Shown piece by piece: positions 1 to 64,000 of a stretch of DNA of 64,000 nucleotides. The stretch's first letter is position 1. Each line of letters opens with the position of its first letter. The translations under genes and the position numbers were made by a program. Under the pieces are notes generated by a model, which saw only the letters and a program-made list of their open reading frames with translations, made no database searches and had not been told where the DNA came from. The DNA comes from Planctomycetota bacterium (GTDB taxonomy: Bacteria; Planctomycetota; UBA1135; UBA2386), in contig OZ245006.1 in NCBI GenBank assembly GCA_965223545.1, positions 5,568,001 to 5,632,000 of the forward strand. Reading direction: 5' to 3'.

Positions 1-2
1 CG

Positions 3-410
3 ACCGACCAGCGTGCGACCGTGGATTGGTACCAGGGACTGGCCGAGCTGGTCGCCGCCGAGCAGCTGGTGCGCGACCGCGAGCCGGTCGCCGCGCTCGC
101 CGGCTACGTCCACTCGCTCGCCTCGTTCGACCGCGCGGTGGCCGCGGCGCCGGCCTTCGCCGACTCGGCGCACCACTATCAAGCGCTGGCGTGGGCCGGG
201 AGCGCGACGCTGTACGGCGAGCGCGGCGAATGGGCTGCCGCGGCGCACGCCGCCGCGCGCGGGCTGGGGCTGCGGGAGGCGACCGGGGACAGCGAAGACG
301 GGCTGGGCCGCACACCGCGGCAGCGGGCGCGGGATGTACTCGAGCAGCTCGCCGTCGCCGCGCCGGAGCTGGCCGAGCCCGTGCGGCGGGCCTTGGGTCA
401 AGACGGCTGA
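3..410 (+). CDS. 3' part of a hypothetical helical (TPR-like) protein; start lies upstream of the window
   Basis: Frame is open from position 3 to TGA at 408-410; Ala-rich helical sequence. Confidence 0.6.
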   Translation, partial: TDQRATVDWYQGLAELVAAEQLVRDREPVAALAGYVHSLASFDRAVAAAPAFADSAHHYQALAWAGSATLYGERGEWAAAAHAAARGLGLREATGDSEDGLGRTPRQRARDVLEQLAVAAPELAEPVRRALGQDG

Positions 411-1411
411 TCGGCGGCGCCGTCGGGCGCGCGGCGCGTCGAGAGGAGCGCTTGCGCGGCCGCGGTGGGTTCGAGCGCGCCGCTGCCGACTTGCTCCCGC
501 AGCGCCGGCAGCGCGGCGGCGAAGCCGGCGTCTTGGTGCGCTTCGCGCAGTAGGAGCTCGACCACCGTTTGGTCGAACCAATGCACCGCCTGCTGCCGGC
601 GCAGGGCGTCGATCCCGTCGGGTCCCAGGCGGTCGCGGTGCGCGGTGATCGCCGACCACAGATCTTCGATGCCGTCGCCGGTCGCAGAGGAGACCGAGAC
701 GACGGCGGCGGGCGGGCGGTCCCCCGCTTGGTGCAGCAAGTGCTGCGCGGTCTGTAGCTCGCCGGCCGCGCGGGTGCACCGGTCGACGTTGTCGCCGTCG
801 GCCTTGTGCACGACGAGCACGTCGGCCAGCTCCATCAGTCCGCGCTTGACCCCCTGCAGCTCGTCGCCGGTGCCGGCGAGGTTCAGAGCGACGACGGTGT
901 CGACGAGGTGGGTGACCGCGATCTCGGCCTGGCCGACCCCCACGGTCTCGACGAGCACGATGTCGAACCCCGCGGCCTCGACGATCTGGATCGCCTCGCG
1001 GGTCCGGCGCGCGACGCCGCCGGCGGCGTCGCCGCTGGGCGAGGGGCGCACGAAGGCGCGCGCGTCGGCCGCCAGCTTCGCCATCCGGGTCTTGTCGCCC
1101 AGCACCGAGCCGCCGCTCCGGGTGCTGGTCGGATCGACCGCCAGCACGGCGACCCGGTGGCCGCTCTGCAAGAGGCGGACGCCGAGGACCTCGATCAGCG
1201 TGCTCTTGCCGGCACCCGGCACGCCGGTGATGCCGACGCGCTGCGCCCGATCGCTCCGCGGCGCGAGCGCCGCCAACAGTGCGCGTGCCTGGGCCGCGTG
1301 GTCGGCGCGTGTGCTCTCGACCAAGGTGATGGCGCGCGCCAACGCACCGCGGTCGGCGGCGAGGACTCCGGCGACGAGAGCTTCGACGGATGGCTCGGCG
1401 GAGCTGGCCAT
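398..1411 (-). CDS. meaB: Methylmalonyl-CoA mutase-associated GTPase MeaB (ArgK family)
   Basis: LARAITLVES, GITGVPGAGKST, VAVLAVDP, LGDKTRM, ETVGVGQ, GDELQGVKRG motifs; start placed at MASS. Confidence 0.95.
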   Translation of the reverse strand: MASSAEPSVEALVAGVLAADRGALARAITLVESTRADHAAQARALLAALAPRSDRAQRVGITGVPGAGKSTLIEVLGVRLLQSGHRVAVLAVDPTSTRSGGSVLGDKTRMAKLAADARAFVRPSPSGDAAGGVARRTREAIQIVEAAGFDIVLVETVGVGQAEIAVTHLVDTVVALNLAGTGDELQGVKRGLMELADVLVVHKADGDNVDRCTRAAGELQTAQHLLHQAGDRPPAAVVSVSSATGDGIEDLWSAITAHRDRLGPDGIDALRRQQAVHWFDQTVVELLLREAHQDAGFAAALPALREQVGSGALEPTAAAQALLSTRRAPDGAADQPS

Positions 1412-1533
1412 GCGTGTCCATGTTCGTTCGCGGTCGGTTTCCGCGCAGGTCAAAAACGTGAGTTATGCTTGGTCGGGGTGGAAGCCCGGGCGAGCACCCG
1501 GACCGGCAGTGCCCCAAAAGGAGAGTCTGATCG

Positions 1534-1803
1534 ATGTCGAGTCATCCCGAAGTGAGCCACGACGTGTTCGTCCTCGAGGACAGTGGGCCGCGCTCCGAGG
1601 GCGCGTTGGCAGTGGACCTGGCCCGCGCCCGCGGCGAGCTGCACGCCTACCGCCATGCCGTGCGGCAAACGCTCGAGGTCCGCTTCGGCGGCATCCCCGA
1701 GACCATCGCGCGGCGCATCGAGAGTGAGCCCGAGGTCGGCCAGCTGATCGCCTGGCACGCACAGGCCGTCGCCGTCCGCCGCCTCAAGCACTTCCGCTTG
1801 TAG
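1534..1803 (+). CDS. Small protein resembling the DUF4351/Rpn C-terminal helical domain
   Basis: LEVRFGGIPETIARRIE...LIAW...AVAV..L..F pattern; fills the intergenic gap. Confidence 0.55.
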   Translation: MSSHPEVSHDVFVLEDSGPRSEGALAVDLARARGELHAYRHAVRQTLEVRFGGIPETIARRIESEPEVGQLIAWHAQAVAVRRLKHFRL

Positions 1804-1827
1804 GTCCGCTCGAGGTGCGGTCGCGGT

Positions 1828-2847
1828 TCAGCGGGTGCCGCGCGCGGCCCCCGCGAGGACCGCCCGAATTTCCGCCGGGGTCGCGGTGCCGGTGGTGCCG
1901 CACTTGGCGACCGTCACCGCCGCCGCCAGAGTCGCCAGCCGGGCCGCGTCGCGCGGTGCGCAGCCGACCGCGAGGGCAGCGGCAAGCGCGGCGGCGACCG
2001 TGTCGCCGGCGCCGACCGGATCGATCGGTCCATCGACGCGCACCGCCGCGACGCGCGCCGTGCCATCGGCGTCGGCGACGACGATGCCGCGATCGCCCTG
2101 GGTGACGAAGACCGGGTTTCCGCAGTCCGCATGGATGTGGGCGGCGAGGGTTTCGACGGCCGCGGGGTCGTCGGCCGCCGGAGCGGCGACCCCGCAGCGC
2201 GCGGCTGCCTCCGCGGCGTTGAGCTTTACCGCCGCACCGCGGAAACGCGCACCGCCGCGGCGACAATCGACCAAGAAACAAGTCCCCGGCCGCTGCGCGA
2301 TCAGCTCGTTGAGCGCGTCCACCGCGTCGAGCGTCGCACTGACCGGGATCTGCTGGTTGATCACCACCGCGTCCAGACTCCGGGTCGTGCGCGCCGCCGT
2401 TGCCAGCAGGGCATCGAGCTGCTCGCGCGGCGCGCGGTCGGTGGTGCCGAAGTCGTAGCGGCTCATCTCGACGCCGGCGCGCACGGGCTTGGCGAAGACC
2501 GTGGTCTGCCAGGGAGGTTCGGCGGCGAGCAACGCATCGGTGCGGACCCCGTCGGCGCGCAGGGCCGCGTGCAGGCGATTCCCGGCGGGATCGCAGCCGA
2601 CCAACCCGATGGCGTGGACTTCGGTGACGCCGAGGCTCGCCGCGTTGCGGGCGATGTTGCTGGCACCGGCCGCTTGCCAGCGCTGTTCGACGACGCGGTG
2701 CACCGGCAAGCCGGTCTCGAGCGAGTGCTCGTCGTCGCTCGAGTCGACCAACCAGTAGGCGTCCAGCGCGTGATCGCCGAACACGGCGAGGCGCGCGCGT
2801 TGCACGGTGGCGAGGGTGCCCTCGAGCCACGCCGCGTCAGTCGTCAT
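1828..2847 (-). CDS. PfkB-family carbohydrate kinase (RfaE/HldE kinase domain-like)
   Basis: VFGDHALDAY, GASNIARN, KLNAAEA, DPVGAGDT PfkB signature; start MTTDAAW. Confidence 0.85.
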   Translation of the reverse strand: MTTDAAWLEGTLATVQRARLAVFGDHALDAYWLVDSSDDEHSLETGLPVHRVVEQRWQAAGASNIARNAASLGVTEVHAIGLVGCDPAGNRLHAALRADGVRTDALLAAEPPWQTTVFAKPVRAGVEMSRYDFGTTDRAPREQLDALLATAARTTRSLDAVVINQQIPVSATLDAVDALNELIAQRPGTCFLVDCRRGGARFRGAAVKLNAAEAAARCGVAAPAADDPAAVETLAAHIHADCGNPVFVTQGDRGIVVADADGTARVAAVRVDGPIDPVGAGDTVAAALAAALAVGCAPRDAARLATLAAAVTVAKCGTTGTATPAEIRAVLAGAARGTR

Positions 2848-3154
2848 CGCCCGGTTCCAGCGAGAAGTTCCACACTCGGATCGCGCGCCGCATCGGCGCG
2901 AGGAAGACGTCGGCGTAGGCGCGGTGGATCGGATCGGTGCGGTAGCGCTCGACGTCATCGATTCCGGCGAAGCGCACCAGGATGCAGAAGTCCCATTCGC
3001 TGCGGGTGCGGCCATCGGCGGCGGTCGCCACCTCGACGGAGAGGACTCCGTGCGCGTCGCGCAGCACGCGACGGGTCTCGGTGGCGATCGTCCGCAGTGT
3101 CTCCGCGGTGCGAAACTCGGGTTTGAGCGCGACCGCCACCACGCGTTGGATCAC
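2837..3154 (-). CDS. Dabb (stress-responsive alpha/beta barrel) family protein
   Basis: IQRVVAVALK...WDFCILVRF...DVERYRTDPIH; GTG start overlaps the upstream stop (GTGA). Confidence 0.75.
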   Translation of the reverse strand: MIQRVVAVALKPEFRTAETLRTIATETRRVLRDAHGVLSVEVATAADGRTRSEWDFCILVRFAGIDDVERYRTDPIHRAYADVFLAPMRRAIRVWNFSLEPGDDD

Positions 3155-4581
3155 GCGGTCTGCTCCTCGACTTGGCGCTGCGCAGCCCGTGCCCACTCGG
3201 GCAGCCGGGCGGCGAGGCGCTCGACGTGGCGGGGGCCCGAGTGCAGATTGACCGAGTTGAAGCGCAGCCATAGCGCGCCGCCGTGCGCAACGGTGGCGAA
3301 CCATGCCTCGCCGCTGTCGACGGCGCGCGCCGCGATCGCGCGCTGCAGGCGATCGATGCGCTCCGCCGGCCACCCCGCGGGCGCCATGCGCGCGCAGGCG
3401 ATGCCGAGCTGGCCTCCCGGCAGTACGTCGAAGCCCTGCGCAGCGAGCTTTCGCTCGAGCTGTCGCATGGATTCGATGTTGGTGCGCACCGCGCGGCGCA
3501 CGCTTTCCAGACCGTGCGCGCGCAGCGCGAGCCAGACGGTCAGCGCCGTGCCGCGCCGCGAGGTCGGGATTCCGCGCAGGAAGGGGTTCTGGTCCGCGCC
3601 GCCGGGAATGTAGGAGGCCTGCAGACCGAACTCCTGCACCTGGAGATGCGGGTGCTTGGTGAGCAGCAGGCCGGCGGTGAGCGGGGTGAAGAACCACTTC
3701 TGCGGATCGACGGCGATCGAGTCGGCGCGCTCGAGGCCGGCGCACAGATCGGCCAGCTCGGGCAACAGCGCGGCTGCGCCGCCGTAGCAGGCGTCGACGT
3801 GCAGCCAGACATCGTGGGCCGCGCAGACGTCGGCGATCGCGGCGAGCGGATCGATCGCACCGGTGCCGGTGGTGCCGAAGTTGGCGACCACGGCGAACGG
3901 CACCGCGCCGCCGTCGCGGTCGGCGGCGATCGCCGCTTCCAGGTCGCGCGGATCGAGCGTGCCGCGGGCCCGACTGGGCAGCGTTCGTACGTTGCGCTCA
4001 CCGATCCCCAGCACCTGGGCCGCGCGCGTCACCGAGAAGTGTGCACTGTCGGCAGTGTAGATGCGGGGCGCGCCATCGAGGGCCCGGACACCGTCGAGCC
4101 GCCACTGCGGGAACCGCGCGCCGCGCGCCAGAGCGAGGCCCTGCAGCGTCGCGAACGTGCCGCCGGGGAGCAGCATGCCCGCGCAGTCGGGCGGTTGGCG
4201 GAGGAGTGCGGCGAAGACGCGCAACAGCTCGCGCTCGGCGGCGGCCGCGGGTGGACTCTGGTGGTCGGCGCCGCAGTTGTTGTTGAGCATCGAGACCAAC
4301 AGATCGCCGAGCGGTGCGGCGGGCAGCGGCGACGAGTTGACCAGACCGAAGTACATCGGATGCGGGGTACTCATCGCGTGCGGCAGGACGCGCTGCTCGA
4401 AGTCGCGCACCGCGGACTCGAGACCGATGCCTTCGTCGCCGATGGTGCCGGCAAACAGCGCGTCGATCTCGTCGGGCGGCGTATCCGGAGCGACCCGCCG
4501 TTGCTCGAGGTCGGCGTAGAACGAGGCGTAGATCTCGGCGGCCCGCAGCGCCGCCGCGCGCAGCTCGTCGGCGCCCAGCAT
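3151..4581 (-). CDS. Group II PLP-dependent decarboxylase (DDC/GAD family)
   Basis: HPMYFG, GGTFATL, AHFSV, GTTGTGAIDPL, WLHVDACYGG, DSIAVDPQKW (PLP lysine). Confidence 0.9.
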   Translation of the reverse strand: MLGADELRAAALRAAEIYASFYADLEQRRVAPDTPPDEIDALFAGTIGDEGIGLESAVRDFEQRVLPHAMSTPHPMYFGLVNSSPLPAAPLGDLLVSMLNNNCGADHQSPPAAAAERELLRVFAALLRQPPDCAGMLLPGGTFATLQGLALARGARFPQWRLDGVRALDGAPRIYTADSAHFSVTRAAQVLGIGERNVRTLPSRARGTLDPRDLEAAIAADRDGGAVPFAVVANFGTTGTGAIDPLAAIADVCAAHDVWLHVDACYGGAAALLPELADLCAGLERADSIAVDPQKWFFTPLTAGLLLTKHPHLQVQEFGLQASYIPGGADQNPFLRGIPTSRRGTALTVWLALRAHGLESVRRAVRTNIESMRQLERKLAAQGFDVLPGGQLGIACARMAPAGWPAERIDRLQRAIAARAVDSGEAWFATVAHGGALWLRFNSVNLHSGPRHVERLAARLPEWARAAQRQVEEQTA

Positions 4582-4743
4582 GCACCGACTGTGCCGATGG
4601 GCGGTCGATGGGGCAAGGCGCGATGCTGGGTGGCTCTTGACGGGTCCGGGCAACGGGTTTCCGGTGAAAGATCCCCACTGCGTGTCGGCCACTCTCGGCA
4701 AGAGGAACGCGTCGTTCGCGGGCTTCCGACCTGTCGCTCAGTC

Positions 4744-7700
4744 ATGCACTTCGACCTTCATCGTGACGCCGCGCTCGGCCGCAGTGCGCGGGGCGCCGCC
4801 CGTCCGGCGATCCTGGCGATCACCGCGGTGCTCGCGCTGTCGGCGCTCGTCGCCTTGCTCTGGCGGTCGGCGGACCCGACCGCGGCAGGTGAGGGCGGCA
4901 TCGCGGCCGACGTTCGCGGCGCCCCGGCAGCGGCGATGTCGACGCCGCTCGATGGGGATGTCGCCGCCGCGGGCGACCGCACCCTGGCAATCGCCGACGG
5001 CGGGGCGAGCGCGCAGTCCGTAGCGGCCGGGTCGTTGCACGGTCGTCTCGTGGCGCCGCGCGGGCCGTGGCCGGGAGGCGGCGAGCTCGAGCTGGTGCCC
5101 TACGAGCGCGTCGATGGCGGCTTCATGGGCATGATGGGCGAGCTGATGAGCGCCGGCGGCGCGCGCGGCGATCGTCGCCGCGACCGGTTCGTGGCGGCGT
5201 TGGGGCTGGGCGACGCGATTGCCACCAGTGCGGTGGCATCCGACGGGCGGTTTCGTTTCGCGGCGCCGCCGGCCGGGCGCTACTCGTTGCGCTTGCTCCA
5301 CGACCGCTTGAGCGTGCCGCGAGAGTTCGTCGTGGAAGCACAGGCTGCGGTCGACGTCGATGTCGGCGATGTCCCCACCGAGAGCTCGGGCAGCCTTCTG
5401 GTCTTGGTCTCGGACCCGGCGGGGCAGCCGATCGCCGGCGCGCGACTTCTGTTGGGCGGTCGCGTCGACCCCGCCGCGCTGCAGAATCCCGAGTCGCTGC
5501 GCGACATGCAGTCGGTGATGCGCAAGATGATGCCGGACCGCGGCGAGACCGACGCGCGCGGCGCGCATCGATTCGTCGGGCTGCGCGACCTCGAGTGGCG
5601 GTTGCTGGTGCGCGCCGAGGACTACGTCGAACAGCTCGTCGAGGTCCTCGCGGCGCCCGGACGCGAAACGGTGCTCCGCGTCGCTCTGCGGCGCGGCGGG
5701 GGGCTCGAGGTCGTCGTCGGTGGCCCCGACGGGGCGCCGTACGAGGAGGCGCGCGTGCGGGTCTGGGACCCGGTGGCGAGCGAGGCGATGCAGCCGTTTG
5801 CCGGGGCGGTGCAGCTGCGGCGGGCCCGTGGAATCACGGAGCGCACCGACGCCGGCGGAGTCGCCCGGTTCTCCGGCTTGCCGCCGGGCACGGTGCGCGT
5901 GGGGCTGCGCACGCCGGGCTTCTTCGCTGCCGACCACGAGGTCGCGGTGGTCGAAGGGCGGACTGCGCGGCTGGAGCTCGACTTGGACCTCGGGGTGACC
6001 GTCGCGGGTCGGGTCGTCGACGAGGAGGGCGAGCCGGTGGCCGACGCGCGCGTGCGGCACGTCGCCGCCCTCGGCGAATCGATCATGGGGATCGACTTGG
6101 AGGGGGCCATCGGCGTCGACGTCTTGGGCGGCGACGTCGAGCGCACGGGGTTGCGCTGCGCGGAAGATGGGCGCTTCGAGGTGGGAGGCTTCGAGCTGGA
6201 CGAGGAGGTCCACCTCGTGGCCGACGCTCCCGGCTACGTGCCGACGCGTGCCGAGCCGGTGAAGGCCGGCACTACGGACGTCGAGCTGCGTTTGCGGCGC
6301 GCGGCGGTGGTCCGCGGCCGCGTCGTCGCAGGAGTCGATGGTGGGCCGGTGCCCGAGTTCTCGGTTGCGCTGAGCAGGCGGGTGATGCTGGTGATGGACC
6401 GCCCGGTGGGCCGGCAAAGGGTGTCGGGTGCCGAGAACGGCGAGTTCGTGCTCGAAGAGCTGCCGCGGGATCGCCTCACCCTGCGCGTCGATGCGCCGGG
6501 GTTCGGGCCGCAGCAGGTCGTGGTGGACACGACTCCCGGAGATGTCGACGTCGGCACCGTCGAGCTCGAGCTGCCAGCCGCCGTCGCCGGGGTCGTCCTC
6601 GACCCGGACGGTGTGCCGGTGGCGGATGCCGCCGTGCGCGTCGCCCGCGGCGGGATGCTCGATTCGGTCGTGATGGCCGGCCTCACCGGCGCCGACTTGG
6701 TCCGCACGGGCCAGCGCGGCGAGTTCCGCATCGACGGTCTTCGGGCCAAGCGGGTGCGGCTCTTGGCGGACGCCGACGGCTACGGCCCGGCGCGCAGCGC
6801 GCCCGTCGCGCTGCAAGCCGGCAGCGTTGTCGATGGCGTCGTGCTGCAGCTTGCAGTCGGTGGCCGGCTGCGCGGTACGATCGTGCGTGGCGATGGACAA
6901 CCCCTGGCGTCGTGGCAGGTGCGGCTGACGTCGTCGGATGGTGGCTCGCTCCAGCAGACCGAGTCGGATGCCGCGGGGGTGTTCCGGCTCGATGGGTTGG
7001 CTGCCGGCGCGCACAAGATCGAGGCCTTCCCGCCCGATCTGCTGCAGCGCTTCGGCGCGGCGGGCTTGCCCGACCCCAGCAGCCGCGAGTTCGACATCGG
7101 CGGGCTGATCGAAAAGGCGACCCGCTGGACGGTGCGCGATCGCGTCGTGGTGCGTGACGGCGAGGTCGCGGAGATCGAGTTGGTGTTCGACGAGGAAGGG
7201 TTCGGCGACTCGCTTGCCTCCGTGCAGGGGACCGTCTCGGTCGGCGCCGAGCCGCTGGACGACGGAGTCGTCACCTGGCAGTCGCTGGGAGCCGCCGGCC
7301 CCCCGCGGCTCGTCGGGGTCCGCGACGGGCGGTTCGAGGTGCACGGTGTGCGCCCCGGGACGTATCGCGTGCAGGCGCAGGATGGGATCCTGTCCGCTCC
7401 GATCGGCCGCGCAGTGGAAGTGGTCGTGCGCGACGCCGGCACGGTCGGCGTGCACGTCGACCTGCCGGCCGGCCGGATCGAGGGCCGGGTGGTGTCGGCC
7501 GCCGACGGAACGCCCGTCGCCGGGGTCGCGCTGCGCTGGGTCGAGGCCGGCGCCGGCGATGCCGTCGACCTCGATCAGATGCTGTTGGGCGAGGGGACCG
7601 CGCTCACCGGCGACGACGGTCGGTTCGCGTTCCGCGGTCTGTCGCCCGGCAGCTACGACGTGGTCGCGCGCGAGATCGGCATCGCGGGCGGCGAGCGCCG

Positions 7701-8307
7701 CACGGGCCGCGTGACCGGGGTTCGTCTCGCCGCGGGTGAGGTGGTCGCTGCGCTCGAGGTGGTGTTGGCGCCCGGCGCGGATCTGCACGTGCACGTGCGC
7801 GATGCCCGCGGCGCGCGCGGCAACGCGCTGTTGGCCGCTCTCGATGCCACAGGGCAGCCGTTGGCGCTGTCTGGCCGCGTGCTCACCGACGCCAGTGGCA
7901 ATGCCGTGCTGGCCGGGCTGCCGCCCGGTCGCTATCGCGTGCTCGCCGACGCCCCCGGCGCCGCCCCGGGTTTGTCGGCTCCGGTCGAGATCAGCGGCGG
8001 CATCGGTCCGCGGGTCGAGATCGTGCTGGCCTCGGGCGTCGAGGTAGTGGTCGAGGTCGACGCCGCCTCGGCGGCGTCGCTCGGGGGCCTGTCGGCCGCC
8101 TATCTGATGCGCGATCGGGAGGGCGCACTGGTGCGCAGCGGGCAGGCCGCGCTGCCGCGCGGTGGGGGCCGCGTCTCGCTCGGCGAGTTCGCCTCCGGTG
8201 AGTACGAAGTGCGCGTCATGACGGCGCTCGGCGAGTGGCGCCACGCGGTGAACGTGCCGCCGCAAGGCCCGGTCGTGTTGAAGCTCGAGGTCGAGCAGCT
8301 GCGCTGA
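4744..8307 (+). CDS. Membrane-anchored protein with multiple carboxypeptidase-regulatory-like (CnaB-like) beta-sandwich repeats
   Basis: N-terminal TM segment; repeated GRVVD..G.PV.GA.V and TD..G.F.F.GL.PG.Y motifs; start approximate. Confidence 0.8.
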   Translation: MHFDLHRDAALGRSARGAARPAILAITAVLALSALVALLWRSADPTAAGEGGIAADVRGAPAAAMSTPLDGDVAAAGDRTLAIADGGASAQSVAAGSLHGRLVAPRGPWPGGGELELVPYERVDGGFMGMMGELMSAGGARGDRRRDRFVAALGLGDAIATSAVASDGRFRFAAPPAGRYSLRLLHDRLSVPREFVVEAQAAVDVDVGDVPTESSGSLLVLVSDPAGQPIAGARLLLGGRVDPAALQNPESLRDMQSVMRKMMPDRGETDARGAHRFVGLRDLEWRLLVRAEDYVEQLVEVLAAPGRETVLRVALRRGGGLEVVVGGPDGAPYEEARVRVWDPVASEAMQPFAGAVQLRRARGITERTDAGGVARFSGLPPGTVRVGLRTPGFFAADHEVAVVEGRTARLELDLDLGVTVAGRVVDEEGEPVADARVRHVAALGESIMGIDLEGAIGVDVLGGDVERTGLRCAEDGRFEVGGFELDEEVHLVADAPGYVPTRAEPVKAGTTDVELRLRRAAVVRGRVVAGVDGGPVPEFSVALSRRVMLVMDRPVGRQRVSGAENGEFVLEELPRDRLTLRVDAPGFGPQQVVVDTTPGDVDVGTVELELPAAVAGVVLDPDGVPVADAAVRVARGGMLDSVVMAGLTGADLVRTGQRGEFRIDGLRAKRVRLLADADGYGPARSAPVALQAGSVVDGVVLQLAVGGRLRGTIVRGDGQPLASWQVRLTSSDGGSLQQTESDAAGVFRLDGLAAGAHKIEAFPPDLLQRFGAAGLPDPSSREFDIGGLIEKATRWTVRDRVVVRDGEVAEIELVFDEEGFGDSLASVQGTVSVGAEPLDDGVVTWQSLGAAGPPRLVGVRDGRFEVHGVRPGTYRVQAQDGILSAPIGRAVEVVVRDAGTVGVHVDLPAGRIEGRVVSAADGTPVAGVALRWVEAGAGDAVDLDQMLLGEGTALTGDDGRFAFRGLSPGSYDVVAREIGIAGGERRTGRVTGVRLAAGEVVAALEVVLAPGADLHVHVRDARGARGNALLAALDATGQPLALSGRVLTDASGNAVLAGLPPGRYRVLADAPGAAPGLSAPVEISGGIGPRVEIVLASGVEVVVEVDAASAASLGGLSAAYLMRDREGALVRSGQAALPRGGGRVSLGEFASGEYEVRVMTALGEWRHAVNVPPQGPVVLKLEVEQLR

Positions 8308-8367
8308 GGTCGTCGCGTGCGGGCTTCGGCCGCGCAAGAACGCCGTTGCGATACGATCGAGGGGAAC

Positions 8368-10113
8368 ATGTCCGCCCACCTGTGTCCCTGGTTCCGGGCC
8401 CTGGTCGTTTTCGTCGCCGCCGCCGCCGCGCCGGTCGCGCCCGCGCAACCCGGGCGCGCCGACGGAGGGCAGCGGACCAGGGAGGCGCCGATGATGACCG
8501 GCGCGGCGCGCACCGGGATGCGCACCACCCCAGTTTGGACCGTTGGCGAAGAGCACCGCGGCCGCGACGTCAACCTGCGGCGTTACGGCCACCGCTACGT
8601 CGGCAAGCCCGATGGAATCGGCGCCTTCGCGGTCGATGCGCGCACGGTGCGCGTGCTGAGCACTCACGAGCTCTTGGACGGAACGGGGTACCCCTACACC
8701 CTGGCCAACGGGGTGCAGCTGCGCGGTGCGCGCATCAGCTTCACCGACGTCCATCGCCGCACGCGCAAGGCGCGCGCCGGCGGCATGGCCTACCACACCA
8801 TCTACGACCGAGCCGGCGCCCCGGTGACCGATCCAGCGCAGCTGCACGAGGGGTGGAGCGCGTTCGTCGACGGCGGTCTCGATCGCCTGTGCTCCGCGGT
8901 TTGGCGCGCGGCGGGCGTCCACGGCCTGCGCGACGACGTGTTCTTCGCCGGTGAGGAGGCGGCGGAGTTCGGTCTGACTCCGGCGCAGGGCCATGGCGGT
9001 CAGCTGTTCGCCCTCGACCCGCGCGCCGGTGTCCTGTACGCGGCGCCGATGCTCGGTCGCGCGGCGTTCGAGAACGTCGCGCTGCTCGCGAACCACGGCA
9101 CCGACAAGGTGGTGGTCGCCATCGCCGATGACCGCGCTGCCGCGCCGCTCTATCTGTACGTGGGTGAGCGCGACGCCGCGCCTGCCGGCAGCTACTCACC
9201 GCCCAGCTTTCTGCGTCGCAACGGCCTGGGGATGGGGCGCCTGTTCGTGTGGGTGGCGGACAACGGCGCGGTCACGCCGGAGATGTTCAACGGCACCGGC
9301 GCCGCGGTGAACGGCCGGTTCGTGCCGGTGCGCGGCTTCGACCCCGTGTTCGCCGGGGCGCCGGGATACGACGGGCTGGGGTTCGCCTCGATGGCGGCGC
9401 TGGATGCGCAGGCGACCGCCGCCGGCGCGTTTCGCTTCTCGCGGCCGGAGGACATCGCCACGGATCCCGCCGACGGCACGCGGGCGGTGTTCGCGTCGAC
9501 CGGCAACGGCGCGTTGTTCCCGGCCGACAACTGGGGGACCACCTACATCGTCGATCTCGACGACCGCTCGCTGCGCAGCAGCTTGCGGCTGCCGTTGGCG
9601 CAGATCGGCGCGCTCGGCGCCCGCTTGTCGATCCTCTACGACGGCGACGACGCGGGCGGCGGGCAGTTCGTCCACCCCGATGCCGGGCTGCGCAGTCCGG
9701 ACAATCTCGACTGGGCCGCGGATGGGGCGGTCTACGTGCAGGAGGATCGGGCGACGGCGCCGCGCACGCTGTTCGGCAGCGTCAGCGGGGTCGAGGCGTC
9801 GCTCTGGCGGTTGGACCCCATCACCGGCGCCGCGGTGCGGGTCGCGGTCGTCGACCGCGCCGCCGTGCCGACCGGGCAGACCGACCAGTTCGCCGGCGTG
9901 CTGGGCACGTGGGAATCGACGGGAGTCGTGGATGTCGGCCACTTGTTCACCACCGCCCCCGGGGAGCGGCTGCTCCTGTTGCATGTCCAGGCGCACGGCC
10001 TGACCAGTCCGGCGGGCGTCGGGTTGGCGCGGGGCGGAGTACAGGCCACGGATCTGTTCGGCGGTGGCCAGCTCTTGTTCGCCTCCAGCAGTCGCGGCGC
10101 GGGGCGTCGATGA
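8368..10113 (+). CDS. Alkaline phosphatase PhoX / DUF839 family protein
   Basis: PDGIGAF, THEL, RLCS, GEE, LGRAAFEN, RPED, SPDNL, QED, WESTG, VQAH motifs; signal peptide. Confidence 0.8.
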   Translation: MSAHLCPWFRALVVFVAAAAAPVAPAQPGRADGGQRTREAPMMTGAARTGMRTTPVWTVGEEHRGRDVNLRRYGHRYVGKPDGIGAFAVDARTVRVLSTHELLDGTGYPYTLANGVQLRGARISFTDVHRRTRKARAGGMAYHTIYDRAGAPVTDPAQLHEGWSAFVDGGLDRLCSAVWRAAGVHGLRDDVFFAGEEAAEFGLTPAQGHGGQLFALDPRAGVLYAAPMLGRAAFENVALLANHGTDKVVVAIADDRAAAPLYLYVGERDAAPAGSYSPPSFLRRNGLGMGRLFVWVADNGAVTPEMFNGTGAAVNGRFVPVRGFDPVFAGAPGYDGLGFASMAALDAQATAAGAFRFSRPEDIATDPADGTRAVFASTGNGALFPADNWGTTYIVDLDDRSLRSSLRLPLAQIGALGARLSILYDGDDAGGGQFVHPDAGLRSPDNLDWAADGAVYVQEDRATAPRTLFGSVSGVEASLWRLDPITGAAVRVAVVDRAAVPTGQTDQFAGVLGTWESTGVVDVGHLFTTAPGERLLLLHVQAHGLTSPAGVGLARGGVQATDLFGGGQLLFASSSRGAGRR

Positions 10114-11762
10114 GCCTCCGGCGCCACGAATCGTCGAGCGGCGACAACATTCTCGAGGCGTCGTCGCCGCCTTGGCAGCGACGCTGCCGCGCCGGAGGCT
10201 CGGAGAGACAGTGCCTCCGGGCTCAGCGCGGCGGCGGATGTGTCGGGCCTTCCAAGCCGCTCCGGCAAAAGCGGCATCCGAGTTTGGTTGCGGCCGTGGC
10301 CGCGCTGAGCCTCCGGCGCCACGAATCGTCGAGCGGCGACAACATTCTCGAGGCGTCGTCGCCGCCTTGGCAACGTCGCCGCCGCGCCGGAGGCTCGGAG
10401 AGACAGTGCCTCCGGGCTCAGCGCGGCGGCGGATGTGTCAGGCCTTCCAAGCCGCTCCGGAAAAAGCGGCATCCGAGTTTGGTTGCGGCCGTGGCCGCGC
10501 TGAGCCTCCGGCGCCACGAATCGTCGAGCGGCGACAACATTCTCGAGGCGTCGTCGCCGCCTTGGCAACGTCGCCGCCGCGCCGGAGGCTCGGAGAGACA
10601 GTGCCTCCTGGCTCAGTGCGGCGGCGGATGTGTCGGGCCTTCCAAGCCGCTCCGGCAAAAGCGGCATCCGAGTTTGGTTGCGGCCGTGGCCGCGCTGAGC
10701 CTCCGGCGGCGGGGCGAGACCCCGGGGCGGTGGCCCCTGCTGTTGGCCGGCGCGCTGATCCTGCCGTGGTGGCTGTCGCCGGGATCGGTGGCGGCGGCTG
10801 GCGAGCGCGTGCGCGGAGTGACGATCTCGACGCACGGCAGCGGCCGCGACTGGGGCCACGACGTGATCGTGCCGACGATCGCCGAGATCCGGTCGATCGG
10901 CGCCGGCTGGGTCGCCACCCATCCGTACGCGCGGATCGGCGCGGATGGGAGTGTGCGTTTTGCCGACTTCGCCGACGGCGAGCCACCGGAGTACCTGGTG
11001 CGGCCGATCCGCGAAGCCCACGCGCAGGGGATGAAGATCTTGATCAAGCCGCACCTGGCCTACTGGGGGTCGCCGTTCGCGTGGCGGGGTGAGATCGAGT
11101 TCGACGCCGAGCAGGCCTGGCAGCGGTTCTTCGCCGACTACGAGCGCTGGATCGTCAAGCTGGCGCGCGCCTGTCGCGCGGCCGACGCGTTTGCGGTCGG
11201 CACCGAGCTCGATCGCACCGTGCATCGCGAGGCCCGCTGGCGCGCGATCATCGACCGAGTGCGCGCGGCGACGCCGGCGCCGCTGACCTACGCGGCAAAC
11301 TGGACCGACTACCGGCGGGTGCCGTTCTGGGACGCGGTCGACGCGATCGGCATCCAGGCCTACTTTCCGCTGGCCGAGCGGGCCGCGCCCTCGCGCCAGC
11401 AGCTGCGCGATGGCTGGGCCCGGCTGATGACCGGACTGCGCGCCTACTCCGTCGCGCGCGGCCGCCACATCGTGTTCACCGAGCTCGGCTACAACCGGTC
11501 GCACCAGGCACCGGTGCGGCCCTGGGAGGCGCATTCCGACGGCGCCGACGCAGAGGCGATCCAGCTCGCGTGTTTGGCGACTGCGCTGGAGGCGATCGAG
11601 CGCGAGCCGCGCGTCGTCGGTGCGTTCTTGTGGAAGTGGTTCCCCGGCGAATACGGCCGGCGCGGTAACTTCCGCGTCGACGCGCCCGCGGTGCGCGCCC
11701 TCATCGCGCGCCACTGGCGGCCGCTGCAGCGTGCCCGGGTCAGCCCTCGATCAGACCGATGA
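10110..11762 (+). CDS. Glycoside hydrolase family 113-like (GTA TIM-barrel) protein; the first 195 codons are the repeat array
   Basis: ILIKPHL, FAVGTEL, LTYAANW, DAIGIQAYFPL, IVFTELGY; ATG overlaps the phoX stop (ATGA); signal peptide follows the array. Confidence 0.8.
   Translation: MSLRRHESSSGDNILEASSPPWQRRCRAGGSERQCLRAQRGGGCVGPSKPLRQKRHPSLVAAVAALSLRRHESSSGDNILEASSPPWQRRRRAGGSERQCLRAQRGGGCVRPSKPLRKKRHPSLVAAVAALSLRRHESSSGDNILEASSPPWQRRRRAGGSERQCLLAQCGGGCVGPSKPLRQKRHPSLVAAVAALSLRRRGETPGRWPLLLAGALILPWWLSPGSVAAAGERVRGVTISTHGSGRDWGHDVIVPTIAEIRSIGAGWVATHPYARIGADGSVRFADFADGEPPEYLVRPIREAHAQGMKILIKPHLAYWGSPFAWRGEIEFDAEQAWQRFFADYERWIVKLARACRAADAFAVGTELDRTVHREARWRAIIDRVRAATPAPLTYAANWTDYRRVPFWDAVDAIGIQAYFPLAERAAPSRQQLRDGWARLMTGLRAYSVARGRHIVFTELGYNRSHQAPVRPWEAHSDGADAEAIQLACLATALEAIEREPRVVGAFLWKWFPGEYGRRGNFRVDAPAVRALIARHWRPLQRARVSPRSDR
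10111..10707. repeat. Tandem array of three 195-bp palindromic units plus a partial unit (family A)
   Basis: Units start TGAGCCTCCGGCG at 10111, 10306, 10501 and 10696 and are nearly identical; internal inverted repeats; each ends TTTGGTTGCGGCCGTGGCCGCGC. Confidence 0.97.
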
Positions 11763-12960
11763 GCCGGTCGACGGCTTCGTCGACGAACGCGGGGTCCTCG
11801 GCGTGCGTCGGGCGCTCGACCAGCTCGATGCCCGGCGGCAGCTTGGCCTTGATCGCCGCGAAGAACGCCGCGTCGCTGTCGGTGTCGCGCAGCGGCCCGC
11901 CCGGCATGGCGTAGCGACCGGTGCCGTCGGTCGGCAGCATCATCACTGCCCGTCCCTTGGTGTGTGCCAGCCGCTCGGTGATCGAATCCGCGACGCGCAC
12001 GATCTCGTCGGCGCGCAGGCGCGGGACGAAGACGACGGGGCTGTGGAACACGTGCGTGTGCTCGCGATACTCGTCCGGCACCTCGTTGGCGGGCACGAGG
12101 ATGCCCAGGTGCTCGGCACCTCCCGGACACAGCACCTGTGGCAAGCCGAGTTCGCCGGCGACCGTCAGCCGGTCGGCCGAGCCGGCGCGCAGGCAGCCGA
12201 ACACGGCGTCCGCGATCTCGCCCATGGCGTAGTCGAACACCGCGCCGATGATGCCCTCGCGCATCAGCTGCTCCATCGCGCGGCCGCCCGAGCCCACCGC
12301 GTGGAAGACGATCGTCTCGTAACCGCGCTGCTCGAACCGCCGCACGGCGTGCAACGCTCCCTCGGTGAGCACACCGAGGTTGGTCATCCCGATCAGCGGC
12401 TTGTCGCGCGGTGCGCCCGCGAGCACGCGGCTGACTTGTGCCATGCCGTGCACGGCACCCGCGGCGTTGGTCAGCAGCTGGCGGGTGAACGAGTTGAGCC
12501 CCAGGATGTCTCCCACCGAGAACATCATGGTGACGTCCTTGATGTCGACGTACGACGAGGTGTCGCCCGAAGCCACCGTCGACACCATGACCTTGGGCAC
12601 GCCGTACGGCAGTGTGCGCATGATCTGAGTGCACGCCGCGGTACCCTGCAATCCGCCGAGGCCGATGACGGCGTCGATCCCGCCGTGGCCGACGGCCTTG
12701 GCCAGCAGCGCGCTGGCGCCGGCCACCATCACCGGTGCCGCGGCCTCGCGCGTCGGACTGGCCCGCAGTTGCTGCAGATCGGTGCCACCCGCGTTGGCGA
12801 TCTCCTCGCGGCTGACGTCGGCGGCAATGGCGGGCGTGCCGATCACGCCGAGGTCGAAGATCACCGGTGTGCTGCCGAGTGCGGTCAGCTGCTCCTGCAG
12901 CAGCCGGGCTTCGTCACCCTTGGTGTCGAGTGTGGCGAGAATGGCAATGCGTTTGCTCAT
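11740..12960 (-). CDS. Tm-1-like ATP-binding domain protein (UPF0261)
   Basis: IAILATLDTKGDE, LPYGVPKVMVST, VFHAVGSGGRAME motifs. Confidence 0.9.
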   Translation of the reverse strand: MSKRIAILATLDTKGDEARLLQEQLTALGSTPVIFDLGVIGTPAIAADVSREEIANAGGTDLQQLRASPTREAAAPVMVAGASALLAKAVGHGGIDAVIGLGGLQGTAACTQIMRTLPYGVPKVMVSTVASGDTSSYVDIKDVTMMFSVGDILGLNSFTRQLLTNAAGAVHGMAQVSRVLAGAPRDKPLIGMTNLGVLTEGALHAVRRFEQRGYETIVFHAVGSGGRAMEQLMREGIIGAVFDYAMGEIADAVFGCLRAGSADRLTVAGELGLPQVLCPGGAEHLGILVPANEVPDEYREHTHVFHSPVVFVPRLRADEIVRVADSITERLAHTKGRAVMMLPTDGTGRYAMPGGPLRDTDSDAAFFAAIKAKLPPGIELVERPTHAEDPAFVDEAVDRLIGLIEG

Positions 12961-12976
12961 CGGGGATGCCTGTTGC

Positions 12977-13840
12977 TCAGCGATTGTCGGGAAAGCGCAG
13001 ACTGGCGAACTCGGTGGCGGCGGCGAGGACGGCGCGTTCGATCGGCAGGCGCTCCGTCGACGAGCCGGTCCAGATGCCGTCACACGTGGTGTGATCGAGC
13101 AAATACTGAGCGTCCTCTGGAGTCTCCATCGCCGCTCCGTGCGCGACCAGGATCAGGTCCTTCTTGAGCGCGCGCAGCTGTTGGTTCGCCGACTCCGTCC
13201 GCGCAGCGGTGACGTCGATGGTCTCGCCCGAGTCGTAGCCGCGCAGGCCGCCCTTGGTCGTACCGGCGTGGAAGCAGAACACGTCGGGCTGCGCCTCCTC
13301 CACCAGCTGGCAGCTGTCCTCTTCGTCGAAGGCCAAGCCGATCGTGACCAAGCCCATCTCCTTGGCCAAGGCGAGCATCTCGACCTCTTGCTTGAAGGTG
13401 ATGCCGCTCTTGGTCAGCACCTTGTAGATCTGACTGTCCTTGTCGACGTAGCTGATGGAGGGGCCGATGTTGGATACCGACATCGCGCCCATGGCCTTGC
13501 AGCGCTCGAGCACGGTGACCATGTCCTTCAGCGGGTCGTTGGCATTGAGGCAGGCGCAGACGAACGCGTCGCCGCGCATCGCCGGCATGATGTCCTGCTC
13601 GGTGTAGTCGAGCGTTTGCTTGTTGGAGTCGAGGATCGGCCACAACATCGACATCGTGCCCATCCCGTTGGCGCGCAGGCGGGCGCCGGAGAAGGTGTTG
13701 ACGCAGTCGGCGCCGGCCTTCTCCAGCAGCTGGGCGACGAGGCCGCTGCCGGCGCTGGCGATGTAGACCGGGATGCGGCTTTCGACCTTGTGGCGGAGCT
13801 TTTTGAGAATGGCTTCACGCGTCGTGCGGGGGACGATCAA
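12977..13840 (-). CDS. Phosphoenolpyruvate hydrolase-like / TIM-barrel signal transduction protein
   Basis: SAGSGLVA...EKAGAD, HAGTTKGG, VAHG, GSSTERLP; TTG start with GAGGAG RBS; usual partner of UPF0261. Confidence 0.85.
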   Translation of the reverse strand: MIVPRTTREAILKKLRHKVESRIPVYIASAGSGLVAQLLEKAGADCVNTFSGARLRANGMGTMSMLWPILDSNKQTLDYTEQDIMPAMRGDAFVCACLNANDPLKDMVTVLERCKAMGAMSVSNIGPSISYVDKDSQIYKVLTKSGITFKQEVEMLALAKEMGLVTIGLAFDEEDSCQLVEEAQPDVFCFHAGTTKGGLRGYDSGETIDVTAARTESANQQLRALKKDLILVAHGAAMETPEDAQYLLDHTTCDGIWTGSSTERLPIERAVLAAATEFASLRFPDNR

Positions 13841-13942
13841 CGGTCTCCTCGTGGATGGTGGCTGTCGAGCTCGCGCCATCATGCCGGCGGCGACTGCCGC
13901 GGACCACGCCGGACAGCATCCCCGTCGGGATTGTCGCTGCGG

Positions 13943-14293
13943 TCAGTGCGCCGGCGTCTCGTCCAGCCACGCCAGCGTGCGGCGCGGAAGCCCGTCGCGC
14001 ACCGCGGTCATCAGCTGCTCGCCGTCGGCGACGAAGGCCTCGGCCTCGCGCAGCAGCGGCGCGATCGCGCTGTCGACCCAGGCGGCTTGCCGCGGCGTCG
14101 GTGGCGCCGGCGGCGAACGCATGAGCAGGAGGCACAGCGCGATGCCGGCGGCAACCGCGACGCCGCTCCACACCAGCCGCGAGGTCGAACGCGGCGGCAA
14201 CCGGCGCAGGCGGTGCCGCGTGGCTCGCTCCGGCGCCGCGTCCCACGCAGCGGCATCGCGGCGCAGGCGGTCTTCCAGCCAGTCAGCGGTCAT
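13943..14293 (-). CDS. Single-TM protein, putative anti-sigma factor
   Basis: LEDRLRR N-terminus and one TM helix; overlaps the 3' end of the ECF sigma gene. Confidence 0.55.
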   Translation of the reverse strand: MTADWLEDRLRRDAAAWDAAPERATRHRLRRLPPRSTSRLVWSGVAVAAGIALCLLLMRSPPAPPTPRQAAWVDSAIAPLLREAEAFVADGEQLMTAVRDGLPRRTLAWLDETPAH

Positions 14294-14924
14294 GCGACAG
14301 ATCCTCGGCAGTGACGTCCTCGGTGGGGGTGGCCGCCTCGCGGGCGCGCCCGCGGGCGATGGCCGGCGCTGGCGCCGGCGCGCGGGGTGCCTCGGCAAGG
14401 CAGCGCGCCAGGCGCGCCCGCGCCCGGTGCAGCATAGCGCGCACCGCGTCCTCGCGCTTGCCGAGCAGGGTTCCGATCTCCGTCGCGGTCATCTCCTCGC
14501 CGTAGCGCAGCCACAGCGCGGTGCGCGCCTCCGCGCCGAGGACGTGCCGCGCGAGCTCCCAGAGGTTGTCGCTCTGCTCGCTCGCCTCGGCGGCCGCGGC
14601 GGGGTTTGGCCTTGGACACGCCGGGTCGTCCGCCACCGTCTCCGGCGGCGCTCTCCGGCGTTGGCGGTCGGTCGCCAGGTGGGCCGCGATGGCGAGCAGC
14701 CACGGCGCGTACGGCCGCCCGACGACGAACGAAGACCGCCGGTGCCAGGCGCGCAAGAAGGTCTCCTGCGTGAGCTCTTCGGCGTCCTGGCGGTGCGCGG
14801 TGCGCATCAACAAGAACCGGTAGACGCGCACCTCGTGGCGTTGCACGAGATCGGTGAACGCCCGGCGACACCCGTTGCGGGCCAGCCGGGCGAGCTCGTG
14901 CTCGTCACCGCGCGCGTCGGCCAT
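14283..14924 (-). CDS. ECF RNA polymerase sigma-70 factor
   Basis: AFTDLVQRH, DAEELTQETFLRAW, WLLAIA, region 4 MTATEIG...VRAMLHRARARL. Confidence 0.9.
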   Translation of the reverse strand: MADARGDEHELARLARNGCRRAFTDLVQRHEVRVYRFLLMRTAHRQDAEELTQETFLRAWHRRSSFVVGRPYAPWLLAIAAHLATDRQRRRAPPETVADDPACPRPNPAAAAEASEQSDNLWELARHVLGAEARTALWLRYGEEMTATEIGTLLGKREDAVRAMLHRARARLARCLAEAPRAPAPAPAIARGRAREAATPTEDVTAEDLSHDR

Positions 14925-14943
14925 GGTCCGGGTCGCCGGTGCC

Positions 14944-15930
14944 TCAGCGCCGCCTTCGGCGTTCCTGCTCGGCGCGCAGCTTGAGCTCCAGGCGTCCGTC
15001 CAAGGCCTCCTGCACGGCGTCGGCGTGGAGGGCGAACTCGAGGGTGAGCACGCTGTCGTCGACGCGCGTGCGCAGGCCGGTGATGGCTTCGCGTGCCGCC
15101 TCGGGCACCTCGTCACCCAGGCCGGCGAGCGAGGCGAGACCGCGGATCCCGTCGAGCACGGCGGCGATGTTGCGCGCGTCCTCGTCGTTGGCGGTGGCGA
15201 CGTGCGCGGTGAGCTGCAGCTCGCCGTCCACGGCGCGTAGATCGGCGACCACGGCCTGCACGCGATCGACGACCTTGGACGCCGTCGAGCCGCCGGCCAG
15301 CGCCCGCAGCGAGCAGAACAGCCGGACGCTGACCAGTGCGTCGTCGGCCGGAGCGATGCTGTCGCCATACTCGCCGTCGCCGATTCCCGGCGCTCTGCCG
15401 CGCAGCGCGCGCGCCGCACCCTCGATCGAGTCTCTGGTCTCGCCGAACAGCACACCGTGGCGGTCGTCGCCGAACCGGTGCAGGTACACGGCGCCGAGCT
15501 CCTCGCCGCGGCCGGCGTGCTCGACGCCGAGGGCCTCGGCGACGCGCTCGCTGTGCAGGCTGCGCACTCTGTCACCGTCGCCGGCGACCTCGCGCACGAT
15601 CGCCGCGCCGCGGTCGTCGGTGACCAGCAACACGCCGAACGGGCCGCCCTTGAGCCGGTCGCCGAAGAGCGTGACGGAGTGCACGTCGCGCAACAGCTCG
15701 AAGTCGAAACGGTCGCGCAGGCGTTGGCGCAGCTGGCGCATCCGCGTCGCGCTCTTGCCTTCGGCATGGCGCAGCAGCTCGTCCACGTCGAGCAGCCGGG
15801 CGATGGCGGGGACGTCGAAGCGCGCCAGCAGCTGCGTGCTGGCGGGCAGTCGGCCGAGATCTTGACCGCGGGCACAAACACCCGCCGAGGCGATCGCCGT
15901 CGCGATCAGCAGTGCGTGGTTCTTCATCAC
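14944..15930 (-). CDS. Secreted hypothetical protein
   Basis: Signal peptide MKNHALLIATAIASAGVCARG; GC3-rich ORF upstream of the ECF sigma gene. Confidence 0.65.
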   Translation of the reverse strand: MMKNHALLIATAIASAGVCARGQDLGRLPASTQLLARFDVPAIARLLDVDELLRHAEGKSATRMRQLRQRLRDRFDFELLRDVHSVTLFGDRLKGGPFGVLLVTDDRGAAIVREVAGDGDRVRSLHSERVAEALGVEHAGRGEELGAVYLHRFGDDRHGVLFGETRDSIEGAARALRGRAPGIGDGEYGDSIAPADDALVSVRLFCSLRALAGGSTASKVVDRVQAVVADLRAVDGELQLTAHVATANDEDARNIAAVLDGIRGLASLAGLGDEVPEAAREAITGLRTRVDDSVLTLEFALHADAVQEALDGRLELKLRAEQERRRRR

Positions 15931-15998
15931 ACCATTGCCTACGCGTGAGCCCGACGCGGCGTGATGCGACCGGCAGACTTTCTGCCGAAAACCGCTGC

Positions 15999-18112
<2,114 letters not shown>

Positions 18113-18116
<4 letters not shown>

Positions 18117-19993
18117 GAGTGCAGCTCCTGCAGCAGCGCTACGACGTCGCATCCCTCGTGCGCGAACAGGACGCCGTCGAGGTCCGGCGCCGGTGCGCCG
18201 GCGACGACCAGCGCCGGCGGGTTCGCGCGGTCGGCGGTGGCGGCGCGCGCGGCGCGCACGGCGTCGGCGCGCTCGTCGTCGTCGCAGCACAAGCCGATGA
18301 CCGTGGCGTCGGCGGGAACCGGCATTCCCGAGGTGAGCTCGACCACCTCGAAGTCTCCGGCGGTCAGCAAGTCGCGCAACCAGTCGGCCCGCGCGCGCGC
18401 CCGGCCACCGGTGCCCGGCGGCATCAGCGCGGCGGTTGGCGGGGCCTTCGTCCGGAGTTGCTCGAACGCGTGCACGTCGGTGTGCGCCGCTGGCCGCAGG
18501 GGTTCGGCCGGCAAGTCGGAGCGCGCGACCGAGGCCGCCAGTGACACCTCGGCTGCGGCCGCGGCCGCCGCGCGCTCCGCGTGCCGCCGCGCGCGCTCCG
18601 CGTCGGTGGGGGCCGCGGGGCGCGGGCCCTCGAGCGACGGCGCGGCGAAGCGACTGATGCCGACCCGCACCCGGCGCCGGCTGCGGTAGTCGTCGTCGCG
18701 CGCGCGTCGATGCTCGGCAACTCGCGCCTCGAGCCAGGCGATGGCCGCCGCGCTGCCGAGTCCGCCACGCGTCTCGAGTGCGCGGAGGGTCTGCCAGGCC
18801 GAGTCGGCGATCTCCTCGGTCAGCGCCTCGATCGCGAACGCGCCAGCCAGCGGGTCGTCGACCTTGTCGAGGAAGGCTTCTTCTCGCAGCAGGGCGTGCT
18901 GGTGCAGCGCGCGGGCTCTGGCCGCGGCATCCACGCGGTCGAGGTCGCTCTCGTCGGGCGGCAGAACGAGCGCGTCGGCGCCGCCGCACACCGCCGCCGT
19001 CGCCGCGATCGCGGTGCGCAGCAAATTGGTGCGAGGGTCCGGGCCGGCGAGCGCCCGCCGGCTGGTGGTCGCGCAGACGAAGGGGGTGCGCGCGGATTCC
19101 GGTAGCGCGAACGCCCGCGCCACTGCCGTCCAGCCGAGGCGCAGGGCGCGCAGCTTGGCGACCTCGGTCAGCAGGTCGGTGCCGACCGCGCACCGGGCCG
19201 TCATCCGCGCCGCGACCTCGGCGGGCGCGATCGCGCCGTCGGGCACAGCGCGCAGCGCGGCCGCGGCGCTGGCCAAGACCACCCCGATCTCGAGCGCCGG
19301 CCCCGCGCCGGCGTCGTGGATCGGCGTGCCGTCGGCGCACAGCGCCCGGCTCTCGGCAGACAGCGCGCGGCACCGGCGCACGGCAGCGCGTGCCACGCGC
19401 CAATGCGCCGCGTCCGTCGGACGCAAGCCGTCGGCCGGCGCGAACACGGCCTCGATCCTCAGGCGGGAGGGATCGATGCCGCGCGCCCGCGCCAGGTCGA
19501 CGACGGCCGCGTGCAGCTCCGCCGCGGCCACTCCACCGTCGATGGCGATGCCGACCGCGGCCAGGTCGACACCGCGCAGCACGACGTCCAGCTCGTCGAT
19601 GTCGCCGAGCGAGAGTCCGCCGGCGCCGGCAAGTGGCGCGGCGGCGTCGAGGGCGGCCACCGGGTCCTGGCCCGCCCGTCCGTGCGCATCCAGGCGCAGC
19701 TCCAAGAAATCCGCACCGCCCTCGACGGCGTCCCCAACCCAGGTTTCAGCCGCACCCGGCTCGGGTGCCGCGATCAAAGCTCGCACCTGCCAACCAGCGC
19801 GCGCGCGCGGCGGCGGCCGGGGGGTCGGAGGCCGTTCGGAGTGCAGGGCGCGCAGCGTCAGACCCGGCTCCAGCGGGCCCTGTGCGGCGTCGACACCGTT
19901 CTCGCCGAGGGTTTGTGCCGCCGCAATGCACCACGCCTCGCGGGTCGCGGGCTCGAACGCGGGGCCTGGCCCGAAGCCGGGTTGGTCTGGCAT
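18113..19993 (-). CDS. mutA: Methylmalonyl-CoA mutase small (non-catalytic) subunit
   Basis: [52 protein letters not shown]. Confidence 0.85.
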
Positions 19994-20190
19994 CGCGTGC
20001 ACTCTACCCGCCCGGGTGCTCAGACAAGTCGTACAAACGTAGTGCAGACAACACCCTACACGCAGTGGTGGTCCGATCGTGATGCGGGCTGGTCCGGGGT
20101 TGCGCGCGCCGGCACAGCCGTAGGCTCTGCATGAAGAGTGCGTGAAGAAGCTGCTCCCACTGTCACGCCTGACACACGCGATCAATCACG

Positions 20191-23100
20191 ATGATGTTGG
20201 GCATTCCGTCACCTGATGTACTGGTCAGCTTGGCGGCCAGCGTGGCGCAAGGGGCTGCGCTGGTCGCGGTGATTGCCGGCCGAGTGCTGCTGGGGCGCCG
20301 CGAGAGCGCGTCCGACGACGACCCCGAGGCGGGCAAGGGCGGTGCCAGGCTCGCCGCTTGGGGCTTCGGCATCGCGTTCGCGGCGACCGCCGTCGGCTTC
20401 GTCGTCTACCACTCGAGCGTGGTCGACGCCCGCCAGCGCAGGCTGTCCACCAACCTGTACCGCAGCTCGACCGAAGCGGGGGTGGCGGTGGGCGATACGT
20501 CGCTCAAGACGCTCGGTTTCAGCGCCCAGAACGCCCATCCACGCGGCTTCGACAGCCAAGATCTCGCTGCGCGACTGGCCAGTGGAACCCCTCCGCCCCT
20601 CTTCGACGTGCGGGAGCCCGAGGAGACCGAGGCCGGCGTCATCGCCGGCAGTGTTCACCACCGCTACCCGGATCTGTTGCGCGACCGCTCGGTGCTGACG
20701 GCCGCGGCGGGCACTCCGGTCTTGGTGTGCTACTCCGGCAACCGCAGCTCCGAGCTCGCCGACACGTTTGCCGAACAGGGCATCGAGTGCCGCTTCTTGA
20801 TCGGCGGCTACGAGAAGTGGTTGGCCGAGGGGCGGCCGCTGGTGGGCGGGGTCGAGCGCAGCAGCCTGCGCGCGCTGCCGGAGTTCCCCAACCGGGACAC
20901 GTTGCTCGATACCCCCGAGGTGCAAGAGCTCGCCGAAGCGGGCGACCTGGTCCTCGTCGATGTGCGCTACCCGGAGGACCTGCGCGCGCACGCGCTGCCC
21001 GGCGTGCACAACATCACCCTCCGGCGGCTGACCACGCCCGAGGTGGAGACCGCGCTCCGCGGCCTGCCCGAAGGGCCCGTGGTCGCCGTTTGCTACGACA
21101 AGCGCGGTTCGTTCTACGGCCAGATCCTCGGCCTGCGCATGCACCGCATGGGGCGTGACTTCCGCGGTCGCTACACGGTGCCGCACGAGTACTGGCGACC
21201 GGTCGCCGCGCGGGCGCACGTCGCCGCTTGGCAGGAGGCGCAGCGGGCGCGGAGCTTGCTCGATCTGGTGCGCGAGCCGTTGGCGGCAGCGCTGACCTGG
21301 CTGCGCGATTGGCTGCCGGCCGCGTCGCTGGTCGGCGCGATCGCGTTGCTCGTGCTCGCGCTGCGGCTGGTCATGTTGCCGTTGACCTGGAAGGCGGACG
21401 TCGATCAGCGGGTGCGGGAGGACTTGGCGCCGCGCCTGGCCGCGCTGCGGGCGCGGCTGGCCGACGAGCCGGCGCGGCGCACCCGCGCGCTGCTGGCGGC
21501 CCAGCGCGACGCCGGCCTGACCCCGTTGCGCAACTTCTTGGGCACGTTGGCCATCGTCGTGCTGTTCTTGGTCATGTTCGGCGTCGTCGACGCCGAGGCG
21601 GCGGCGCGCCCGGACGGGTTTGCCTGGATGGCGGATTTGCGACAGCCCGACCCGTGGCTCGCGGTCGTGGTCGGCGGGCTGAGCGCGGCGGTGCTCGCAG
21701 TGAAGATGCGGTTCCGCAGGCCGTGGATCGGCGTCCTCGTCGGCGCGGCCTTCTGTGCGTTGTTGGTGTGGATCTGCCTGCAGTGCAGCGCGGCGGTCAG
21801 CATCTACCTGATCATCAACTTGGCGTTGGTGCTGCTACTGGAGGGCGCGGTTCGGTGGTGGTGGCGGCGGCGCCATCCGCCGCGCCCCGCGGTGCGCGCG
21901 GCAGTCGAGCTGCCGGCCAATGGCCTGTTGCCGCTGCGGGACGCCGCCGCGCTCGGCGCCGCCGGCGGCAAGGCGCGGCGGTTGGGTGAGCTCGTCCAAC
22001 TCGGGCTGCCGGTGCCCGACGGCTTCGTGCTGCTGGACGATGCGGCGGGGGCGGACGAAGTGCTCGCCGCGTTCGACCGGCTCGGCTGCGACGAGGTCGC
22101 GGTGCGCAGCTCCGGCGTCGACGAGGACGGCGCCGAACACAGCTTTGCCGGCGTGTTCGACACCGAGCTGCACGTCGGCCGCGCGCAGCTGCTGGCCGCC
22201 GTCGAGCGAGTGCGCGGCTCCGCGATGTCGGCGCGGGCGACCGCGTACGCCGGGCAGCAGACGGCGGCGATTCCGGTGCTCGTGCAGGCGATGGTGCCCG
22301 CCGAGCGGGCCGGCGTGCTCTTCACCGAGGACCCGACCTGTACGGGACTGGCCTGTGTCGAGATGATCGACGGCGTCGGCGAGGATCTGGTCAGTGGCCG
22401 TAGGACGCCCAAGACGCTGCGCTTCGGTCGGCTGAGCGGGCGTTGCCTCGACGGGGCGCCGCCGATGGATCTGGGTCCACTGTTGGCGTTGGGGGCGCGG
22501 CTCGAACGGCACTTCGGCGGCCCGCAGGACGTCGAGTGGGCTTGGGTTGGCGGCGAGTACCGGCTGCTGCAGGCGAGGGACATCACCGTGCGCGCCACGG
22601 GGGCGGATTCGCCGGCCGCGCGCCTCGAAGGCGAGCGCCGCCGGTTGATGGACCGTTGGCTCGATGACCGGCGAGAGCCGGATGCGGCGCTGCTCGAGCA
22701 GGACGAGCTGGCCGAGCTGCTGCCCCGACCGACCGCCTACAGTGCCGAGCTGATGGAGGCGCTGTGGGCGGTGGACGGCAGCGTCGATCGCGCCGGCCGG
22801 GCGCTGGGGGTTCCGTACGAAGTGCGCGAGGACAGCCCGAGCTACACCGTGACCGCGTTCGGCCGCACCTTCGTCGACGTGGCTGAGCGCGAGCGCCGGC
22901 GGGGCGCCGGCTTGCCCGCGCGCACCGCCTTCCGGCTCACGCTGCGGCTCGAGCGTCTCGAGCGGAGTGCGCGCGGCTGGCTCGGCCGCTTCGAGCAGGC
23001 CGCCGTGCGGCGGGCAGCGATCGATGCCGGCCGGTTGCCGCTCGCCGAACTGCTGTCGATGCTGAGCGAGACGAGAGCTCGGTTCGTGGCCGAGTCGTAT

Positions 23101-24462
23101 GCGCGGGCGGAGCAGATCAACATCTTGGCCGATGCGGCGGTGCGCCAGGCCCGCACCCGACTGGGCCGCGCCGGTCTCGATGCGGCCGAGCACCTCGGTG
23201 CCCCCGTGGAGCACACCGTGGTGCACCGCGCGTGGCAGCGGCTCGGCGATCGGGACTGCTCGGTCGAGGACGCGGTCGCTGGCTTTCTGGCGGAGTTCGC
23301 GCACCGCGCGCCGCACGATTTCGAGCTGTCGGCCCCGCGCTACGGCGAGCAGCCGGAGCGCATGGCGCGCTACGTCGAGCGGTTGCGGCGGGTCAAGGAG
23401 GATGCCGGCGCTCCCGTCGATGTCCCCGCCGATGTCCCCGCCGATGCCGGTGGCGGGTCGGCGGGCACCAGTGATGCCGAACGCGTCCGCCTGCCGCGCA
23501 CAGCCGCGCTCTGTGTCGAGCGCGCACAGCGCTGGCAGGAGCTCAAGGAGGCCGCGAAGCACGCGTGCCTGCGCGAGGTCTCGCTGTTGCGGTCGCTGCT
23601 CTTGGAGCTTGGCGAGCGCACCGGCTTGCAAGAAGCGGTCTTCGACCTGCGCAGCGACGAGCTCGCGCGGCTCGATGACCCAGCCGCGGTCGCCGACCTC
23701 CTGCGCGAGGCGCAGCAGCGGGCCGCGGCCCGGCGGGAGTGGGCCGCGCTCGAGCTGCCCCCCGTCATCACCGCGGCCGAGCTCGAGGTCGTGGGCTCAC
23801 CACTCGCGGCGGCGGCGCCGTCGGCCGAGCGGGACGGCGCGCTGGCCGGGGCGCGGGTCGCGGGCAGCGGCGATGTCGTCGGCACGGTGCGCTGCATGGC
23901 GGAGGGCGATCCACACGACGCGCTGCGGCCGGGCGAGATCCTCGTCACTCGGTGTACGGATCCGGAGTGGAGCCCGTTGTTCGCCGTCGCCGGTGGCATC
24001 GTCACCGAGATCGGCGGCTGGCTGAGCCACGCCGCGATCTTGGCGCGCGAGTGCGGGCTGCCGGCGATCGTCGGTGCCGTCGGCGCCAGCCAGCGGCTGC
24101 GCACCGGTGATGTCGTCCGGCTCGGCATCGATGGTGGGATCGAGGTCCTGCAGGAACGCCGCGCGGCACCGCGGGTGGCGGTCGACGAAAAGGTCTGGCT
24201 GCGCTGGGCTGGCGGCGCGCGCGTCGGCGCCCGCCTGCTCAACGCGAGCCGCGCAGGGCTGCGCGTGCGCGTGCCCAAGGGCGCGCCGCCGTTGGGTGCC
24301 GAGGTCGTCGTCGACTGGGGTGCCGCCGACGGCCTGCGCGGGCAGGTCGCTTCCAACGGAGTCTGTGACGAGGCGGGTTTGGCCATCGAGCCCTGCGCGG
24401 CGCTGGAGCGACAGCTCGACCGGTCACGGCGTTTGGCGGAGGCCCGGCGCCGCGGCGGTTGA
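20191..24462 (+). CDS. Multidomain fusion: TM + two rhodanese domains + YidC/Oxa1-like membrane domain + PEP/pyruvate-binding ATP-grasp + phospho-His swivel + PilZ
   Basis: FDVREPEE..CYSGNRS; LVDVR..CYDKRGS; AIALLVLALRLVMLPL..FAWMADLRQPDP; GGKA..VAVRSS..ED..SFAG..QDVEWA..LQARDIT; TEIGGWLSHAAILARE; RRAAPR..NASRAG. Confidence 0.85.
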   Translation: MMLGIPSPDVLVSLAASVAQGAALVAVIAGRVLLGRRESASDDDPEAGKGGARLAAWGFGIAFAATAVGFVVYHSSVVDARQRRLSTNLYRSSTEAGVAVGDTSLKTLGFSAQNAHPRGFDSQDLAARLASGTPPPLFDVREPEETEAGVIAGSVHHRYPDLLRDRSVLTAAAGTPVLVCYSGNRSSELADTFAEQGIECRFLIGGYEKWLAEGRPLVGGVERSSLRALPEFPNRDTLLDTPEVQELAEAGDLVLVDVRYPEDLRAHALPGVHNITLRRLTTPEVETALRGLPEGPVVAVCYDKRGSFYGQILGLRMHRMGRDFRGRYTVPHEYWRPVAARAHVAAWQEAQRARSLLDLVREPLAAALTWLRDWLPAASLVGAIALLVLALRLVMLPLTWKADVDQRVREDLAPRLAALRARLADEPARRTRALLAAQRDAGLTPLRNFLGTLAIVVLFLVMFGVVDAEAAARPDGFAWMADLRQPDPWLAVVVGGLSAAVLAVKMRFRRPWIGVLVGAAFCALLVWICLQCSAAVSIYLIINLALVLLLEGAVRWWWRRRHPPRPAVRAAVELPANGLLPLRDAAALGAAGGKARRLGELVQLGLPVPDGFVLLDDAAGADEVLAAFDRLGCDEVAVRSSGVDEDGAEHSFAGVFDTELHVGRAQLLAAVERVRGSAMSARATAYAGQQTAAIPVLVQAMVPAERAGVLFTEDPTCTGLACVEMIDGVGEDLVSGRRTPKTLRFGRLSGRCLDGAPPMDLGPLLALGARLERHFGGPQDVEWAWVGGEYRLLQARDITVRATGADSPAARLEGERRRLMDRWLDDRREPDAALLEQDELAELLPRPTAYSAELMEALWAVDGSVDRAGRALGVPYEVREDSPSYTVTAFGRTFVDVAERERRRGAGLPARTAFRLTLRLERLERSARGWLGRFEQAAVRRAAIDAGRLPLAELLSMLSETRARFVAESYARAEQINILADAAVRQARTRLGRAGLDAAEHLGAPVEHTVVHRAWQRLGDRDCSVEDAVAGFLAEFAHRAPHDFELSAPRYGEQPERMARYVERLRRVKEDAGAPVDVPADVPADAGGGSAGTSDAERVRLPRTAALCVERAQRWQELKEAAKHACLREVSLLRSLLLELGERTGLQEAVFDLRSDELARLDDPAAVADLLREAQQRAAARREWAALELPPVITAAELEVVGSPLAAAAPSAERDGALAGARVAGSGDVVGTVRCMAEGDPHDALRPGEILVTRCTDPEWSPLFAVAGGIVTEIGGWLSHAAILARECGLPAIVGAVGASQRLRTGDVVRLGIDGGIEVLQERRAAPRVAVDEKVWLRWAGGARVGARLLNASRAGLRVRVPKGAPPLGAEVVVDWGAADGLRGQVASNGVCDEAGLAIEPCAALERQLDRSRRLAEARRRGG

Positions 24463-24474
24463 GGGGTTTGGCGG

Positions 24475-25200
24475 CTACCGGCGGCTCTCTCGAGCGAGCC
24501 TCCTCTGCACGGCGCCGCTCTGGAGTTCCCGCAGGGCGTGAGTGCCGATCCACCGGCAAGTCGAGTGCTCGACTTTGGCCAGGCGCTGCGCGGTCTCGAT
24601 CGCGGCGCCGTTGAGCGCGCGGTTGCGCTTGCCGATCGCGCGGAGTGCCATGTTCACCGCCTTCTTGACGAAGTGGCGGTCATCGTGGGCTTCGGCCACG
24701 ATCAACTTCAGGCCATCGCGAAACTGCTTGTCGGGGGCTTCCTTGTCGTGGACGGACAGCGCCCAGAGCAGGGCGAACGCCCCGCGCTTCTTGAACTCGG
24801 GCTTTGCCTTCGCCCATTGCGGCACTCTTCCCCAAGCGTGTGCGGTCCGGTCGAACAACTGAAAGCACAGCGTGTCGACCAGCGCCCAGTTGTCGCAGGC
24901 GGAGATCCACGCGTTCATCTGGCCGACGGTCACCTGCACGGGTTCGTCGACCAGCGTCGCGAGCAACCTCGCTTCGTAGCGTCCGGTGGCCCAGAGCTCT
25001 TGGCCAAGCTCGTGGCTCTTCCCGATCTCTTTGGCGTACTTCCTGAGATCACCCATGGACACCCCGAACGGCCGGGTGGCGGTGATGCCGTAGCGGTCGA
25101 GTTCTTTGGCTTGCTGCTTCGTGCCACGTCGCTCGAGCCAACCGAGCGCCTCTTTGACGGTGACCGTGGCGGTCGCGCTACCTTTCCTTCGAGTGCTCAT
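24475..25200 (-). CDS. DNA alkylation repair protein (AlkD-like)
   Basis: GVSMGDLRKYAKEI, ELWATGRYEARLLA, DNWALVD, DDRHFVKKAVNMALRAIGKRN. Confidence 0.9.
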   Translation of the reverse strand: MSTRRKGSATATVTVKEALGWLERRGTKQQAKELDRYGITATRPFGVSMGDLRKYAKEIGKSHELGQELWATGRYEARLLATLVDEPVQVTVGQMNAWISACDNWALVDTLCFQLFDRTAHAWGRVPQWAKAKPEFKKRGAFALLWALSVHDKEAPDKQFRDGLKLIVAEAHDDRHFVKKAVNMALRAIGKRNRALNGAAIETAQRLAKVEHSTCRWIGTHALRELQSGAVQRRLARESRR

Positions 25201-25714
25201 GGCTTCGGCGGCCCGGTTTTAGTCGTTTCTTTGGCTGTTCGACAACGTTCGAGCACCGCTGCTTGCCGCTCGGCGGCGCTTCGCCGATCATCGCCGCCCG
25301 TCGCTCTGCGTCGCGATGAGCCTCAGGGTCCGCAAATCTTCGCGCGGCGACAACCTTTCGAAAGGCTCGATGCCGCTGAAACTTCGACAACGCAGCTCCC
25401 GGAGGCTCGAAGACAACACTGGCCTCCGGGCTCAGCGCGGCCGCCGGCGACCGCGGGACCCACGACCGACGCTCGGGTCGCGGAATGCTCCGTGTTTGGT
25501 TGCGGCCTCGGCCGCGCTGAGCCTCAGGGTCCGCAAATCTTCGCGCGGCGACAACCTTTCGGAAGGCTCGATGCCGCTGGAACTTCGACAACGCAGCTCC
25601 CGGAGGCTCAAAGACAACACTGGCCTCTGCGCTCAGCGCGGCCGCCCGGGACCGCTAGAATCGCGGGCTCCGCTACTGTCGCGGCGCGCTCGGCCTTTGA
25701 TATCTCCTAAGTCA

Positions 25715-25720
25715 TGTCAA
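25715..25720 (-). promoter_or_regulatory. Outward-facing -35 box TTGACA in the IS right end; pairs with TATGTG (27632-27637) across the predicted circle junction
   Basis: Predicted junction TTGACA-TGACTTAGGAGAT-ACGG-TATGTG gives a 17-bp spacer; junction promoters are known for IS110. Confidence 0.6.
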
Positions 25721-25762
25721 GGGGTTTTCGCTGGGGCTCGACATCGCGTGTGCACGGCTTGT

Positions 25763-27265
25763 TCAGGACTCTTCCACAAGACCAGGGAAGTGTTCTTGCA
25801 TGAGATCACCGATCGGGTGAGGTTGACGTGGGGATTCCACGGCCAGGCCTGTGGCGTCCATTGGGCGGCCACTCAAGTCCCTCGTCGTCGGAGTCCCCAC
25901 TCGTCCCTGTCGCCGTTGGTCGCGCTCATGCCGCTGTGGCGCGACGATGCTGCGCGTGAACTTGGCTGCGATGAGCGCGCGCGCGGCAACCTTCGTGAGC
26001 TCGTTGCCGTCGGCGTCTCGCAGGACGTAGCGGACTTGCGTCGACGCCGGCTTGTCATCGGCGCGCTGGCTGTCGCGACGCTTCAGGAGGGCGTAGACGC
26101 GGCGCGCCATCTTGCCAGCCAATGCGATGAGGATGAGGTTGTGGTGATCACCTGCGGCGTAGCGGCGAGCGTAGTACGCCGCGAAATCCGGATCCCACTG
26201 GCGAGCGACGTCAGCTGCTAGGTAGAGGTACTTCTTGAGTACTCGTTGGCCGGTTTTGGTGATTGGCATCGAGGGGTCGCTCATGCCCGTCTGCTTCCGG
26301 CGTGGACACAGTCCGCAGTAGCTCACGAACTTCTTGCCGTTCGAGAACCGCGCGATGTCGCCTACCAAGGCTTCGATGGCCGCAGCGATCGTGGGACCGA
26401 CGCCGCGCAGTTGCTCGAGTGTTCGGTCAGGATCGACGCCCAGGTAGAGCTTCTTGATCTTTGCGTCGAGCTTGCGAACGTCCGTGTTCTTGCGCTCGAT
26501 CTCATCCAGCTCGTACACCACATCCTCTTGGATGGCCTCGTAGTCGAACGGCATCTGCCCCGCAGCTCGCAGCTCAGCGTAGTACTCGGCGGCCTGTCGG
26601 CAGGACTCGAGCACGCGGTCGACCAAGCACGGGTCATGCGTTCCCTTGGATCGCTTCGTCAAGAAGCGCTCCAAGCGACTCTTCCCAAGGCCGACCGCTT
26701 TCACCGGATCGACGTAGCGCCGCAGAAACCCCATCTTAGCGGCACTGAACTTCTCTGCCCCCAAGGCCTTCATGAGGCTGGGATTCGCCAGTACCAGTAT
26801 CGCGTGCACACGACGCTTGTGGTCGCTGAGCTCGCGCGCCAACCGCTCACGCCGCTTCACGAGTCGACGGATCGTCGTCTCGTCGGCAGTTGGAACACGC
26901 AGCTGGTGGACGCCCTTTGGATCCATCTGCGGCAGACGCGCAGCGGCCTCGGCGTCTACTACGTCGGTTTTGGTGTGCTTGCTATAGAACTTCCGCAGGT
27001 CGCTCAGCTTCTGTGGTTTGCTCACGTAGATCTGGAACCCTGCGGCGTTCACGTGCGCCGCGATGGGCAGCCACGCCAACCCCGTTGGTTCCATCACGAA
27101 GCTCACCGGACCCTCGGCACCTTCCTGTGCACGGCGCAGCAGAAGGTCAATACCCTCACGGCTGTTCTCGACTGAAAACGGTCTGCCCCGAGACTTCGCA
27201 CCATCCAGAACGACGGCTCGGTGCTTGCTCCTCAAGCCGAGATCCAATCCAACGAATCGATTCAT
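25763..27265 (-). CDS. IS110 DEDD recombinase/transposase
   Basis: GLDLG, VMEPTG, KTDVVDA (DEDD); Tnp20 domain RGVGPTIA..GDIARF..YCGLCP..QTG..ITKTG..IALAGKMAR; GGAGG RBS. Confidence 0.96.
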   Translation of the reverse strand: MNRFVGLDLGLRSKHRAVVLDGAKSRGRPFSVENSREGIDLLLRRAQEGAEGPVSFVMEPTGLAWLPIAAHVNAAGFQIYVSKPQKLSDLRKFYSKHTKTDVVDAEAAARLPQMDPKGVHQLRVPTADETTIRRLVKRRERLARELSDHKRRVHAILVLANPSLMKALGAEKFSAAKMGFLRRYVDPVKAVGLGKSRLERFLTKRSKGTHDPCLVDRVLESCRQAAEYYAELRAAGQMPFDYEAIQEDVVYELDEIERKNTDVRKLDAKIKKLYLGVDPDRTLEQLRGVGPTIAAAIEALVGDIARFSNGKKFVSYCGLCPRRKQTGMSDPSMPITKTGQRVLKKYLYLAADVARQWDPDFAAYYARRYAAGDHHNLILIALAGKMARRVYALLKRRDSQRADDKPASTQVRYVLRDADGNELTKVAARALIAAKFTRSIVAPQRHERDQRRQGRVGTPTTRDLSGRPMDATGLAVESPRQPHPIGDLMQEHFPGLVEES

Positions 27266-27289
27266 GTCCCCTCCATGTTCAACGAGTGA

Positions 27290-27625
27290 GTGTCGACGAG
27301 AGGACTCTCCCTACCCGCGCAGTCCGCCTGAGGAGGCGAGTCGCCAAAACGGTTCGTGTTTCGGGGCCGTGATTTCTCACGCCGCCAATCTCCTAAATCG
27401 GGTCCCCCACGCGGGAGGAGAGTCGCAGAACCAAATGAGGGGCCGCTCGAAGCGCCACCATTGCGGCAGATCGCGAAACCTCTCCGTCGCACGCCGGGGG
27501 ACCCTAAGCTCTCTTGCGGCCGATGACCAGACTCCCGACACGACTCCTGCGGCTGCACCATCGCGCGAGTCTTCCACACCGCTACGGCGCGACGGGTGTG
27601 GAGAACTCTAGCTTCGCAGATCATG
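27290..27625 (-). ncRNA. Putative bridge RNA of the IS110 element (ends approximate)
   Basis: Two parallel loops CGAT-[9 nt]-TGG(T/C)GGCG-hairpin-CGGCCCC; one pair of guides matches the element ends, the other matches the insertion-site motif. Confidence 0.8.
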
Positions 27626-27657
27626 GAACCACACATACCGTTGCGGCCCCGGCCGCG

Positions 27658-29058
27658 TTGAGCTCATGGACCAACAACGCCCTCCGGGTGATGGCCGGCG
27701 CGGCTTGCGCGCTGTCGTTTGCCTGCGGGTCCGAGCCCGCGGCGGACCCGGCGCCTCTGCCAGCCGCGCCGGTCACCAACCGGCTCGACGTCTCCTCTGA
27801 CGTCGTCAACAACCTCGGCATCACCTACGAGCCGGCGGCCCGCGGTCACCTCGGTGTGTGGCACCGGGTGTCGGGCGAGCTGGAGGTTCCCGAGAGCCGC
27901 CGTTGGCTGCTGCGGGCGCCGGCGCGCGCGCGCGTGCTCTCGACGGTCGCCCGCTGGCAGGTGGTCGCGCAGGGCGCGGTGGTGGCGACCCTGGCCGCGC
28001 CGGAGGTCGGGCGCGTGCGGGCCGCGATCGAGCTCGCCGAACGGACCGCCGCGCAGGCGACGCGCGAGGTGGCGGCCGCCGGTGCGCGGCTGGTCGAGAG
28101 CGAGGAGCACTTGGCGGAGGCGCGCGCCTTCGAGCGCACCTGCATGGAGCGACTCGACCATCTCGAGCGGGCGGATCGGCAGGGCAACCCGCTGACCGTG
28201 CGGGAGCTGGTCGAGGCCCGCCGCGCGGTCGCCGAGGCCAGTCGGGCGCGCCTCGACGCGGCGATCGTGCGCGACGAGTTGGCGGCGCGGGTCGCCGGCA
28301 AACAGCTCGACGCCGACCGGGCCGCGGGCGACGCCGCCGCACAGCTGCAGGCGCTCGCCGTCCTGACCGGAGCCAGCGTGGCCGATCTGTCGGAGCGCAC
28401 CGAGGGCGAGCCGGCCTGGCGTCGGATCGAGCGCCTCGAGATCCGCGCCCCCGCGGATGGAGTGGTCGTCGAGCTGGCGGTGGCGGCCGGCGAGGTCATC
28501 GACGCCGGGATGCCGGTGGCGCGTCTGTTCGATACCCGCGAGCTGCGCTTCGTCGGCCGCGTGCCCGAGGGCGATCTGGGGCTGTTGGCCGGAGGCAGTA
28601 CCGTGCGTTTGGAGTTTGCCGCCAGCCTGCTGCCGCCGGTCGAGACGGTGCTCGACGCGCCGCTCTTGATCGCCGACCCAGACACCCGAATGGTGCACGT
28701 GCAGGCCGCCGTCGCCAACGGCGATGGGCAGATGGCGCACGGCATGTCCGCCACGGCGCACGTGCTCGTCGAACGCAGCGCGAGTGAAGAAGTGTTGGTC
28801 CCGCAGCGGTGCATCGTCTTCGACGGCCTGCAGGCGGTCGTGTTCAAACGCGATCCCGATGATCCGGACGTCGTCGTGCGCACCCCGGTCGAGCTCGGCG
28901 CGCGCGCGGTCGATCGCGTCGAGGTGCTCGCCGGTGTGATGGAGGGCGATGCGCTGGTCGCCGACGGCATCCGCCAGCTGGTGCGCACCGGATTGGGCAA
29001 GGCGCCGGAGGGCGGCCACTTCCACGCCGACGGCACCTGGCACCGGGACCACGAGTAG
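27658..29058 (+). CDS. RND efflux periplasmic adaptor (CusB/CzcB-like lipoprotein); current start uncertain (TTG 27658, GTG 27688 or ATG 27691)
   Basis: Lipobox LSFAC; IRAPADGVV lipoyl-like motif; His-rich C-terminus GGHFHADGTWHRDHE. Confidence 0.88.
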   Translation: MSSWTNNALRVMAGAACALSFACGSEPAADPAPLPAAPVTNRLDVSSDVVNNLGITYEPAARGHLGVWHRVSGELEVPESRRWLLRAPARARVLSTVARWQVVAQGAVVATLAAPEVGRVRAAIELAERTAAQATREVAAAGARLVESEEHLAEARAFERTCMERLDHLERADRQGNPLTVRELVEARRAVAEASRARLDAAIVRDELAARVAGKQLDADRAAGDAAAQLQALAVLTGASVADLSERTEGEPAWRRIERLEIRAPADGVVVELAVAAGEVIDAGMPVARLFDTRELRFVGRVPEGDLGLLAGGSTVRLEFAASLLPPVETVLDAPLLIADPDTRMVHVQAAVANGDGQMAHGMSATAHVLVERSASEEVLVPQRCIVFDGLQAVVFKRDPDDPDVVVRTPVELGARAVDRVEVLAGVMEGDALVADGIRQLVRTGLGKAPEGGHFHADGTWHRDHE

Positions 29059-29073
29059 GTCCCTTTCGATCGA

Positions 29074-32000
29074 ATGCTCACCGCGCTGATCGGCTGGTCT
29101 CTGCGACGGCGCGGCCTGGTGCTCGGGCTGGCGGCTCTGCTGATCGTGTTCGGGGCCTACCGCATCCCGCGGATGCCGGTCGAGGTGTTTCCCGAGCTCA
29201 ACGCCCCGACCGTCACGATCATGACCGAAGCGCCCGGCTACGCGCCGGAGGAAGTCGAGCGCGCGGTGACGTTTCCGATCGAGACCGCGCTCAACGGCAT
29301 CGCCGGGCTGCGCCGTCTGCGCTCGAGTTCGGCCCTCGGTCTGTCGATCGTCTGGGCCGAGTTCGACTTCGGCGCCGACATCTACCGCAATCGGCAGCTG
29401 ATCGCCGAGCGGCTGTCCCGGGTGCGGGGCGTGCTGCCGGCCAATGTGCATCCGCCCGAGATGACTCCGGTCGCCAGTCTCGCCGGCGAAGTCATGCTGC
29501 TCGGCTTGACCAGCCCGCAGGAACGCGCGTCGCCCCTCGAGCTGCGCCGCATCGCGGAGTTCGACCTCCGCCCACGCCTGTTGGCGGTGACCGGCGTCGC
29601 CCAGGTCACCGCGCTCGGCGGCGAGCTGCCCGAGCTGCAGATCCGCGTGTCGCCCGATGCCCTGCAGCGATACGGCTTGACCCTGGCCGAGATCGAGCGC
29701 GCGGCCGGGGCCGCGCACGCGCCGGTCGGCGCCGGCTACCTCGCCGATGTGGGAGGGCGCGAGCTGCCGCTGCGGCCGCAGACGGGGGTGGAGAGCGTCG
29801 ACGACATCGGCTCGACGGTGGTCGGCACTTGGCGGGGAGTGCCGGTGCCGCTGTCCTCCGTCGCCAGCATCGGCGTGGCGGGCGCACCGCGGCGGGGGAC
29901 CGGTTCGGCCGGGGGAAGGCCGGCGGCGATCCTCACGGTGCAGCGCGACCCGAGCGCCAACACTCTGGAGCTCACCGCTCGCCTCGACGCGGTGCTCGAC
30001 GCCTTCGCCGCGACGTTGCCCGAGGGCGTGGTGCTCGAGCGGGCCATCTTCCGGCAGGCGGACTTCATCGGTGTTGCCGTCGACAACGTGCTGGCGGCGT
30101 TGCTGGATGCCGCGCTCTTCGTGCTGGTCATTCTGTTCCTGTTCCTGCTGGACCTCCGCACGACGCTGATCACGTTGACCGCGCTGCCGCTGTCGCTGGC
30201 GGCCGCCCTGCTCGCCCTCGACGCGGTCGGTGCGACCATCAACGTGATGACTCTCGGCGGCATCGCCGTCGCCATCGGCTCGCTGGTCGACGATGCCATC
30301 GTCGACGTCGAGAACGTCTTTCGCCGCCTGCGGCAGAACGCGGGGCTGCCGCCGGAGCAGCGCCGGCCGCGCCTACGCGTCGTGTTCGAAGCCAGCGTCG
30401 AGGTCCGCCAGGCGATTCTGTTGGCCACCGCCGTCATCGTGCTCGGCTTCGTGCCCCTGTTCTTCCTCAGCGGAGTCGAGGGCCGCTTCTTCCGCCCGCT
30501 CGGCGCCGCCTACGTCATCAGTTTGGCGGCGTCGTTGCTGGTGGCCATGTCGGTGACACCGGTGCTGTGCAGCGTGCTCTTGCGGCGCGCCGCAGCCGGG
30601 TCCGTCGAGCGCGAGAGTTGGCTCGTCCGGTGGCTGCAGCGGGGTTATGGCCGGGCGCTCGAGGTCGCGCTGCGCGCGCGCGCCGTCGTGCTCGGTGCGG
30701 CGGGGCTGCTGTTGGCGTGCGCGTGCGCGCTCGCGGCGACGTTCGGCTCGTCGTTCCTGCCCGAGTTCAACGAGGGCAGCATCACGCTGTTCCTCAACAC
30801 GCCGGCGGGCACGTCGCTGCAGGAGTCGGACCGCGTCGGGCGGCGGGTCGAGCTGCGGGCGGCCGAGATCGAGGGCGTTGCCGCCGTCACGCGGCGCACC
30901 GGCCGGGCCGAGCGGGACGAGCACGCCGAGCCGGTGAGCGCGAGCGAAGTGGATGTGCGCCTGCGCCCCGGCGCGGACGTCGGCGCGGTGCGGCGAGCGC
31001 TCGTCGATCTGCTCGCGGCGACGCCGGGCGTGACGTCGCAGATCGGCGGGCCGATCGGCCACCGGCTCTCGCACATCTTGTCGGGCACACCGGCCGCCGT
31101 GGCGATCAAGGTGTTCGGCGACGACCTCGACCAGCTGCGCACGATCGCCGCCGAGATCGAGGCGGCGCTGCACCCGCTGCCGGGCGTGCGCGACCTGGTC
31201 GCCAATCGCGAAGTGTTGTCGGACACGCTGCCGATCCGTTTCGACCGCCAACGGCTGGCGCACTACGGCTTGACCCCGGCGGATGCGGCGCGCCAGCTCG
31301 AAACCGCCTTCCTCGGGCGCAGGTTGGGTGTGGTCAACCAGGGCTCCGCACGGATCGACATCGTGCTGCGCTTGGCCGAGGACGCGCGGCGCAACCTGGA
31401 CGACGTGCGCCAGTTCTTGTTGCAGGCTCCGTCCGGAGCCGTCGTCCGGCTGCAGACCGTCGCCGACGTGTACGAAGAGCAAGCGTCGAGCCTGATCACC
31501 AGGGAGAGCGTGCGTCGCAAGGCGGTGATCTCCTGCAACGTGGCGGAAGGCCACAACCTGGGCGATCTCGTCGCCGCGATCCGCGCAAGTGTCGACCCCA
31601 TCGTTGCGCGACATCAGGGCGCACACGTCGAGTACGGCGGGCAGTTCGAGGCGCAAGCCGAGGCGAGCCGGCGCATCGGGTGGACGTCGCTTGGCGTCCT
31701 CGCGGTGATCTGTCTGCTCCTCTACGGCGCCTTCGGCGCCGCCAGACCGGTTCTGCTGGTGCTGCTCAACCTCCCGTTCGCCCTGGTCGGCGGGGTCGTC
31801 GCGCTGTTCGTCGCCGATTCGCCCAGCGTGATCGACAACCTCACCGCGTTGTTCGGCGGTGGCAGCTATGTGGCTCCGGTCGTGTCGATCTCTGCCCTGG
31901 TCGGCTTCATCGGTCTCGTCGGTGTGGCCTGTCGCAACGGGCTACTGCTGATCTCGCACTGCTATCACCTGATGGAGGTGGAGAACATTGCCCGATCCGC

Positions 32001-32241
32001 CGCGATCCGAAGCGGTGCCCGGGAGCGCCTCGTGCCGATTCTGATGACGGCTCTGACCTCGGCCCTGGCCTTGATCCCGTTGGTGTTGGCCAAGGGTGAG
32101 ATCGGCAGCGAGCTGCAGTATCCGATCGCCGTGGTCATTCTGGGTGGGTTGGTCAGCAGCACGTTCCTCAACCTGTTCGTCGTGCCGGTCGCCTTCGAGG
32201 CGTTCGCCGGCAAGGCGCGGAGTGGCGGCGCTTCCCGCTGA
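29074..32241 (+). CDS. Heavy-metal RND efflux permease, CusA/CzcA family
   Basis: VFPEL..TEAPG..PEEVE..VTFPIE, AIGSLVDDAIVDVEN, FLPEFNEG, ERLVPILMTA. Confidence 0.93.
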   Translation: MLTALIGWSLRRRGLVLGLAALLIVFGAYRIPRMPVEVFPELNAPTVTIMTEAPGYAPEEVERAVTFPIETALNGIAGLRRLRSSSALGLSIVWAEFDFGADIYRNRQLIAERLSRVRGVLPANVHPPEMTPVASLAGEVMLLGLTSPQERASPLELRRIAEFDLRPRLLAVTGVAQVTALGGELPELQIRVSPDALQRYGLTLAEIERAAGAAHAPVGAGYLADVGGRELPLRPQTGVESVDDIGSTVVGTWRGVPVPLSSVASIGVAGAPRRGTGSAGGRPAAILTVQRDPSANTLELTARLDAVLDAFAATLPEGVVLERAIFRQADFIGVAVDNVLAALLDAALFVLVILFLFLLDLRTTLITLTALPLSLAAALLALDAVGATINVMTLGGIAVAIGSLVDDAIVDVENVFRRLRQNAGLPPEQRRPRLRVVFEASVEVRQAILLATAVIVLGFVPLFFLSGVEGRFFRPLGAAYVISLAASLLVAMSVTPVLCSVLLRRAAAGSVERESWLVRWLQRGYGRALEVALRARAVVLGAAGLLLACACALAATFGSSFLPEFNEGSITLFLNTPAGTSLQESDRVGRRVELRAAEIEGVAAVTRRTGRAERDEHAEPVSASEVDVRLRPGADVGAVRRALVDLLAATPGVTSQIGGPIGHRLSHILSGTPAAVAIKVFGDDLDQLRTIAAEIEAALHPLPGVRDLVANREVLSDTLPIRFDRQRLAHYGLTPADAARQLETAFLGRRLGVVNQGSARIDIVLRLAEDARRNLDDVRQFLLQAPSGAVVRLQTVADVYEEQASSLITRESVRRKAVISCNVAEGHNLGDLVAAIRASVDPIVARHQGAHVEYGGQFEAQAEASRRIGWTSLGVLAVICLLLYGAFGAARPVLLVLLNLPFALVGGVVALFVADSPSVIDNLTALFGGGSYVAPVVSISALVGFIGLVGVACRNGLLLISHCYHLMEVENIARSAAIRSGARERLVPILMTALTSALALIPLVLAKGEIGSELQYPIAVVILGGLVSSTFLNLFVVPVAFEAFAGKARSGGASR

Positions 32242-32344
32242 ACGCCGGCCTGCGACAAACCGCTGATTCGGATCACACTCCGATCGGCCCACGTGCAAGA
32301 ATCTCCAGCCGACAACCGGCCGAGCACCTGCCGCGGTGGATGAC

Positions 32345-33409
32345 ATGAGCGACACGTCGACGATTCCGTTCTCCCTGCTCCTCTTGTTGGCGGTCGCCTG
32401 CGGTGACGCCACGCCGCCGCCGGCGCCCGCCGGCGGCGGTGCGTCCAGTGCGGCGCCCGCGCCGGAGAGCGATCACGGGGCCGAGACCGAGGTGGGCACG
32501 GTGCGCGTTGGCGCCCGGGAGTTTCGCGTCGTCCAGCTCGGTGAGTTGGTGCCGGGGAAAGAGGGAGCCTTCGAGGTTCACGGCGCCGGCGCGACACCCG
32601 ACGTGCGCGGTCTCCGCGCCTACCTGTGGGTCGAAAGCGATGACGGTGCCCAGGTGAGCGCCCCCGAGAAGGGGCTACCCGGCGGCGACCGGTTGCACTT
32701 CCACGTCACGCCGCGCCAGGGCACTGCACCCGTGCGCGTCGTGTTGCGCGTGCGTGGTGACGATGGCGACGAACGCGGCTCGCTGCCCCTGCCGAACCCG
32801 CCAAGCGCGGCCGCGCCCGCCGACCGCGCGGAGAGCGCGCCCGCCGGCGAACCGCACGCTGTGTTGGCCGGTGGCTGGACGCAGCAGCTCGACGATGCGA
32901 CGGAAGACTCGCCGGCGAGCCGCTTCGTCATCGACGCCGACACCGTCGAAGCCACGCAGGGACCCAACGCCTGCCTCTGGGTGCCCGTCGTGGCCGACGG
33001 GAATTATCGCTTGTCGGCCACCGTGACCCATCTCGACTCCGGGCTGCATCCGCACGGCGCCGGTCTCACCTTCGGCGGCACCGATGTCCACGGCACTGCG
33101 CAGCGCTACACGTACTTCTTGGTGCGCGGGGATCGGCACTTCTTGATCAAGACGCGCGCGGGCGAAGACACCGCCGACGTCGTGCCGTGGACCGAGCACG
33201 AGGCGGTCGCCGCCGAGGACGACGAGGGCTTGATGGAGAACCGGCTCGCGGTCGAAGTGCGCGGCGCCGAAGTGGTGTTCTCGATCAATGGCACCGAGGT
33301 GCACCGGGGCGCGCGCGACGACCTGCCGTCCGACGGCCGCATCGGACTGCGCTTGGTGCACGACCTGCACGTCCGCTTCACGGTTCCGGTCGTCGAGCGC
33401 TTGGACTGA
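32345..33409 (+). CDS. Lipoprotein with C-terminal concanavalin-like (DUF1080-like) domain
   Basis: Lipobox LAVAC; NRLAVEVRG..FSING..GRIGL. Confidence 0.6.
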   Translation: MSDTSTIPFSLLLLLAVACGDATPPPAPAGGGASSAAPAPESDHGAETEVGTVRVGAREFRVVQLGELVPGKEGAFEVHGAGATPDVRGLRAYLWVESDDGAQVSAPEKGLPGGDRLHFHVTPRQGTAPVRVVLRVRGDDGDERGSLPLPNPPSAAAPADRAESAPAGEPHAVLAGGWTQQLDDATEDSPASRFVIDADTVEATQGPNACLWVPVVADGNYRLSATVTHLDSGLHPHGAGLTFGGTDVHGTAQRYTYFLVRGDRHFLIKTRAGEDTADVVPWTEHEAVAAEDDEGLMENRLAVEVRGAEVVFSINGTEVHRGARDDLPSDGRIGLRLVHDLHVRFTVPVVERLD

Positions 33410-33426
33410 GCCGCCGGAGGCCGCGC

Positions 33427-33960
33427 ATGCATCGCCCCGTCCCGACACCGATCGCTGGCGTCACCCTGCGCTTCGCCGAGCCAGCGGACGCTGCCACGAT
33501 CCTGCGCTTCATCCGCGAGCTCGCCGACTACGAGCAGCTGGCGGACCAGGTGGTCGCCGACGAGGCTGCCGTGCGCGCGACCGTGTTCGGTGACGCCGCC
33601 GGGCCCGAGGTCGTGTTGGCCGAAGACGCGGGCGCGCCGATCGGCTTCGCCCTGTTCTTCCACAACTACTCGACGTTCTTGGCGCGCCGTGGGCTGTATC
33701 TGGAGGATCTGTTCGTGACGCCGGCGGCGCGCGGCCGCGGGGTCGGCAAAGCGCTGCTCGCCTATCTGGCGCGGATTGCGGTCGAGCGCGGTTGTGGGCG
33801 GATGGAGTGGGCGGTGCTCGATTGGAACCAGCCGGCGATCTCGTTCTACGAGGGGCTCGGTGCGCGGCCGGTGGATGAGTGGCGCACTTTTCGCGTTACC
33901 GGTGACGGGCTCGCAAACCTGGCCAGACAGTTCGAGGCGGGATCGGGGACGCCGCAGTAG
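33427..33960 (+). CDS. GNAT N-acetyltransferase (diamine/SSAT-like)
   Basis: IRELADYE, NYSTF, LYLEDLFV..RGRGVGKAL, MEWAVLDWN. Confidence 0.9.
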   Translation: MHRPVPTPIAGVTLRFAEPADAATILRFIRELADYEQLADQVVADEAAVRATVFGDAAGPEVVLAEDAGAPIGFALFFHNYSTFLARRGLYLEDLFVTPAARGRGVGKALLAYLARIAVERGCGRMEWAVLDWNQPAISFYEGLGARPVDEWRTFRVTGDGLANLARQFEAGSGTPQ

Positions 33961-34090
33961 GCGAAGGCTCCGGGGGCCCTGCGCCCGGGCAGAAACGTGT
34001 CGTGGGGGGCGCCGCGGCGGCGTCTGCAACAATGGGCGGCCCATCTCCTCGGCCGCCAATGGCACGATCTCTTCCCGTCGCACCTTCCCC

Positions 34091-35710
34091 ATGCGCGTCC
34101 TTCTCTCCTCGTTGGCCGGTGTCGTCGCCGGTCCTCTCTCGGCGCAGTTCGTCGAACCCGTCTGCGTCACGCACACTTGGAACGGCAGCCAGCTCGGCGA
34201 ATCGTTCGGCTGGGTCTCGGCGCCGCTGCGCGACATCGACGGCGACGGCGCGATGGAGGTCGCGATCACCGCGCCGGGTCGGTCCGGCAATCGCGGTCGC
34301 GTGTCGATCCGCTCCGGTCGCACGGGCCGGTTGTTGCGGCGGTCGGTGGGCACGGTGGCCGGTGCTCGTTATGGCCACGCCGTGCGCGACGCCGGTGACC
34401 TCGACGGTGACGGCGCCACCGATTACGTCGTCGGCGCTCCCGGCAGCAGCACGGTCGCTGGGACCGCGGAGGTGTTCTCGGTGAGTGCCAGCCTGCTGCT
34501 CACCATGCAGCAAGGCGTGGCCGGGGATCAGTTCGGCTACTCGGTCGCCGGACCCGGCGATCTCGATGGAGATGGCGTGCCCGACTACGCGGTGGGCGCG
34601 CCCGACACCAACAACCCCGGCGCGCTGGCCGGCGCGGTCTACGTGCTCAGTGGTGCCGGCGGCGGTGTCCTGCACGTCTTCCGCGGCGCGCCCGGCGACC
34701 GGCTCGGGACTGCGGTGGGGGCTATTGGCGACGTCACCGGCGACGGGCGCTCGGAGCTGGTGCTGGGGGCGGTGGGGGCGCCGGGCGGTGGACTCGCGTA
34801 CGTCTACGACGTCGGCCAGCCCGCGCAGCCGCTCTACACGCTGACTCCCGATGCCAGCGCCGCCAGTTTCGGCCAGTACTTCGCCGACTCGCCGGGGGAC
34901 GTCAACGGCGACGGTTGGCCGGACGTCTACGTCGGTGACTTCTCCGATTCCGGCGCCGGGCGCGCCGCCGGCCGCGCCTACGTCTTCGACGGCCGCAACG
35001 GCCAACGCATCTGGACCATTGCCGGGACCACGCCGGGCGGCGGCTTCGGCATCGGCCGCGGCGCCGGCGACGTCGATGGCGACGGGCGCGCGGATCTCTT
35101 GTTGTGTGCTTGGCAGGACAGCTCGGGAGCGCCCTTCGCCGGCAAAGCTTGGGTCTACTCCGGCGCCAACCTCCAGGTGCTGCACACCTTCACGTGCAAC
35201 GTCGCCGGCGCCACGGTGGGCTTCGACGCGCACGGCATGGGCGACGTCGATAACGACGGCCGCCAGGACTTCCTGCTGACGGGGGCTCAGCTCAACGGCA
35301 GCACCGGGGTCGCCTACCTGGTCTCCGGCTGCGCGGCGGCCGGTCGCAGCTACGGTGCCGGCCTGGCGGGCGCGGGTGGAACCGTGCCGCAGCTGTCCCT
35401 GCAGGGTTGCGCCGAGCCGGGCGAGGCCGTCGCGCTGGCCGTGCAGGGAGGGTTGGCGTCGGCGCCCGGCGTGCTCCTGGCGTCGGCGACCGCGGCGATG
35501 ACACCGCTCGCCGGCGGCCAGCTGTTGGTCGGCGCGGGAGTGGCGTGGCCGCACCGTCTGGACGCCGCGGGCACGATGTCGTTGCCGCTGACCGTGCCGA
35601 ACACCCCCGCGATGCGCGGCACCTCGACGTACTTGCAGGCGGGCTACGCCGATCAGGCCGCCCCACTGGGGTTGTCGTTGACGGCTGGATTGCGCGTCGA
35701 CGTCAAGTAG
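34091..35710 (+). CDS. Secreted FG-GAP (integrin alpha-like) repeat protein
   Basis: Repeated GDLDGDG..D..VGAP and FGYSV motifs. Confidence 0.9.
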   Translation: MRVLLSSLAGVVAGPLSAQFVEPVCVTHTWNGSQLGESFGWVSAPLRDIDGDGAMEVAITAPGRSGNRGRVSIRSGRTGRLLRRSVGTVAGARYGHAVRDAGDLDGDGATDYVVGAPGSSTVAGTAEVFSVSASLLLTMQQGVAGDQFGYSVAGPGDLDGDGVPDYAVGAPDTNNPGALAGAVYVLSGAGGGVLHVFRGAPGDRLGTAVGAIGDVTGDGRSELVLGAVGAPGGGLAYVYDVGQPAQPLYTLTPDASAASFGQYFADSPGDVNGDGWPDVYVGDFSDSGAGRAAGRAYVFDGRNGQRIWTIAGTTPGGGFGIGRGAGDVDGDGRADLLLCAWQDSSGAPFAGKAWVYSGANLQVLHTFTCNVAGATVGFDAHGMGDVDNDGRQDFLLTGAQLNGSTGVAYLVSGCAAAGRSYGAGLAGAGGTVPQLSLQGCAEPGEAVALAVQGGLASAPGVLLASATAAMTPLAGGQLLVGAGVAWPHRLDAAGTMSLPLTVPNTPAMRGTSTYLQAGYADQAAPLGLSLTAGLRVDVK

Positions 35711-35766
35711 CGGGTGCAAGCGGCGGGCGTTGACGCGGCGACCCGTTCCGCCACGATGTTGCGGAC

Positions 35767-36360
35767 ATGAGGCGCGCGGACCTGCCGGACGACCCCTTGG
35801 CGCTGTTTCGCGGCTGGGATGCCGAGGCGCGTGCCGCCGGGGTTCCCGAGCCCGATGCCGCGGCGCTGGCGACCGCCGACTCCGGCGGCCGGCCGTCGTG
35901 CCGCATGGTGCTGGTGCGCGGCGTCGACGCGCGTGGCTTCGCGTTCTACACCAGCTACGAGAGCCGCAAGGGCGAGGAACTGCGCGCCAATCCCGCCGCC
36001 GCCTTGCTCTGGTGGTGGCCGGTGTTGGGCAGGCAAGTGCGGGTCGAAGGCGCGGTCGAGGTGTTGCCGGCGGCGGAGTCGGACGCCTACTTCGCCGGCC
36101 GGCCGCGGGAGAGCCAGATCTCGGCGGCCGCGTCGCCGCAGTCGCGAGCGATCGACGACCGCGCGGCGCTGGTTCGTCTCACCGATGCCCTGGCCGCGCA
36201 AACGGCTGGCGGACCGGTTCGCCGGCCGGCGTGGTGGGGCGGGTTTCGCCTGGCTCCGTCGGCGGTCGAGTTCTGGCAGAACGGCGAGCACCGCCGGCAT
36301 GATCGGTTTCGCTACGAGGTCGGGGCCGGGGGCTGGACCGTCGCGCGGCTCGCGCCTTGA
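35767..36360 (+). CDS. pdxH: Pyridoxamine 5'-phosphate oxidase
   Basis: RMVLVR, FYTSYESRKG, RQVRVEG, YF..RPRESQI, EFWQ..RRHDR. Confidence 0.93.
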   Translation: MRRADLPDDPLALFRGWDAEARAAGVPEPDAAALATADSGGRPSCRMVLVRGVDARGFAFYTSYESRKGEELRANPAAALLWWWPVLGRQVRVEGAVEVLPAAESDAYFAGRPRESQISAAASPQSRAIDDRAALVRLTDALAAQTAGGPVRRPAWWGGFRLAPSAVEFWQNGEHRRHDRFRYEVGAGGWTVARLAP

Positions 36361-36387
36361 CGCGCCGGTGCCCGCCGGCGGCGGAGC

Positions 36388-37284
36388 TCACCTCTGGCGG
36401 ATCGGCGTCGCGAAGGCGTCGTGCTCGCGGCGGAGGACGGCCAGGTCCTCGTCGGTGAGCTGCTTCCTGGTGCGGGCGAGCATCTCGAAGAACCACGCCG
36501 CCTCCGGCTCGGTGACCGGACAGCCGACGTTGCCATCGGGACCGACCGAGGTGACCTGCCGAGTGCCGTCCGCCGAGAAGATGGCAAACCACGGCATGCC
36601 ACCCTTCTCGCCGGCGCGCAGCTCGTCGGCGAGCTCGGCACCGCCGGGCATCCGGTCGGTATCGATCTTCACCTCGACGTAGTCGCTGCCGAGGAGGCGG
36701 TGTACTTCGGGGCGCCCGAGGAACTCCTCGAGCTTGAAGCACCAGCCTCACCACGGCGCTGCCAGATGGACCAACAGCTGCTTGCCGCTCTCCTCGGCCT
36801 CGGCGCGGGCGCGTGCGTACACCTCGCGCGCCGCCGGCATCGGCGTGCGCAAGCAGTGCAGGAGCTGGCCGAGCGCGTCGTCGTCGCACTGCTTCAGGAT
36901 CGTGCAGCCGAACTTCGCCAGCAGGCCGCCCTCGGGGTCGTGCACCGTCAGCGTGGGCAGTCGGTGCGGCACCTCCGTGCCCAGCTCGGCGGCAACGGTG
37001 GCGTGCTCGGCGTCTGCCGCCACGACCTCGAACTCGTATCGCAGATACGCGTCGCCGATCTTCAGCTTGGCGAGCCTGGTGGCGCGGTCGGTGACGTCGC
37101 TGTCCGCCGCGGTCCACAACACGGCGAGGCGCTTGGCGCGCGCCGCCGCGATGTCGACCGCGGCGCGCAGCCGGTCCGGCGCCGCGGCCGGCGCCTGGCG
37201 GTCGGGCTGCGCTGTCGCCGGGGCGGGCAGCAACGCGACGGCCAACGCCATCGAGAGGGCGAGCGGGGGAGGGTGAGTGTGCAT
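36388..37284 (-). CDS. Secreted thioredoxin-like protein with in-frame TGA (candidate selenocysteine, UxxC)
   Basis: LLVHLAAPW-TGA-GWCFKLE; ORFs 36748-37401 and 36388-36672 are in frame; downstream GGMPW cis-Pro loop and NVGCP. Confidence 0.82.
36714..36733 (-). promoter_or_regulatory. Candidate bacterial SECIS hairpin
   Basis: GCUCGAGG-AGUU-CCUCGGGC begins 14 nt after the UGA at 36748-36750. Confidence 0.5.
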
Positions 37285-37421
37285 CGCTGTGCTCCTGGAT
37301 GCGTGAGCGGTCTGGGGGCGGTCTCGGCGGTCGGCGCCGCGGTCGAAATTCCTGGCCGCTGGGATGGGTCTTCCGCGCGACCTATGCTTTCGATTGAACA
37401 AATCCTAGCGGGAGCTCGACC

Positions 37422-38054
37422 ATGACACTGCGTTTGGGGGACACCGTCCCCGATTTCACCGCCGAGACCACCGAGGGCACGATCTCGTTCCACGACTGGA
37501 TCGGGGATTCCTGGGCGGTGCTGTTCTCGCACCCCAAGGACTTCACTCCGGTCTGCACCACCGAGCTCGGCTACATGGCCGGGTTGAAGAGCGAGTTCGA
37601 CAAGCGCGACACCAAGATCATCGGCCTCAGCGTCGACGATTTGTCGAGCCACGCGGAGTGGTCGGCCGACATTGCCGAGACCCAGGGGCACGCGCCGAAT
37701 TATCCGCTGATCGCCGATCCGGAGCGAAAAGTGGCGGAGCTCTACGGCATGATCCACCCCAACGCGCTCGACTCGCTCACCGTGCGCACCGTGTTCGTCA
37801 TCTCGCCGGCCAAGACGGTGATGATGATGCTCACCTACCCGGCCAGCACCGGCCGCAACTTCGACGAGATCCTGCGGGTGATCGACTCGCTGCAGCTCAC
37901 CGCCAAGCACAAGGTGGCCACCCCGGTGCAGTGGACCCCGGGCGGCGACGTCATCATCGTTCCCGCGCTGTCCGACGAGCAGGCCAAGCCGCTGTTCCCC
38001 AACGGCTGGAAGACCGTCAAGCCCTACCTCCGCGTCGTCCCCCAACCCAACTAA
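37422..38054 (+). CDS. 1-Cys peroxiredoxin (Prx6)
   Basis: FSHPKDFTPVCTTE, YPASTGRNFDEILR. Confidence 0.95.
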   Translation: MTLRLGDTVPDFTAETTEGTISFHDWIGDSWAVLFSHPKDFTPVCTTELGYMAGLKSEFDKRDTKIIGLSVDDLSSHAEWSADIAETQGHAPNYPLIADPERKVAELYGMIHPNALDSLTVRTVFVISPAKTVMMMLTYPASTGRNFDEILRVIDSLQLTAKHKVATPVQWTPGGDVIIVPALSDEQAKPLFPNGWKTVKPYLRVVPQPN

Positions 38055-38116
38055 CGCACGTACGGAGCCAGGCTCCCGTTCATCACTTCCGGCCCGGCCT
38101 TTGGGTGGCCCGCGCC

Positions 38117-39325
38117 TCAGCCACCCGCTCGACTCCGCTCCTCGAGCGCGGTGTGAATGCGCAGGTCGCCCTCCAGCGTTCGGTGGACGGGACAGCGCTC
38201 GGCGATCTCGCGCAGTCGATCGCGCTGATCGTCGTCGAGTGCGCCACGCAGCGTGAGCCGGCGCTCGATGTGGTCGGTGCGCGCCGCGCCCTCGCCCTTC
38301 TCCTCGGTGCGCCAATGGCGCAGCTCCACCCGCACGTGCTCGAGGTCCCACTTCTTGTGGCGTGCGTACATCCCCAACGTCATCGACGTGCAGGTGCCGA
38401 GGGCGGCGAGCAGGAGGTCGTAGGGAGCGGGTCCGGTGTCGCCGCCGCCGATCGCCACCGGCTCGTCGGCGATCCACGCGTGGCGACCCGCGACCACGGT
38501 TTGCTCGAAGCCGCGCGCGGAGCCCTCGACCACCACGCTCCCGTCGGCCGCGTCGGTCGGTGGCGACGCGTCCACGTAGCGCGCCGCCCACGCCGCCAAC
38601 ACCCCGGCCGCGTACTCGGCGTCGGCACGATCCGAGAGCAGGTGATCGGCATCGTCGAGCGAGACGAAGCTCTTGGGGTGTTGCAGCGCGGCGTACAGCC
38701 GTCGGGCATGGTCGACGTCGACGATCTCGTCGGCCGGTGAGTGCAGGATCAAGACCGGCACGCGGAGTTCGCGCAACCGGTCGCCGAGCCGCTGCTCGTC
38801 CAGATCGTCCAAGAACTGCTTCTTGATGGTGAACGCGCGGCCGGCGATGCGCACGCCGGCGACGCCGCGCGCCTCGATCGTCGATAGCTCGTCCTGTAGC
38901 AGGTGGCGGACGTGCTTGGGATCGCTCGGCGCGCCGATCGTCGCCACCGCCCGCACGCCGTCGATGCGCGCGGCGGCGGCGAGCACGGCGGCGCCACCCA
39001 AGCTGTGGCCGACGAGCAGGGCGGGGGCGCGGTGCACGGCGCGCAGATGCGCCGCCGCATCCACCAGATCGTCGACGTTGGAGGAGAAGTTGGTGTTGGC
39101 AAAGTCTCCCTCGCTGCCGCCCAGACCGGTGAAGTCGAAGCGGAGCACGGCATAGCCGGCGTCGCTCAACGCCCGGCTGACGCGGCTCGCGGCGGCGATG
39201 TCCTTGGAGCAGGTGAAGCAGTGTGCGAACAGGGCGAACGCGCGCGGGGGCCGCGCCGGCCATTCCAGCCTTCCCGCGAGGCGTTCGCCGTCGCGGTTGT
39301 CGAACTCGAGTTTCTCGCTGCGCAT
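38117..39325 (-). CDS. Bifunctional alpha/beta hydrolase - OsmC protein
   Basis: AHCFTCSKD, GHSLGG, ADEP..GG.DTGP.PYDLL..ALGTC, CPVHRTL. Confidence 0.92.
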   Translation of the reverse strand: MRSEKLEFDNRDGERLAGRLEWPARPPRAFALFAHCFTCSKDIAAASRVSRALSDAGYAVLRFDFTGLGGSEGDFANTNFSSNVDDLVDAAAHLRAVHRAPALLVGHSLGGAAVLAAAARIDGVRAVATIGAPSDPKHVRHLLQDELSTIEARGVAGVRIAGRAFTIKKQFLDDLDEQRLGDRLRELRVPVLILHSPADEIVDVDHARRLYAALQHPKSFVSLDDADHLLSDRADAEYAAGVLAAWAARYVDASPPTDAADGSVVVEGSARGFEQTVVAGRHAWIADEPVAIGGGDTGPAPYDLLLAALGTCTSMTLGMYARHKKWDLEHVRVELRHWRTEEKGEGAARTDHIERRLTLRGALDDDQRDRLREIAERCPVHRTLEGDLRIHTALEERSRAGG

Positions 39326-39371
39326 CACCACGATCTTAGAGGGCTGCGCTTCGGTGGCGCAGCCTCCTAAG

Positions 39372-41399
39372 ATGTCGCCCATGTCCGGACCGGCTGCCGA
39401 GTTCGAGGCCCTGCTGCGGGCGCGCATGAGCCGCCGCGCGTTCGCCGCCGGCCTTGCCGCGGGCGCAGGGCTCGCCCGTGGTCGAGCCTCGCGTGCAGCC
39501 GCCCCTCCGGCACGCCCCCGCGTGAAGTTCCGCGGCCTGGGCGCCGGCATCTCCGCGGACGACCGCGTCGCCGACGGCTACCGCGCCGACGTGTTGATCG
39601 CCTGGGGAGACCCGGTGCTGCCGGGGGCGCCGCCGTTTCGCCCGAGCGCGCTCACCGCCGAGGCGCAGGCCTCGCAGTTCGGCGCCAACGCGGACTACTT
39701 GGCGTTCTTGCCGCTGCCGCGCGGCTCGGTGCGCTCCGATCACGGTCTGCTGTGCGTCAACCACGAGTTCACCAAGGCCGTGGCGATGTTCGACGGCCTC
39801 GGCGACAGCTACCTGAGCGCTCGCGAGCGCTCGACCGCCGCCCAGGCCGCGGTCGAGCTGCAAGCGCACGGCCACAGCGTGTTGGAGATCCGGCGCGACG
39901 CTGCGGGCGCGGTCAGGGTGGTCGACGACAGCGTATTCGCGCGGCGGGTGACCGCGACTACCCCGATCGAGTTGCGGGGCCCGGCGGCGGGCCACGCCCG
40001 ACTGCGGACTGCGGCCGATCCCACTGGTCGGTTGGTGCGCGGCACGTTCGCCGACTGCGCGGGCGGCGTCACTCCGTGGGGCACCGTGCTGATCGCCGAA
40101 GAGAACTTCGACGAGTACTTCTGGGGGGACCCGGAAGCGCTTCCGGGGGCGGACCAACTGCGGCGCTACACCGTCGGCCGCGAGCCGGAGTACGGCTGGG
40201 GGCGGTCGGCTGTCGAGCCCGGTATCGACGCTGTTCTGCGCGACGAGCTGCGGCGGTTCGACCTGCAGCACGAGCCCAACGAGTGCAACCGATTCGGTTG
40301 GGTCGTCGAGCTCGATCCCTACGACCCCGCGTCCCGGCCGGTGAAGCGCACCGCCCTGGGGCGTTTCAAGCACGAGAGTGCGACGGTCGTCGTCAGCGGG
40401 TCGGGCCGCGTGGTCGTGTACTCGGGCGACGATGAGGAGTTCGAGTACCTGTACCGCTACGTCAGTGACGGGACCGTCGACGAGCACGCGGGATTCGACT
40501 CCGACCTCCTCGACCGCGGCGTGCTCAGCGCGGCGCGGTTCGACGCCGACGGAACCCTCACCTGGTTGCCGCTGATCTTCGGTAAGGGTGGTTTGACGCC
40601 CGACAACGGATTCGCCGACCAGGCCGAGGTCTTGCTGTGGGCGCGGCGGGCGGCGGACATCGCCGGCGCGACCCCGCTCGATCGCCCCGAGGATGTCGAG
40701 GTGGACCCGCGGACCGGCGGCGTGCTGGTCGCATTGACCAACAACCTGGCGCGGACGGAAGAGCAGGTCGATGGCGCCAACCCGCGGCCGCGCAACTCCG
40801 CGGGGCACTTGCTCGAGCTGCTGCCGCCGGGCGACACGGACGCGCTCCGCCACGACGCGCCGTCCTTTCGCTGGAACGTCTTCCTACTGGGAGGGGCGGA
40901 CGCCAGGCCAGGCGACGAGGGAGCGGATCGATTGTCGGCTCCGGCCTGGGCGGCCGGGTTGCGCTGTCCCGACAACTTGGCCTTCGATCCGTCCGGCCGA
41001 CTCTGGATCGCGACCGACGGCAGTCCCACCACCTTTGCCGACGACGTACCGCTGGCGCGGCGGATGCCGGATGGTCTGTGGGCGATCGAAGAGGATGCGG
41101 GGGGTGCGCGCCGGCCCCTGCTGTTGTACGCGTGTCCCAACGGTGCCGAGTTGTGTGGGCCGTGCTTCACGCCCGATGGCGAGACGCTGTTCGTCGCCGT
41201 CCAGCACCCAGGCGGCGGCGCGCCGTTCGCGAGGTCGCCGACGCGCTGGCCCGCGGGAAGGCCGGGAGTGCGGCCGCTGCGCGGCGGTCCGCCGCCGCCG
41301 CGCTCCGCGGTGGTCGTGATCGCCAAGCAAAGACCCGATGCGGCCGGCGACAGCGGAGCGGACGACCCCGGCGGGTTCGACCCGCGGATCGGGAGCTGA
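39372..41399 (+). CDS. Tat-exported PhoX-family alkaline phosphatase
   Basis: SRRAF Tat motif; CVNHE, CAGGVTPWGT..EEN, KRTALGRFKHE, DRPED, PDNL, ELCGP.FTPDG.TLFVAVQHP. Confidence 0.92.
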   Translation: MSPMSGPAAEFEALLRARMSRRAFAAGLAAGAGLARGRASRAAAPPARPRVKFRGLGAGISADDRVADGYRADVLIAWGDPVLPGAPPFRPSALTAEAQASQFGANADYLAFLPLPRGSVRSDHGLLCVNHEFTKAVAMFDGLGDSYLSARERSTAAQAAVELQAHGHSVLEIRRDAAGAVRVVDDSVFARRVTATTPIELRGPAAGHARLRTAADPTGRLVRGTFADCAGGVTPWGTVLIAEENFDEYFWGDPEALPGADQLRRYTVGREPEYGWGRSAVEPGIDAVLRDELRRFDLQHEPNECNRFGWVVELDPYDPASRPVKRTALGRFKHESATVVVSGSGRVVVYSGDDEEFEYLYRYVSDGTVDEHAGFDSDLLDRGVLSAARFDADGTLTWLPLIFGKGGLTPDNGFADQAEVLLWARRAADIAGATPLDRPEDVEVDPRTGGVLVALTNNLARTEEQVDGANPRPRNSAGHLLELLPPGDTDALRHDAPSFRWNVFLLGGADARPGDEGADRLSAPAWAAGLRCPDNLAFDPSGRLWIATDGSPTTFADDVPLARRMPDGLWAIEEDAGGARRPLLLYACPNGAELCGPCFTPDGETLFVAVQHPGGGAPFARSPTRWPAGRPGVRPLRGGPPPPRSAVVVIAKQRPDAAGDSGADDPGGFDPRIGS

Positions 41400-41492
41400 G
41401 CCTCCGGCGCCTCGAATCGTCGAGCGGCCATAACATTCTCGAGGCGACGCCGCTGCCATGGCGACAACGCCGCCGCGCTGAGCCTCCGGCGC
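41396..41492. repeat. Single internally deleted copy of repeat family A
   Basis: CTGAGCCTCCGGCGC at 41396 and 41478 (82-bp period); inner GAATCGTCGAGCGGC..AACATTCTCGAGGCG matches the array A unit. Confidence 0.9.
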
Positions 41493-41591
41493 GGCCGTCT
41501 CGGATCCGGATCGGTGCCAGTCCGACCTTGCCAAAGAGCGTCGCCGAACGAAGACTCTTCGCATGTTCGCAGCTGACGGCGGCGCCCACCC

Positions 41592-43526
41592 ATGACGGCG
41601 ATGTCCGATCCCGATGCGCCGGTCCGCGCGCCGGCTTGGGTGATGGTGGCCGGCGCAGTGCTCGCGCTGGCGGCACTCGGGGCTGGCCGGCTCGGCATTC
41701 TGTACGGCGGGTTCGGTCCGACCCAGCTTCTCGTCTTGGCCCTAGCGGCGGGCGTGCTCGCGGGCGGCGTGTGGAGTGCGGCGCCGATCGGGTTGCTGAC
41801 CGGTGCGAGCTTGGGAGCGGTGGGCGGTGCCTGCATTGGCATTACCGAGGCCGTGCACCAGCTGGTCCGCAAGGTCGGCTTCGACGTCATCTTGAAGCTG
41901 CCCGACGGCTTCGTGTGGATGACGCCGGTAGCCAACGCCGTGATCGGTGCCGGGCTCGGGCTCGGGCTCGGCCTGGTCGGCTCGGTGATCCGCGGCGGCG
42001 CCAACCGCGCCTCGTTGGCGTTCGCGCTCGGCATGCTGCTCGCCGCGGCGCACGCCTCGATCTACACCCTCGACAAGATCGCGGGACTGGTGCTCTGCAT
42101 CGGCGTGGGTGTGCAGTGCGCGCGGACGGCAGCGGCGCGTGCCAACCCGCGCGGCGGCCGCGTTCGGATCGCGGCGTCGGCCGCTGCTGTCGTCATCGGC
42201 GCCGGCCTCTTGTGGTCGGCGGTGCCGCGTCGCACCGCCGTCACCGCGGCGCCGAGCGGCTCACCGCCCAACGTGCTGTTGGTCGTGCTCGACACCGTCC
42301 GGGCGGATGCGCTCAGCGTCTACGGCGCGGCGCGGCCGACCTCGCCCGGTCTCGAGCGTCTGGCCAGCCGCGGCGTGCTGTTCGAGAACGCGGTGTCGAC
42401 GTCACCGTGGACGCTGACCGCGCACGCCACGCTGTTCACCGGCCGATACCCGCACGAGTGCAGCGCCGATTGGCACGCGGTGCTGGACGACGAGCACCCC
42501 ACCTTGGCCGAGACCTTCGGCGCTGCCGGCTACGCCACCGGTGGTTTCGTCGGCAACCTGCGCTACTGCCTGGCCGAGTTCGGCATCGACCGCGGGTTCG
42601 AGGTATACGAGGACTTCTACCTGCGGCCGTCGACCGTGTTCGCGAGTGCATCCGTCGGCTACGCCGTGCTCAACCAGATCGTCGGCCAGCCCTTCCACAC
42701 GGTGCTGCGCAACGATGCCACCACGATGACCGACCGCTTGCTCGCCTGGCAGGCACAGCTCGGTGAGCGGCCGTTCTTCGCCTTCGTCAACTACTACGAC
42801 GCACACGCCTACTGCGAGCCACCGCCGGATCTGGAAGGCCGCTTCGGTCCCGGAGGCGGCGACGCGCGCGACTGGAACGCCCGCGATGGCGCCAAGCAGG
42901 CCGACGCGATCGCCGGCTTCCGCAACGACTACGACGCGTGTCTGGTCTACGTCGATCGCGAGATCGAGCGGTTGCTCGACGGCCTCGCCGCGCGTGGCGT
43001 GCTCGACAACACCCTCGTCGTGATCACCGCTGACCACGGCGAACAGTTCGGCGAGCACGGCCTCACCGGGCACGGCAACAGCCTGTATCGACCCAACCTG
43101 CACGTGCCGTTGTTGGTGGTGCTGCCGGGCGCCGTGCCGGCCGGCCGTCGCGTCGCCGAAACCGTCTCGCTGCGCGACGTGCCGCGCACGATCCTCGCGC
43201 TGACGGGGATCGAGGACGCTCGGTTTCCGGGCACTCCGCTCGGTGTCTTGTGGGGACGCGAGCGCGACAGCGCGACCCCTTTGTCGGCCGTCTTGGCCGA
43301 GGTGAGTGCGGTGCCGGGATCACCGCCGCACATCCCGGTCGGGCGTGGCGACATGCTCTCGCTGACCGAGCAGGGCCACCACCTGATCATCAACGGCGAC
43401 GGCGTGTTGGAGTTGTTCGACTGGCAGGCCGACCCGCAGGAGACCCGCGATCTGGTCGAGACCGAGGCCGGGTCGGCGACGGCCGAGGCGCTGCGCGATC
43501 GATTGCTGCGAATCGTTGGCCGCTGA
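41592..43526 (+). CDS. Membrane-anchored sulfatase-like (alkaline phosphatase superfamily) protein
   Basis: N-terminal TMs; PNVLLVVLDTVRAD, SPWTLTAHATLFTG, TADHGE, HVPL. Confidence 0.88.
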   Translation: MTAMSDPDAPVRAPAWVMVAGAVLALAALGAGRLGILYGGFGPTQLLVLALAAGVLAGGVWSAAPIGLLTGASLGAVGGACIGITEAVHQLVRKVGFDVILKLPDGFVWMTPVANAVIGAGLGLGLGLVGSVIRGGANRASLAFALGMLLAAAHASIYTLDKIAGLVLCIGVGVQCARTAAARANPRGGRVRIAASAAAVVIGAGLLWSAVPRRTAVTAAPSGSPPNVLLVVLDTVRADALSVYGAARPTSPGLERLASRGVLFENAVSTSPWTLTAHATLFTGRYPHECSADWHAVLDDEHPTLAETFGAAGYATGGFVGNLRYCLAEFGIDRGFEVYEDFYLRPSTVFASASVGYAVLNQIVGQPFHTVLRNDATTMTDRLLAWQAQLGERPFFAFVNYYDAHAYCEPPPDLEGRFGPGGGDARDWNARDGAKQADAIAGFRNDYDACLVYVDREIERLLDGLAARGVLDNTLVVITADHGEQFGEHGLTGHGNSLYRPNLHVPLLVVLPGAVPAGRRVAETVSLRDVPRTILALTGIEDARFPGTPLGVLWGRERDSATPLSAVLAEVSAVPGSPPHIPVGRGDMLSLTEQGHHLIINGDGVLELFDWQADPQETRDLVETEAGSATAEALRDRLLRIVGR

Positions 43527-43709
43527 TCCGCGCGCCGGCCGCGCGGCGGAAGGCTGAAAGACGGTGCGCAACCGCGAGTTGTCGTGGACAGGACGCGGCG
43601 GAAGGCCTCGGCCCGAGGTGGATCCGGCGCGCTCCGCGTGACCGGACTCGAGAGGCACGATGCCGCCCAAACAGCCGCCACGGCCCGCCGCGGGGCCTGA
43701 TCGCTCGCC

Positions 43710-44705
43710 ATGAGCGCGTCGCGCGTCGCCCGCGAGGCGCAGATGATCGAGGACCTGTGCCGGCCGCACAACCTGCCGGGCGGCAGCAATCACGTCGAGC
43801 TGGTGACCACGCACGGCAGCGTCGTCTTCCTGACCGAGGACTCGGTCTTCAAGGTCAAGCGCGCGCGCGACTTCGGCTTCATGGACTACAGCACGATCCA
43901 GCGTCGCCAGGCGGCGTGCCAGACCGAGGTGCGGCTCAACCGGCGGACCGCGGCCTCCGTGTATCACGGCGTGCTGCCCGTGTTTCGCGACGCCGCCGGC
44001 TATTCGTTGGTGCGCGGCGGCGCGATCGTCGACTGGGCGGTGCACATGCGTCGCCTGCCCGACGAGCGCTGCGCGCGCACGATGCTTGCCGCCGGCGCCC
44101 TGGCGGCGCCGGAGGTGGCTGCCATCGCCGATGGCGCTGCGGCCTTCTACGCCTCCGTCGACCGCTACCCGCCCGCGCCGGAGGTGTGGATCGCGAGCTG
44201 CGAGGAGAACTTCGCGCAGACCGAACGCTTCGTCGGTGTGCAACTCGAACGCGCGGTGTTCGACCGTGTGGTCCGGCGGCAGCGGGAGTGGATCGAGCGC
44301 AACCGCGCCCGCATCGAGCACCGCGACTGCCGCGACGGGCACGGCGATCTCCGCCTCGAGCACGTCTACTTGCTCGATGGCGGGCCGGTGCTGATCGACT
44401 GCATCGAGTTCGATGCCAAGTACCGCATCGCCGATCCGGCACTCGACGCCGCCTTCTTGGTGATGGACCTCGGTTGGCGTGGCCACACCGAGCTCGCGCA
44501 GCAGTTCGCCCAGCGCTTCGCCGAGAGCAGCTGCGATCCCGAGCTCCTGTCGTTGCTCGAGGGCTATGTCAGCTATCGAGCTCTGGTCCGCGCCAAGGTG
44601 GCGTGCCTGGTCGCCACCGATGCAGCGACCCACGGCGACCGCGCCGTCGCCAAGGCCGGCGAGGCGGCTTCGCTGCTCGCCTACGCGGACTCCGGGTGGA
44701 GCTAG
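43710..44705 (+). CDS. Phosphotransferase/kinase-like protein (COG2187-like)
   Basis: TTHGSVVFL..VFKVK, EVRLNRR, DGHGDLRLEH, IDCIEF; no C-terminal AAA_33 domain. Confidence 0.8.
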   Translation: MSASRVAREAQMIEDLCRPHNLPGGSNHVELVTTHGSVVFLTEDSVFKVKRARDFGFMDYSTIQRRQAACQTEVRLNRRTAASVYHGVLPVFRDAAGYSLVRGGAIVDWAVHMRRLPDERCARTMLAAGALAAPEVAAIADGAAAFYASVDRYPPAPEVWIASCEENFAQTERFVGVQLERAVFDRVVRRQREWIERNRARIEHRDCRDGHGDLRLEHVYLLDGGPVLIDCIEFDAKYRIADPALDAAFLVMDLGWRGHTELAQQFAQRFAESSCDPELLSLLEGYVSYRALVRAKVACLVATDAATHGDRAVAKAGEAASLLAYADSGWS

Positions 44706-44742
44706 TGACACCGTGCTCGGAGACTCCTAGCATCAGCCGGCT

Positions 44743-46146
<1,404 letters not shown>

Positions 46147-46148
46147 GC

Positions 46149-47219
46149 ATGCGAGCAGCCAAGCGTTCGGCCGGCCGGCACCGGTCTCGGTGGCGCCGGC
46201 TGGCGCGCGGTGTGCTCGCCGCGGGGATCGGCTTGGCCCTGGCGGGTGTCGCCGGCGAGATCCTGGTGCGCGTGGTGGTGGGCGCTCCGCTCGCCGAGCG
46301 CGAGCCGCTGATGGAGATTCGGGCCAACCCGCACCGCGGCTGGGAGATGGTGCCCGGCCTCCACTACACCTACCAGCACCCCGTGCAGGTCAACGCGCTC
46401 GGGCTGCGCGGCCCAGAGCTGGAGACGAAGCGCGAAGGCGAGCTGCGCGTGCTGATGCTGGGCGACAGCCAGCTGTTCGGCCAGGGCGTGGCCAGCGACG
46501 AGACCGCGCCGCACTTCGTGCAGGAGCAGCTGCGTGCCGCGATGGGCGGGGCCCGTTCCGTCACCGTGATCAACGCCGGCCACCGCGCCTATGACACCCG
46601 GCAGGAGCTGGCGTTGTTGCGCGAGCTGGGGCCGCGCATCCAGCCGGACATCGTCATCGTTTGGTTCTACTGGAACGACCTGGACGAGCGCGACATCGAC
46701 GGCACCTACGCGCGGCTGACCGCTTCGGGCCCCATCGTGTTCGACGTCGGCGCCAAGATGGAGGGGTGGACGAGGCTGCGCTGGCATCTGGTGCAGATGG
46801 TGCGCCGCAGCGCTTTCGTGATGTACCTGTACGACCAGGTGCGCGCGCTGCGCGTGCCGGTGCAGCTGGATCCGGTCGGCCTGCAGCCGGCCTACGACCG
46901 TGCCGCCGGCTACGCGGAGAGTTTCGTCGAGCTCTCGCAGAGCATGGGGTTTCGCTTGTACTACGCGTTGTTGCCGGACGCGGCCAGCCTGGTCGGGCCA
47001 CACTTCACCGACGCGATGCTGGACTCCGTCAAGGCCGTGCTCGCGGCCAAGCGGATCGCCACCGTCGACTTGCGGCCACCGCTGCGCGCGCACGTCGAGG
47101 CTGGCTCGTCTCTGCCGGTGGTTCCCTACGACTTCCACTACGACGCGGTCGGTCACCGGGTGGCGGCGCAGGCCATGGTGGATCGGTTGTTGGCCGATGG
47201 GGTCGTGGCCGGCCAATGA
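46149..47219 (+). CDS. Membrane-anchored SGNH/GDSL-family protein
   Basis: TM segment, NALGLRG, LGDSQ, INAG, WND, D.H (YDFHY..GH). Confidence 0.8.
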   Translation: MRAAKRSAGRHRSRWRRLARGVLAAGIGLALAGVAGEILVRVVVGAPLAEREPLMEIRANPHRGWEMVPGLHYTYQHPVQVNALGLRGPELETKREGELRVLMLGDSQLFGQGVASDETAPHFVQEQLRAAMGGARSVTVINAGHRAYDTRQELALLRELGPRIQPDIVIVWFYWNDLDERDIDGTYARLTASGPIVFDVGAKMEGWTRLRWHLVQMVRRSAFVMYLYDQVRALRVPVQLDPVGLQPAYDRAAGYAESFVELSQSMGFRLYYALLPDAASLVGPHFTDAMLDSVKAVLAAKRIATVDLRPPLRAHVEAGSSLPVVPYDFHYDAVGHRVAAQAMVDRLLADGVVAGQ

Positions 47220-48367
47220 AGGTCGCGATCCTGTGCTCGGGGCTGGGGCACGTGCGCCGCGGTCACGAAGTGTTCATCCGCCAGGTCTTCGACCTGCTGC
47301 GCGACGAAGTCGATGTCACGCTGTTCAAGGGTGGCGGCCCGGCAGTGGAGCGCGAGGTCGTGGTGCCGCACGTGCCGCGCTACAGCAAAATGCTGGACGG
47401 CATGCACGTCGTGGCGGCGCCGAAGTGGCGCGCCGCGGTCGAGGAGGACACGCGGCTGGCGATCGAGATGGACACGTTCGCGCGCGGCGCGCTGCTGCCC
47501 CTGCTCGAAGGTGGCTATGACGTGATCCACTGCCTCGAGCGAGAGGTCGCCGATTGGCTGTACGGACAGCGGCTGTTGTTCGCCCAGGTGCCGCGCTTCG
47601 TCTTTTCCAACGGCGGGGCCTTGCCGGCGAAGCGGCTGCCGCGGTGCGACCTCGTGCAGGAGCACACGCGCTTCTCGATGCAGCGCGGTGCGCCGCAAAA
47701 AAGCGTGCTGCTGCCGCACGGGGTCGACCTGCACCGGTTCGATCCCGAGATCGACAGCGGGTTCCGCGCCGAGCTGGGGATCCCCGACGACGTCTTGCTG
47801 GTGCTCAGCGTCGGCACGATTTGCTACTGGCACAAGCGCATGGACCACCTCATCGAGGAGGTGGCGCAGGTCGAGGGTGCCCATCTGGTGGTCGCCGGCC
47901 AGCGATCGGTGGATGCGCCGGCGATCGAGGAGCTCGGCCGGCAGCGGCTGGGCGACCGAGTGCGGTTCGTCTCGCTCGGCCACGACGCCCTGCCGGCGGC
48001 CTACCGCGCCGCCGACGTGTTCGCGCTGGCCTCGCTGTTCGAGACCTTCGGCATCGTCTACATCGAGGCGATGGCGATGCGCTTGCCGGTGATCGCGACC
48101 GACCACGAGAACCAGCGGGCGATCATCGAGCACGGGGTGTTCGTCGACATGCGCCGCCGCGGCGCCCTGGCCGCGGCGCTGCGGGGCTTGGGGCCGCAGG
48201 AGCGTCGTGAGCTCGGCCGGTGCGGAAGGCAGCGCGTCGAGCAGCACTACGACCTTCGCCGGCAGAAGGCCGACTACATCGCGATGTACGAGCGCGCCGC
48301 CGCGATCCCGACCCAGGTGCCGCGGCATACGCTGAAGCGCCGGCTGCGCGGCTTGTTCCGTCGCTGA
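47216..48367 (+). CDS. Glycosyltransferase family 4
   Basis: HGVD..F, KRMD, YRAADVF..S..ETFGIVYIEAMA; ATGA coupling. Confidence 0.9.
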   Translation: MKVAILCSGLGHVRRGHEVFIRQVFDLLRDEVDVTLFKGGGPAVEREVVVPHVPRYSKMLDGMHVVAAPKWRAAVEEDTRLAIEMDTFARGALLPLLEGGYDVIHCLEREVADWLYGQRLLFAQVPRFVFSNGGALPAKRLPRCDLVQEHTRFSMQRGAPQKSVLLPHGVDLHRFDPEIDSGFRAELGIPDDVLLVLSVGTICYWHKRMDHLIEEVAQVEGAHLVVAGQRSVDAPAIEELGRQRLGDRVRFVSLGHDALPAAYRAADVFALASLFETFGIVYIEAMAMRLPVIATDHENQRAIIEHGVFVDMRRRGALAAALRGLGPQERRELGRCGRQRVEQHYDLRRQKADYIAMYERAAAIPTQVPRHTLKRRLRGLFRR

Positions 48368-48457
48368 GTCGTTTCAAGGCTGGTGCCGGGTCTCGCGCGG
48401 GCCTCGTCCTGAGGTATGCTCCTCGGCCTCCCTCGCCTCTTCCCACCCCGCACTCCC

Positions 48458-48712
48458 ATGGACAAGAACGCGATCGTCCAAACCGTCCGTGACTACATTT
48501 CGCGCGAGTTCTTGCGCGACGAGCCCGATATCGTCTTGCAGGACGACACGCCGCTGATCACCGGTGGAGTGCTCGACTCGATCAGTACGATCAAGCTGGT
48601 GTCGTTTCTCGAGGAGCAGTTCAAGGTCGAGTTCGCCGCGCACGAGGTGTCCGCCGACTACCTCGACAGCTTGAGCACGATCGGCGACAGCGTCGCCGCC
48701 AAGCTGGGATGA
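48458..48712 (+). CDS. Acyl/peptidyl carrier protein
   Basis: GVLDSI phosphopantetheine motif; LVSFLEEQF. Confidence 0.88.
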   Translation: MDKNAIVQTVRDYISREFLRDEPDIVLQDDTPLITGGVLDSISTIKLVSFLEEQFKVEFAAHEVSADYLDSLSTIGDSVAAKLG

Positions 48713-50244
48713 CACAGCGGCTCGACGCGCTCTTGGCCGCGTCCGCCGTCGCGCGGCCGGACCATGTCGCGATCGAAGACCCCGCTACCGGCGACGCCGT
48801 CACCTACGCCGAGCTCGACGCCGCGGCGCAGCGCGTCGCCGAGACCCTGCGCCAGCGCGGCGTGGTCGCCGGCGACCGGGTCGGAGTGAGCGGCAAGTCG
48901 GTGCCCGTCGTGGCGGCGATCTTCGGCATTCTGCGCGCCGGAGCAGCCTACGTCCCGGTCGATGCCAACGCCCCCTTGCAGCGCGGCGCGACGATTCTGG
49001 CGGACTGTGGCGTCGCCTGTGCGTTCGTCGCGCCGGCCGCCGCCGCCGGGTTCGCCGAGTCGTTCGGCCACGACGGCGGCGCCGTCGAGTCGGTCGACGC
49101 GCTCGCCGGGCTCGGACCCGAGCTCGCCCTCGTTCCCGGCCCCGGTCAGCGAGTCGAAGACCCGTCGATGGCGGGCGAGTTGGCCTACATCCTGTACACC
49201 TCGGGGTCCACTGGGGTGCCGAAGGGTGTGGTGCACACCCATCGCAGCGCCCTGGCGTTCGTCGATTGGTGTTCGGAGGCGCTCCAACCGAGCCCGGACG
49301 ATCGCTTCTCGTCACACGCGCCGTTCCACTTCGACCTGTCGATCTTCGATCTCTACGTGTCCATCAAGCATGGCGGCACGTTGGTGCTGATCGGCGATGC
49401 CCTGGGCAAGCACCCGACCGGGCTGGCGTCGACGATCGCCGAGCGTCGAATCTCGGTGTGGTATTCGACGCCCTCGATCCTGCGTCTGCTCGTCGAGATG
49501 GGCAAGCTGGAGCGCCACCCGCACGCGCCGCGGTTGGTGTTGTTCGCCGGCGAGGTGTTTCCGATCAAGCACCTCCGCGCTCTGCAGGCGGCATGGTCGA
49601 GCCCGCGCTACTGCAATCTCTACGGGCCGACCGAGACCAACGTGTGCACTTGGTTCGACTTGCCGCCGCAGACTCCGGCCGACCGCGAGCAGCCATTCCC
49701 CATCGGGGTGGAGTGCTCTGGAGACGTCGCTCGGGTCGTCGACGAGGCCGGTGCCGACGTCGCCGACGGTGACGAGGGCGAGCTGTGGATCGCCGGCGCA
49801 TCGGTGATGCTGGGCTACTGGAACCGTGCCGAGCAAACCGCCGCGGTCTTCGTCGACGGTGACGACGGGCACCGCTGGTACCGGACCGGCGATCTGGTGC
49901 GACGCGATGCCAGCGGCGATCTAGTGTTCGTCGGCCGACGCGACCGGATGGTGAAGCGGCGCGGCTACCGCATCGAGCTCGGTGAGATCGAGGCGGCGCT
50001 GTATCGGCACGAGCGCGTGTCCGAGGCCGCTGCTCTGGCGGTCACCGACGCCGATGGCGCGGTCGGGATCCGCGCCTTTCTGTCGTGCGCCGATGGCGGC
50101 AGTGTGCCGGTGCTCGAGCTCAAGCAGTGGTGCGCGAGCCAACTTCCGCTCTACATGGTTCCCGATCGGTTCTTCTGCCGCGAGGTGCTACCGAAGACCT
50201 CGACCGACAAGATCGACTACCAGGCCCTGGCGCGGGAGCAGTGA
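48709..50244 (+). CDS. Stand-alone amino acid adenylation protein (prolyl-AMP ligase PltF/RedM/PigI-like)
   Basis: YILYTSGSTGVPKG, FHFDLSIFDLY, NLYGPTETN, YRTGD, GYRIELGEIE, KIDY. Confidence 0.88.
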   Translation: MTQRLDALLAASAVARPDHVAIEDPATGDAVTYAELDAAAQRVAETLRQRGVVAGDRVGVSGKSVPVVAAIFGILRAGAAYVPVDANAPLQRGATILADCGVACAFVAPAAAAGFAESFGHDGGAVESVDALAGLGPELALVPGPGQRVEDPSMAGELAYILYTSGSTGVPKGVVHTHRSALAFVDWCSEALQPSPDDRFSSHAPFHFDLSIFDLYVSIKHGGTLVLIGDALGKHPTGLASTIAERRISVWYSTPSILRLLVEMGKLERHPHAPRLVLFAGEVFPIKHLRALQAAWSSPRYCNLYGPTETNVCTWFDLPPQTPADREQPFPIGVECSGDVARVVDEAGADVADGDEGELWIAGASVMLGYWNRAEQTAAVFVDGDDGHRWYRTGDLVRRDASGDLVFVGRRDRMVKRRGYRIELGEIEAALYRHERVSEAAALAVTDADGAVGIRAFLSCADGGSVPVLELKQWCASQLPLYMVPDRFFCREVLPKTSTDKIDYQALAREQ

Positions 50245-51398
50245 TGGACTTCAGCCTCGACGCAGACCAGAAGCTGCTGCGCGATGAGATCGTCGAGTTC
50301 TGTCGCAAGGAGCTGAACGCGGGTGTCGAGGAGCGCGACGCGGCGCAGGAGTTCCGGCGCGACTTGTGGCTCAAGTGTGGAGACATGGGGCTGACGGGGT
50401 TGCCCGTGCCGCGCGAGTACGGCGGCGTCGGCCTGGACCCGCTGAGCACGGCGATCGCGCTCGAGGCCTTTGGCTACGGCTGTCGGGACGGCGGGCTGGT
50501 GTTCTCGGTCTGTGCGCACCTCCTGGCTTGCGTGGTGCCGCTTTGGAAACACGGCAGCGAGGAGCTCAAGCAGCGCTACCTGCCGGCCCTGGCCAGTGGG
50601 CGGAGCATCGCGGTCAACGCGATGACCGAGCCCGGCAGTGGTTCGGATGCGTTCGCGATGCGGACAAAGGCCGTGCTCGACGGGGATCACTACCGCGTGC
50701 AGGGCACCAAGACCTTCAGCTCGAACGGTCCGGTTTCCGATCTGGCGGTGCTCTACGCCGTCACCGACCCGGACAAGGGCTACCACGGCGGCACATCGGC
50801 GTTCGTCGTCGAGCGCGGCGACGGCGGCTATCAGCCCGGTCAGAAGTTCGTCAAGATGGGGCTGCGCACGGCGCCGATCGGCGAGCTGGTGTTCGACGAC
50901 GCGCGCGTGCCGGCGGCCAACATGATCGGCGGAGCCGGGGCTGGCGGCGTGATCTTCCAGCAGTCGATGGAGTGGGAGCGGATCTGTCTGGTGGCAGCGC
51001 ACGTCGGCGCGATGCAGCGGTTGCTCGAGTCCGCCGTCGAGTACGCACGCACACGCACCGCCTACGGCCAACCGATCGGCAAGTTCCAAGCGGTGGCGCA
51101 CCGCATCGTCGACATGAAGGTGCGGTTGGAGGCCGCCCGGCTGATGGTCTACAAGGCGGCCGCCCGCCTGGACCAGCGCGGTGCGCGTGACATCGGGATG
51201 GATGCGTCGGTCACCAAGCTGTTCGTCAGCGAGGCGCTGGTCCAATCGGCGCTGGACGCCGTGCGCGTGCTCGGGGGCTACGGCTTCATGGCGGAGTACG
51301 AGGTCGAGCGCGTGTTGCGCGACTCGGTGGGCGGGCTGCTCTACTCGGGCACGTCCGACATCCAGCGCAACATCGTGGCCGGCTGGCTGGGTCTGTAG
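50244..51398 (+). CDS. Acyl-CoA dehydrogenase family, prolyl-PCP dehydrogenase-like (PltE/RedW/PigA)
   Basis: EAFGYGCRDGGLVFSVCAHL, TEPGSGSD, MEWER, GYGFM.EY, YSGTSDIQR. Confidence 0.85.
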   Translation: MDFSLDADQKLLRDEIVEFCRKELNAGVEERDAAQEFRRDLWLKCGDMGLTGLPVPREYGGVGLDPLSTAIALEAFGYGCRDGGLVFSVCAHLLACVVPLWKHGSEELKQRYLPALASGRSIAVNAMTEPGSGSDAFAMRTKAVLDGDHYRVQGTKTFSSNGPVSDLAVLYAVTDPDKGYHGGTSAFVVERGDGGYQPGQKFVKMGLRTAPIGELVFDDARVPAANMIGGAGAGGVIFQQSMEWERICLVAAHVGAMQRLLESAVEYARTRTAYGQPIGKFQAVAHRIVDMKVRLEAARLMVYKAAARLDQRGARDIGMDASVTKLFVSEALVQSALDAVRVLGGYGFMAEYEVERVLRDSVGGLLYSGTSDIQRNIVAGWLGL

Positions 51399-51463
51399 CG
51401 AGCCTGCCCCGCGATCGGCGAATTTCTTGTCTTCGTCGCGGCGCATTCGTATCACGCCGCATC

Positions 51464-52081
51464 ATGAAGCGAATCCTCACCCCGTTCTTCTTGGCCCCGC
51501 TGCTCTGGTCGGCGGTTGCCGATCAGCGAGTCGAAGCCGTCGAGCACTCGGCTCAGCCAACTCGCCTCGAGCCCGGTAGCTTCAAGGTCGACACCACACA
51601 CTCGGCCTGCATCTTCCGCGTCAAGCATGCCGGCGCGGCGTTCTTCTACGGGCGGTTCAACCACGTCGAGGGTGAGCTGGCGCTCGACGAGGACGACTTG
51701 GCCACCGCCGAGGTCACGATTCGCGTCAAGGCCGATAGTGTCGACACCGCGGTCGAGGGGCGCGACAAGCATGTGCGGAGCCCCGACTTCTTGGACGCGG
51801 CCCAGTTTCCATGGATCACGTTCAAGGGCGAGGAGTTCGAACGCGCCGGCGACAACGCGTTCACGGTGCGCGGCCAGCTGGAGTTGCGCGGCGTGAGCAA
51901 GCCGATCGAGATGCGCGTCGAGCACACCGGCACCGGTGAGTTCCGCGGCTCGACGCGGGTGGGCTACGAGACCACGTTCGCGATCAAGCGCAGCGAGTTC
52001 GGTTCGAACTACGGCATCGAAGCGGGCGCCCTCGGCGACGAGGTGCGGCTGACGTTCGGCTTGGAGATGATCAAGCAGTGA
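51464..52081 (+). CDS. YceI family protein
   Basis: Signal peptide; VDTTHS..FRVKH, RDKHVRSPDFLD, IKRSEFG. Confidence 0.9.
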   Translation: MKRILTPFFLAPLLWSAVADQRVEAVEHSAQPTRLEPGSFKVDTTHSACIFRVKHAGAAFFYGRFNHVEGELALDEDDLATAEVTIRVKADSVDTAVEGRDKHVRSPDFLDAAQFPWITFKGEEFERAGDNAFTVRGQLELRGVSKPIEMRVEHTGTGEFRGSTRVGYETTFAIKRSEFGSNYGIEAGALGDEVRLTFGLEMIKQ

Positions 52082-52923
52082 TCGCCGACGCATTCCTGCA
52101 ACAGCTGCTGCTCGGCCTGGCGCCGCCGGTCGCAGCCGCGGCGGGAGTGCTTGGGGTCGCGGTGGTCTGGGACCGCGGGCGCCGTGCCTGCGGGGACGGC
52201 GCGGCCGCGCTGGCGCTCGCCACGAGCTTGCTGGCGGGGTTGGTCGCCCTCGACGCTTGGCCTCGGTTGCCGCCGGCGAGTGGCACTCAAGCGGCGGTCG
52301 TGGCGGTCGTGGCGGCGTCGCTCGTCGCGGCCGCCGACGGTTGGCGGCGGTGGCCGCGCGGTGTGTGGGCGGTCGTAGTCGTTCTGCTCGCCGCCCTCGG
52401 CAGCGTGCTCGTCTTGATGCGCGTGCTGTCCCACTGGACCGTGCCGCGGCTCTCGGGGTACGTCGCAGCGGGCGTCGTGCTGACCGGCGCGGCGGCGTTG
52501 GCGTGGCGGGCCGCCGCGCGGCGGGCGCCGGTGTTGGTGGCCACCCACGTCGCGGCAGTCGCCGCCGGCAGCGGTGCGGTGCTGAGCTCGGGCAGCGCGC
52601 TGCTCGGTCAGCTCGCCGGCGCGCTGGCGGCCGGTGCCGCGGTCGTGGCGCTGGCGTCGCTGTGGCTGCCCGCGGCGCGACCGCGCCGCGGCGCGACCGT
52701 GGTGGCGGCGCTGGCCGTGGCGCTGCTAGCGGTGTGTGGCGTCGCGTTTGCCGACGTCGAGATCGCTGCCGTGGCCTGGCTGGGCGTGGCTCCGCTGGCT
52801 GCGCTGGCCGTGCGCCCGCTGCGCGCGCCGGTCGTTCGATGGCTGGTGGTGCTCGGTGTCACGGGTGGTTTTCTGTCGATGGCGGTCGCGACCGCGCCGC
52901 AGAACCCCTATGCGGGATACTGA
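52078..52923 (+). CDS. Multi-pass membrane hypothetical protein
   Basis: Many hydrophobic segments; GTGA coupling to the YceI gene. Confidence 0.6.
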   Translation: MIADAFLQQLLLGLAPPVAAAAGVLGVAVVWDRGRRACGDGAAALALATSLLAGLVALDAWPRLPPASGTQAAVVAVVAASLVAAADGWRRWPRGVWAVVVVLLAALGSVLVLMRVLSHWTVPRLSGYVAAGVVLTGAAALAWRAAARRAPVLVATHVAAVAAGSGAVLSSGSALLGQLAGALAAGAAVVALASLWLPAARPRRGATVVAALAVALLAVCGVAFADVEIAAVAWLGVAPLAALAVRPLRAPVVRWLVVLGVTGGFLSMAVATAPQNPYAGY

Positions 52924-52928
52924 GCCCG

Positions 52929-55751
52929 ATGCCCGTGCGCTGTGTCTTGGTTCTGCTCGCTGCCGCGGGGGTCCTGCGTGGTCAGACCACCGTCCCCCCC
53001 GACTGGGCGCTGCGCCCGCTTCCCGCCCACGTCTCGGTGCCGCCGGTATCGGACGCGTGGATCACCAACGAGATCGACGCGTTCGTCTTGGCGCGGGCCC
53101 GCGCGGCGGGGCTCGAGCCGTCGCCGGTCGCCGACCGGCGTACCTTGCTGCGTCGCTTGTCCTACGACCTGACGGGGTTGCCGCCGACCACGGCGGAGCT
53201 GGCGGCGTTCGACGCCCACGATGCTGACGATGCTGACCGGGCGTTCGACGCGGCCGTCGAGCGGCTGTTGGCATCGCCTCGCTACGGCGAACGCATGGCG
53301 ACGCCCTGGCTCGATGCCGCGCGCTACGCCGACACGCTGGGCTACCAGGCCGACCGCGAGCAGCGGGTCTGGCCCTGGCGCGACTGGGTGGTGGCGGCGT
53401 TCAACCAGAATCTGCCCTACGATGACTTCCTGACCTGGCAGCTCGCCGGCGACCTGCTGCCGGATGCCACCCGCGCGCAGCGACTCGCGACCACCTTCCA
53501 ACGGCTGCACCGGCAGACCGAGGAGGGCGGCACCGTCGAGGAGGAGTTTCGCGTCGAGTACGGCGCCGATCGAGTCGACACGTTCGGCACGGCCATGCTC
53601 GGCTTGACGGTGGGTTGCGCACGGTGTCACGACCACAAGCACGATCCGATCAGTGCGCGCGACTACTACGGCCTGTGGGCGATGTTCGCCAACATCGACG
53701 AATCGGGACAGACGAGTCACTTCACCGACGCAGTGCCGGTGCCGGCGCTGGCTTTGCCGACCGCGGACGACACGCGGGCCATGGCGGGGTTGGCGCGGCG
53801 CGTGGCCGATGCCGAGATGGGACTGCGCCTGGCGCGCGCGGCTGTGCCGGCGACCGGCGCGCTGGCGCCGCCGCTCGTGGATGCGGTGGCGCACTATCCG
53901 CTGGAATCGGTCGGCGGAGAGGGCGCGTTGGCGAACCGCGTCGCCGGCGGTCGCGGCGGGGTGGCGGTCGACGGCCCGGAGCCGATCGATGGCGTGCGGG
54001 GACGCGGTCTGCGGCTCGACGGCGAGAACGGGCTCGAGTTCGAGGGCGTGGGCAGCGCACACAGCGCGCAGCCGTTCTCGGTGGCGATCTCGCTGTTGCT
54101 ACCGCATGTCTACGACCGTGCGGTCGTGATCCACAAGAGCAGGGCGGCGTTGGACGCCGGCAGCCGCGGCTGGCAGCTCTTGATCGAGGACGGCGCACTG
54201 GTCGCGGTCTTGGCGCACATGTGGCCGCACGACGCGGCGGCGGTGCGCGCGCGGCGACCGTTGCCGCTCGGTCGTTGGGTGTCGGTGGCGATGACCCATG
54301 ACGGCTCGCGGCGCGCCGGTGGTGTCCGCCTGTTCGTCGACGGGCTGCCGGTGGCGACCGATGTCATCCGCGACGGTCTGCGCGGCGATCTCGTGTACGA
54401 GCGCGGCGGCGAGCCTCCGATGGTGGTCGGGCAGCGGTTTCGCGACCGCGGTCTGGCCGGTGGTGGGGTCGACGAGATCTGGTGGTTCGCGCGGCAGCTG
54501 TCGGCGCTCGAGGTGCTCGAGCTGGCGCGGCCGGGCGCATTCGCCGCGGCGGTCGCCGGTGCCCCCGATCTCCGCCATTCGCTCGCCGAGCACCGGCGTC
54601 ACAGCGATGCGGGCGTGCGCCGCCTGCGCCAGGTGGTGTTCGAGGCGCGTGATGCCCACCGCCAGCGGCTGGCGGCCGTGCCGCAGATCATGACCATGGT
54701 GGAGATGCCGCGGCGCCGCCCGGCGTTCGTCCTGCAGCGCGGTGCGTACGACGCGCCGGGCGAAGCGGTCGAGCCGAGCACACCTGCCGTGCTGCCGCCG
54801 TTCGGCGCGCGCCGCCGCGATCGCCTGGGGCTGGCGCAGTGGTTGGTGCAGCCGGATCACCCGCTCACCGCGCGCGTCGCCGTCAATCGTTTCTGGCATG
54901 TCTTGATGGGCCGCGGTTTGGTGGAGACGGTCGAGGACTTCGGCAGCCAAGGCGCGCGGCCGACGCACCCCGCGCTGCTGGACTGGCTGGCGCGTCGCTT
55001 CGTCGACTCGGGGTGGGACGTCAAGGCGCTGGTCCGTGACATCGTGCGGTCATCGACCTACCGGCAGGCCAGTGGTGGCGGCGCGCCGTCCGCCACGCGC
55101 TGGTGGATTGGCGCGGCCGAGCATCGCTGGCCGGCGGAAATGCTGCGCGACGCCGCGCTGGCGGCGGCTGGCCTGCTGGTGGAAAGGGTCGGTGGGCCTC
55201 CGGTCAAGCCGTACCAGCCGGACGGGCTGTGGAGGGAGAAGTCGGGAGCGCGCTATGTGCCCGACGACGGCGAGGGGCTCTACCGGCGCAGCCTCTACAC
55301 GTACTTCAAACGGACTTCTCCGCCGCCGTCGATGATCTTGTTCGACGCTGCCCGGCGGTTGACTTGTCAGGTCCGGCGGCCGGTGACCACGACTCCCCTG
55401 CAGGCGTTGGTGTTGTGGAACGACCCACAGTGGGTCGAAGCGGCCCGCTGCACGGCCGAGGCGGCGTTCGCAGGCGTTCCGGAGAGCGGTCCGGCGGGCG
55501 ATCGAGCGCGGTTGGCGGCCGTTTTCGAGGCTCTCCTGGGGCGCGCCCCCAACCTGGCCGAGCAACCCGTGCTCGCGGCGATGCTGGCGGAACAACGGCA
55601 GGCCTTCGCGGCGGAGCCGGCATCGGCCGAGGCGTGGGTGGCGGTCGGCAGTCGGCCGGTGGCCGCGGTGGCGAGCGCGGTCGAGATCGCGGCGCTCGGG
55701 ATCGTGGTCAGTGGGCTGCACTGCCACGATGGGTTCTTGCGCCGGCGTTGA
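52929..55751 (+). CDS. DUF1549/DUF1553 (PSCyt2/PSD1) protein with internal LamG-like domain
   Basis: [66 protein letters not shown]. Confidence 0.92.
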
Positions 55752-55779
55752 GCGGCGTGGATACCAGTCGGTCGACCCG

Positions 55780-56937
55780 ATGCTCTCGACCACACAGCCT
55801 TTGCCCGTTCGGACGGCGGTGTCCGCTGGCTGCCTGATCTGGATCTGCAGCGCGGCGTGCGTCGGACCGGCTCCGCACGGACTTCCGATCGTCGACCTCT
55901 GTCGCGACAACGTCTGCGCGATTCCCGTCGACCGCGAGCACGGTCAGTATCTCGGTCACCCATCGACCGTGTTGCTCGAAGATGGCCGCACGCTGTTGGC
56001 GGTCTACCCCAAGGGGCACGGCACCGGGGCTCTGGTCCTGAAGCGGTCGGACGACGGCGGGCTGACGTGGTCGGCGCGGCTGCCCACGCCGCCATCATGG
56101 GAGGGTTCCATCGCGGCGCCTTCGCTGCATCGCATCGTCGCGCCGGATGGTACGCGGCGCCTGTTGCTGTTCACTGGTTCGCATCCCATTCGCAGCTCGG
56201 TCTCGACGGACGATGGTGCGTCGTGGACCGAGTTGGAGCCCATCGGTGACTTCGGCGGAATCATGACCATGGCCTCGGTCGAGCAGCTCGCCGACGGCAC
56301 GGCGATGGCGTTGTTCCACGACGACGGCCGGTTCATCGGACCGGTCGATGCCAGCGATCCCGCGGCGCTCCAGTTCGTGGTCTACAAGACCATCAGCCGC
56401 GATGGCGGCCTGACCTGGAGTCCGCCCGTGGCCATCGTGCACCAGCCGCCGCTCCATCTGTGCGAGCCGGGCCTGGTCCGCTCGCCGGACGGCCGGCGGA
56501 TGGCGCTGCTGTTGCGCGAGAACAGCCGGCGCGCCAACTCGCACATCGTCTTTTCCGACGACGAGGGGGTGACCTGGAGTGCGCCGCGCGCGCTGCCGAC
56601 GGCGTTGACGGGAGATCGGCACCAGGCGGTGTACGCCGCCGACGGCCGCCTGGTGGTCGCGTTCCGCGACATGGCGCGCTACAGCCGCACCTACGGCGAT
56701 TGGTGCGCGTGGGTCGGTACCTGGGACGACCTGGTGCGCGGCGCCGAGGGGCAGTATCGGTTGCGTCTGCTGCGCAACTACAAGGACGTCGACTGCGGCT
56801 ATCCCGGGCTACAACGCCTGGCGGACGGAACCCTGGTCGCGGTGTCGTACGGACATTGGCATCCGGGCGACGCGCCTTCGATCGCCTGCGTGCGGTTCAC
56901 GCTCGCGGTGATCGACGACCGAAGCCAAGCCCGCTAG
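55780..56937 (+). CDS. Sialidase/BNR-repeat protein
   Basis: Asp boxes SDDGGLTW, STDDGASW, SRDGGLTW, SDDEGVTW; DCGYP. Confidence 0.85.
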   Translation: MLSTTQPLPVRTAVSAGCLIWICSAACVGPAPHGLPIVDLCRDNVCAIPVDREHGQYLGHPSTVLLEDGRTLLAVYPKGHGTGALVLKRSDDGGLTWSARLPTPPSWEGSIAAPSLHRIVAPDGTRRLLLFTGSHPIRSSVSTDDGASWTELEPIGDFGGIMTMASVEQLADGTAMALFHDDGRFIGPVDASDPAALQFVVYKTISRDGGLTWSPPVAIVHQPPLHLCEPGLVRSPDGRRMALLLRENSRRANSHIVFSDDEGVTWSAPRALPTALTGDRHQAVYAADGRLVVAFRDMARYSRTYGDWCAWVGTWDDLVRGAEGQYRLRLLRNYKDVDCGYPGLQRLADGTLVAVSYGHWHPGDAPSIACVRFTLAVIDDRSQAR

Positions 56938-57074
56938 TCCTCGAGCGAGCGCGCCTCGGCCGGCCCGATGCCGCTGCCTACGCAGTGCGGCACCGTCTCA
57001 TCACTCACCTTGGGCCGACCAGCCCCCTCCCGAGCCCCACCCCACTGCCGAAACGGCAGCTCGCCCTGCACCAC
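56934..57074 (-). pseudogene. Possible N-terminal fragment of a REP-associated (Y1/HUH) transposase
   Basis: QGELPFRQWGGAREGAGRPK...VPH; similarity ends before any HUH motif. Confidence 0.45.
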
Positions 57075-57539
57075 CCCACGGCGCCGTCCACCGCGCCCCG
57101 ATCGAACTGCCTTGCTCGTTATTTGAATTAGCGGCCTTACTAATGAGGGAGTCCGCATGCAAGAATCCGAAAGGGAATCCGCGAAAGCGGCCGGCGATTC
57201 ACATGTAACCCGGCTCCCACCACCTCCAGCTCCAGAGCTGAAGGCTCGCCTCAGCACCATCACCGCCGACAGCGGTCCAAGACGAGGCACGGGGTGCGAC
57301 CGCTGCCGACGGTGACGGAGCTGAGGCGAGTGCGCATCATTCCGCGGCGAACCGCGCGATCTTGAATACGCGACCTTCCATCCAGCGGCGCAGCCACGCA
57401 ACACGACCGACTTGACCGGGTTCCCCTGCGCTCTTTGTGTTCAGGGAGCCCGAGTGCTTCGGGAGGGGCAGCGATGTCGGCGCCAACTTCGGACTCGCCG
57501 CCCGCATCGCCCGCGTCCGGCTGTCGCCCATGGGCGGGA

Positions 57540-59246
57540 CTAGCGGGAAGATCGAGCCGGACTCCGTACTTCCGCGACGGCCCAGTCGGCGGTGCGGAGT
57601 AGCGCGAACGCCTCTTCGCGGATGGCGATGTCGGCCGGTGGCGTCGCGGGGCCGTGGTTGCGGAAGTGGCGTATCAAGCGCCGTGCGGTGCCGCGGGGAT
57701 CCAGCCCGAGCTTTCTGCCGATGGCTTGTAGGCCGGTCGCCAAACGCCCCAGCACCGGGTGGCGCCGCCGGAGCGCGCGGCCGTGCAGCTGGTCCAGGCC
57801 CCAGGCGATGTGGTTGTGCAGGGCGGCGTCGGACATGCCGGAGAGATTGATCACGCGGTCGCTGATGTCGCGGTCGGCGAGCTCCATCAACCAAGCTTCC
57901 TCGTCTTCGATCAGGCCCCGGTCGCGGGCGATGTCGTACAGCTCGGTGCCCGGGTACGGGCAGGGAATCGAGAAGCCCGCGTGCTCGAAGCCGAGCGCAT
58001 CGAGGGCCTCGACGTTGGCGCGCATCGATGCGCGGCCGTCGGTCTCGTAGCCGAACAGGAGCTGCGCCGACGAAATCTCGAATCCGGCCTGCCGCGCCAG
58101 TCGGAGGGCGCGGACGATTTGCTCCGCCTTCTGTCCCTTGCGCATCGCCTTCAGCGTGGGGTCGTAGAAGGATTCGATGCCGATGCCGATGCTGCAGAAG
58201 CCGGCGCGGCGCATGACGTCGAGCAGTGGCTCGTCGATGAGGTTGGCCCGCAGGCCATTGATCGTGCCGAACACGTAGCGCCGGTCCTCGGCGATGACCC
58301 GTTCGCAGAACGCGCGCACCCAGTCCTTGTCGATGTTGAAGATCTCGTCGCCGAATACGAAGTGCGCCGTGGAGTAGCGCTCGGCCAAGAGATCGATGTG
58401 GGCGAGTGTGTGCTCGACCGACGTCGGTACGACCTTGCGGCCGAAGTTGCGGTAGCAGAAGTTGCAGGCAAACGGGCAGCCCCGCTTGGCGAACAGCATC
58501 ACCGGTCGACGGGCTCGCTCGGGGTCGATGCCGGCCTCGGCGACGCGCTCCGCCACTCGTCCCACCAGTGGGTACTTGTGGGCCGCGGTGTTCGCGATGT
58601 AGGGCTCGAGATCGACCAAGTGGTATGCCGGGTACGGCAGGTCCTCGATGTTGGCCATGCGCGGCCGGCCGGCGGTCTCGATGACGGTGGCGGAGTCGTC
58701 CAAGTAGCAGATGCCGGGGATCGCCGACAAGTCGGAGCCTTCGAGCAGGCGCTGGATCAACTCGACGATCACCGGTTCGCCTTCACCCACGCAGGCCACG
58801 TCGATACCAGTGCGCTCCAAGATCGTGCGCGGTGAAGCCGAACACGCGCTGCCGCCGCCGATCACCGGCACGTCCGGGTAAGCGCGCTTGAGCGCCAGCG
58901 ACAGCAGCTTCATGTAGTAGTAGACCGTCGTCATGCCGCCGATGCCGATGACGTCGAAGCGGCGTGTGCCGATCTCGGCCATCACCTCGTCGAAGGGCAG
59001 TCGGAGCAGATTGAGGTCGAGGATCTCGACCGTTGCGCCTGCGTGCTCGAGAACGGCCGCGATCGACATCAGGCCGAACGGCGGATACAGCGGCGGGGAC
59101 GAGACGCGCACCGGTGGGTAGACCAGCAGCACGCGACGGTCCTGCAGGGGTGCGCCGCCGCCGACCTCGAAGTCGGCGGTCTGCAGCTGCATCAGGTGGG
59201 CGGCGCGCGCGTCGGGGCGGGGGGGAGCTTCAGAGCTGCTTGCCAT
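57540..59246 (-). CDS. B12-binding radical SAM protein (class B-like)
   Basis: PPFGLMSIAA, GEGE, LPYP.Y, RGCPFACNFC, GIES, PYPGTELY; start uncertain (59192-59357). Confidence 0.9.
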   Translation of the reverse strand: MASSSEAPPRPDARAAHLMQLQTADFEVGGGAPLQDRRVLLVYPPVRVSSPPLYPPFGLMSIAAVLEHAGATVEILDLNLLRLPFDEVMAEIGTRRFDVIGIGGMTTVYYYMKLLSLALKRAYPDVPVIGGGSACSASPRTILERTGIDVACVGEGEPVIVELIQRLLEGSDLSAIPGICYLDDSATVIETAGRPRMANIEDLPYPAYHLVDLEPYIANTAAHKYPLVGRVAERVAEAGIDPERARRPVMLFAKRGCPFACNFCYRNFGRKVVPTSVEHTLAHIDLLAERYSTAHFVFGDEIFNIDKDWVRAFCERVIAEDRRYVFGTINGLRANLIDEPLLDVMRRAGFCSIGIGIESFYDPTLKAMRKGQKAEQIVRALRLARQAGFEISSAQLLFGYETDGRASMRANVEALDALGFEHAGFSIPCPYPGTELYDIARDRGLIEDEEAWLMELADRDISDRVINLSGMSDAALHNHIAWGLDQLHGRALRRRHPVLGRLATGLQAIGRKLGLDPRGTARRLIRHFRNHGPATPPADIAIREEAFALLRTADWAVAEVRSPARSSR

Positions 59247-59338
59247 GAGGCCGGTAGCGTCGGGGAATCGGAGCGGCTGCTGCATCGTTCGACACTTCGG
59301 GCGTCGAACTTGAGCGCATCCGTCGCAGGGCGGCCGGG

Positions 59339-61249
59339 GTGTTGCCGATAACCCCATGTGGGGTACGGGTCAGAACGTTGCGGCTGACGGTCGAGATCGC
59401 GCAGAGCGAGCAGCTCGAGGTCATCGAGCAAGTCGATTCGCTCAACGAGTACGGGCACTCCGTCGGCGGGCTCCCCGTCCACGTACGGACGGCGATGACC
59501 GGCTCCGTCGCGGACAGCGGCGACGACGTTCCCGATCTCGACGACCTCATGCGGGTGGAGGTCGAGGCGCAGCCGCCGCCGATGGGCGGGTGGCGCGCAG
59601 TGGCCCGCCGCGGTCCGGACGGACAGCTGCAGGGCTTTCTCGGCGAGCAGTGTCCGGCCGAGGTCGTCGCGGCGCCGCTGCAGTGCGACCATTGCGGCTA
59701 CGCCGACATCTGGCAGGCGACCTTCGTGCTGCGCAATCGCCTGGGCGTGATCCGACAGATCGGCGACGCTTGTCTGCTGGAGGTCACCGGGTCCGACTGC
59801 CGCGCCGCGCTGGACCATTGGCTGCTGGTGACCCAGTGGCTCGTCGGACTGGTCGGCGCGTCCGATCCGGACGCAGCCCCGCTGGCGCAGGAGTCCGAAC
59901 CGCTGCCCGTGGCGGCGCCGGCCGGCCGGCCGCTGGGTCAGCTCGCACTCGCTGCTGGTGTCCTGATCGCAACCGGGGTCGCGTGGCTCCTGTCGGAACG
60001 GGGTGGGCGCGAAGTTGCCGGCGACGACGCGGCGGCGGCGCCGGCGGCCGCGCGGCCCGTGGCACGCATGCTGAGCCGGTTCGCCTGGGAGCGGACACAC
60101 TTCGGCGGTCGCGCACCGGCGGCCGCGGTCGTGCAGCAGGCCCACGCTGCCTACCGCGAGGGCGCAACGCGCGAGATCCTCTATCGACTGCTGCGGCGGC
60201 TGCAGAACGCGCGAACGGCGCCGGCAATCGACGAGGTGCTGGCTCGCATCGCCGCTGGGCTGGCGGACTTCGAAGCCCCGCTGCTGGCAGTGCTCGAGGA
60301 GCCGGAGCATCAGCTCGTGCACGCGGCGATCGAGGTCGTCGGCCGCCTCGGTGTCGAGGTCGCCGCGCCGGCGCTCACCGCCTTGGTGCGCAGCCCCGAT
60401 GCCGAGGTGCGGGCGGCGGCGCTGGTCGCCAGCGCGCGCTTGGGTCGAGTGTGGAACGCCGCGGCCGAACGCTTCATGGCGACCGACGACCCGCGCCAGA
60501 TCGCGGCCGGCATCGCCGCGGTCGATCCCAGCGCGGAGGACGCCGCCGCGCTGCTGTCGCCGTTCTTGTCCCACCCCGACGCGAACGTGCGGCGCGCCGC
60601 GCAGCGGGGACTGATGCACCCGGCGATTCGCATCGACCGCGAAGCGCTGCTCGAGGTCGCCGCCTCGGGCGGGCTGTCGGCGGCCCGGCTGGCCGCGATC
60701 GAGGTGCTGGCGCTGAAGGCCGCCGAGGAGCCGATCGAGACCGCGCTGCTCGAGCTCCTGGTGGACGCCGATCCGGCCGTTCGGCGGGCGGTGCTGGCGG
60801 TGCTGGCGGGCGCCGCGGCCGGCGACGGCGCGCGCGACTCGCGGGTCGCCGACCGCCTGCTCGACGTGGTGGTCGCGGAGGACGGCACGCGGCGGCAAGC
60901 GCTGATGGCATTCGTCGCCATCGAGCGCCGTGGCGCGGTGCCCGTGCCGCGGATCCGGGCCCTGCTGCCCGACCTGGACCCCATGCTGCGGGCCTTGGCG
61001 GCGCGCTGCCTGGTGGTCGCCGGCGAGTCATCGGGCCTCGACGTCGCGGTGGCGGTGCTGGCCGAGGAGCCGCGATCGGAGGACGACGACGAACTCCAGT
61101 ACGCCCGCCATCAGGCGCACGCGGTGTTGGTCGAAGTATCCGGTGAGGATTACGGCGACGACGTCGCCGCCTGGCGGCACTGGCGCGAGCGGTTCGACCG
61201 CCCGCTGGCGAGCGGTCCGCTGAGCGGCCAGGCGCCGCTGTTCTGGTAG
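59339..61249 (+). CDS. HEAT-repeat membrane protein with N-terminal Cys-rich domain
   Basis: CDHCG...IGDACL; one TM; repeated L..PD..VR.AA; DYGDD..AW..W; start uncertain. Confidence 0.7.
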   Translation: MLPITPCGVRVRTLRLTVEIAQSEQLEVIEQVDSLNEYGHSVGGLPVHVRTAMTGSVADSGDDVPDLDDLMRVEVEAQPPPMGGWRAVARRGPDGQLQGFLGEQCPAEVVAAPLQCDHCGYADIWQATFVLRNRLGVIRQIGDACLLEVTGSDCRAALDHWLLVTQWLVGLVGASDPDAAPLAQESEPLPVAAPAGRPLGQLALAAGVLIATGVAWLLSERGGREVAGDDAAAAPAAARPVARMLSRFAWERTHFGGRAPAAAVVQQAHAAYREGATREILYRLLRRLQNARTAPAIDEVLARIAAGLADFEAPLLAVLEEPEHQLVHAAIEVVGRLGVEVAAPALTALVRSPDAEVRAAALVASARLGRVWNAAAERFMATDDPRQIAAGIAAVDPSAEDAAALLSPFLSHPDANVRRAAQRGLMHPAIRIDREALLEVAASGGLSAARLAAIEVLALKAAEEPIETALLELLVDADPAVRRAVLAVLAGAAAGDGARDSRVADRLLDVVVAEDGTRRQALMAFVAIERRGAVPVPRIRALLPDLDPMLRALAARCLVVAGESSGLDVAVAVLAEEPRSEDDDELQYARHQAHAVLVEVSGEDYGDDVAAWRHWRERFDRPLASGPLSGQAPLFW

Positions 61250-61251
61250 CC

Positions 61252-61764
61252 ATGCGAACCACCGAACGAATGCCGCGCACCGCTCGCCCGTCGCTGCGCG
61301 TACCGACGGCCTGCGCCGGCATCGGGTTGGTGGAAGTCGCCGCCGTGATGACCGTCCTGGTCATCGGCGTCATGGGTTTCGTCTCGGCGCTGATCAGCGG
61401 ACAGGTGCTGGCGGTCAAGACGCGCGAAGTGGACCGTGCCAACGCGGCGGCGATCCGCGCACTGGAGTCGTTCCGCGCGGCCTGCAGCACCGATTTCACC
61501 GCCGCCGTCACCGCGGTCGCGACCGTTCCCCAGCAATCCGTGCCGGGCCTCGGCAGCCAAGCGATCATGACCCGGACGCTGATCCAGAACGAGACCTTGG
61601 TCGCGCCGCCGATCGACCTCAACGGCGATGGCGACAAGCTCGACACCGCGGTGGCCCTCGGTGATCTCGTGGTTGCCGTCGTCGTGTTCGAGCTCGAGTG
61701 GCGCAGTGCAGCCGGCGCCACCCGCATCGACTACACCACGATCCGTCCGCGGGGGAGCCGGTGA
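61252..61764 (+). CDS. Prepilin-like protein (PilV-like)
   Basis: G|IGLVEV type III signal followed by a hydrophobic helix. Confidence 0.7.
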   Translation: MRTTERMPRTARPSLRVPTACAGIGLVEVAAVMTVLVIGVMGFVSALISGQVLAVKTREVDRANAAAIRALESFRAACSTDFTAAVTAVATVPQQSVPGLGSQAIMTRTLIQNETLVAPPIDLNGDGDKLDTAVALGDLVVAVVVFELEWRSAAGATRIDYTTIRPRGSR

Positions 61765-62321
61765 CGCGGCGGTCGGTCGCCGGCCTCACCCTCTTGGAGG
61801 TCGTAGTCGCGACCGCCATCCTCGGCGCGCTCTTTCTGCTCGTGATCGACCTCAGCTTGTCGGCGCGCTCGAGCTACTTCGACGCCAACGCCAGGCTGGA
61901 CAGCGATGCGAGCATGCGCCGCGCCATGTGGGCGCTTGCCGACGACCTGCGCGCGGCGGCGCCGGCGGGCGAGGACCTCAACGGCAATGGCGCCTTGGAT
62001 GCCGGTGAAGACCTGAATGGCAACGGCGTGCTGGAGGCGGATTGGGCGGTGAGCGCCGCCGGGATCACGCTGAATCGGCGCAATGTCGACGGCACGGTCT
62101 CGTCGCCGGTGTCGTATTCACTGCAGGGAACGTCGCTGCAGCGGATCGCCGACGTCGCGATCGGCGGTGCGATCAAGCGACAAGCGACGACGGTTGGCCG
62201 CAATGTCACGGCTTTCGCGGTCACGGCAGATGCTGCCAGTGTGACCGTGGCCGTGACGATGCAGTCGAGGGCGTCGGAGACGGTGACGGAATCGATCACG
62301 GTGAGTTTGCGAGGGCGATGA
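61761..62321 (+). CDS. Prepilin-type N-terminal cleavage/methylation protein (PilW/PulJ-like)
   Basis: G|LTLLEVVVA; duplicated GEDLNGNG.L motif; GTGA coupling. Confidence 0.8.
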   Translation: MTRRSVAGLTLLEVVVATAILGALFLLVIDLSLSARSSYFDANARLDSDASMRRAMWALADDLRAAAPAGEDLNGNGALDAGEDLNGNGVLEADWAVSAAGITLNRRNVDGTVSSPVSYSLQGTSLQRIADVAIGGAIKRQATTVGRNVTAFAVTADAASVTVAVTMQSRASETVTESITVSLRGR

Positions 62322-63913
62322 TGTCGATGCAGCGCGCGGCGCAGCCGCGGGGCACCACTCTGGTGCTCGTATTGGTGGTGATGGTGGTGGTCGCGTCCCT
62401 GGCGGGTGTGCTGATCTCCCGCGGGGCCGAGGGGCAGCGCGACGCGTCGCGGCGCGTGTTCTCGACGCGTGCCCTGACCGTCGCCGAGTCCGGGCTGGAC
62501 TACGCTTGGGTCGAGCTGCGCGAGGACCCGCTCTACGCAGTCCGGGACGAAGTCGGCTACGCCTTCGAGGCCAGCACGCAGAGCTACTGCTCGGCGGCGA
62601 TCCCGTTCGCCACCGCGGTGGGGCAGACGGTGGACGGTTTCTCGCTGCGCGTCGAGTACGTCGACGAGAGCGGAGGGAGCGCGGTGCCGGTCGTCTTCGC
62701 CAGCCGTTCCGCGCCCACCGAGAGCTACACTTCGATCCGCGTCTATGCGGCGGCGACCGTGCAGGGGATCGAGCGCGAGGTGGTCGGCTGGTTCGAAGAA
62801 GCCCCGATCATCAGCGGGGTGATCATCTCGGACATGATGCCGACCGACCCGTGCACCGGCGACGACAAGAGCGCTGCCGAGGACGGTCACATCGTGCTGT
62901 CGAGCTACGGCGTCGGCCCGAACATCGCTGTGCACGGCGACCTGCTGAGCAACGGCGATGTCTGTTTCAAGGAGACGGAGCTGGGTCCGATGATCCAGCT
63001 GACCGAGGTCAACGCGCCGACCTACCTGCTCAACCACTCCGGCGAGGTGCAGCGAGAGCTGGCGGGCACGTCGCTCGAGCTGCCGGACTTCACCGCTCTC
63101 GGGTCTGCCGAGCAGCTGTTCGACTTCGACCGCGTCGAAGCCGTTGCCGTGGCAGGCGGGGGCCGAGTGTACACGGACTTCAACGTCTTCCTCGCCGATC
63201 TCGAGCTGGCCAACGATGGCATCGCGCCGCCGATCGAGGGCGTGATCGTGGTCCACGTCGACACCTCGGTCCCGGAATCGCCGGCGTGGCCGGACGGCGG
63301 GATCAACATCCACGGCACGCTCGTGTTCCGCTTCGATTCAGCCGTCGACCCCATGGCGCAGGTCGAGCTGGGCTGTCCGCTCGCGGTCAACGCGGCCGAT
63401 CTGACGGGTGTCGTGCCGGGGGACGCCACGACGTACACGACGGGCTACCCGCCCGTGTTCTCCACGGGCGTGCCGCGGGCGCACGAAGTCGACATCAGCG
63501 CCGTCACGGTCAACGGCCGGTCGGGATTCGCCAACTTCGCCGCGACCGACGACCTGCCGGCGATCATGTTCGACCGGGCGATCGTCGACATCCACGGACC
63601 GAGCAACGTGTGTGGAGTCGTGTACGGCGCGTCGTTCATCGAGATCGAGTTCAAGCGGGACTCCTATGACCCCGTCGACCAAGACGGCGACGGTGTGGTG
63701 GACCCATGGGCGATGCAGCCGATCGGCGCATCGGATGGCAATCTGTTCTACTTCAATGGAGCTCTGTACGGTGGTGGTGGCGTCCTCGTGCGGGTCGAAG
63801 ATGCCGGCGACCGCATCGTGCTCAACTACGACGCCAACACCGTCGACTCGTTGGCGTACGCGTCGGGCGCGGGGTCGTCGCTGACCCGGACGCGGTTCGC
63901 GATCGCCAGGTAG
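62318..63913 (+). CDS. PilX-like N-terminal domain protein
   Basis: RG|TTLVLVLVVM (no Glu5), A..AESGL; ATGA coupling. Confidence 0.75.
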   Translation: MMSMQRAAQPRGTTLVLVLVVMVVVASLAGVLISRGAEGQRDASRRVFSTRALTVAESGLDYAWVELREDPLYAVRDEVGYAFEASTQSYCSAAIPFATAVGQTVDGFSLRVEYVDESGGSAVPVVFASRSAPTESYTSIRVYAAATVQGIEREVVGWFEEAPIISGVIISDMMPTDPCTGDDKSAAEDGHIVLSSYGVGPNIAVHGDLLSNGDVCFKETELGPMIQLTEVNAPTYLLNHSGEVQRELAGTSLELPDFTALGSAEQLFDFDRVEAVAVAGGGRVYTDFNVFLADLELANDGIAPPIEGVIVVHVDTSVPESPAWPDGGINIHGTLVFRFDSAVDPMAQVELGCPLAVNAADLTGVVPGDATTYTTGYPPVFSTGVPRAHEVDISAVTVNGRSGFANFAATDDLPAIMFDRAIVDIHGPSNVCGVVYGASFIEIEFKRDSYDPVDQDGDGVVDPWAMQPIGASDGNLFYFNGALYGGGGVLVRVEDAGDRIVLNYDANTVDSLAYASGAGSSLTRTRFAIAR

Positions 63914-64000
63914 TTCCCGGCCGCTTGACGGCCTGCTAGGCTGCGTCCCGTGGTGGAACCTCTGGAACCGCGCCATGGGCGACGGGCGTTCCTCGCCCGG

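Follow-up and report, generated by a model that had tools for sequence, protein, structure and literature searches.

An IS110-family element in the window (the whole stretch of 64,000 nucleotides analyzed here) has inserted precisely into a repeat of its planctomycete host, at a site whose core dinucleotide, AC, differs at position 9 from the core at the element's own end, AT. This departure from the shared-core rule is real and, as judged from the junctions and guides of related loci, clade-wide. Repeat targeting is an ordinary habit of IS110 elements; the unlike cores are the new part. We consider it probable that the element moves as a circle whose junction carries a promoter, that a bridge RNA directs it to the AC target, that the top strand decides the product, and that unlike cores are tolerated. 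The element, its gene, and the target family occupy the following positions.

25700..27639, minus strand: IS110-family element, with ends corrected by comparison of copies and a census of empty sites
25763..27265, minus strand: 500-aa recombinase with RuvC-like DEDD and Tnp domains (Pfam PF01548 and PF02371, alignment, and structural model)
27640..27663, minus strand: left half of the target, with the core AC at 27640-27641, a GCGGCC/GGCCGC hairpin before the core, and the end of the repeat array
25695..25699, minus strand: right half of the target (CAAAG)
25312..25699, no strand assigned: two units, 201 bp each, of a palindromic REP/BIME-like repeat, with a DNA-alkylation-repair gene on one side and a CusB/CusA-like efflux operon on the other
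10109..10708, no strand assigned: array A, a 195-bp unit in 3.1 copies, where three target motifs are unoccupied
41395..41492, no strand assigned: single partial unit of the repeat family, without the target motif

The element is 1,940 bp long and sits in the second of the two 201-bp units. Its GC content is 62% versus 70% genome-wide (the main contig is 8.07 Mb, with 70% GC), and the genome holds 11 copies that are identical over their full length. All 11 copies combined a specific target with a fixed orientation and no target-site duplication. Read in the direction of the gene, with a slash marking the boundary, the left junction was GCCGCA-AC/GGTATG and the right junction was GGAGAT-AT/CAAA in 11/11 copies, and AC stood at the right end in 0/11. 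The terminal AT, which is the donor core, lies at 25700-25701. Noncoding DNA extends 374 bp upstream of the recombinase gene and 63 bp downstream, and no terminal or subterminal inverted repeats were found in the inspected ends. The element belongs to the IS110 group of the IS110 family, with its upstream noncoding region; the traits of the IS1111 group (subterminal inverted repeats and a downstream noncoding region) were absent from it.

Empty sites fixed the boundaries. In four contig sets from other runs, compared over 24800-28600, empty units of the repeat family join at 27640, which keeps AC with the target, and one joint skips 1,940 bases with an uncertainty of one base. Because the empty sites keep AC, the element spans 25700-27639 and ends in AT. 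The insertion at the window locus is also present in X4 and X6, and no orthologous empty allele spanning the unique flanks was found in the four sets, whose contigs drop rare forms. Removal of the element rebuilds the repeat: the spacing of TGAGC is 201/201, the TTTG motifs at 25495 and 25696 are 201 bp apart, and joining 25699 to 27640 leaves 2 mismatches to the previous unit. The original prediction had recognized the rebuilt repeat, its 201-bp period, and the IS110 transposase gene inside it, and it was correct that the junctions hold no identical 2-nucleotide core. Its join of 25701 to 27642 proved to be 2 bp off, giving 3 mismatches and the linker TTTGAT-TGCGG, of a kind that is nearly absent from the genome (see the counts below). 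Nor did the single base that it took to be shared at the junctions hold up: the AA and TA that it compared stand at positions 7-8, the informative comparison, at positions 8-9, is AC versus AT, and no base is common across the crossover.

A genomic census defined the target. The motif GCCGCA-NN-CAAA has 109 matches, of which 95 carry AC and 1, outside the repeats, carries AT. Nearly all AC motifs (94/95) lie in the repeat family; about 1 intact 12-mer would be expected by chance. A looser count gave 120 intact linkers, 9 occupied and 2 scarred. As is typical of REP/BIME sequences, the family consists of many palindromic copies in tandem clusters (154 clusters and 32.9 kb, by BLAST with three units), and at the window locus the repeats are intergenic. 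No RAYT gene adjoined the repeats in this genome, which is 91% complete; the 14 matches to PF01797 (RAYT, Y1 transposase) all lay at least 4.8 kb from a repeat cluster.

Mapping of all copies placed 11/11 within GCCGCA-AC/CAAA and 10/11 beside a repeat cluster, and guides in the left-end RNA match the site, which bears out the earlier proposal that the repeat family is the landing pad. Four intact free motifs remain in the window (10283, 10478, 10673, and 25495), as had been counted. The eleventh copy (C1 5,135,760) lies outside all repeats, at a site that matches the guide and has a hairpin of its own, indicating that targeting depends on the guide and not on the repeat itself. The hairpin beside the core folds at 10/11 occupied sites, including the nonrepeat site. 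It is extremely unlikely that the repeats instead derive from the element, as its ends or scars, rather than being a preexisting target. Two linkers do hold 5 bp of the element's left end, but the element has no similarity to the units, and copies of the motif are numerous in G010 (44) and G018 (33), genomes of the same family in which this query found no close recombinase (completeness of 69% and 94%, respectively). A further possibility is a single imprecise insertion whose copies were then distributed among the units by recombination or gene conversion; the asymmetry would in that case be one frozen event. While their 100% identity and their location mostly in related repeats favor such a spread, their flanks differ in repeat subtype all the way to the junction, one copy lies outside any repeat, and the core asymmetry recurs in relatives of 40 to 55% protein identity with other targets. 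We regard this history as very unlikely.

The left end also contains a candidate guide RNA.

27290..27520, minus strand: predicted bridge RNA, ends approximate, with a conserved scaffold and two guide loops, each with an internal hairpin
27460..27468, minus strand: left target guide, matching target positions 2-8, with U opposite target C9
27428..27436, minus strand: right target guide and handshake bases; the position-9 G pairs with the target C
27387..27395, minus strand: left donor guide, matching the element's right end but shifted by one base near the core
27347..27355, minus strand: right donor guide and handshake bases; the position-9 G can pair with the C of an incoming target, whereas the T of the donor itself allows only a wobble

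Four segments in the left end thus match the target and the donor. The scaffold is conserved in 48 loci, and in a subset of 16 sequences each of the two internal hairpins shows compensatory pairs. No Rfam family matched the predicted bridge RNA, and folding of the whole left end alone was uninformative (z of -0.79). As shown by base matches and covariation, the predicted bridge RNA would pair with GCCGCA-AC-CAAA, the conserved linker beside the hairpin in the host repeat family. These guides bear on the original prediction of the boundaries, in which the element spans 25702-27641, the target is AT, the circle carries AC, and one base is shared. An element so placed would likewise be 1,940 bp long, an AC junction would give the right donor guide perfect pairing, and the last base of the left target guide is U. 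However, this U is nearly invariant whatever the target and therefore belongs to the scaffold, the right target guide pairs with AC and not with AT, the sole AT linker among 109 lies outside the repeats, and the sequence GGCCGCAATCAAA was absent from the genomes G000, G010, and G018 (0/3). We judge that placement highly improbable, and where it would put AC at the circle junction, the corrected ends predict AT.

The comparison with relatives began from 87 loci (the window's own, 7 of 8 from one set, and 79 from another), of which the 48 with a donor-loop anchor were kept and 39 were dropped. The left junction was placed by end motif in 38 loci, giving 33 unique guide sets. Both ends were available for 25 loci, and 24 of these, including the window and two duplicate pairs, passed a cut-site test. 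In the best of three registers, the left target guide agreed with target positions 2-7 at 169/198 bases, against a shuffle mean of 89.5. At position 9, the right target guide and the right donor guide carry the same base in 33/33 unique guide sets, and that base complements the left-junction base in 32/33 (G/C in 16, A/T in 10, and C/G in 6); shuffles averaged 12 with a maximum of 22, and 0/5,000 reached the observed value, a contrast that is overstated in that kin are not independent. Position 8 is always U in both right guides. Among the 24 two-ended loci, the right guides pair with the left base in 23 and with the right base in 11. The right core is AT in 18/24 and begins with A in 24/24, and the two cores are unlike at position 9 in 12 loci, unlike at position 8 only in 2, and matching in 10. 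In four relatives (L021, L053, L064, and L066) a guide C stands against the donor T, which is not a wobble. A quick tree placed matched AT, AG, or GT cores on the deepest branches and the mismatch in two subclades. Since kin are not independent and the relatives are without empty alleles, their junctions being placed by end motifs, these counts show a pattern and not a probability. The IS621-type rule of an identical core at both ends and in the target, with T at position 9, does not describe the element in the window, with its AC target and AT end. No natural unlike cores are described in the literature searched, which covered few subscription papers; supplementary boundary tables could hold cases.

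An alternative is that the cores match in the reaction, the circle carrying the left-junction C, and that the right junction is later turned to T by biased repair or damage. The tracking of the left-junction base by position 9 of the donor guide would fit such a conversion, as would two 92%-identical relatives that differ at the right core (AC in L072 versus AT in L073). T is found opposite both C and G targets, however, which goes beyond one damage chemistry; AC is found at the right end in none of the 11 copies; and top-strand copy-out, as in IS621 and CazIS110, predicts that the circle carries the base of the right end. Later conversion is on this evidence improbable. C-to-T damage in particular was rejected as the origin of the right-end T, because G targets also go with T ends.

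The recombinase conserves the DEDD residues D8, E59, D101, and D104. In an alignment to IS621 and ISCro4, its Thr326 falls opposite IS621 Ser241; this column holds S in 44 sequences and T in 16, that is, S or T in 60/60, while the nearby Ser329 varies. The predicted structure (pLDDT of 86) matched IS621 with a Z score of 25.2 (VIA) and an rmsd of 3.1 over 305 residues. The 11 identical copies suggest that the Thr-bearing enzyme is active. A Thr nucleophile is not described for IS110 in the literature searched, which covered few subscription papers and did not extend to the main ISCro4 paper. No second genome with a close multicopy relative was found among 40 relatives, 400 genomes of the phylum, and 400 genomes of the order of G434, and plasmid matches to the recombinase were ∼30% identical.

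In the mechanism that we consider probable, the element would be copied out as a circle whose junction, predicted to read GAT-AT-GGT, forms a promoter. The bridge RNA from the left end would pair with the linker, and the top strand would be cut 3' of the core. The target AC would stay at the left junction and the element's own AT would travel with the right end; because AC stays with the target and AT moves with the element, the cores would not need to be identical. With a G at position 9 of both right guides, the G:C pair and the G·T wobble would trade loops upon strand exchange, at no net cost. The bottom strand would be rebuilt or repaired from the top strand, so that the top-strand base always wins. 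Counting against this mechanism, an AC junction would suit the right donor guide better than AT does, and the mechanism does not account for the left donor guide, which is one base out of register near the core, or for the guide C opposite donor T in four relatives. No circle junction was found in the assembly or in the four contig sets, which drop rare forms.

Published accounts offer precedents for several of these steps. In IS621, the top strands are cut between positions 9 and 10, each right guide pairs with the incoming core after exchange, the bottom strands are cut elsewhere, host repair of mismatches is proposed, and T9, described as almost invariant, is recognized through a backbone amide (PMC11208158). 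In vitro, the circle that IS621 releases is single-stranded (10.64898/2026.08.31.748434). For CazIS110, top-strand copy-out and insertion are reported, with >1,300-fold more integration by the top strand (10.1101/2025.10.25.684509); CazIS110-1, a multicopy IS110 likened here by description only, would by this route give the asymmetry that we see.

Like IS621 of Escherichia coli (PMC11208160 and PMC11208158), the present element has a recombinase with DEDD and Tnp domains and a corresponding fold, a predicted left-end bridge RNA with four guides and handshake bases, a predicted junction promoter layout, a REP-type target, and probably a crossover 3' of position 9. It differs from IS621 in its AC/AT cores versus a shared CT, its target C where IS621 has the almost invariant T, its Thr in place of Ser241, its length of 500 aa versus about 326 (∼24% identity), and its donor guide offset by one base. 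Targeting of repeats is well known from IS621 and ISPpu10. ISPpu10 and ISPpu9 of Pseudomonas putida likewise lie in repetitive extragenic palindromes with a hairpin beside the core and tolerate guide wobble (10.64898/2026.03.19.712850); the core of ISPpu10 is a shared CT, and the repeat unit here is 195 to 201 bp. The ISEc21/seekRNA account (PMC11187229) describes features seen or predicted here, namely, an upstream noncoding region, ends abutted in the circle, and no target duplication; it holds that duplication is not characteristic of the IS110 family and that one copy of an apparent duplication belongs inside the insertion sequence. A clade with a fixed AT end and a guide-specified target base 9 does not appear in the parts of that account consulted.

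In bridge recombinase engineering, a CT or GT core common to donor and target is the rule. Durrant et al. identified cores by the repetition of bases and altered them in matched pairs only, sites have been filtered for identical cores (10.1101/2025.05.14.653916), and different cores have been used to block cross-reaction (10.64898/2026.04.29.721476). A natural clade that combines precise insertion with unlike cores, and in which position 9 is C, G, or T, would make more sites addressable, and it would warn that core orthogonality is not general. With unlike cores, the strand that determined the product can be read from each junction, which provides a natural marker for the question of cut-out versus copy-out. 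Elements of this kind will be misplaced or overlooked by boundary callers that rely on repeated bases to define the core.

The element ends carry further candidate signals.

25715..25720, minus strand: -35 hexamer TTGACA at the right end, with the same layout in relatives
27632..27637, minus strand: -10-like hexamer TATGTG at the left end, with TAT conserved in relatives
27570..27605, no strand assigned: two DnaA-box-like 9-mers in inverted orientation (27597-27605 and 27570-27578), each with one mismatch

Across the predicted circle junction, the -35 and -10-like boxes are 17 bp apart, and no promoter was found in the linear element. An extended -10 TG made by the AT junction was considered as a selective reason for AT and rejected, as it is absent in relatives with GT cores. 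The paired 9-mers resemble the DnaA box consensus. A pair of this kind lies ∼35 to 70 bases inside the left end in 19/33 unique ends at ≤1 mismatch and in 6/33 perfectly (shuffle means, 0.07 and 0.00, respectively, for a motif chosen post hoc), and it may instead be an RNA stem. DnaA boxes are not described in IS110 in the literature searched, from which subscription papers were mostly absent. We can tentatively imagine, though we doubt it as a whole, a widespread clade of bridge recombinases without a shared core in which the protein reads a fixed AT, a paired guide change sets the free target base 9, top-strand transfer proceeds via phosphothreonine, DnaA at the left-end boxes licenses second-strand synthesis or times expression, and slippage over the single-stranded insert leaves a reproducible 5-bp scar.

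Candidate scars of this kind were found at two places. Two linkers of different subtypes (C1 611,325, plus strand, and 537,464, minus strand) share five additional bases that correspond to the first five of the element, against a chance expectation of 0.0002. The literature searched, mostly outside subscription papers, describes no such scars for IS110. The sole match to the scar pattern in a viral contig was taken as chance, given its unrelated, nonrepeat context. The scars resemble the product of a loss of the element from one terminal TAT triplet to the other; either slippage across an insert present in the top strand only or a shifted excision at the matching AT would explain them.

The same 5-bp insert was found in two linkers of the palindromic repeat family targeted by the IS110 element, at positions 611,325 (+) and 537,464 (−) of the main contig of its own genome (G000 C1), and is equal in sequence to the element's own first 5 bp. 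The inserts are probably scars of element loss. Two related elements, at loci L072 and L073, are 92% identical and carry the right-end cores AC and AT, respectively, indicating that the end base can switch, matching the target. Four relatives of ∼55% identity from other metagenomes (L031, L032, L039, and L044) target a hairpin-adjacent motif nearly identical to that of the IS110 element in the window.

Features of the element and its surroundings are as follows.

20191-24462, 1,423-aa fusion protein with rhodanese, YidC/60KD_IMP, PPDK_N, and PEP-utilizer domains
25763-27265 (−), recombinase gene
27400-27420, segment of the predicted bridge RNA with two pairing options
27570-27605, inverted pair of DnaA-box-like motifs in the left end
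27646-29058, CusB-like efflux gene, whose start and the left end of the element are ∼25 bp apart

Residue 326 of the recombinase is a threonine where the catalytic serine is expected, a replacement frequent across the element's clade. At residue 62, the counterpart of IS621 G63, Ser is common among relatives with guides specifying T at position 9, the second core base. Within the predicted bridge RNA, alignments inspected by eye revealed that the 27400-27420 segment has two alternative partners: pairing with upstream sequence closes the target loop, and pairing with downstream sequence closes the donor loop. This choice could possibly act as a switch. The DnaA-box-like inverted pair is perfect in the left ends of six relatives (L036, L038, L042, L074, L075, and L079). 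Insertion of the element may separate the CusB-like efflux gene from its upstream region.

A second, unrelated IS110-family element (four copies, at about 614,400, 5,087,200, 6,849,570, and 7,067,780 of G000 C1) occupies the same repeat family at another site. One of these copies and a copy of the first element are ∼90 bp apart, and another element interrupts one copy. A third family, IS1111-like with subterminal inverted repeats, has ∼23 copies on this contig (e.g., 5,179,630-5,181,310), often in tandem with one another.

What the first reader, a model, noticed from the sequence alone, without database searches (positions are those of the whole stretch)
27290..27641. Readable IS110 bridge RNA whose target guides spell the resident repeat motif
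Seen: on the minus strand the 375-nt left end has two parallel internal loops with a shared scaffold CGAT-[9 nt]-TGG(T/C)GGCG-hairpin-CGGCCCC. Loop 1 carries CTGCCGCAA (27469-27461) and TTTGGTT (27435-27429). Together these describe GCCGC-AA-CCAAA, the reverse complement of the repeat motif TTTGGTTGCGGC. Loop 2 carries TTAGGAGAT (27396-27388), identical to the right end (25710-25702), and ACACGAACCGTT (27359-27348), complementary at 10 of 12 positions to the left junction AACGGTATGTGT (27642-27631). Established: IS621 bridge RNAs use this left-guide/right-guide logic for target and donor. Inference: this is a bridge-recombinase system programmed against a multicopy genomic repeat, with target, donor and guides all visible in one window.
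Basis: partly seen in the sequence, partly recalled or inferred. Interest (0 to 1): 0.92.

Follow-up and report, generated by a model that had tools for sequence, protein, structure and literature searches.

The report
IS110 bridge RNA targeting genomic repeat
This is a jumping gene of the known IS110 kind whose own two-loop guide RNA spells out both the short repeated sequence it inserts into and its own ends, so it is a very clear natural example of a known mechanism rather than a new one.

Summary
Observation confirmed. All four guide stretches sit at the stated coordinates. The element is a 1,940-bp IS110-family insertion sequence (window 27639..25700, minus strand) with 11 near-identical copies in the genome. 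All 11 lie in the same orientation in GCCGCAAC|CAAA. The uninterrupted motif GCCGCAACCAAA occurs 95 times, mostly inside a REP-like repeat.

Ten related elements from metagenomes share the RNA architecture, with compensatory base changes in the stems. Their target-loop guides change with their flanks: 0 and 2 of 100,000 permutations reach the cognate match. The donor-loop guides stay constant. The bridge-RNA reading is therefore supported.

There is no shared AA core. The crossover follows AAC, the element keeps its own AT at the right end, and nothing is duplicated (11 of 11 copies; 9 of 10 relatives). This fits recently proposed top-strand-only transfer. Two sites carry a GGTAT footprint. 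The catalytic serine position holds threonine. No RNA data were available.

The scan has noted IS110 bridge RNAs before on other DNA (38 findings in at least 24 genomes). Verdict: new member of a known kind, moderate interest.

The parts
25700..27639 (-). The inserted element (1,940 bp): begins GGTATGTGTGG, ends TTAGGAGATAT
   Evidence: Bounds come from 11 copies compared with 95 uninterrupted motifs. A 1,952-nt repeat unitig 25696-27647 has depth 66.7, against about 6-8 for the flanks.
25763..27265 (-). Recombinase gene, 500 aa (DEDD RuvC-like domain plus Tnp domain)
   Evidence: ORF. PF01548 E 1.9e-24 and PF02371 E 4e-21. ISCro4 and IS621 transposase chains E 9e-17 and 2e-13.
27314..27509 (-). 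Structured core of the bridge RNA (both binding loops and their closing helices)
   Evidence: This is the window's row in alignment A3. 33 and 32 pairs are 92.6% and 95.2% paired across 11 sequences; slid controls give 35-59%.
27567..27608 (-). 5' stem-loop of the RNA (CCACAC...GTGTGG)
   Evidence: Inverted repeat I1, 14-nt arms, 86% complementary. The aligned position holds CCACAG...CTGTGG in relatives.
27461..27469 (-). Left target guide CUGCCGCAA. Its last 7 nt equal the top strand of the left flank GCCGCAA. The following U (27460) faces the target C.
27439..27459 (-). Apical hairpin of the target-binding loop
   Evidence: Helix at columns 52-61/69-78 of A3: 100% paired, 5 of 9 pairs with changes on both sides.
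27429..27435 (-). Right target guide UUUGGUU, complementary to AAC|CAAA of the target top strand
27388..27396 (-). Left donor guide UUAGGAGAU, identical to right-end positions -11 to -3
   Evidence: Only 8 of 5000 shuffles give a 9-nt match. The guide is conserved in relatives.
27363..27386 (-). Apical hairpin of the donor-binding loop
   Evidence: Helix at columns 138-143/155-160 of A3: 100% paired, 2 of 5 pairs with changes on both sides.
27348..27359 (-). Right donor guide ACACGAACCGUU, complementary to AAC|GGT..GTGT at the left junction (10 of 12)
   Evidence: (I4). ACC(G/C)U(U/G) is conserved in all 11 sequences.
27640..27650 (-). Left half of the target (GGGGCCGCAAC), the 3' arm of a REP-like hairpin GCGGCC-nnn-GGCCGC
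25692..25699 (-). Right half of the target (CAAAGGCC)
25715..25720 (-). TTGACA in the right end, 15 nt from the element's last base; taken as the -35 box of a promoter completed only in the circle
   Evidence: TTGAC(A/G), or TTGCCG in L037, lies at the same distance in all 10 relatives' loci with a right end. Its function is inferred.
27632..27637 (-). TATGTG in the left end, 2 nt from the element's first base; taken as a -10-like box. In a circle it would lie 17 nt from TTGACA.
   Evidence: GGTAT is invariant in 11 of 11 left ends. Its function is inferred. The linear copy gives 0 promoter-like sites.
25700..25701 (-). Element-borne terminal AT, in the place where a shared core dinucleotide would be expected
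   Evidence: 11 of 11 copies. 9 of 10 relatives have AT and one (L036) has AC.
25495..25506 (+). Nearest unoccupied copy of the target motif (TTTGGTTGCGGC on +), about 195 nt from the right junction
10283..10684 (+). Three further unoccupied target motifs in a 195-nt tandem repeat array (10283, 10478, 10673)

Best explanation
Window 27639..25700 (minus strand) is an intact, recently active insertion sequence of the IS110 group. It encodes a 500-aa DEDD/Tnp recombinase. Its 374-nt left end encodes a bridge RNA with a 5' stem-loop, a target-binding loop and a donor-binding loop built on a duplicated scaffold.

Shown:
- The target loop's 5' guide equals the top strand of GCCGCAA, and its 3' guide is complementary to AACCAAA.
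- The donor loop's 5' guide equals the right end TTAGGAGAT, and its 3' guide is complementary to AAC|GGTATGTGT at the left junction.
- All 11 copies sit in GCCGCAAC|CAAA in one orientation.
- The motif is part of a REP-like repeat with 95 free copies.
- Relatives keep the fold, and their target guides follow their own flanks.

Inferred:
- The RNA is made mainly from a circular form, in which TTGACA of the right end and TGgTATGTG across the joint form a promoter.
- The recombinase, guided by the RNA, cuts the top strands after AAC (target) and after TAT (donor) and joins them.
- The insertion is completed without exchange of a shared 2-bp core, i.e. by transfer of one strand followed by replication. 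This would explain why the left junction keeps the target's AC and the right junction the element's AT.
For: Protein. PF01548 and PF02371 are present. The protein is homologous to ISCro4 and IS621 transposase chains, with D8, E59, D101 and D104 aligned to their DEDD residues.

Copies and sites. There are 11 copies at 99.5-100% identity. All have identical junctions, GCCGCAAC|GGTATG and GGAGATAT|CAAA. The genome holds 95 copies of GCCGCAACCAAA, and 89 of 735 GGCCGCAA are followed by CCAAAC. 9 of the 11 left flanks carry the repeat's hairpin.

Structure. RNAalifold on 11 sequences gives 35 pairs, 13 of them with compensatory changes. My own structures are 92.6% and 95.2% paired, against 35-59% when slid; 0 of 500 shuffles reach the observed covariation score.

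Guides track flanks. The cognate left-guide/flank longest run averages 5.91, against 3.15 for non-cognate pairs; 0 of 100,000 permutations reach it. For the right guide the figures are 4.3 against 2.6, with 2 of 100,000. L033, at 54% protein identity, has the same right target guide window and the same left flank GCCGCAAC; its left guide covers CCGCAAC in a register one base further on.

Position -1. The -1 base read by both 3' guides equals the left-flank -1 base in 10 of 10 (target loop) and 11 of 11 (donor loop) loci. This includes a joint G-to-C switch in L045 and L012.

Promoter geometry. The spacing (15 nt, then the joint, then GG, then TAT) is conserved in the window's element and all 10 relatives' loci with a right end; the two copies L029 and L030 are both counted.

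Guide logic and top-strand cleavage 3' of the core are as described for IS621 (PMC11208160 passages; PMC11208158 passages). Top-strand-only transfer is reported in two preprints.
Against: No transcript evidence: no RNA run holds the stretch, and the laid contigs cannot show rare circles.

Single-sequence folding is not better than shuffles: z is -1.84 for the whole left end, and -0.86, +0.53 and -0.40 for the modules.

No Rfam family matches. The linear copy has no sigma-70-like site by the scan. The proposed -10, TATGTG, lacks the usual final T.

Three of the four guide matches are individually not rare in shuffles.

The two left guides are not in one register. The target guide's match ends 1 nt before the crossover and the donor guide's match ends 2 nt before it. 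Among relatives the left target guide ends 0 to 2 nt before the crossover, and the guide of L028 fits its flank poorly.

In L045 and L012 the donor guide's -1 base (C) would mismatch the T of a circle joint.

The relatives are not independent lineages: L028/L029, L045/L046/L012 and ours/L033 form groups. The permutation counts therefore overstate the support.
Confidence: 0.85

Rival explanations
1. Canonical IS621-like reaction. Target and donor share a 2-bp core (AA, or AW), both strands are exchanged around it, and the core ends up on both sides of the element.
For: The two target guides overlap on AA, as the IS621 guides overlap on CT. The left junction GCCGC-AA-CGGTATGTGT fits this reading. 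One relative, L036, has AC on both sides. A distant clade (L017/L018) appears to have GT on both sides (read by eye).
Against: It predicts TTAGGAG-A(A/T)-CCAAAC at the right junction. All 11 copies read TTAGGAGATAT-CAAAC, and 9 of 10 relatives keep AT there while the left junction has C or G at -1. With unlike cores, random segregation of a heteroduplex should give the swapped form (AT left, AC right) about half the time; it is seen 0 times in 11 copies. The scars this model predicts (GCCGCAAATCAAAC, GCCGCATATCAAAC) have 0 copies.
Confidence: 0.08
2. The true target is the rarer sequence GCCGCAACGGT-AT-CAAAC. The element is then 5 bp shorter (GTGTGG...GGAGAT) and is flanked by a canonical AT core on both sides. 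The common motif GCCGCAACCAAA is not the target.
For: Two empty sites with exactly this sequence exist. AT would be a perfect duplicated core with T at the second position, as in IS621. ACAC of the donor guide pairs with GTGT.
Against: - GGTAT is found only next to the element (11 sites) or at the 2 footprint sites. It is spread over all three sub-types of the repeat and over 2 sites whose left flank is not the repeat, while 95 sites lack it.
- GGTAT starts the left end in 11 of 11 related elements whatever their flank.
- The right target guide spells AACCAAA, which exists only in the common motif.
- ACCGUU of the donor guide would be left unexplained.
- In a 5-bp shorter circle the TTGACA-to-TAT spacing would fall to 12.
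Confidence: 0.05
3. The left-end matches are protein-binding sites or a structured 5' leader that only regulates recombinase translation. No RNA guides the choice of site.
For: No expression data. Near the start codon there is a conserved GGAGG..CCTCC hairpin that could mask the ribosome-binding site (columns about 324-340). Single-sequence fold energies are unremarkable.
Against: Compensatory changes keep the helices, which argues for selection at the RNA level. The variable loop stretches follow each element's own flanks on both strands, which protein sites within the element cannot explain. The protein belongs to the family for which RNA guidance has been shown.
Confidence: 0.04

Closest known systems
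IS621 of Escherichia coli with its 177-nt bridge RNA (IS110 group; Durrant et al. 2024, PMC11208160; Hiraizumi et al. 2024, PMC11208158; passages read)
   Same: - A DEDD plus Tnp recombinase, with the RNA in the left end upstream of the gene.
- A 5' stem-loop, then a target loop, then a donor loop.
[quoted passage not shown]
- The right donor guide pairs discontiguously.
- A promoter is split between the right and left ends.
- The natural targets are repeated extragenic elements; for IS621 this point is recalled and was not read in the passages I saw.
   Different: - Protein similarity is low (E 2e-13 over residues 262-396; 500 aa against 328 aa in the solved chain).
- No shared CT-type core: the target has AC and the donor has AT, and nothing is duplicated.
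- The left donor guide does not cover the last two bases of the right end.
- The position of the catalytic S241 holds threonine (QTG against ESG).
- The RNA is larger and has extra closing helices.
ISPpu10 / ISPpu9 of Pseudomonas putida (IS110 family elements inserting in REP sequences; Na et al. 2026 preprint, abstract only; PMC12288879, search listing only)
   Same: Multicopy element homing to one conserved intergenic repeat. The left half of the target is a GC-rich stem-loop (here GCGGCC-nnn-GGCCGC, in 9 of 11 left flanks).
   Different: Whether the hairpin is itself a recognition feature was not tested here. 2 of 11 insertions lack the repeat's left part. The host and the sequences are different.
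CazIS110-1 (Sun et al. 2025 preprint, abstract and passages) and IS621 in cell-free reactions (Xie et al. 2026 preprint, abstract)
   Same: Both report copy-out and insertion through the top strand alone. The junctions here (target bases kept on the left, element bases kept on the right, swapped form never seen) are what that model predicts when donor and target differ at the crossover.
   Different: Those are biochemical results on other elements. Here the mechanism is only inferred from genome sequence.
IS1111-group elements with seekRNA in the right end (Siddiquee et al. 2024, PMC11187229; search listing only)
   Same: Same protein family and the same idea of an RNA that reads flank and end. 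Two such elements live in this genome, and one uses the same repeat family.
   Different: The element studied here has a long left end, no subterminal inverted repeats, and its RNA lies upstream of the gene. It therefore belongs to the IS110 group, not the IS1111 group.

Membership tests
IS110 family insertion sequence (IS110 group) | N-terminal DEDD RuvC-like domain (PF01548) | tested here: met
   E 1.9e-24, residues 5-162. D8, E59, D101 and D104 align with GIDVS, MEAT and KTDAVDA of ISCro4 and are invariant in 10 relatives.
IS110 family insertion sequence (IS110 group) | C-terminal Tnp domain (PF02371) with the conserved serine that forms the covalent link (S241-G242 in IS621) | tested here: inconclusive
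   The domain is present (E 4e-21). The aligned position reads Q-T-G, i.e. T326 in place of the serine of E-S-G (S241/G242 context). A hydroxyl residue is kept. Threonine is shared with 8 related loci and serine is found in 18 of the 26 loci where the motif was found (88 scanned).
IS110 family insertion sequence (IS110 group) | Long non-coding left end, no terminal inverted repeats | tested here: met
   The left end is 374 nt, from 27639 to 27266. The ends GGTATGTGTGG and TTAGGAGATAT are not inverted copies of each other (read).
IS110 family insertion sequence (IS110 group) | Orientation-specific insertion at one short sequence | tested here: met
   11 of 11 copies lie in GCCGCAAC|CAAA in the same orientation.
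IS110 family insertion sequence (IS110 group) | The same core dinucleotide on both sides of the element | tested here: not met
   AC on the left and AT on the right in 11 of 11 copies. Among relatives, 9 of 10 have AT on the right with C or G at -1 on the left.
Bridge RNA (IS621 type) | Two internal loops, each with a sense 5' guide and an antisense 3' guide, closed by stems | tested here: met
Bridge RNA (IS621 type) | Target-loop guides match both strands of the insertion site and overlap at the crossover | tested here: met
   GCCGCAA (sense) and AACCAAA (antisense) overlap on AA.
Bridge RNA (IS621 type) | Donor-loop guides match the joined right and left ends and overlap on the core by 2 nt | tested here: inconclusive
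   9 of 9 to the right end and 10 of 12 to the left junction. On the predicted joint ...GATAT|GGTATG... the two footprints overlap by 1 nt only. The joint itself was not observed.
Bridge RNA (IS621 type) | Target guides covary with insertion sites across related elements; donor guides are conserved | tested here: met
   (0 and 2 of 100,000 permutations).
Bridge RNA (IS621 type) | [quoted passage not shown] | tested here: inconclusive
   TTGACA, then 17 nt, then TATGTG, with TGn formed across the joint. The geometry is kept in all 10 relatives' loci with a right end. The -10 is weak and no transcript data exist.
Bridge RNA (IS621 type) | The RNA is expressed and required for recombination | not testable with these tools
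   No RNA holder is listed; only contigs could be laid.
Bridge RNA (IS621 type) | Match to a curated RNA family model | tested here: inconclusive
   No relevant Rfam match at E up to 10. I do not know whether Rfam 15 holds a bridge RNA model.

The most novel reading that the evidence does not exclude
This sub-family is a natural experiment showing that bridge recombination in cells transfers one strand only. Donor and target differ at the base before the crossover (T against C or G). Both 3' guides read the target's base, and a G in the RNA can also wobble-pair with the donor's T. The element always carries its own AT along and always leaves the target's base on the left. The retained T would serve to create a TGn extended -10 box only in the circle. 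The enzyme would work with a threonine nucleophile. The GGTAT footprints would mark a second, in-element cleavage site 5 nt inside the left end.
Probability: 0.3. Interest if true: 0.6.

Novelty: new member of a known kind. Interest (0 to 1): 0.4.

Why it matters
The mechanism itself was published in 2024, and thousands of IS110 elements were already surveyed by computation, so a further readable bridge RNA is not a surprise.

The value of this locus is as a clean natural data set. One genome holds 11 occupied sites, 95 free sites and 2 footprints, and there are relatives whose guides have drifted with their targets.

The junctions add something that bears on a current dispute: Holliday-junction exchange of both strands against top-strand-only transfer. 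Where donor and target differ at the crossover, only the top-strand arrangement is seen, in 11 of 11 copies and 9 of 10 relatives.

A threonine at the nucleophile position and a target without any T at the core would widen the known design space of bridge recombinases, if activity is confirmed.

Tried and rejected
1. AA-core canonical model. It predicts TTAGGAG-AW-CCAAAC on the right. This was not seen in 0 of 11 copies, and the scars it predicts have 0 copies.

2. Footprint-type sequence as the true target. Rejected on abundance and on GGTAT being invariant in all related left ends.

3. Rfam search at E up to 10. Only two chance-level hits, snoTBR5 and HOXB13-AS1_2.

4. Single-sequence folding. 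z-scores were -1.84, -0.86, +0.53 and -0.40. The minimum-energy folds pair the guides with each other and were not used.

5. Close relatives in genomes. Only distant ones were found in genome contigs (8 loci, best 42% identity). In the order search 1 of 200 other genomes had a match, and it was weak. L031, the closest protein at 58%, has lost the RNA region.

6. RNA evidence. No RNA holder is listed.

7. Contigs of X1, X5, X6 and X7 laid on the element. No right-end-to-left-end joint appeared. The joints that skip the element come from paralogous repeats. X5-X7 carry the same element at 100% identity with many loose ends at GATC, and in the one right flank that I read they have the same flank, so they are not independent.

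8. Promoter scan of the linear copy. 0 sites.

9. Search for a second, upstream copy of each element's own guides. No consistent pattern across relatives.

10. Paper search for a threonine nucleophile in bridge recombinases. One search, listing only, nothing relevant.

11. Building a covariance model. Left out, because hand-set structures counted on the MAFFT alignment already answered the question. The base stems next to the target loop could not be put in common columns because loop lengths differ.

The comparison was then run on sequences that the script read from the stored loci.

Full report
**What is at the coordinates.** Read on the minus strand, the stretch 27641-27266 lies directly upstream of a 500-aa ORF at 27265..25763. 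The protein carries PF01548 (DEDD_Tnp_IS110, E 1.9e-24) and PF02371 (Transposase_20, E 4e-21). Among solved structures it matches only the ISCro4 and IS621 transposases, E 9e-17 and 2e-13.

**Limits of the element, and its target.** The genome (8.1 Mb, 70% G+C, 2 contigs) holds 11 copies at 99.5-100% identity. All 11 read ...GCCGCAAC|GGTATGTGTGG... on the left and ...TTAGGAGATAT|CAAA(C/G)... on the right. The uninterrupted 12-mer GCCGCAACCAAA occurs 95 times, and 89 of 735 GGCCGCAA are followed by CCAAAC. Nearly all of these lie in a REP-like repeat, CTCAGCGCGGCC-nn-GGCCGCAACCAAAC, followed by one of three kinds of right half. Four free copies are in the window.

Comparing free and occupied sites leaves only one simple reading. 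A 1,940-bp segment, GGTATG...GAGATAT (window 27639..25700), lies between the two Cs of AAC|CAAAC, and no base is duplicated. Nine of the 11 left flanks carry the repeat's hairpin. One copy (C1 position about 7.27 Mb) has a non-repeat left flank, and one (about 5.14 Mb) is outside the repeat on both sides but still shows CCGCAAC|CAAAC.

**Is it more than chance?** In 5000 dinucleotide shuffles of the left end, the observed longest exact matches were reached 246, 368, 8 and 839 times for the four guides. All four were reached together 0 times. Taken singly, only the 9-nt identity with the right end is rare. The argument therefore rests on the arrangement and on comparison with relatives.

**Relatives.**
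- Genome collections gave only distant relatives: 8 loci, best 42% identity. One weak match appeared among 200 other genomes of the order.
- A metagenome scan with a 6-protein alignment gave 80 loci.
- Ten loci (L032, L033, L034, L028, L029, L036, L037, L045, L046, and L012 from the genome collection; 41-56% protein identity) have left ends that align with ours over their whole length.
- All of these left ends begin with GGTAT.
- Where the right end is on the contig, it ends cTTGAC(A/G), or TTGCCG in L037, then N5-TTAGG(A/C)GA(T/A)-A(T/C).
- L031, the closest protein at 58%, has lost the RNA region.

**Structure.** RNAalifold on the 11 core regions gives 35 pairs, 13 of them with compensatory changes. 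I set two structures by hand on that alignment. Each has the two apical hairpins, the outer stem of the target loop and a short base stem of the donor loop. One adds a 9-bp helix between segments A and B, which closes the target loop. The other adds a helix between B and C, which closes the donor loop.

- The structures are 92.6% and 95.2% paired.
- The same pairs slid by 1-3 columns are 35-59% paired.
- 13 pairs in each structure change on both sides.
- 0 of 500 shuffles reach the observed covariation score.
- The two apical hairpins are 100% paired.

Segment B can pair with either A or C, and both alternatives show compensatory changes. They cannot form together. Single-sequence folding gave no useful signal, with z from -1.84 to +0.53. 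Rfam has no match.

**Do guides follow insertion sites?** In the alignment the two donor-loop guides are nearly constant, U(U/A/G)AGG(A/C)GAU and ...ACC(G/C)U(U/G). The two target-loop guides differ between elements. For each locus a script took the 12 nt before the apical stem, the 9 nt after it, and the flanks.

| Guide | Cognate mean longest run | Non-cognate mean | Permutations reaching the cognate sum |
|---|---|---|---|
| Left target guide (11 loci) | 5.91 | 3.15 | 0 of 100,000 |
| Right target guide (10 loci) | 4.3 | 2.6 | 2 of 100,000 |

The fit is not uniform. L028's left guide fits its flank poorly (run of 3), and L045's fits only moderately (run of 4). The loci fall into a few related groups, so the permutation figures overstate independence. 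L033, from a soil metagenome, has the same right target guide window as ours and the same left flank GCCGCAAC next to a GCGGC-AAA-GCCGC hairpin. Its left guide covers CCGCAAC, one base further on than ours.

**Comparison with the published logic.** In IS621 the left guides equal the top strand (they pair with the bottom strand) and the right guides pair with the top strand. All four include the CT core, and the top strands are cut 3' of the core, between T9 and position 10. The serine S241, next to G242, becomes linked to the 5' phosphate (PMC11208160 passages; PMC11208158 passages). Here the polarity and order of all four guides are the same.

The core is not the same. All 11 copies read TTAGGAGATAT-CAAAC. 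Counting from the observed crossover:
- The base at -1 on the left is C in 9 of 11 loci and G in 2.
- The base that the right target guide would pair with at -1 equals it in 10 of 10 loci.
- The base that the right donor guide would pair with at -1 equals it in 11 of 11 loci. This includes a joint switch of flank, target guide and donor guide in L045 and L012.
- The last base of the right end is T in 9 of 10 loci and C only in L036.

So the target's two bases stay on the left and the element's AT stays on the right. With exchange of both strands around unlike cores one expects a heteroduplex and, after replication, the swapped arrangement about half the time. It is never seen. I infer that only one strand is transferred and the rest is copied. 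Two preprints report this from biochemistry for CazIS110-1 and IS621 (abstracts and passages). It remains an inference from sequence. A strongly biased repair would give the same picture.

**Registers that do not fit neatly.**
- The left target guide's match ends 1 nt before the crossover. The next RNA base, U, could wobble with the bottom-strand G.
- In L033 and L034 the left target guide reaches the crossover. In L029 and L012 it stops 2 nt before.
- The left donor guide's 9-nt match ends 2 nt before the end of the element, so it does not cover AT.
- On the predicted joint the two donor guides overlap by 1 nt, not 2.
- In L045 and L012 the donor guide's C would face the joint's T.

I cannot resolve these points without the joint sequence or a structure.

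**Promoter.** TTGACA (25720-25715) lies 15 nt from the last base of the element, and TATGTG (27637-27632) lies 2 nt from the first. In a circle they would be 17 nt apart. The last T of the right end and the first G of the left end would form TGn just before the -10 box; the extended -10 rule is recalled knowledge. The same distances hold in all 10 relatives' loci with a right end, L029 and L030 being two copies of one element. The -10 is weak, with no final T, and the linear copy has no promoter-like site. A promoter split across the joint is described for IS621. For this element it is inferred.

**Footprints.** Two repeat copies read GCCGCAAC-GGTAT-CAAAC. One is at C1 + strand offset 611,323. 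The other is at reverse-strand offset 7,528,237 of C1. These are the free motif plus the first five bases of the element. They are what is left if the left cut falls after GGTAT instead of before it, because GGTAT| resembles the right end's GATAT|. I take them as excision scars. The alternative, that this rarer sequence is the true target with a canonical AT core, is rejected for the reasons given under the rival explanations.

**The protein.** D8, E59, D101 and D104 align with the DEDD residues. IS621's E-S-G, which holds S241 and G242, aligns with our Q-T-G, so position 326 is threonine. In a motif scan of 88 loci the motif was found in 26, with serine in 18 and threonine in 8. All 8 with threonine belong to the clade of L012, L028-30, L036, L037, L045 and L046. 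Our element's nearest relatives (L031-L034) have serine. Eleven nearly identical intact copies argue that the threonine form is active. One paper search (listing only) found no mention of this.

**Expression and circles.** No public RNA run holds the stretch. Contigs of four runs were laid on the element. They confirm the repeat unit 25696-27647 at about ten times the depth of the flanks. They show no right-to-left joint, which contigs could not be expected to show.

**Verdict.** The element is a new member of a known kind. The scan has recorded the same kind of finding on other DNA (38 findings in at least 24 genomes). The features worth a specialist's attention are the unlike bases at the crossover with strictly one-sided inheritance, the threonine, the footprints and the mutually exclusive closing helices.

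Noticed in passing
window 27326-27328 region of the ORF (protein residue T326, motif PRRKQTG): The position aligned with the catalytic serine of IS621 (S241 of E-S-G) is threonine here and in 8 related loci. Serine is found in 18 of the 26 loci where the motif was found.
   Followed up: partly
G000 C1: + strand offset 611,323; and reverse-strand offset 7,528,237: Two repeat copies read GCCGCAAC-GGTAT-CAAAC, i.e. the free target plus the element's first 5 bases. They are probably excision footprints from a cut 5 nt inside the left end.
   Followed up: partly
window 27514-27524 (minus strand AUCGGCCGCAA) versus 27461-27471: A second copy of the left target guide lies 53 nt upstream (10 of 11 identical). 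It matches the genomic target one base further (GGCCGCAA) but has no apical hairpin behind it. L033 instead has a second AUUUGGUU at the same place. No consistent pattern was found in other relatives.
   Followed up: partly
window 27496-27504 / 27400-27408 (A:B) and 27410-27422 / 27307-27319 (B:C): The segment between the two loops can pair either with a segment upstream of the target loop or with one downstream of the donor loop. Both alternatives are kept by compensatory changes in relatives and cannot form together. This could be a switch or pairing between two RNA molecules.
   Followed up: partly
G000 C1, e.g. 614,496-615,9xx and 6,849,6xx (just downstream of another copy of the studied element): A second, smaller IS110-family element has 3-4 copies, a short left end and subterminal inverted repeats, so it is IS1111-like. 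It inserts in the same repeat family at another point, GTTGTCTTYGAG|CCTCCGGG, with AG on both sides.
   Followed up: partly
G000 C1, 23 places (e.g. 517,053-518,730): A third IS110-family element has 23 copies of about 1.67 kb with ends GGAGCCAGTCC...CAGGCTCC(G), inserted next to ..GTAC / ..CATCA-like sequences. Only 6 copies were looked at.
   Followed up: no
left flanks of L032, L033, L034, L029, L036 and of the window's element: The left half of the target is often palindromic or the arm of a hairpin (GTCTT-G-AAGAC, GCGGC-AAA-GCCGC, TGGCCA, CGATCG, TGCGCA, GCGGCC-nnn-GGCCGC). This recalls the target stem-loop reported for ISPpu10. Read by eye only.
   Followed up: no
window 27640-27700 and 27514-29058 (+): The element sits a few tens of bases upstream of a membrane-fusion-protein gene followed by an RND pump gene (29074-32241), facing away from them. 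The 124-aa ORF 27262-27636 (minus) that overlaps the RNA region is probably spurious.
   Followed up: no
L017 and L018 (two copies in one metagenome-assembled genome): A distant clade (27% protein identity) keeps the donor-loop scaffold CCCGAU-[9]-UGGGGCG...CGGCCCC and the TTGACA-plus-15-nt geometry. It appears to have GT on both sides of the element, i.e. a canonical shared core. One copy has an extra G at the left junction.
   Followed up: partly
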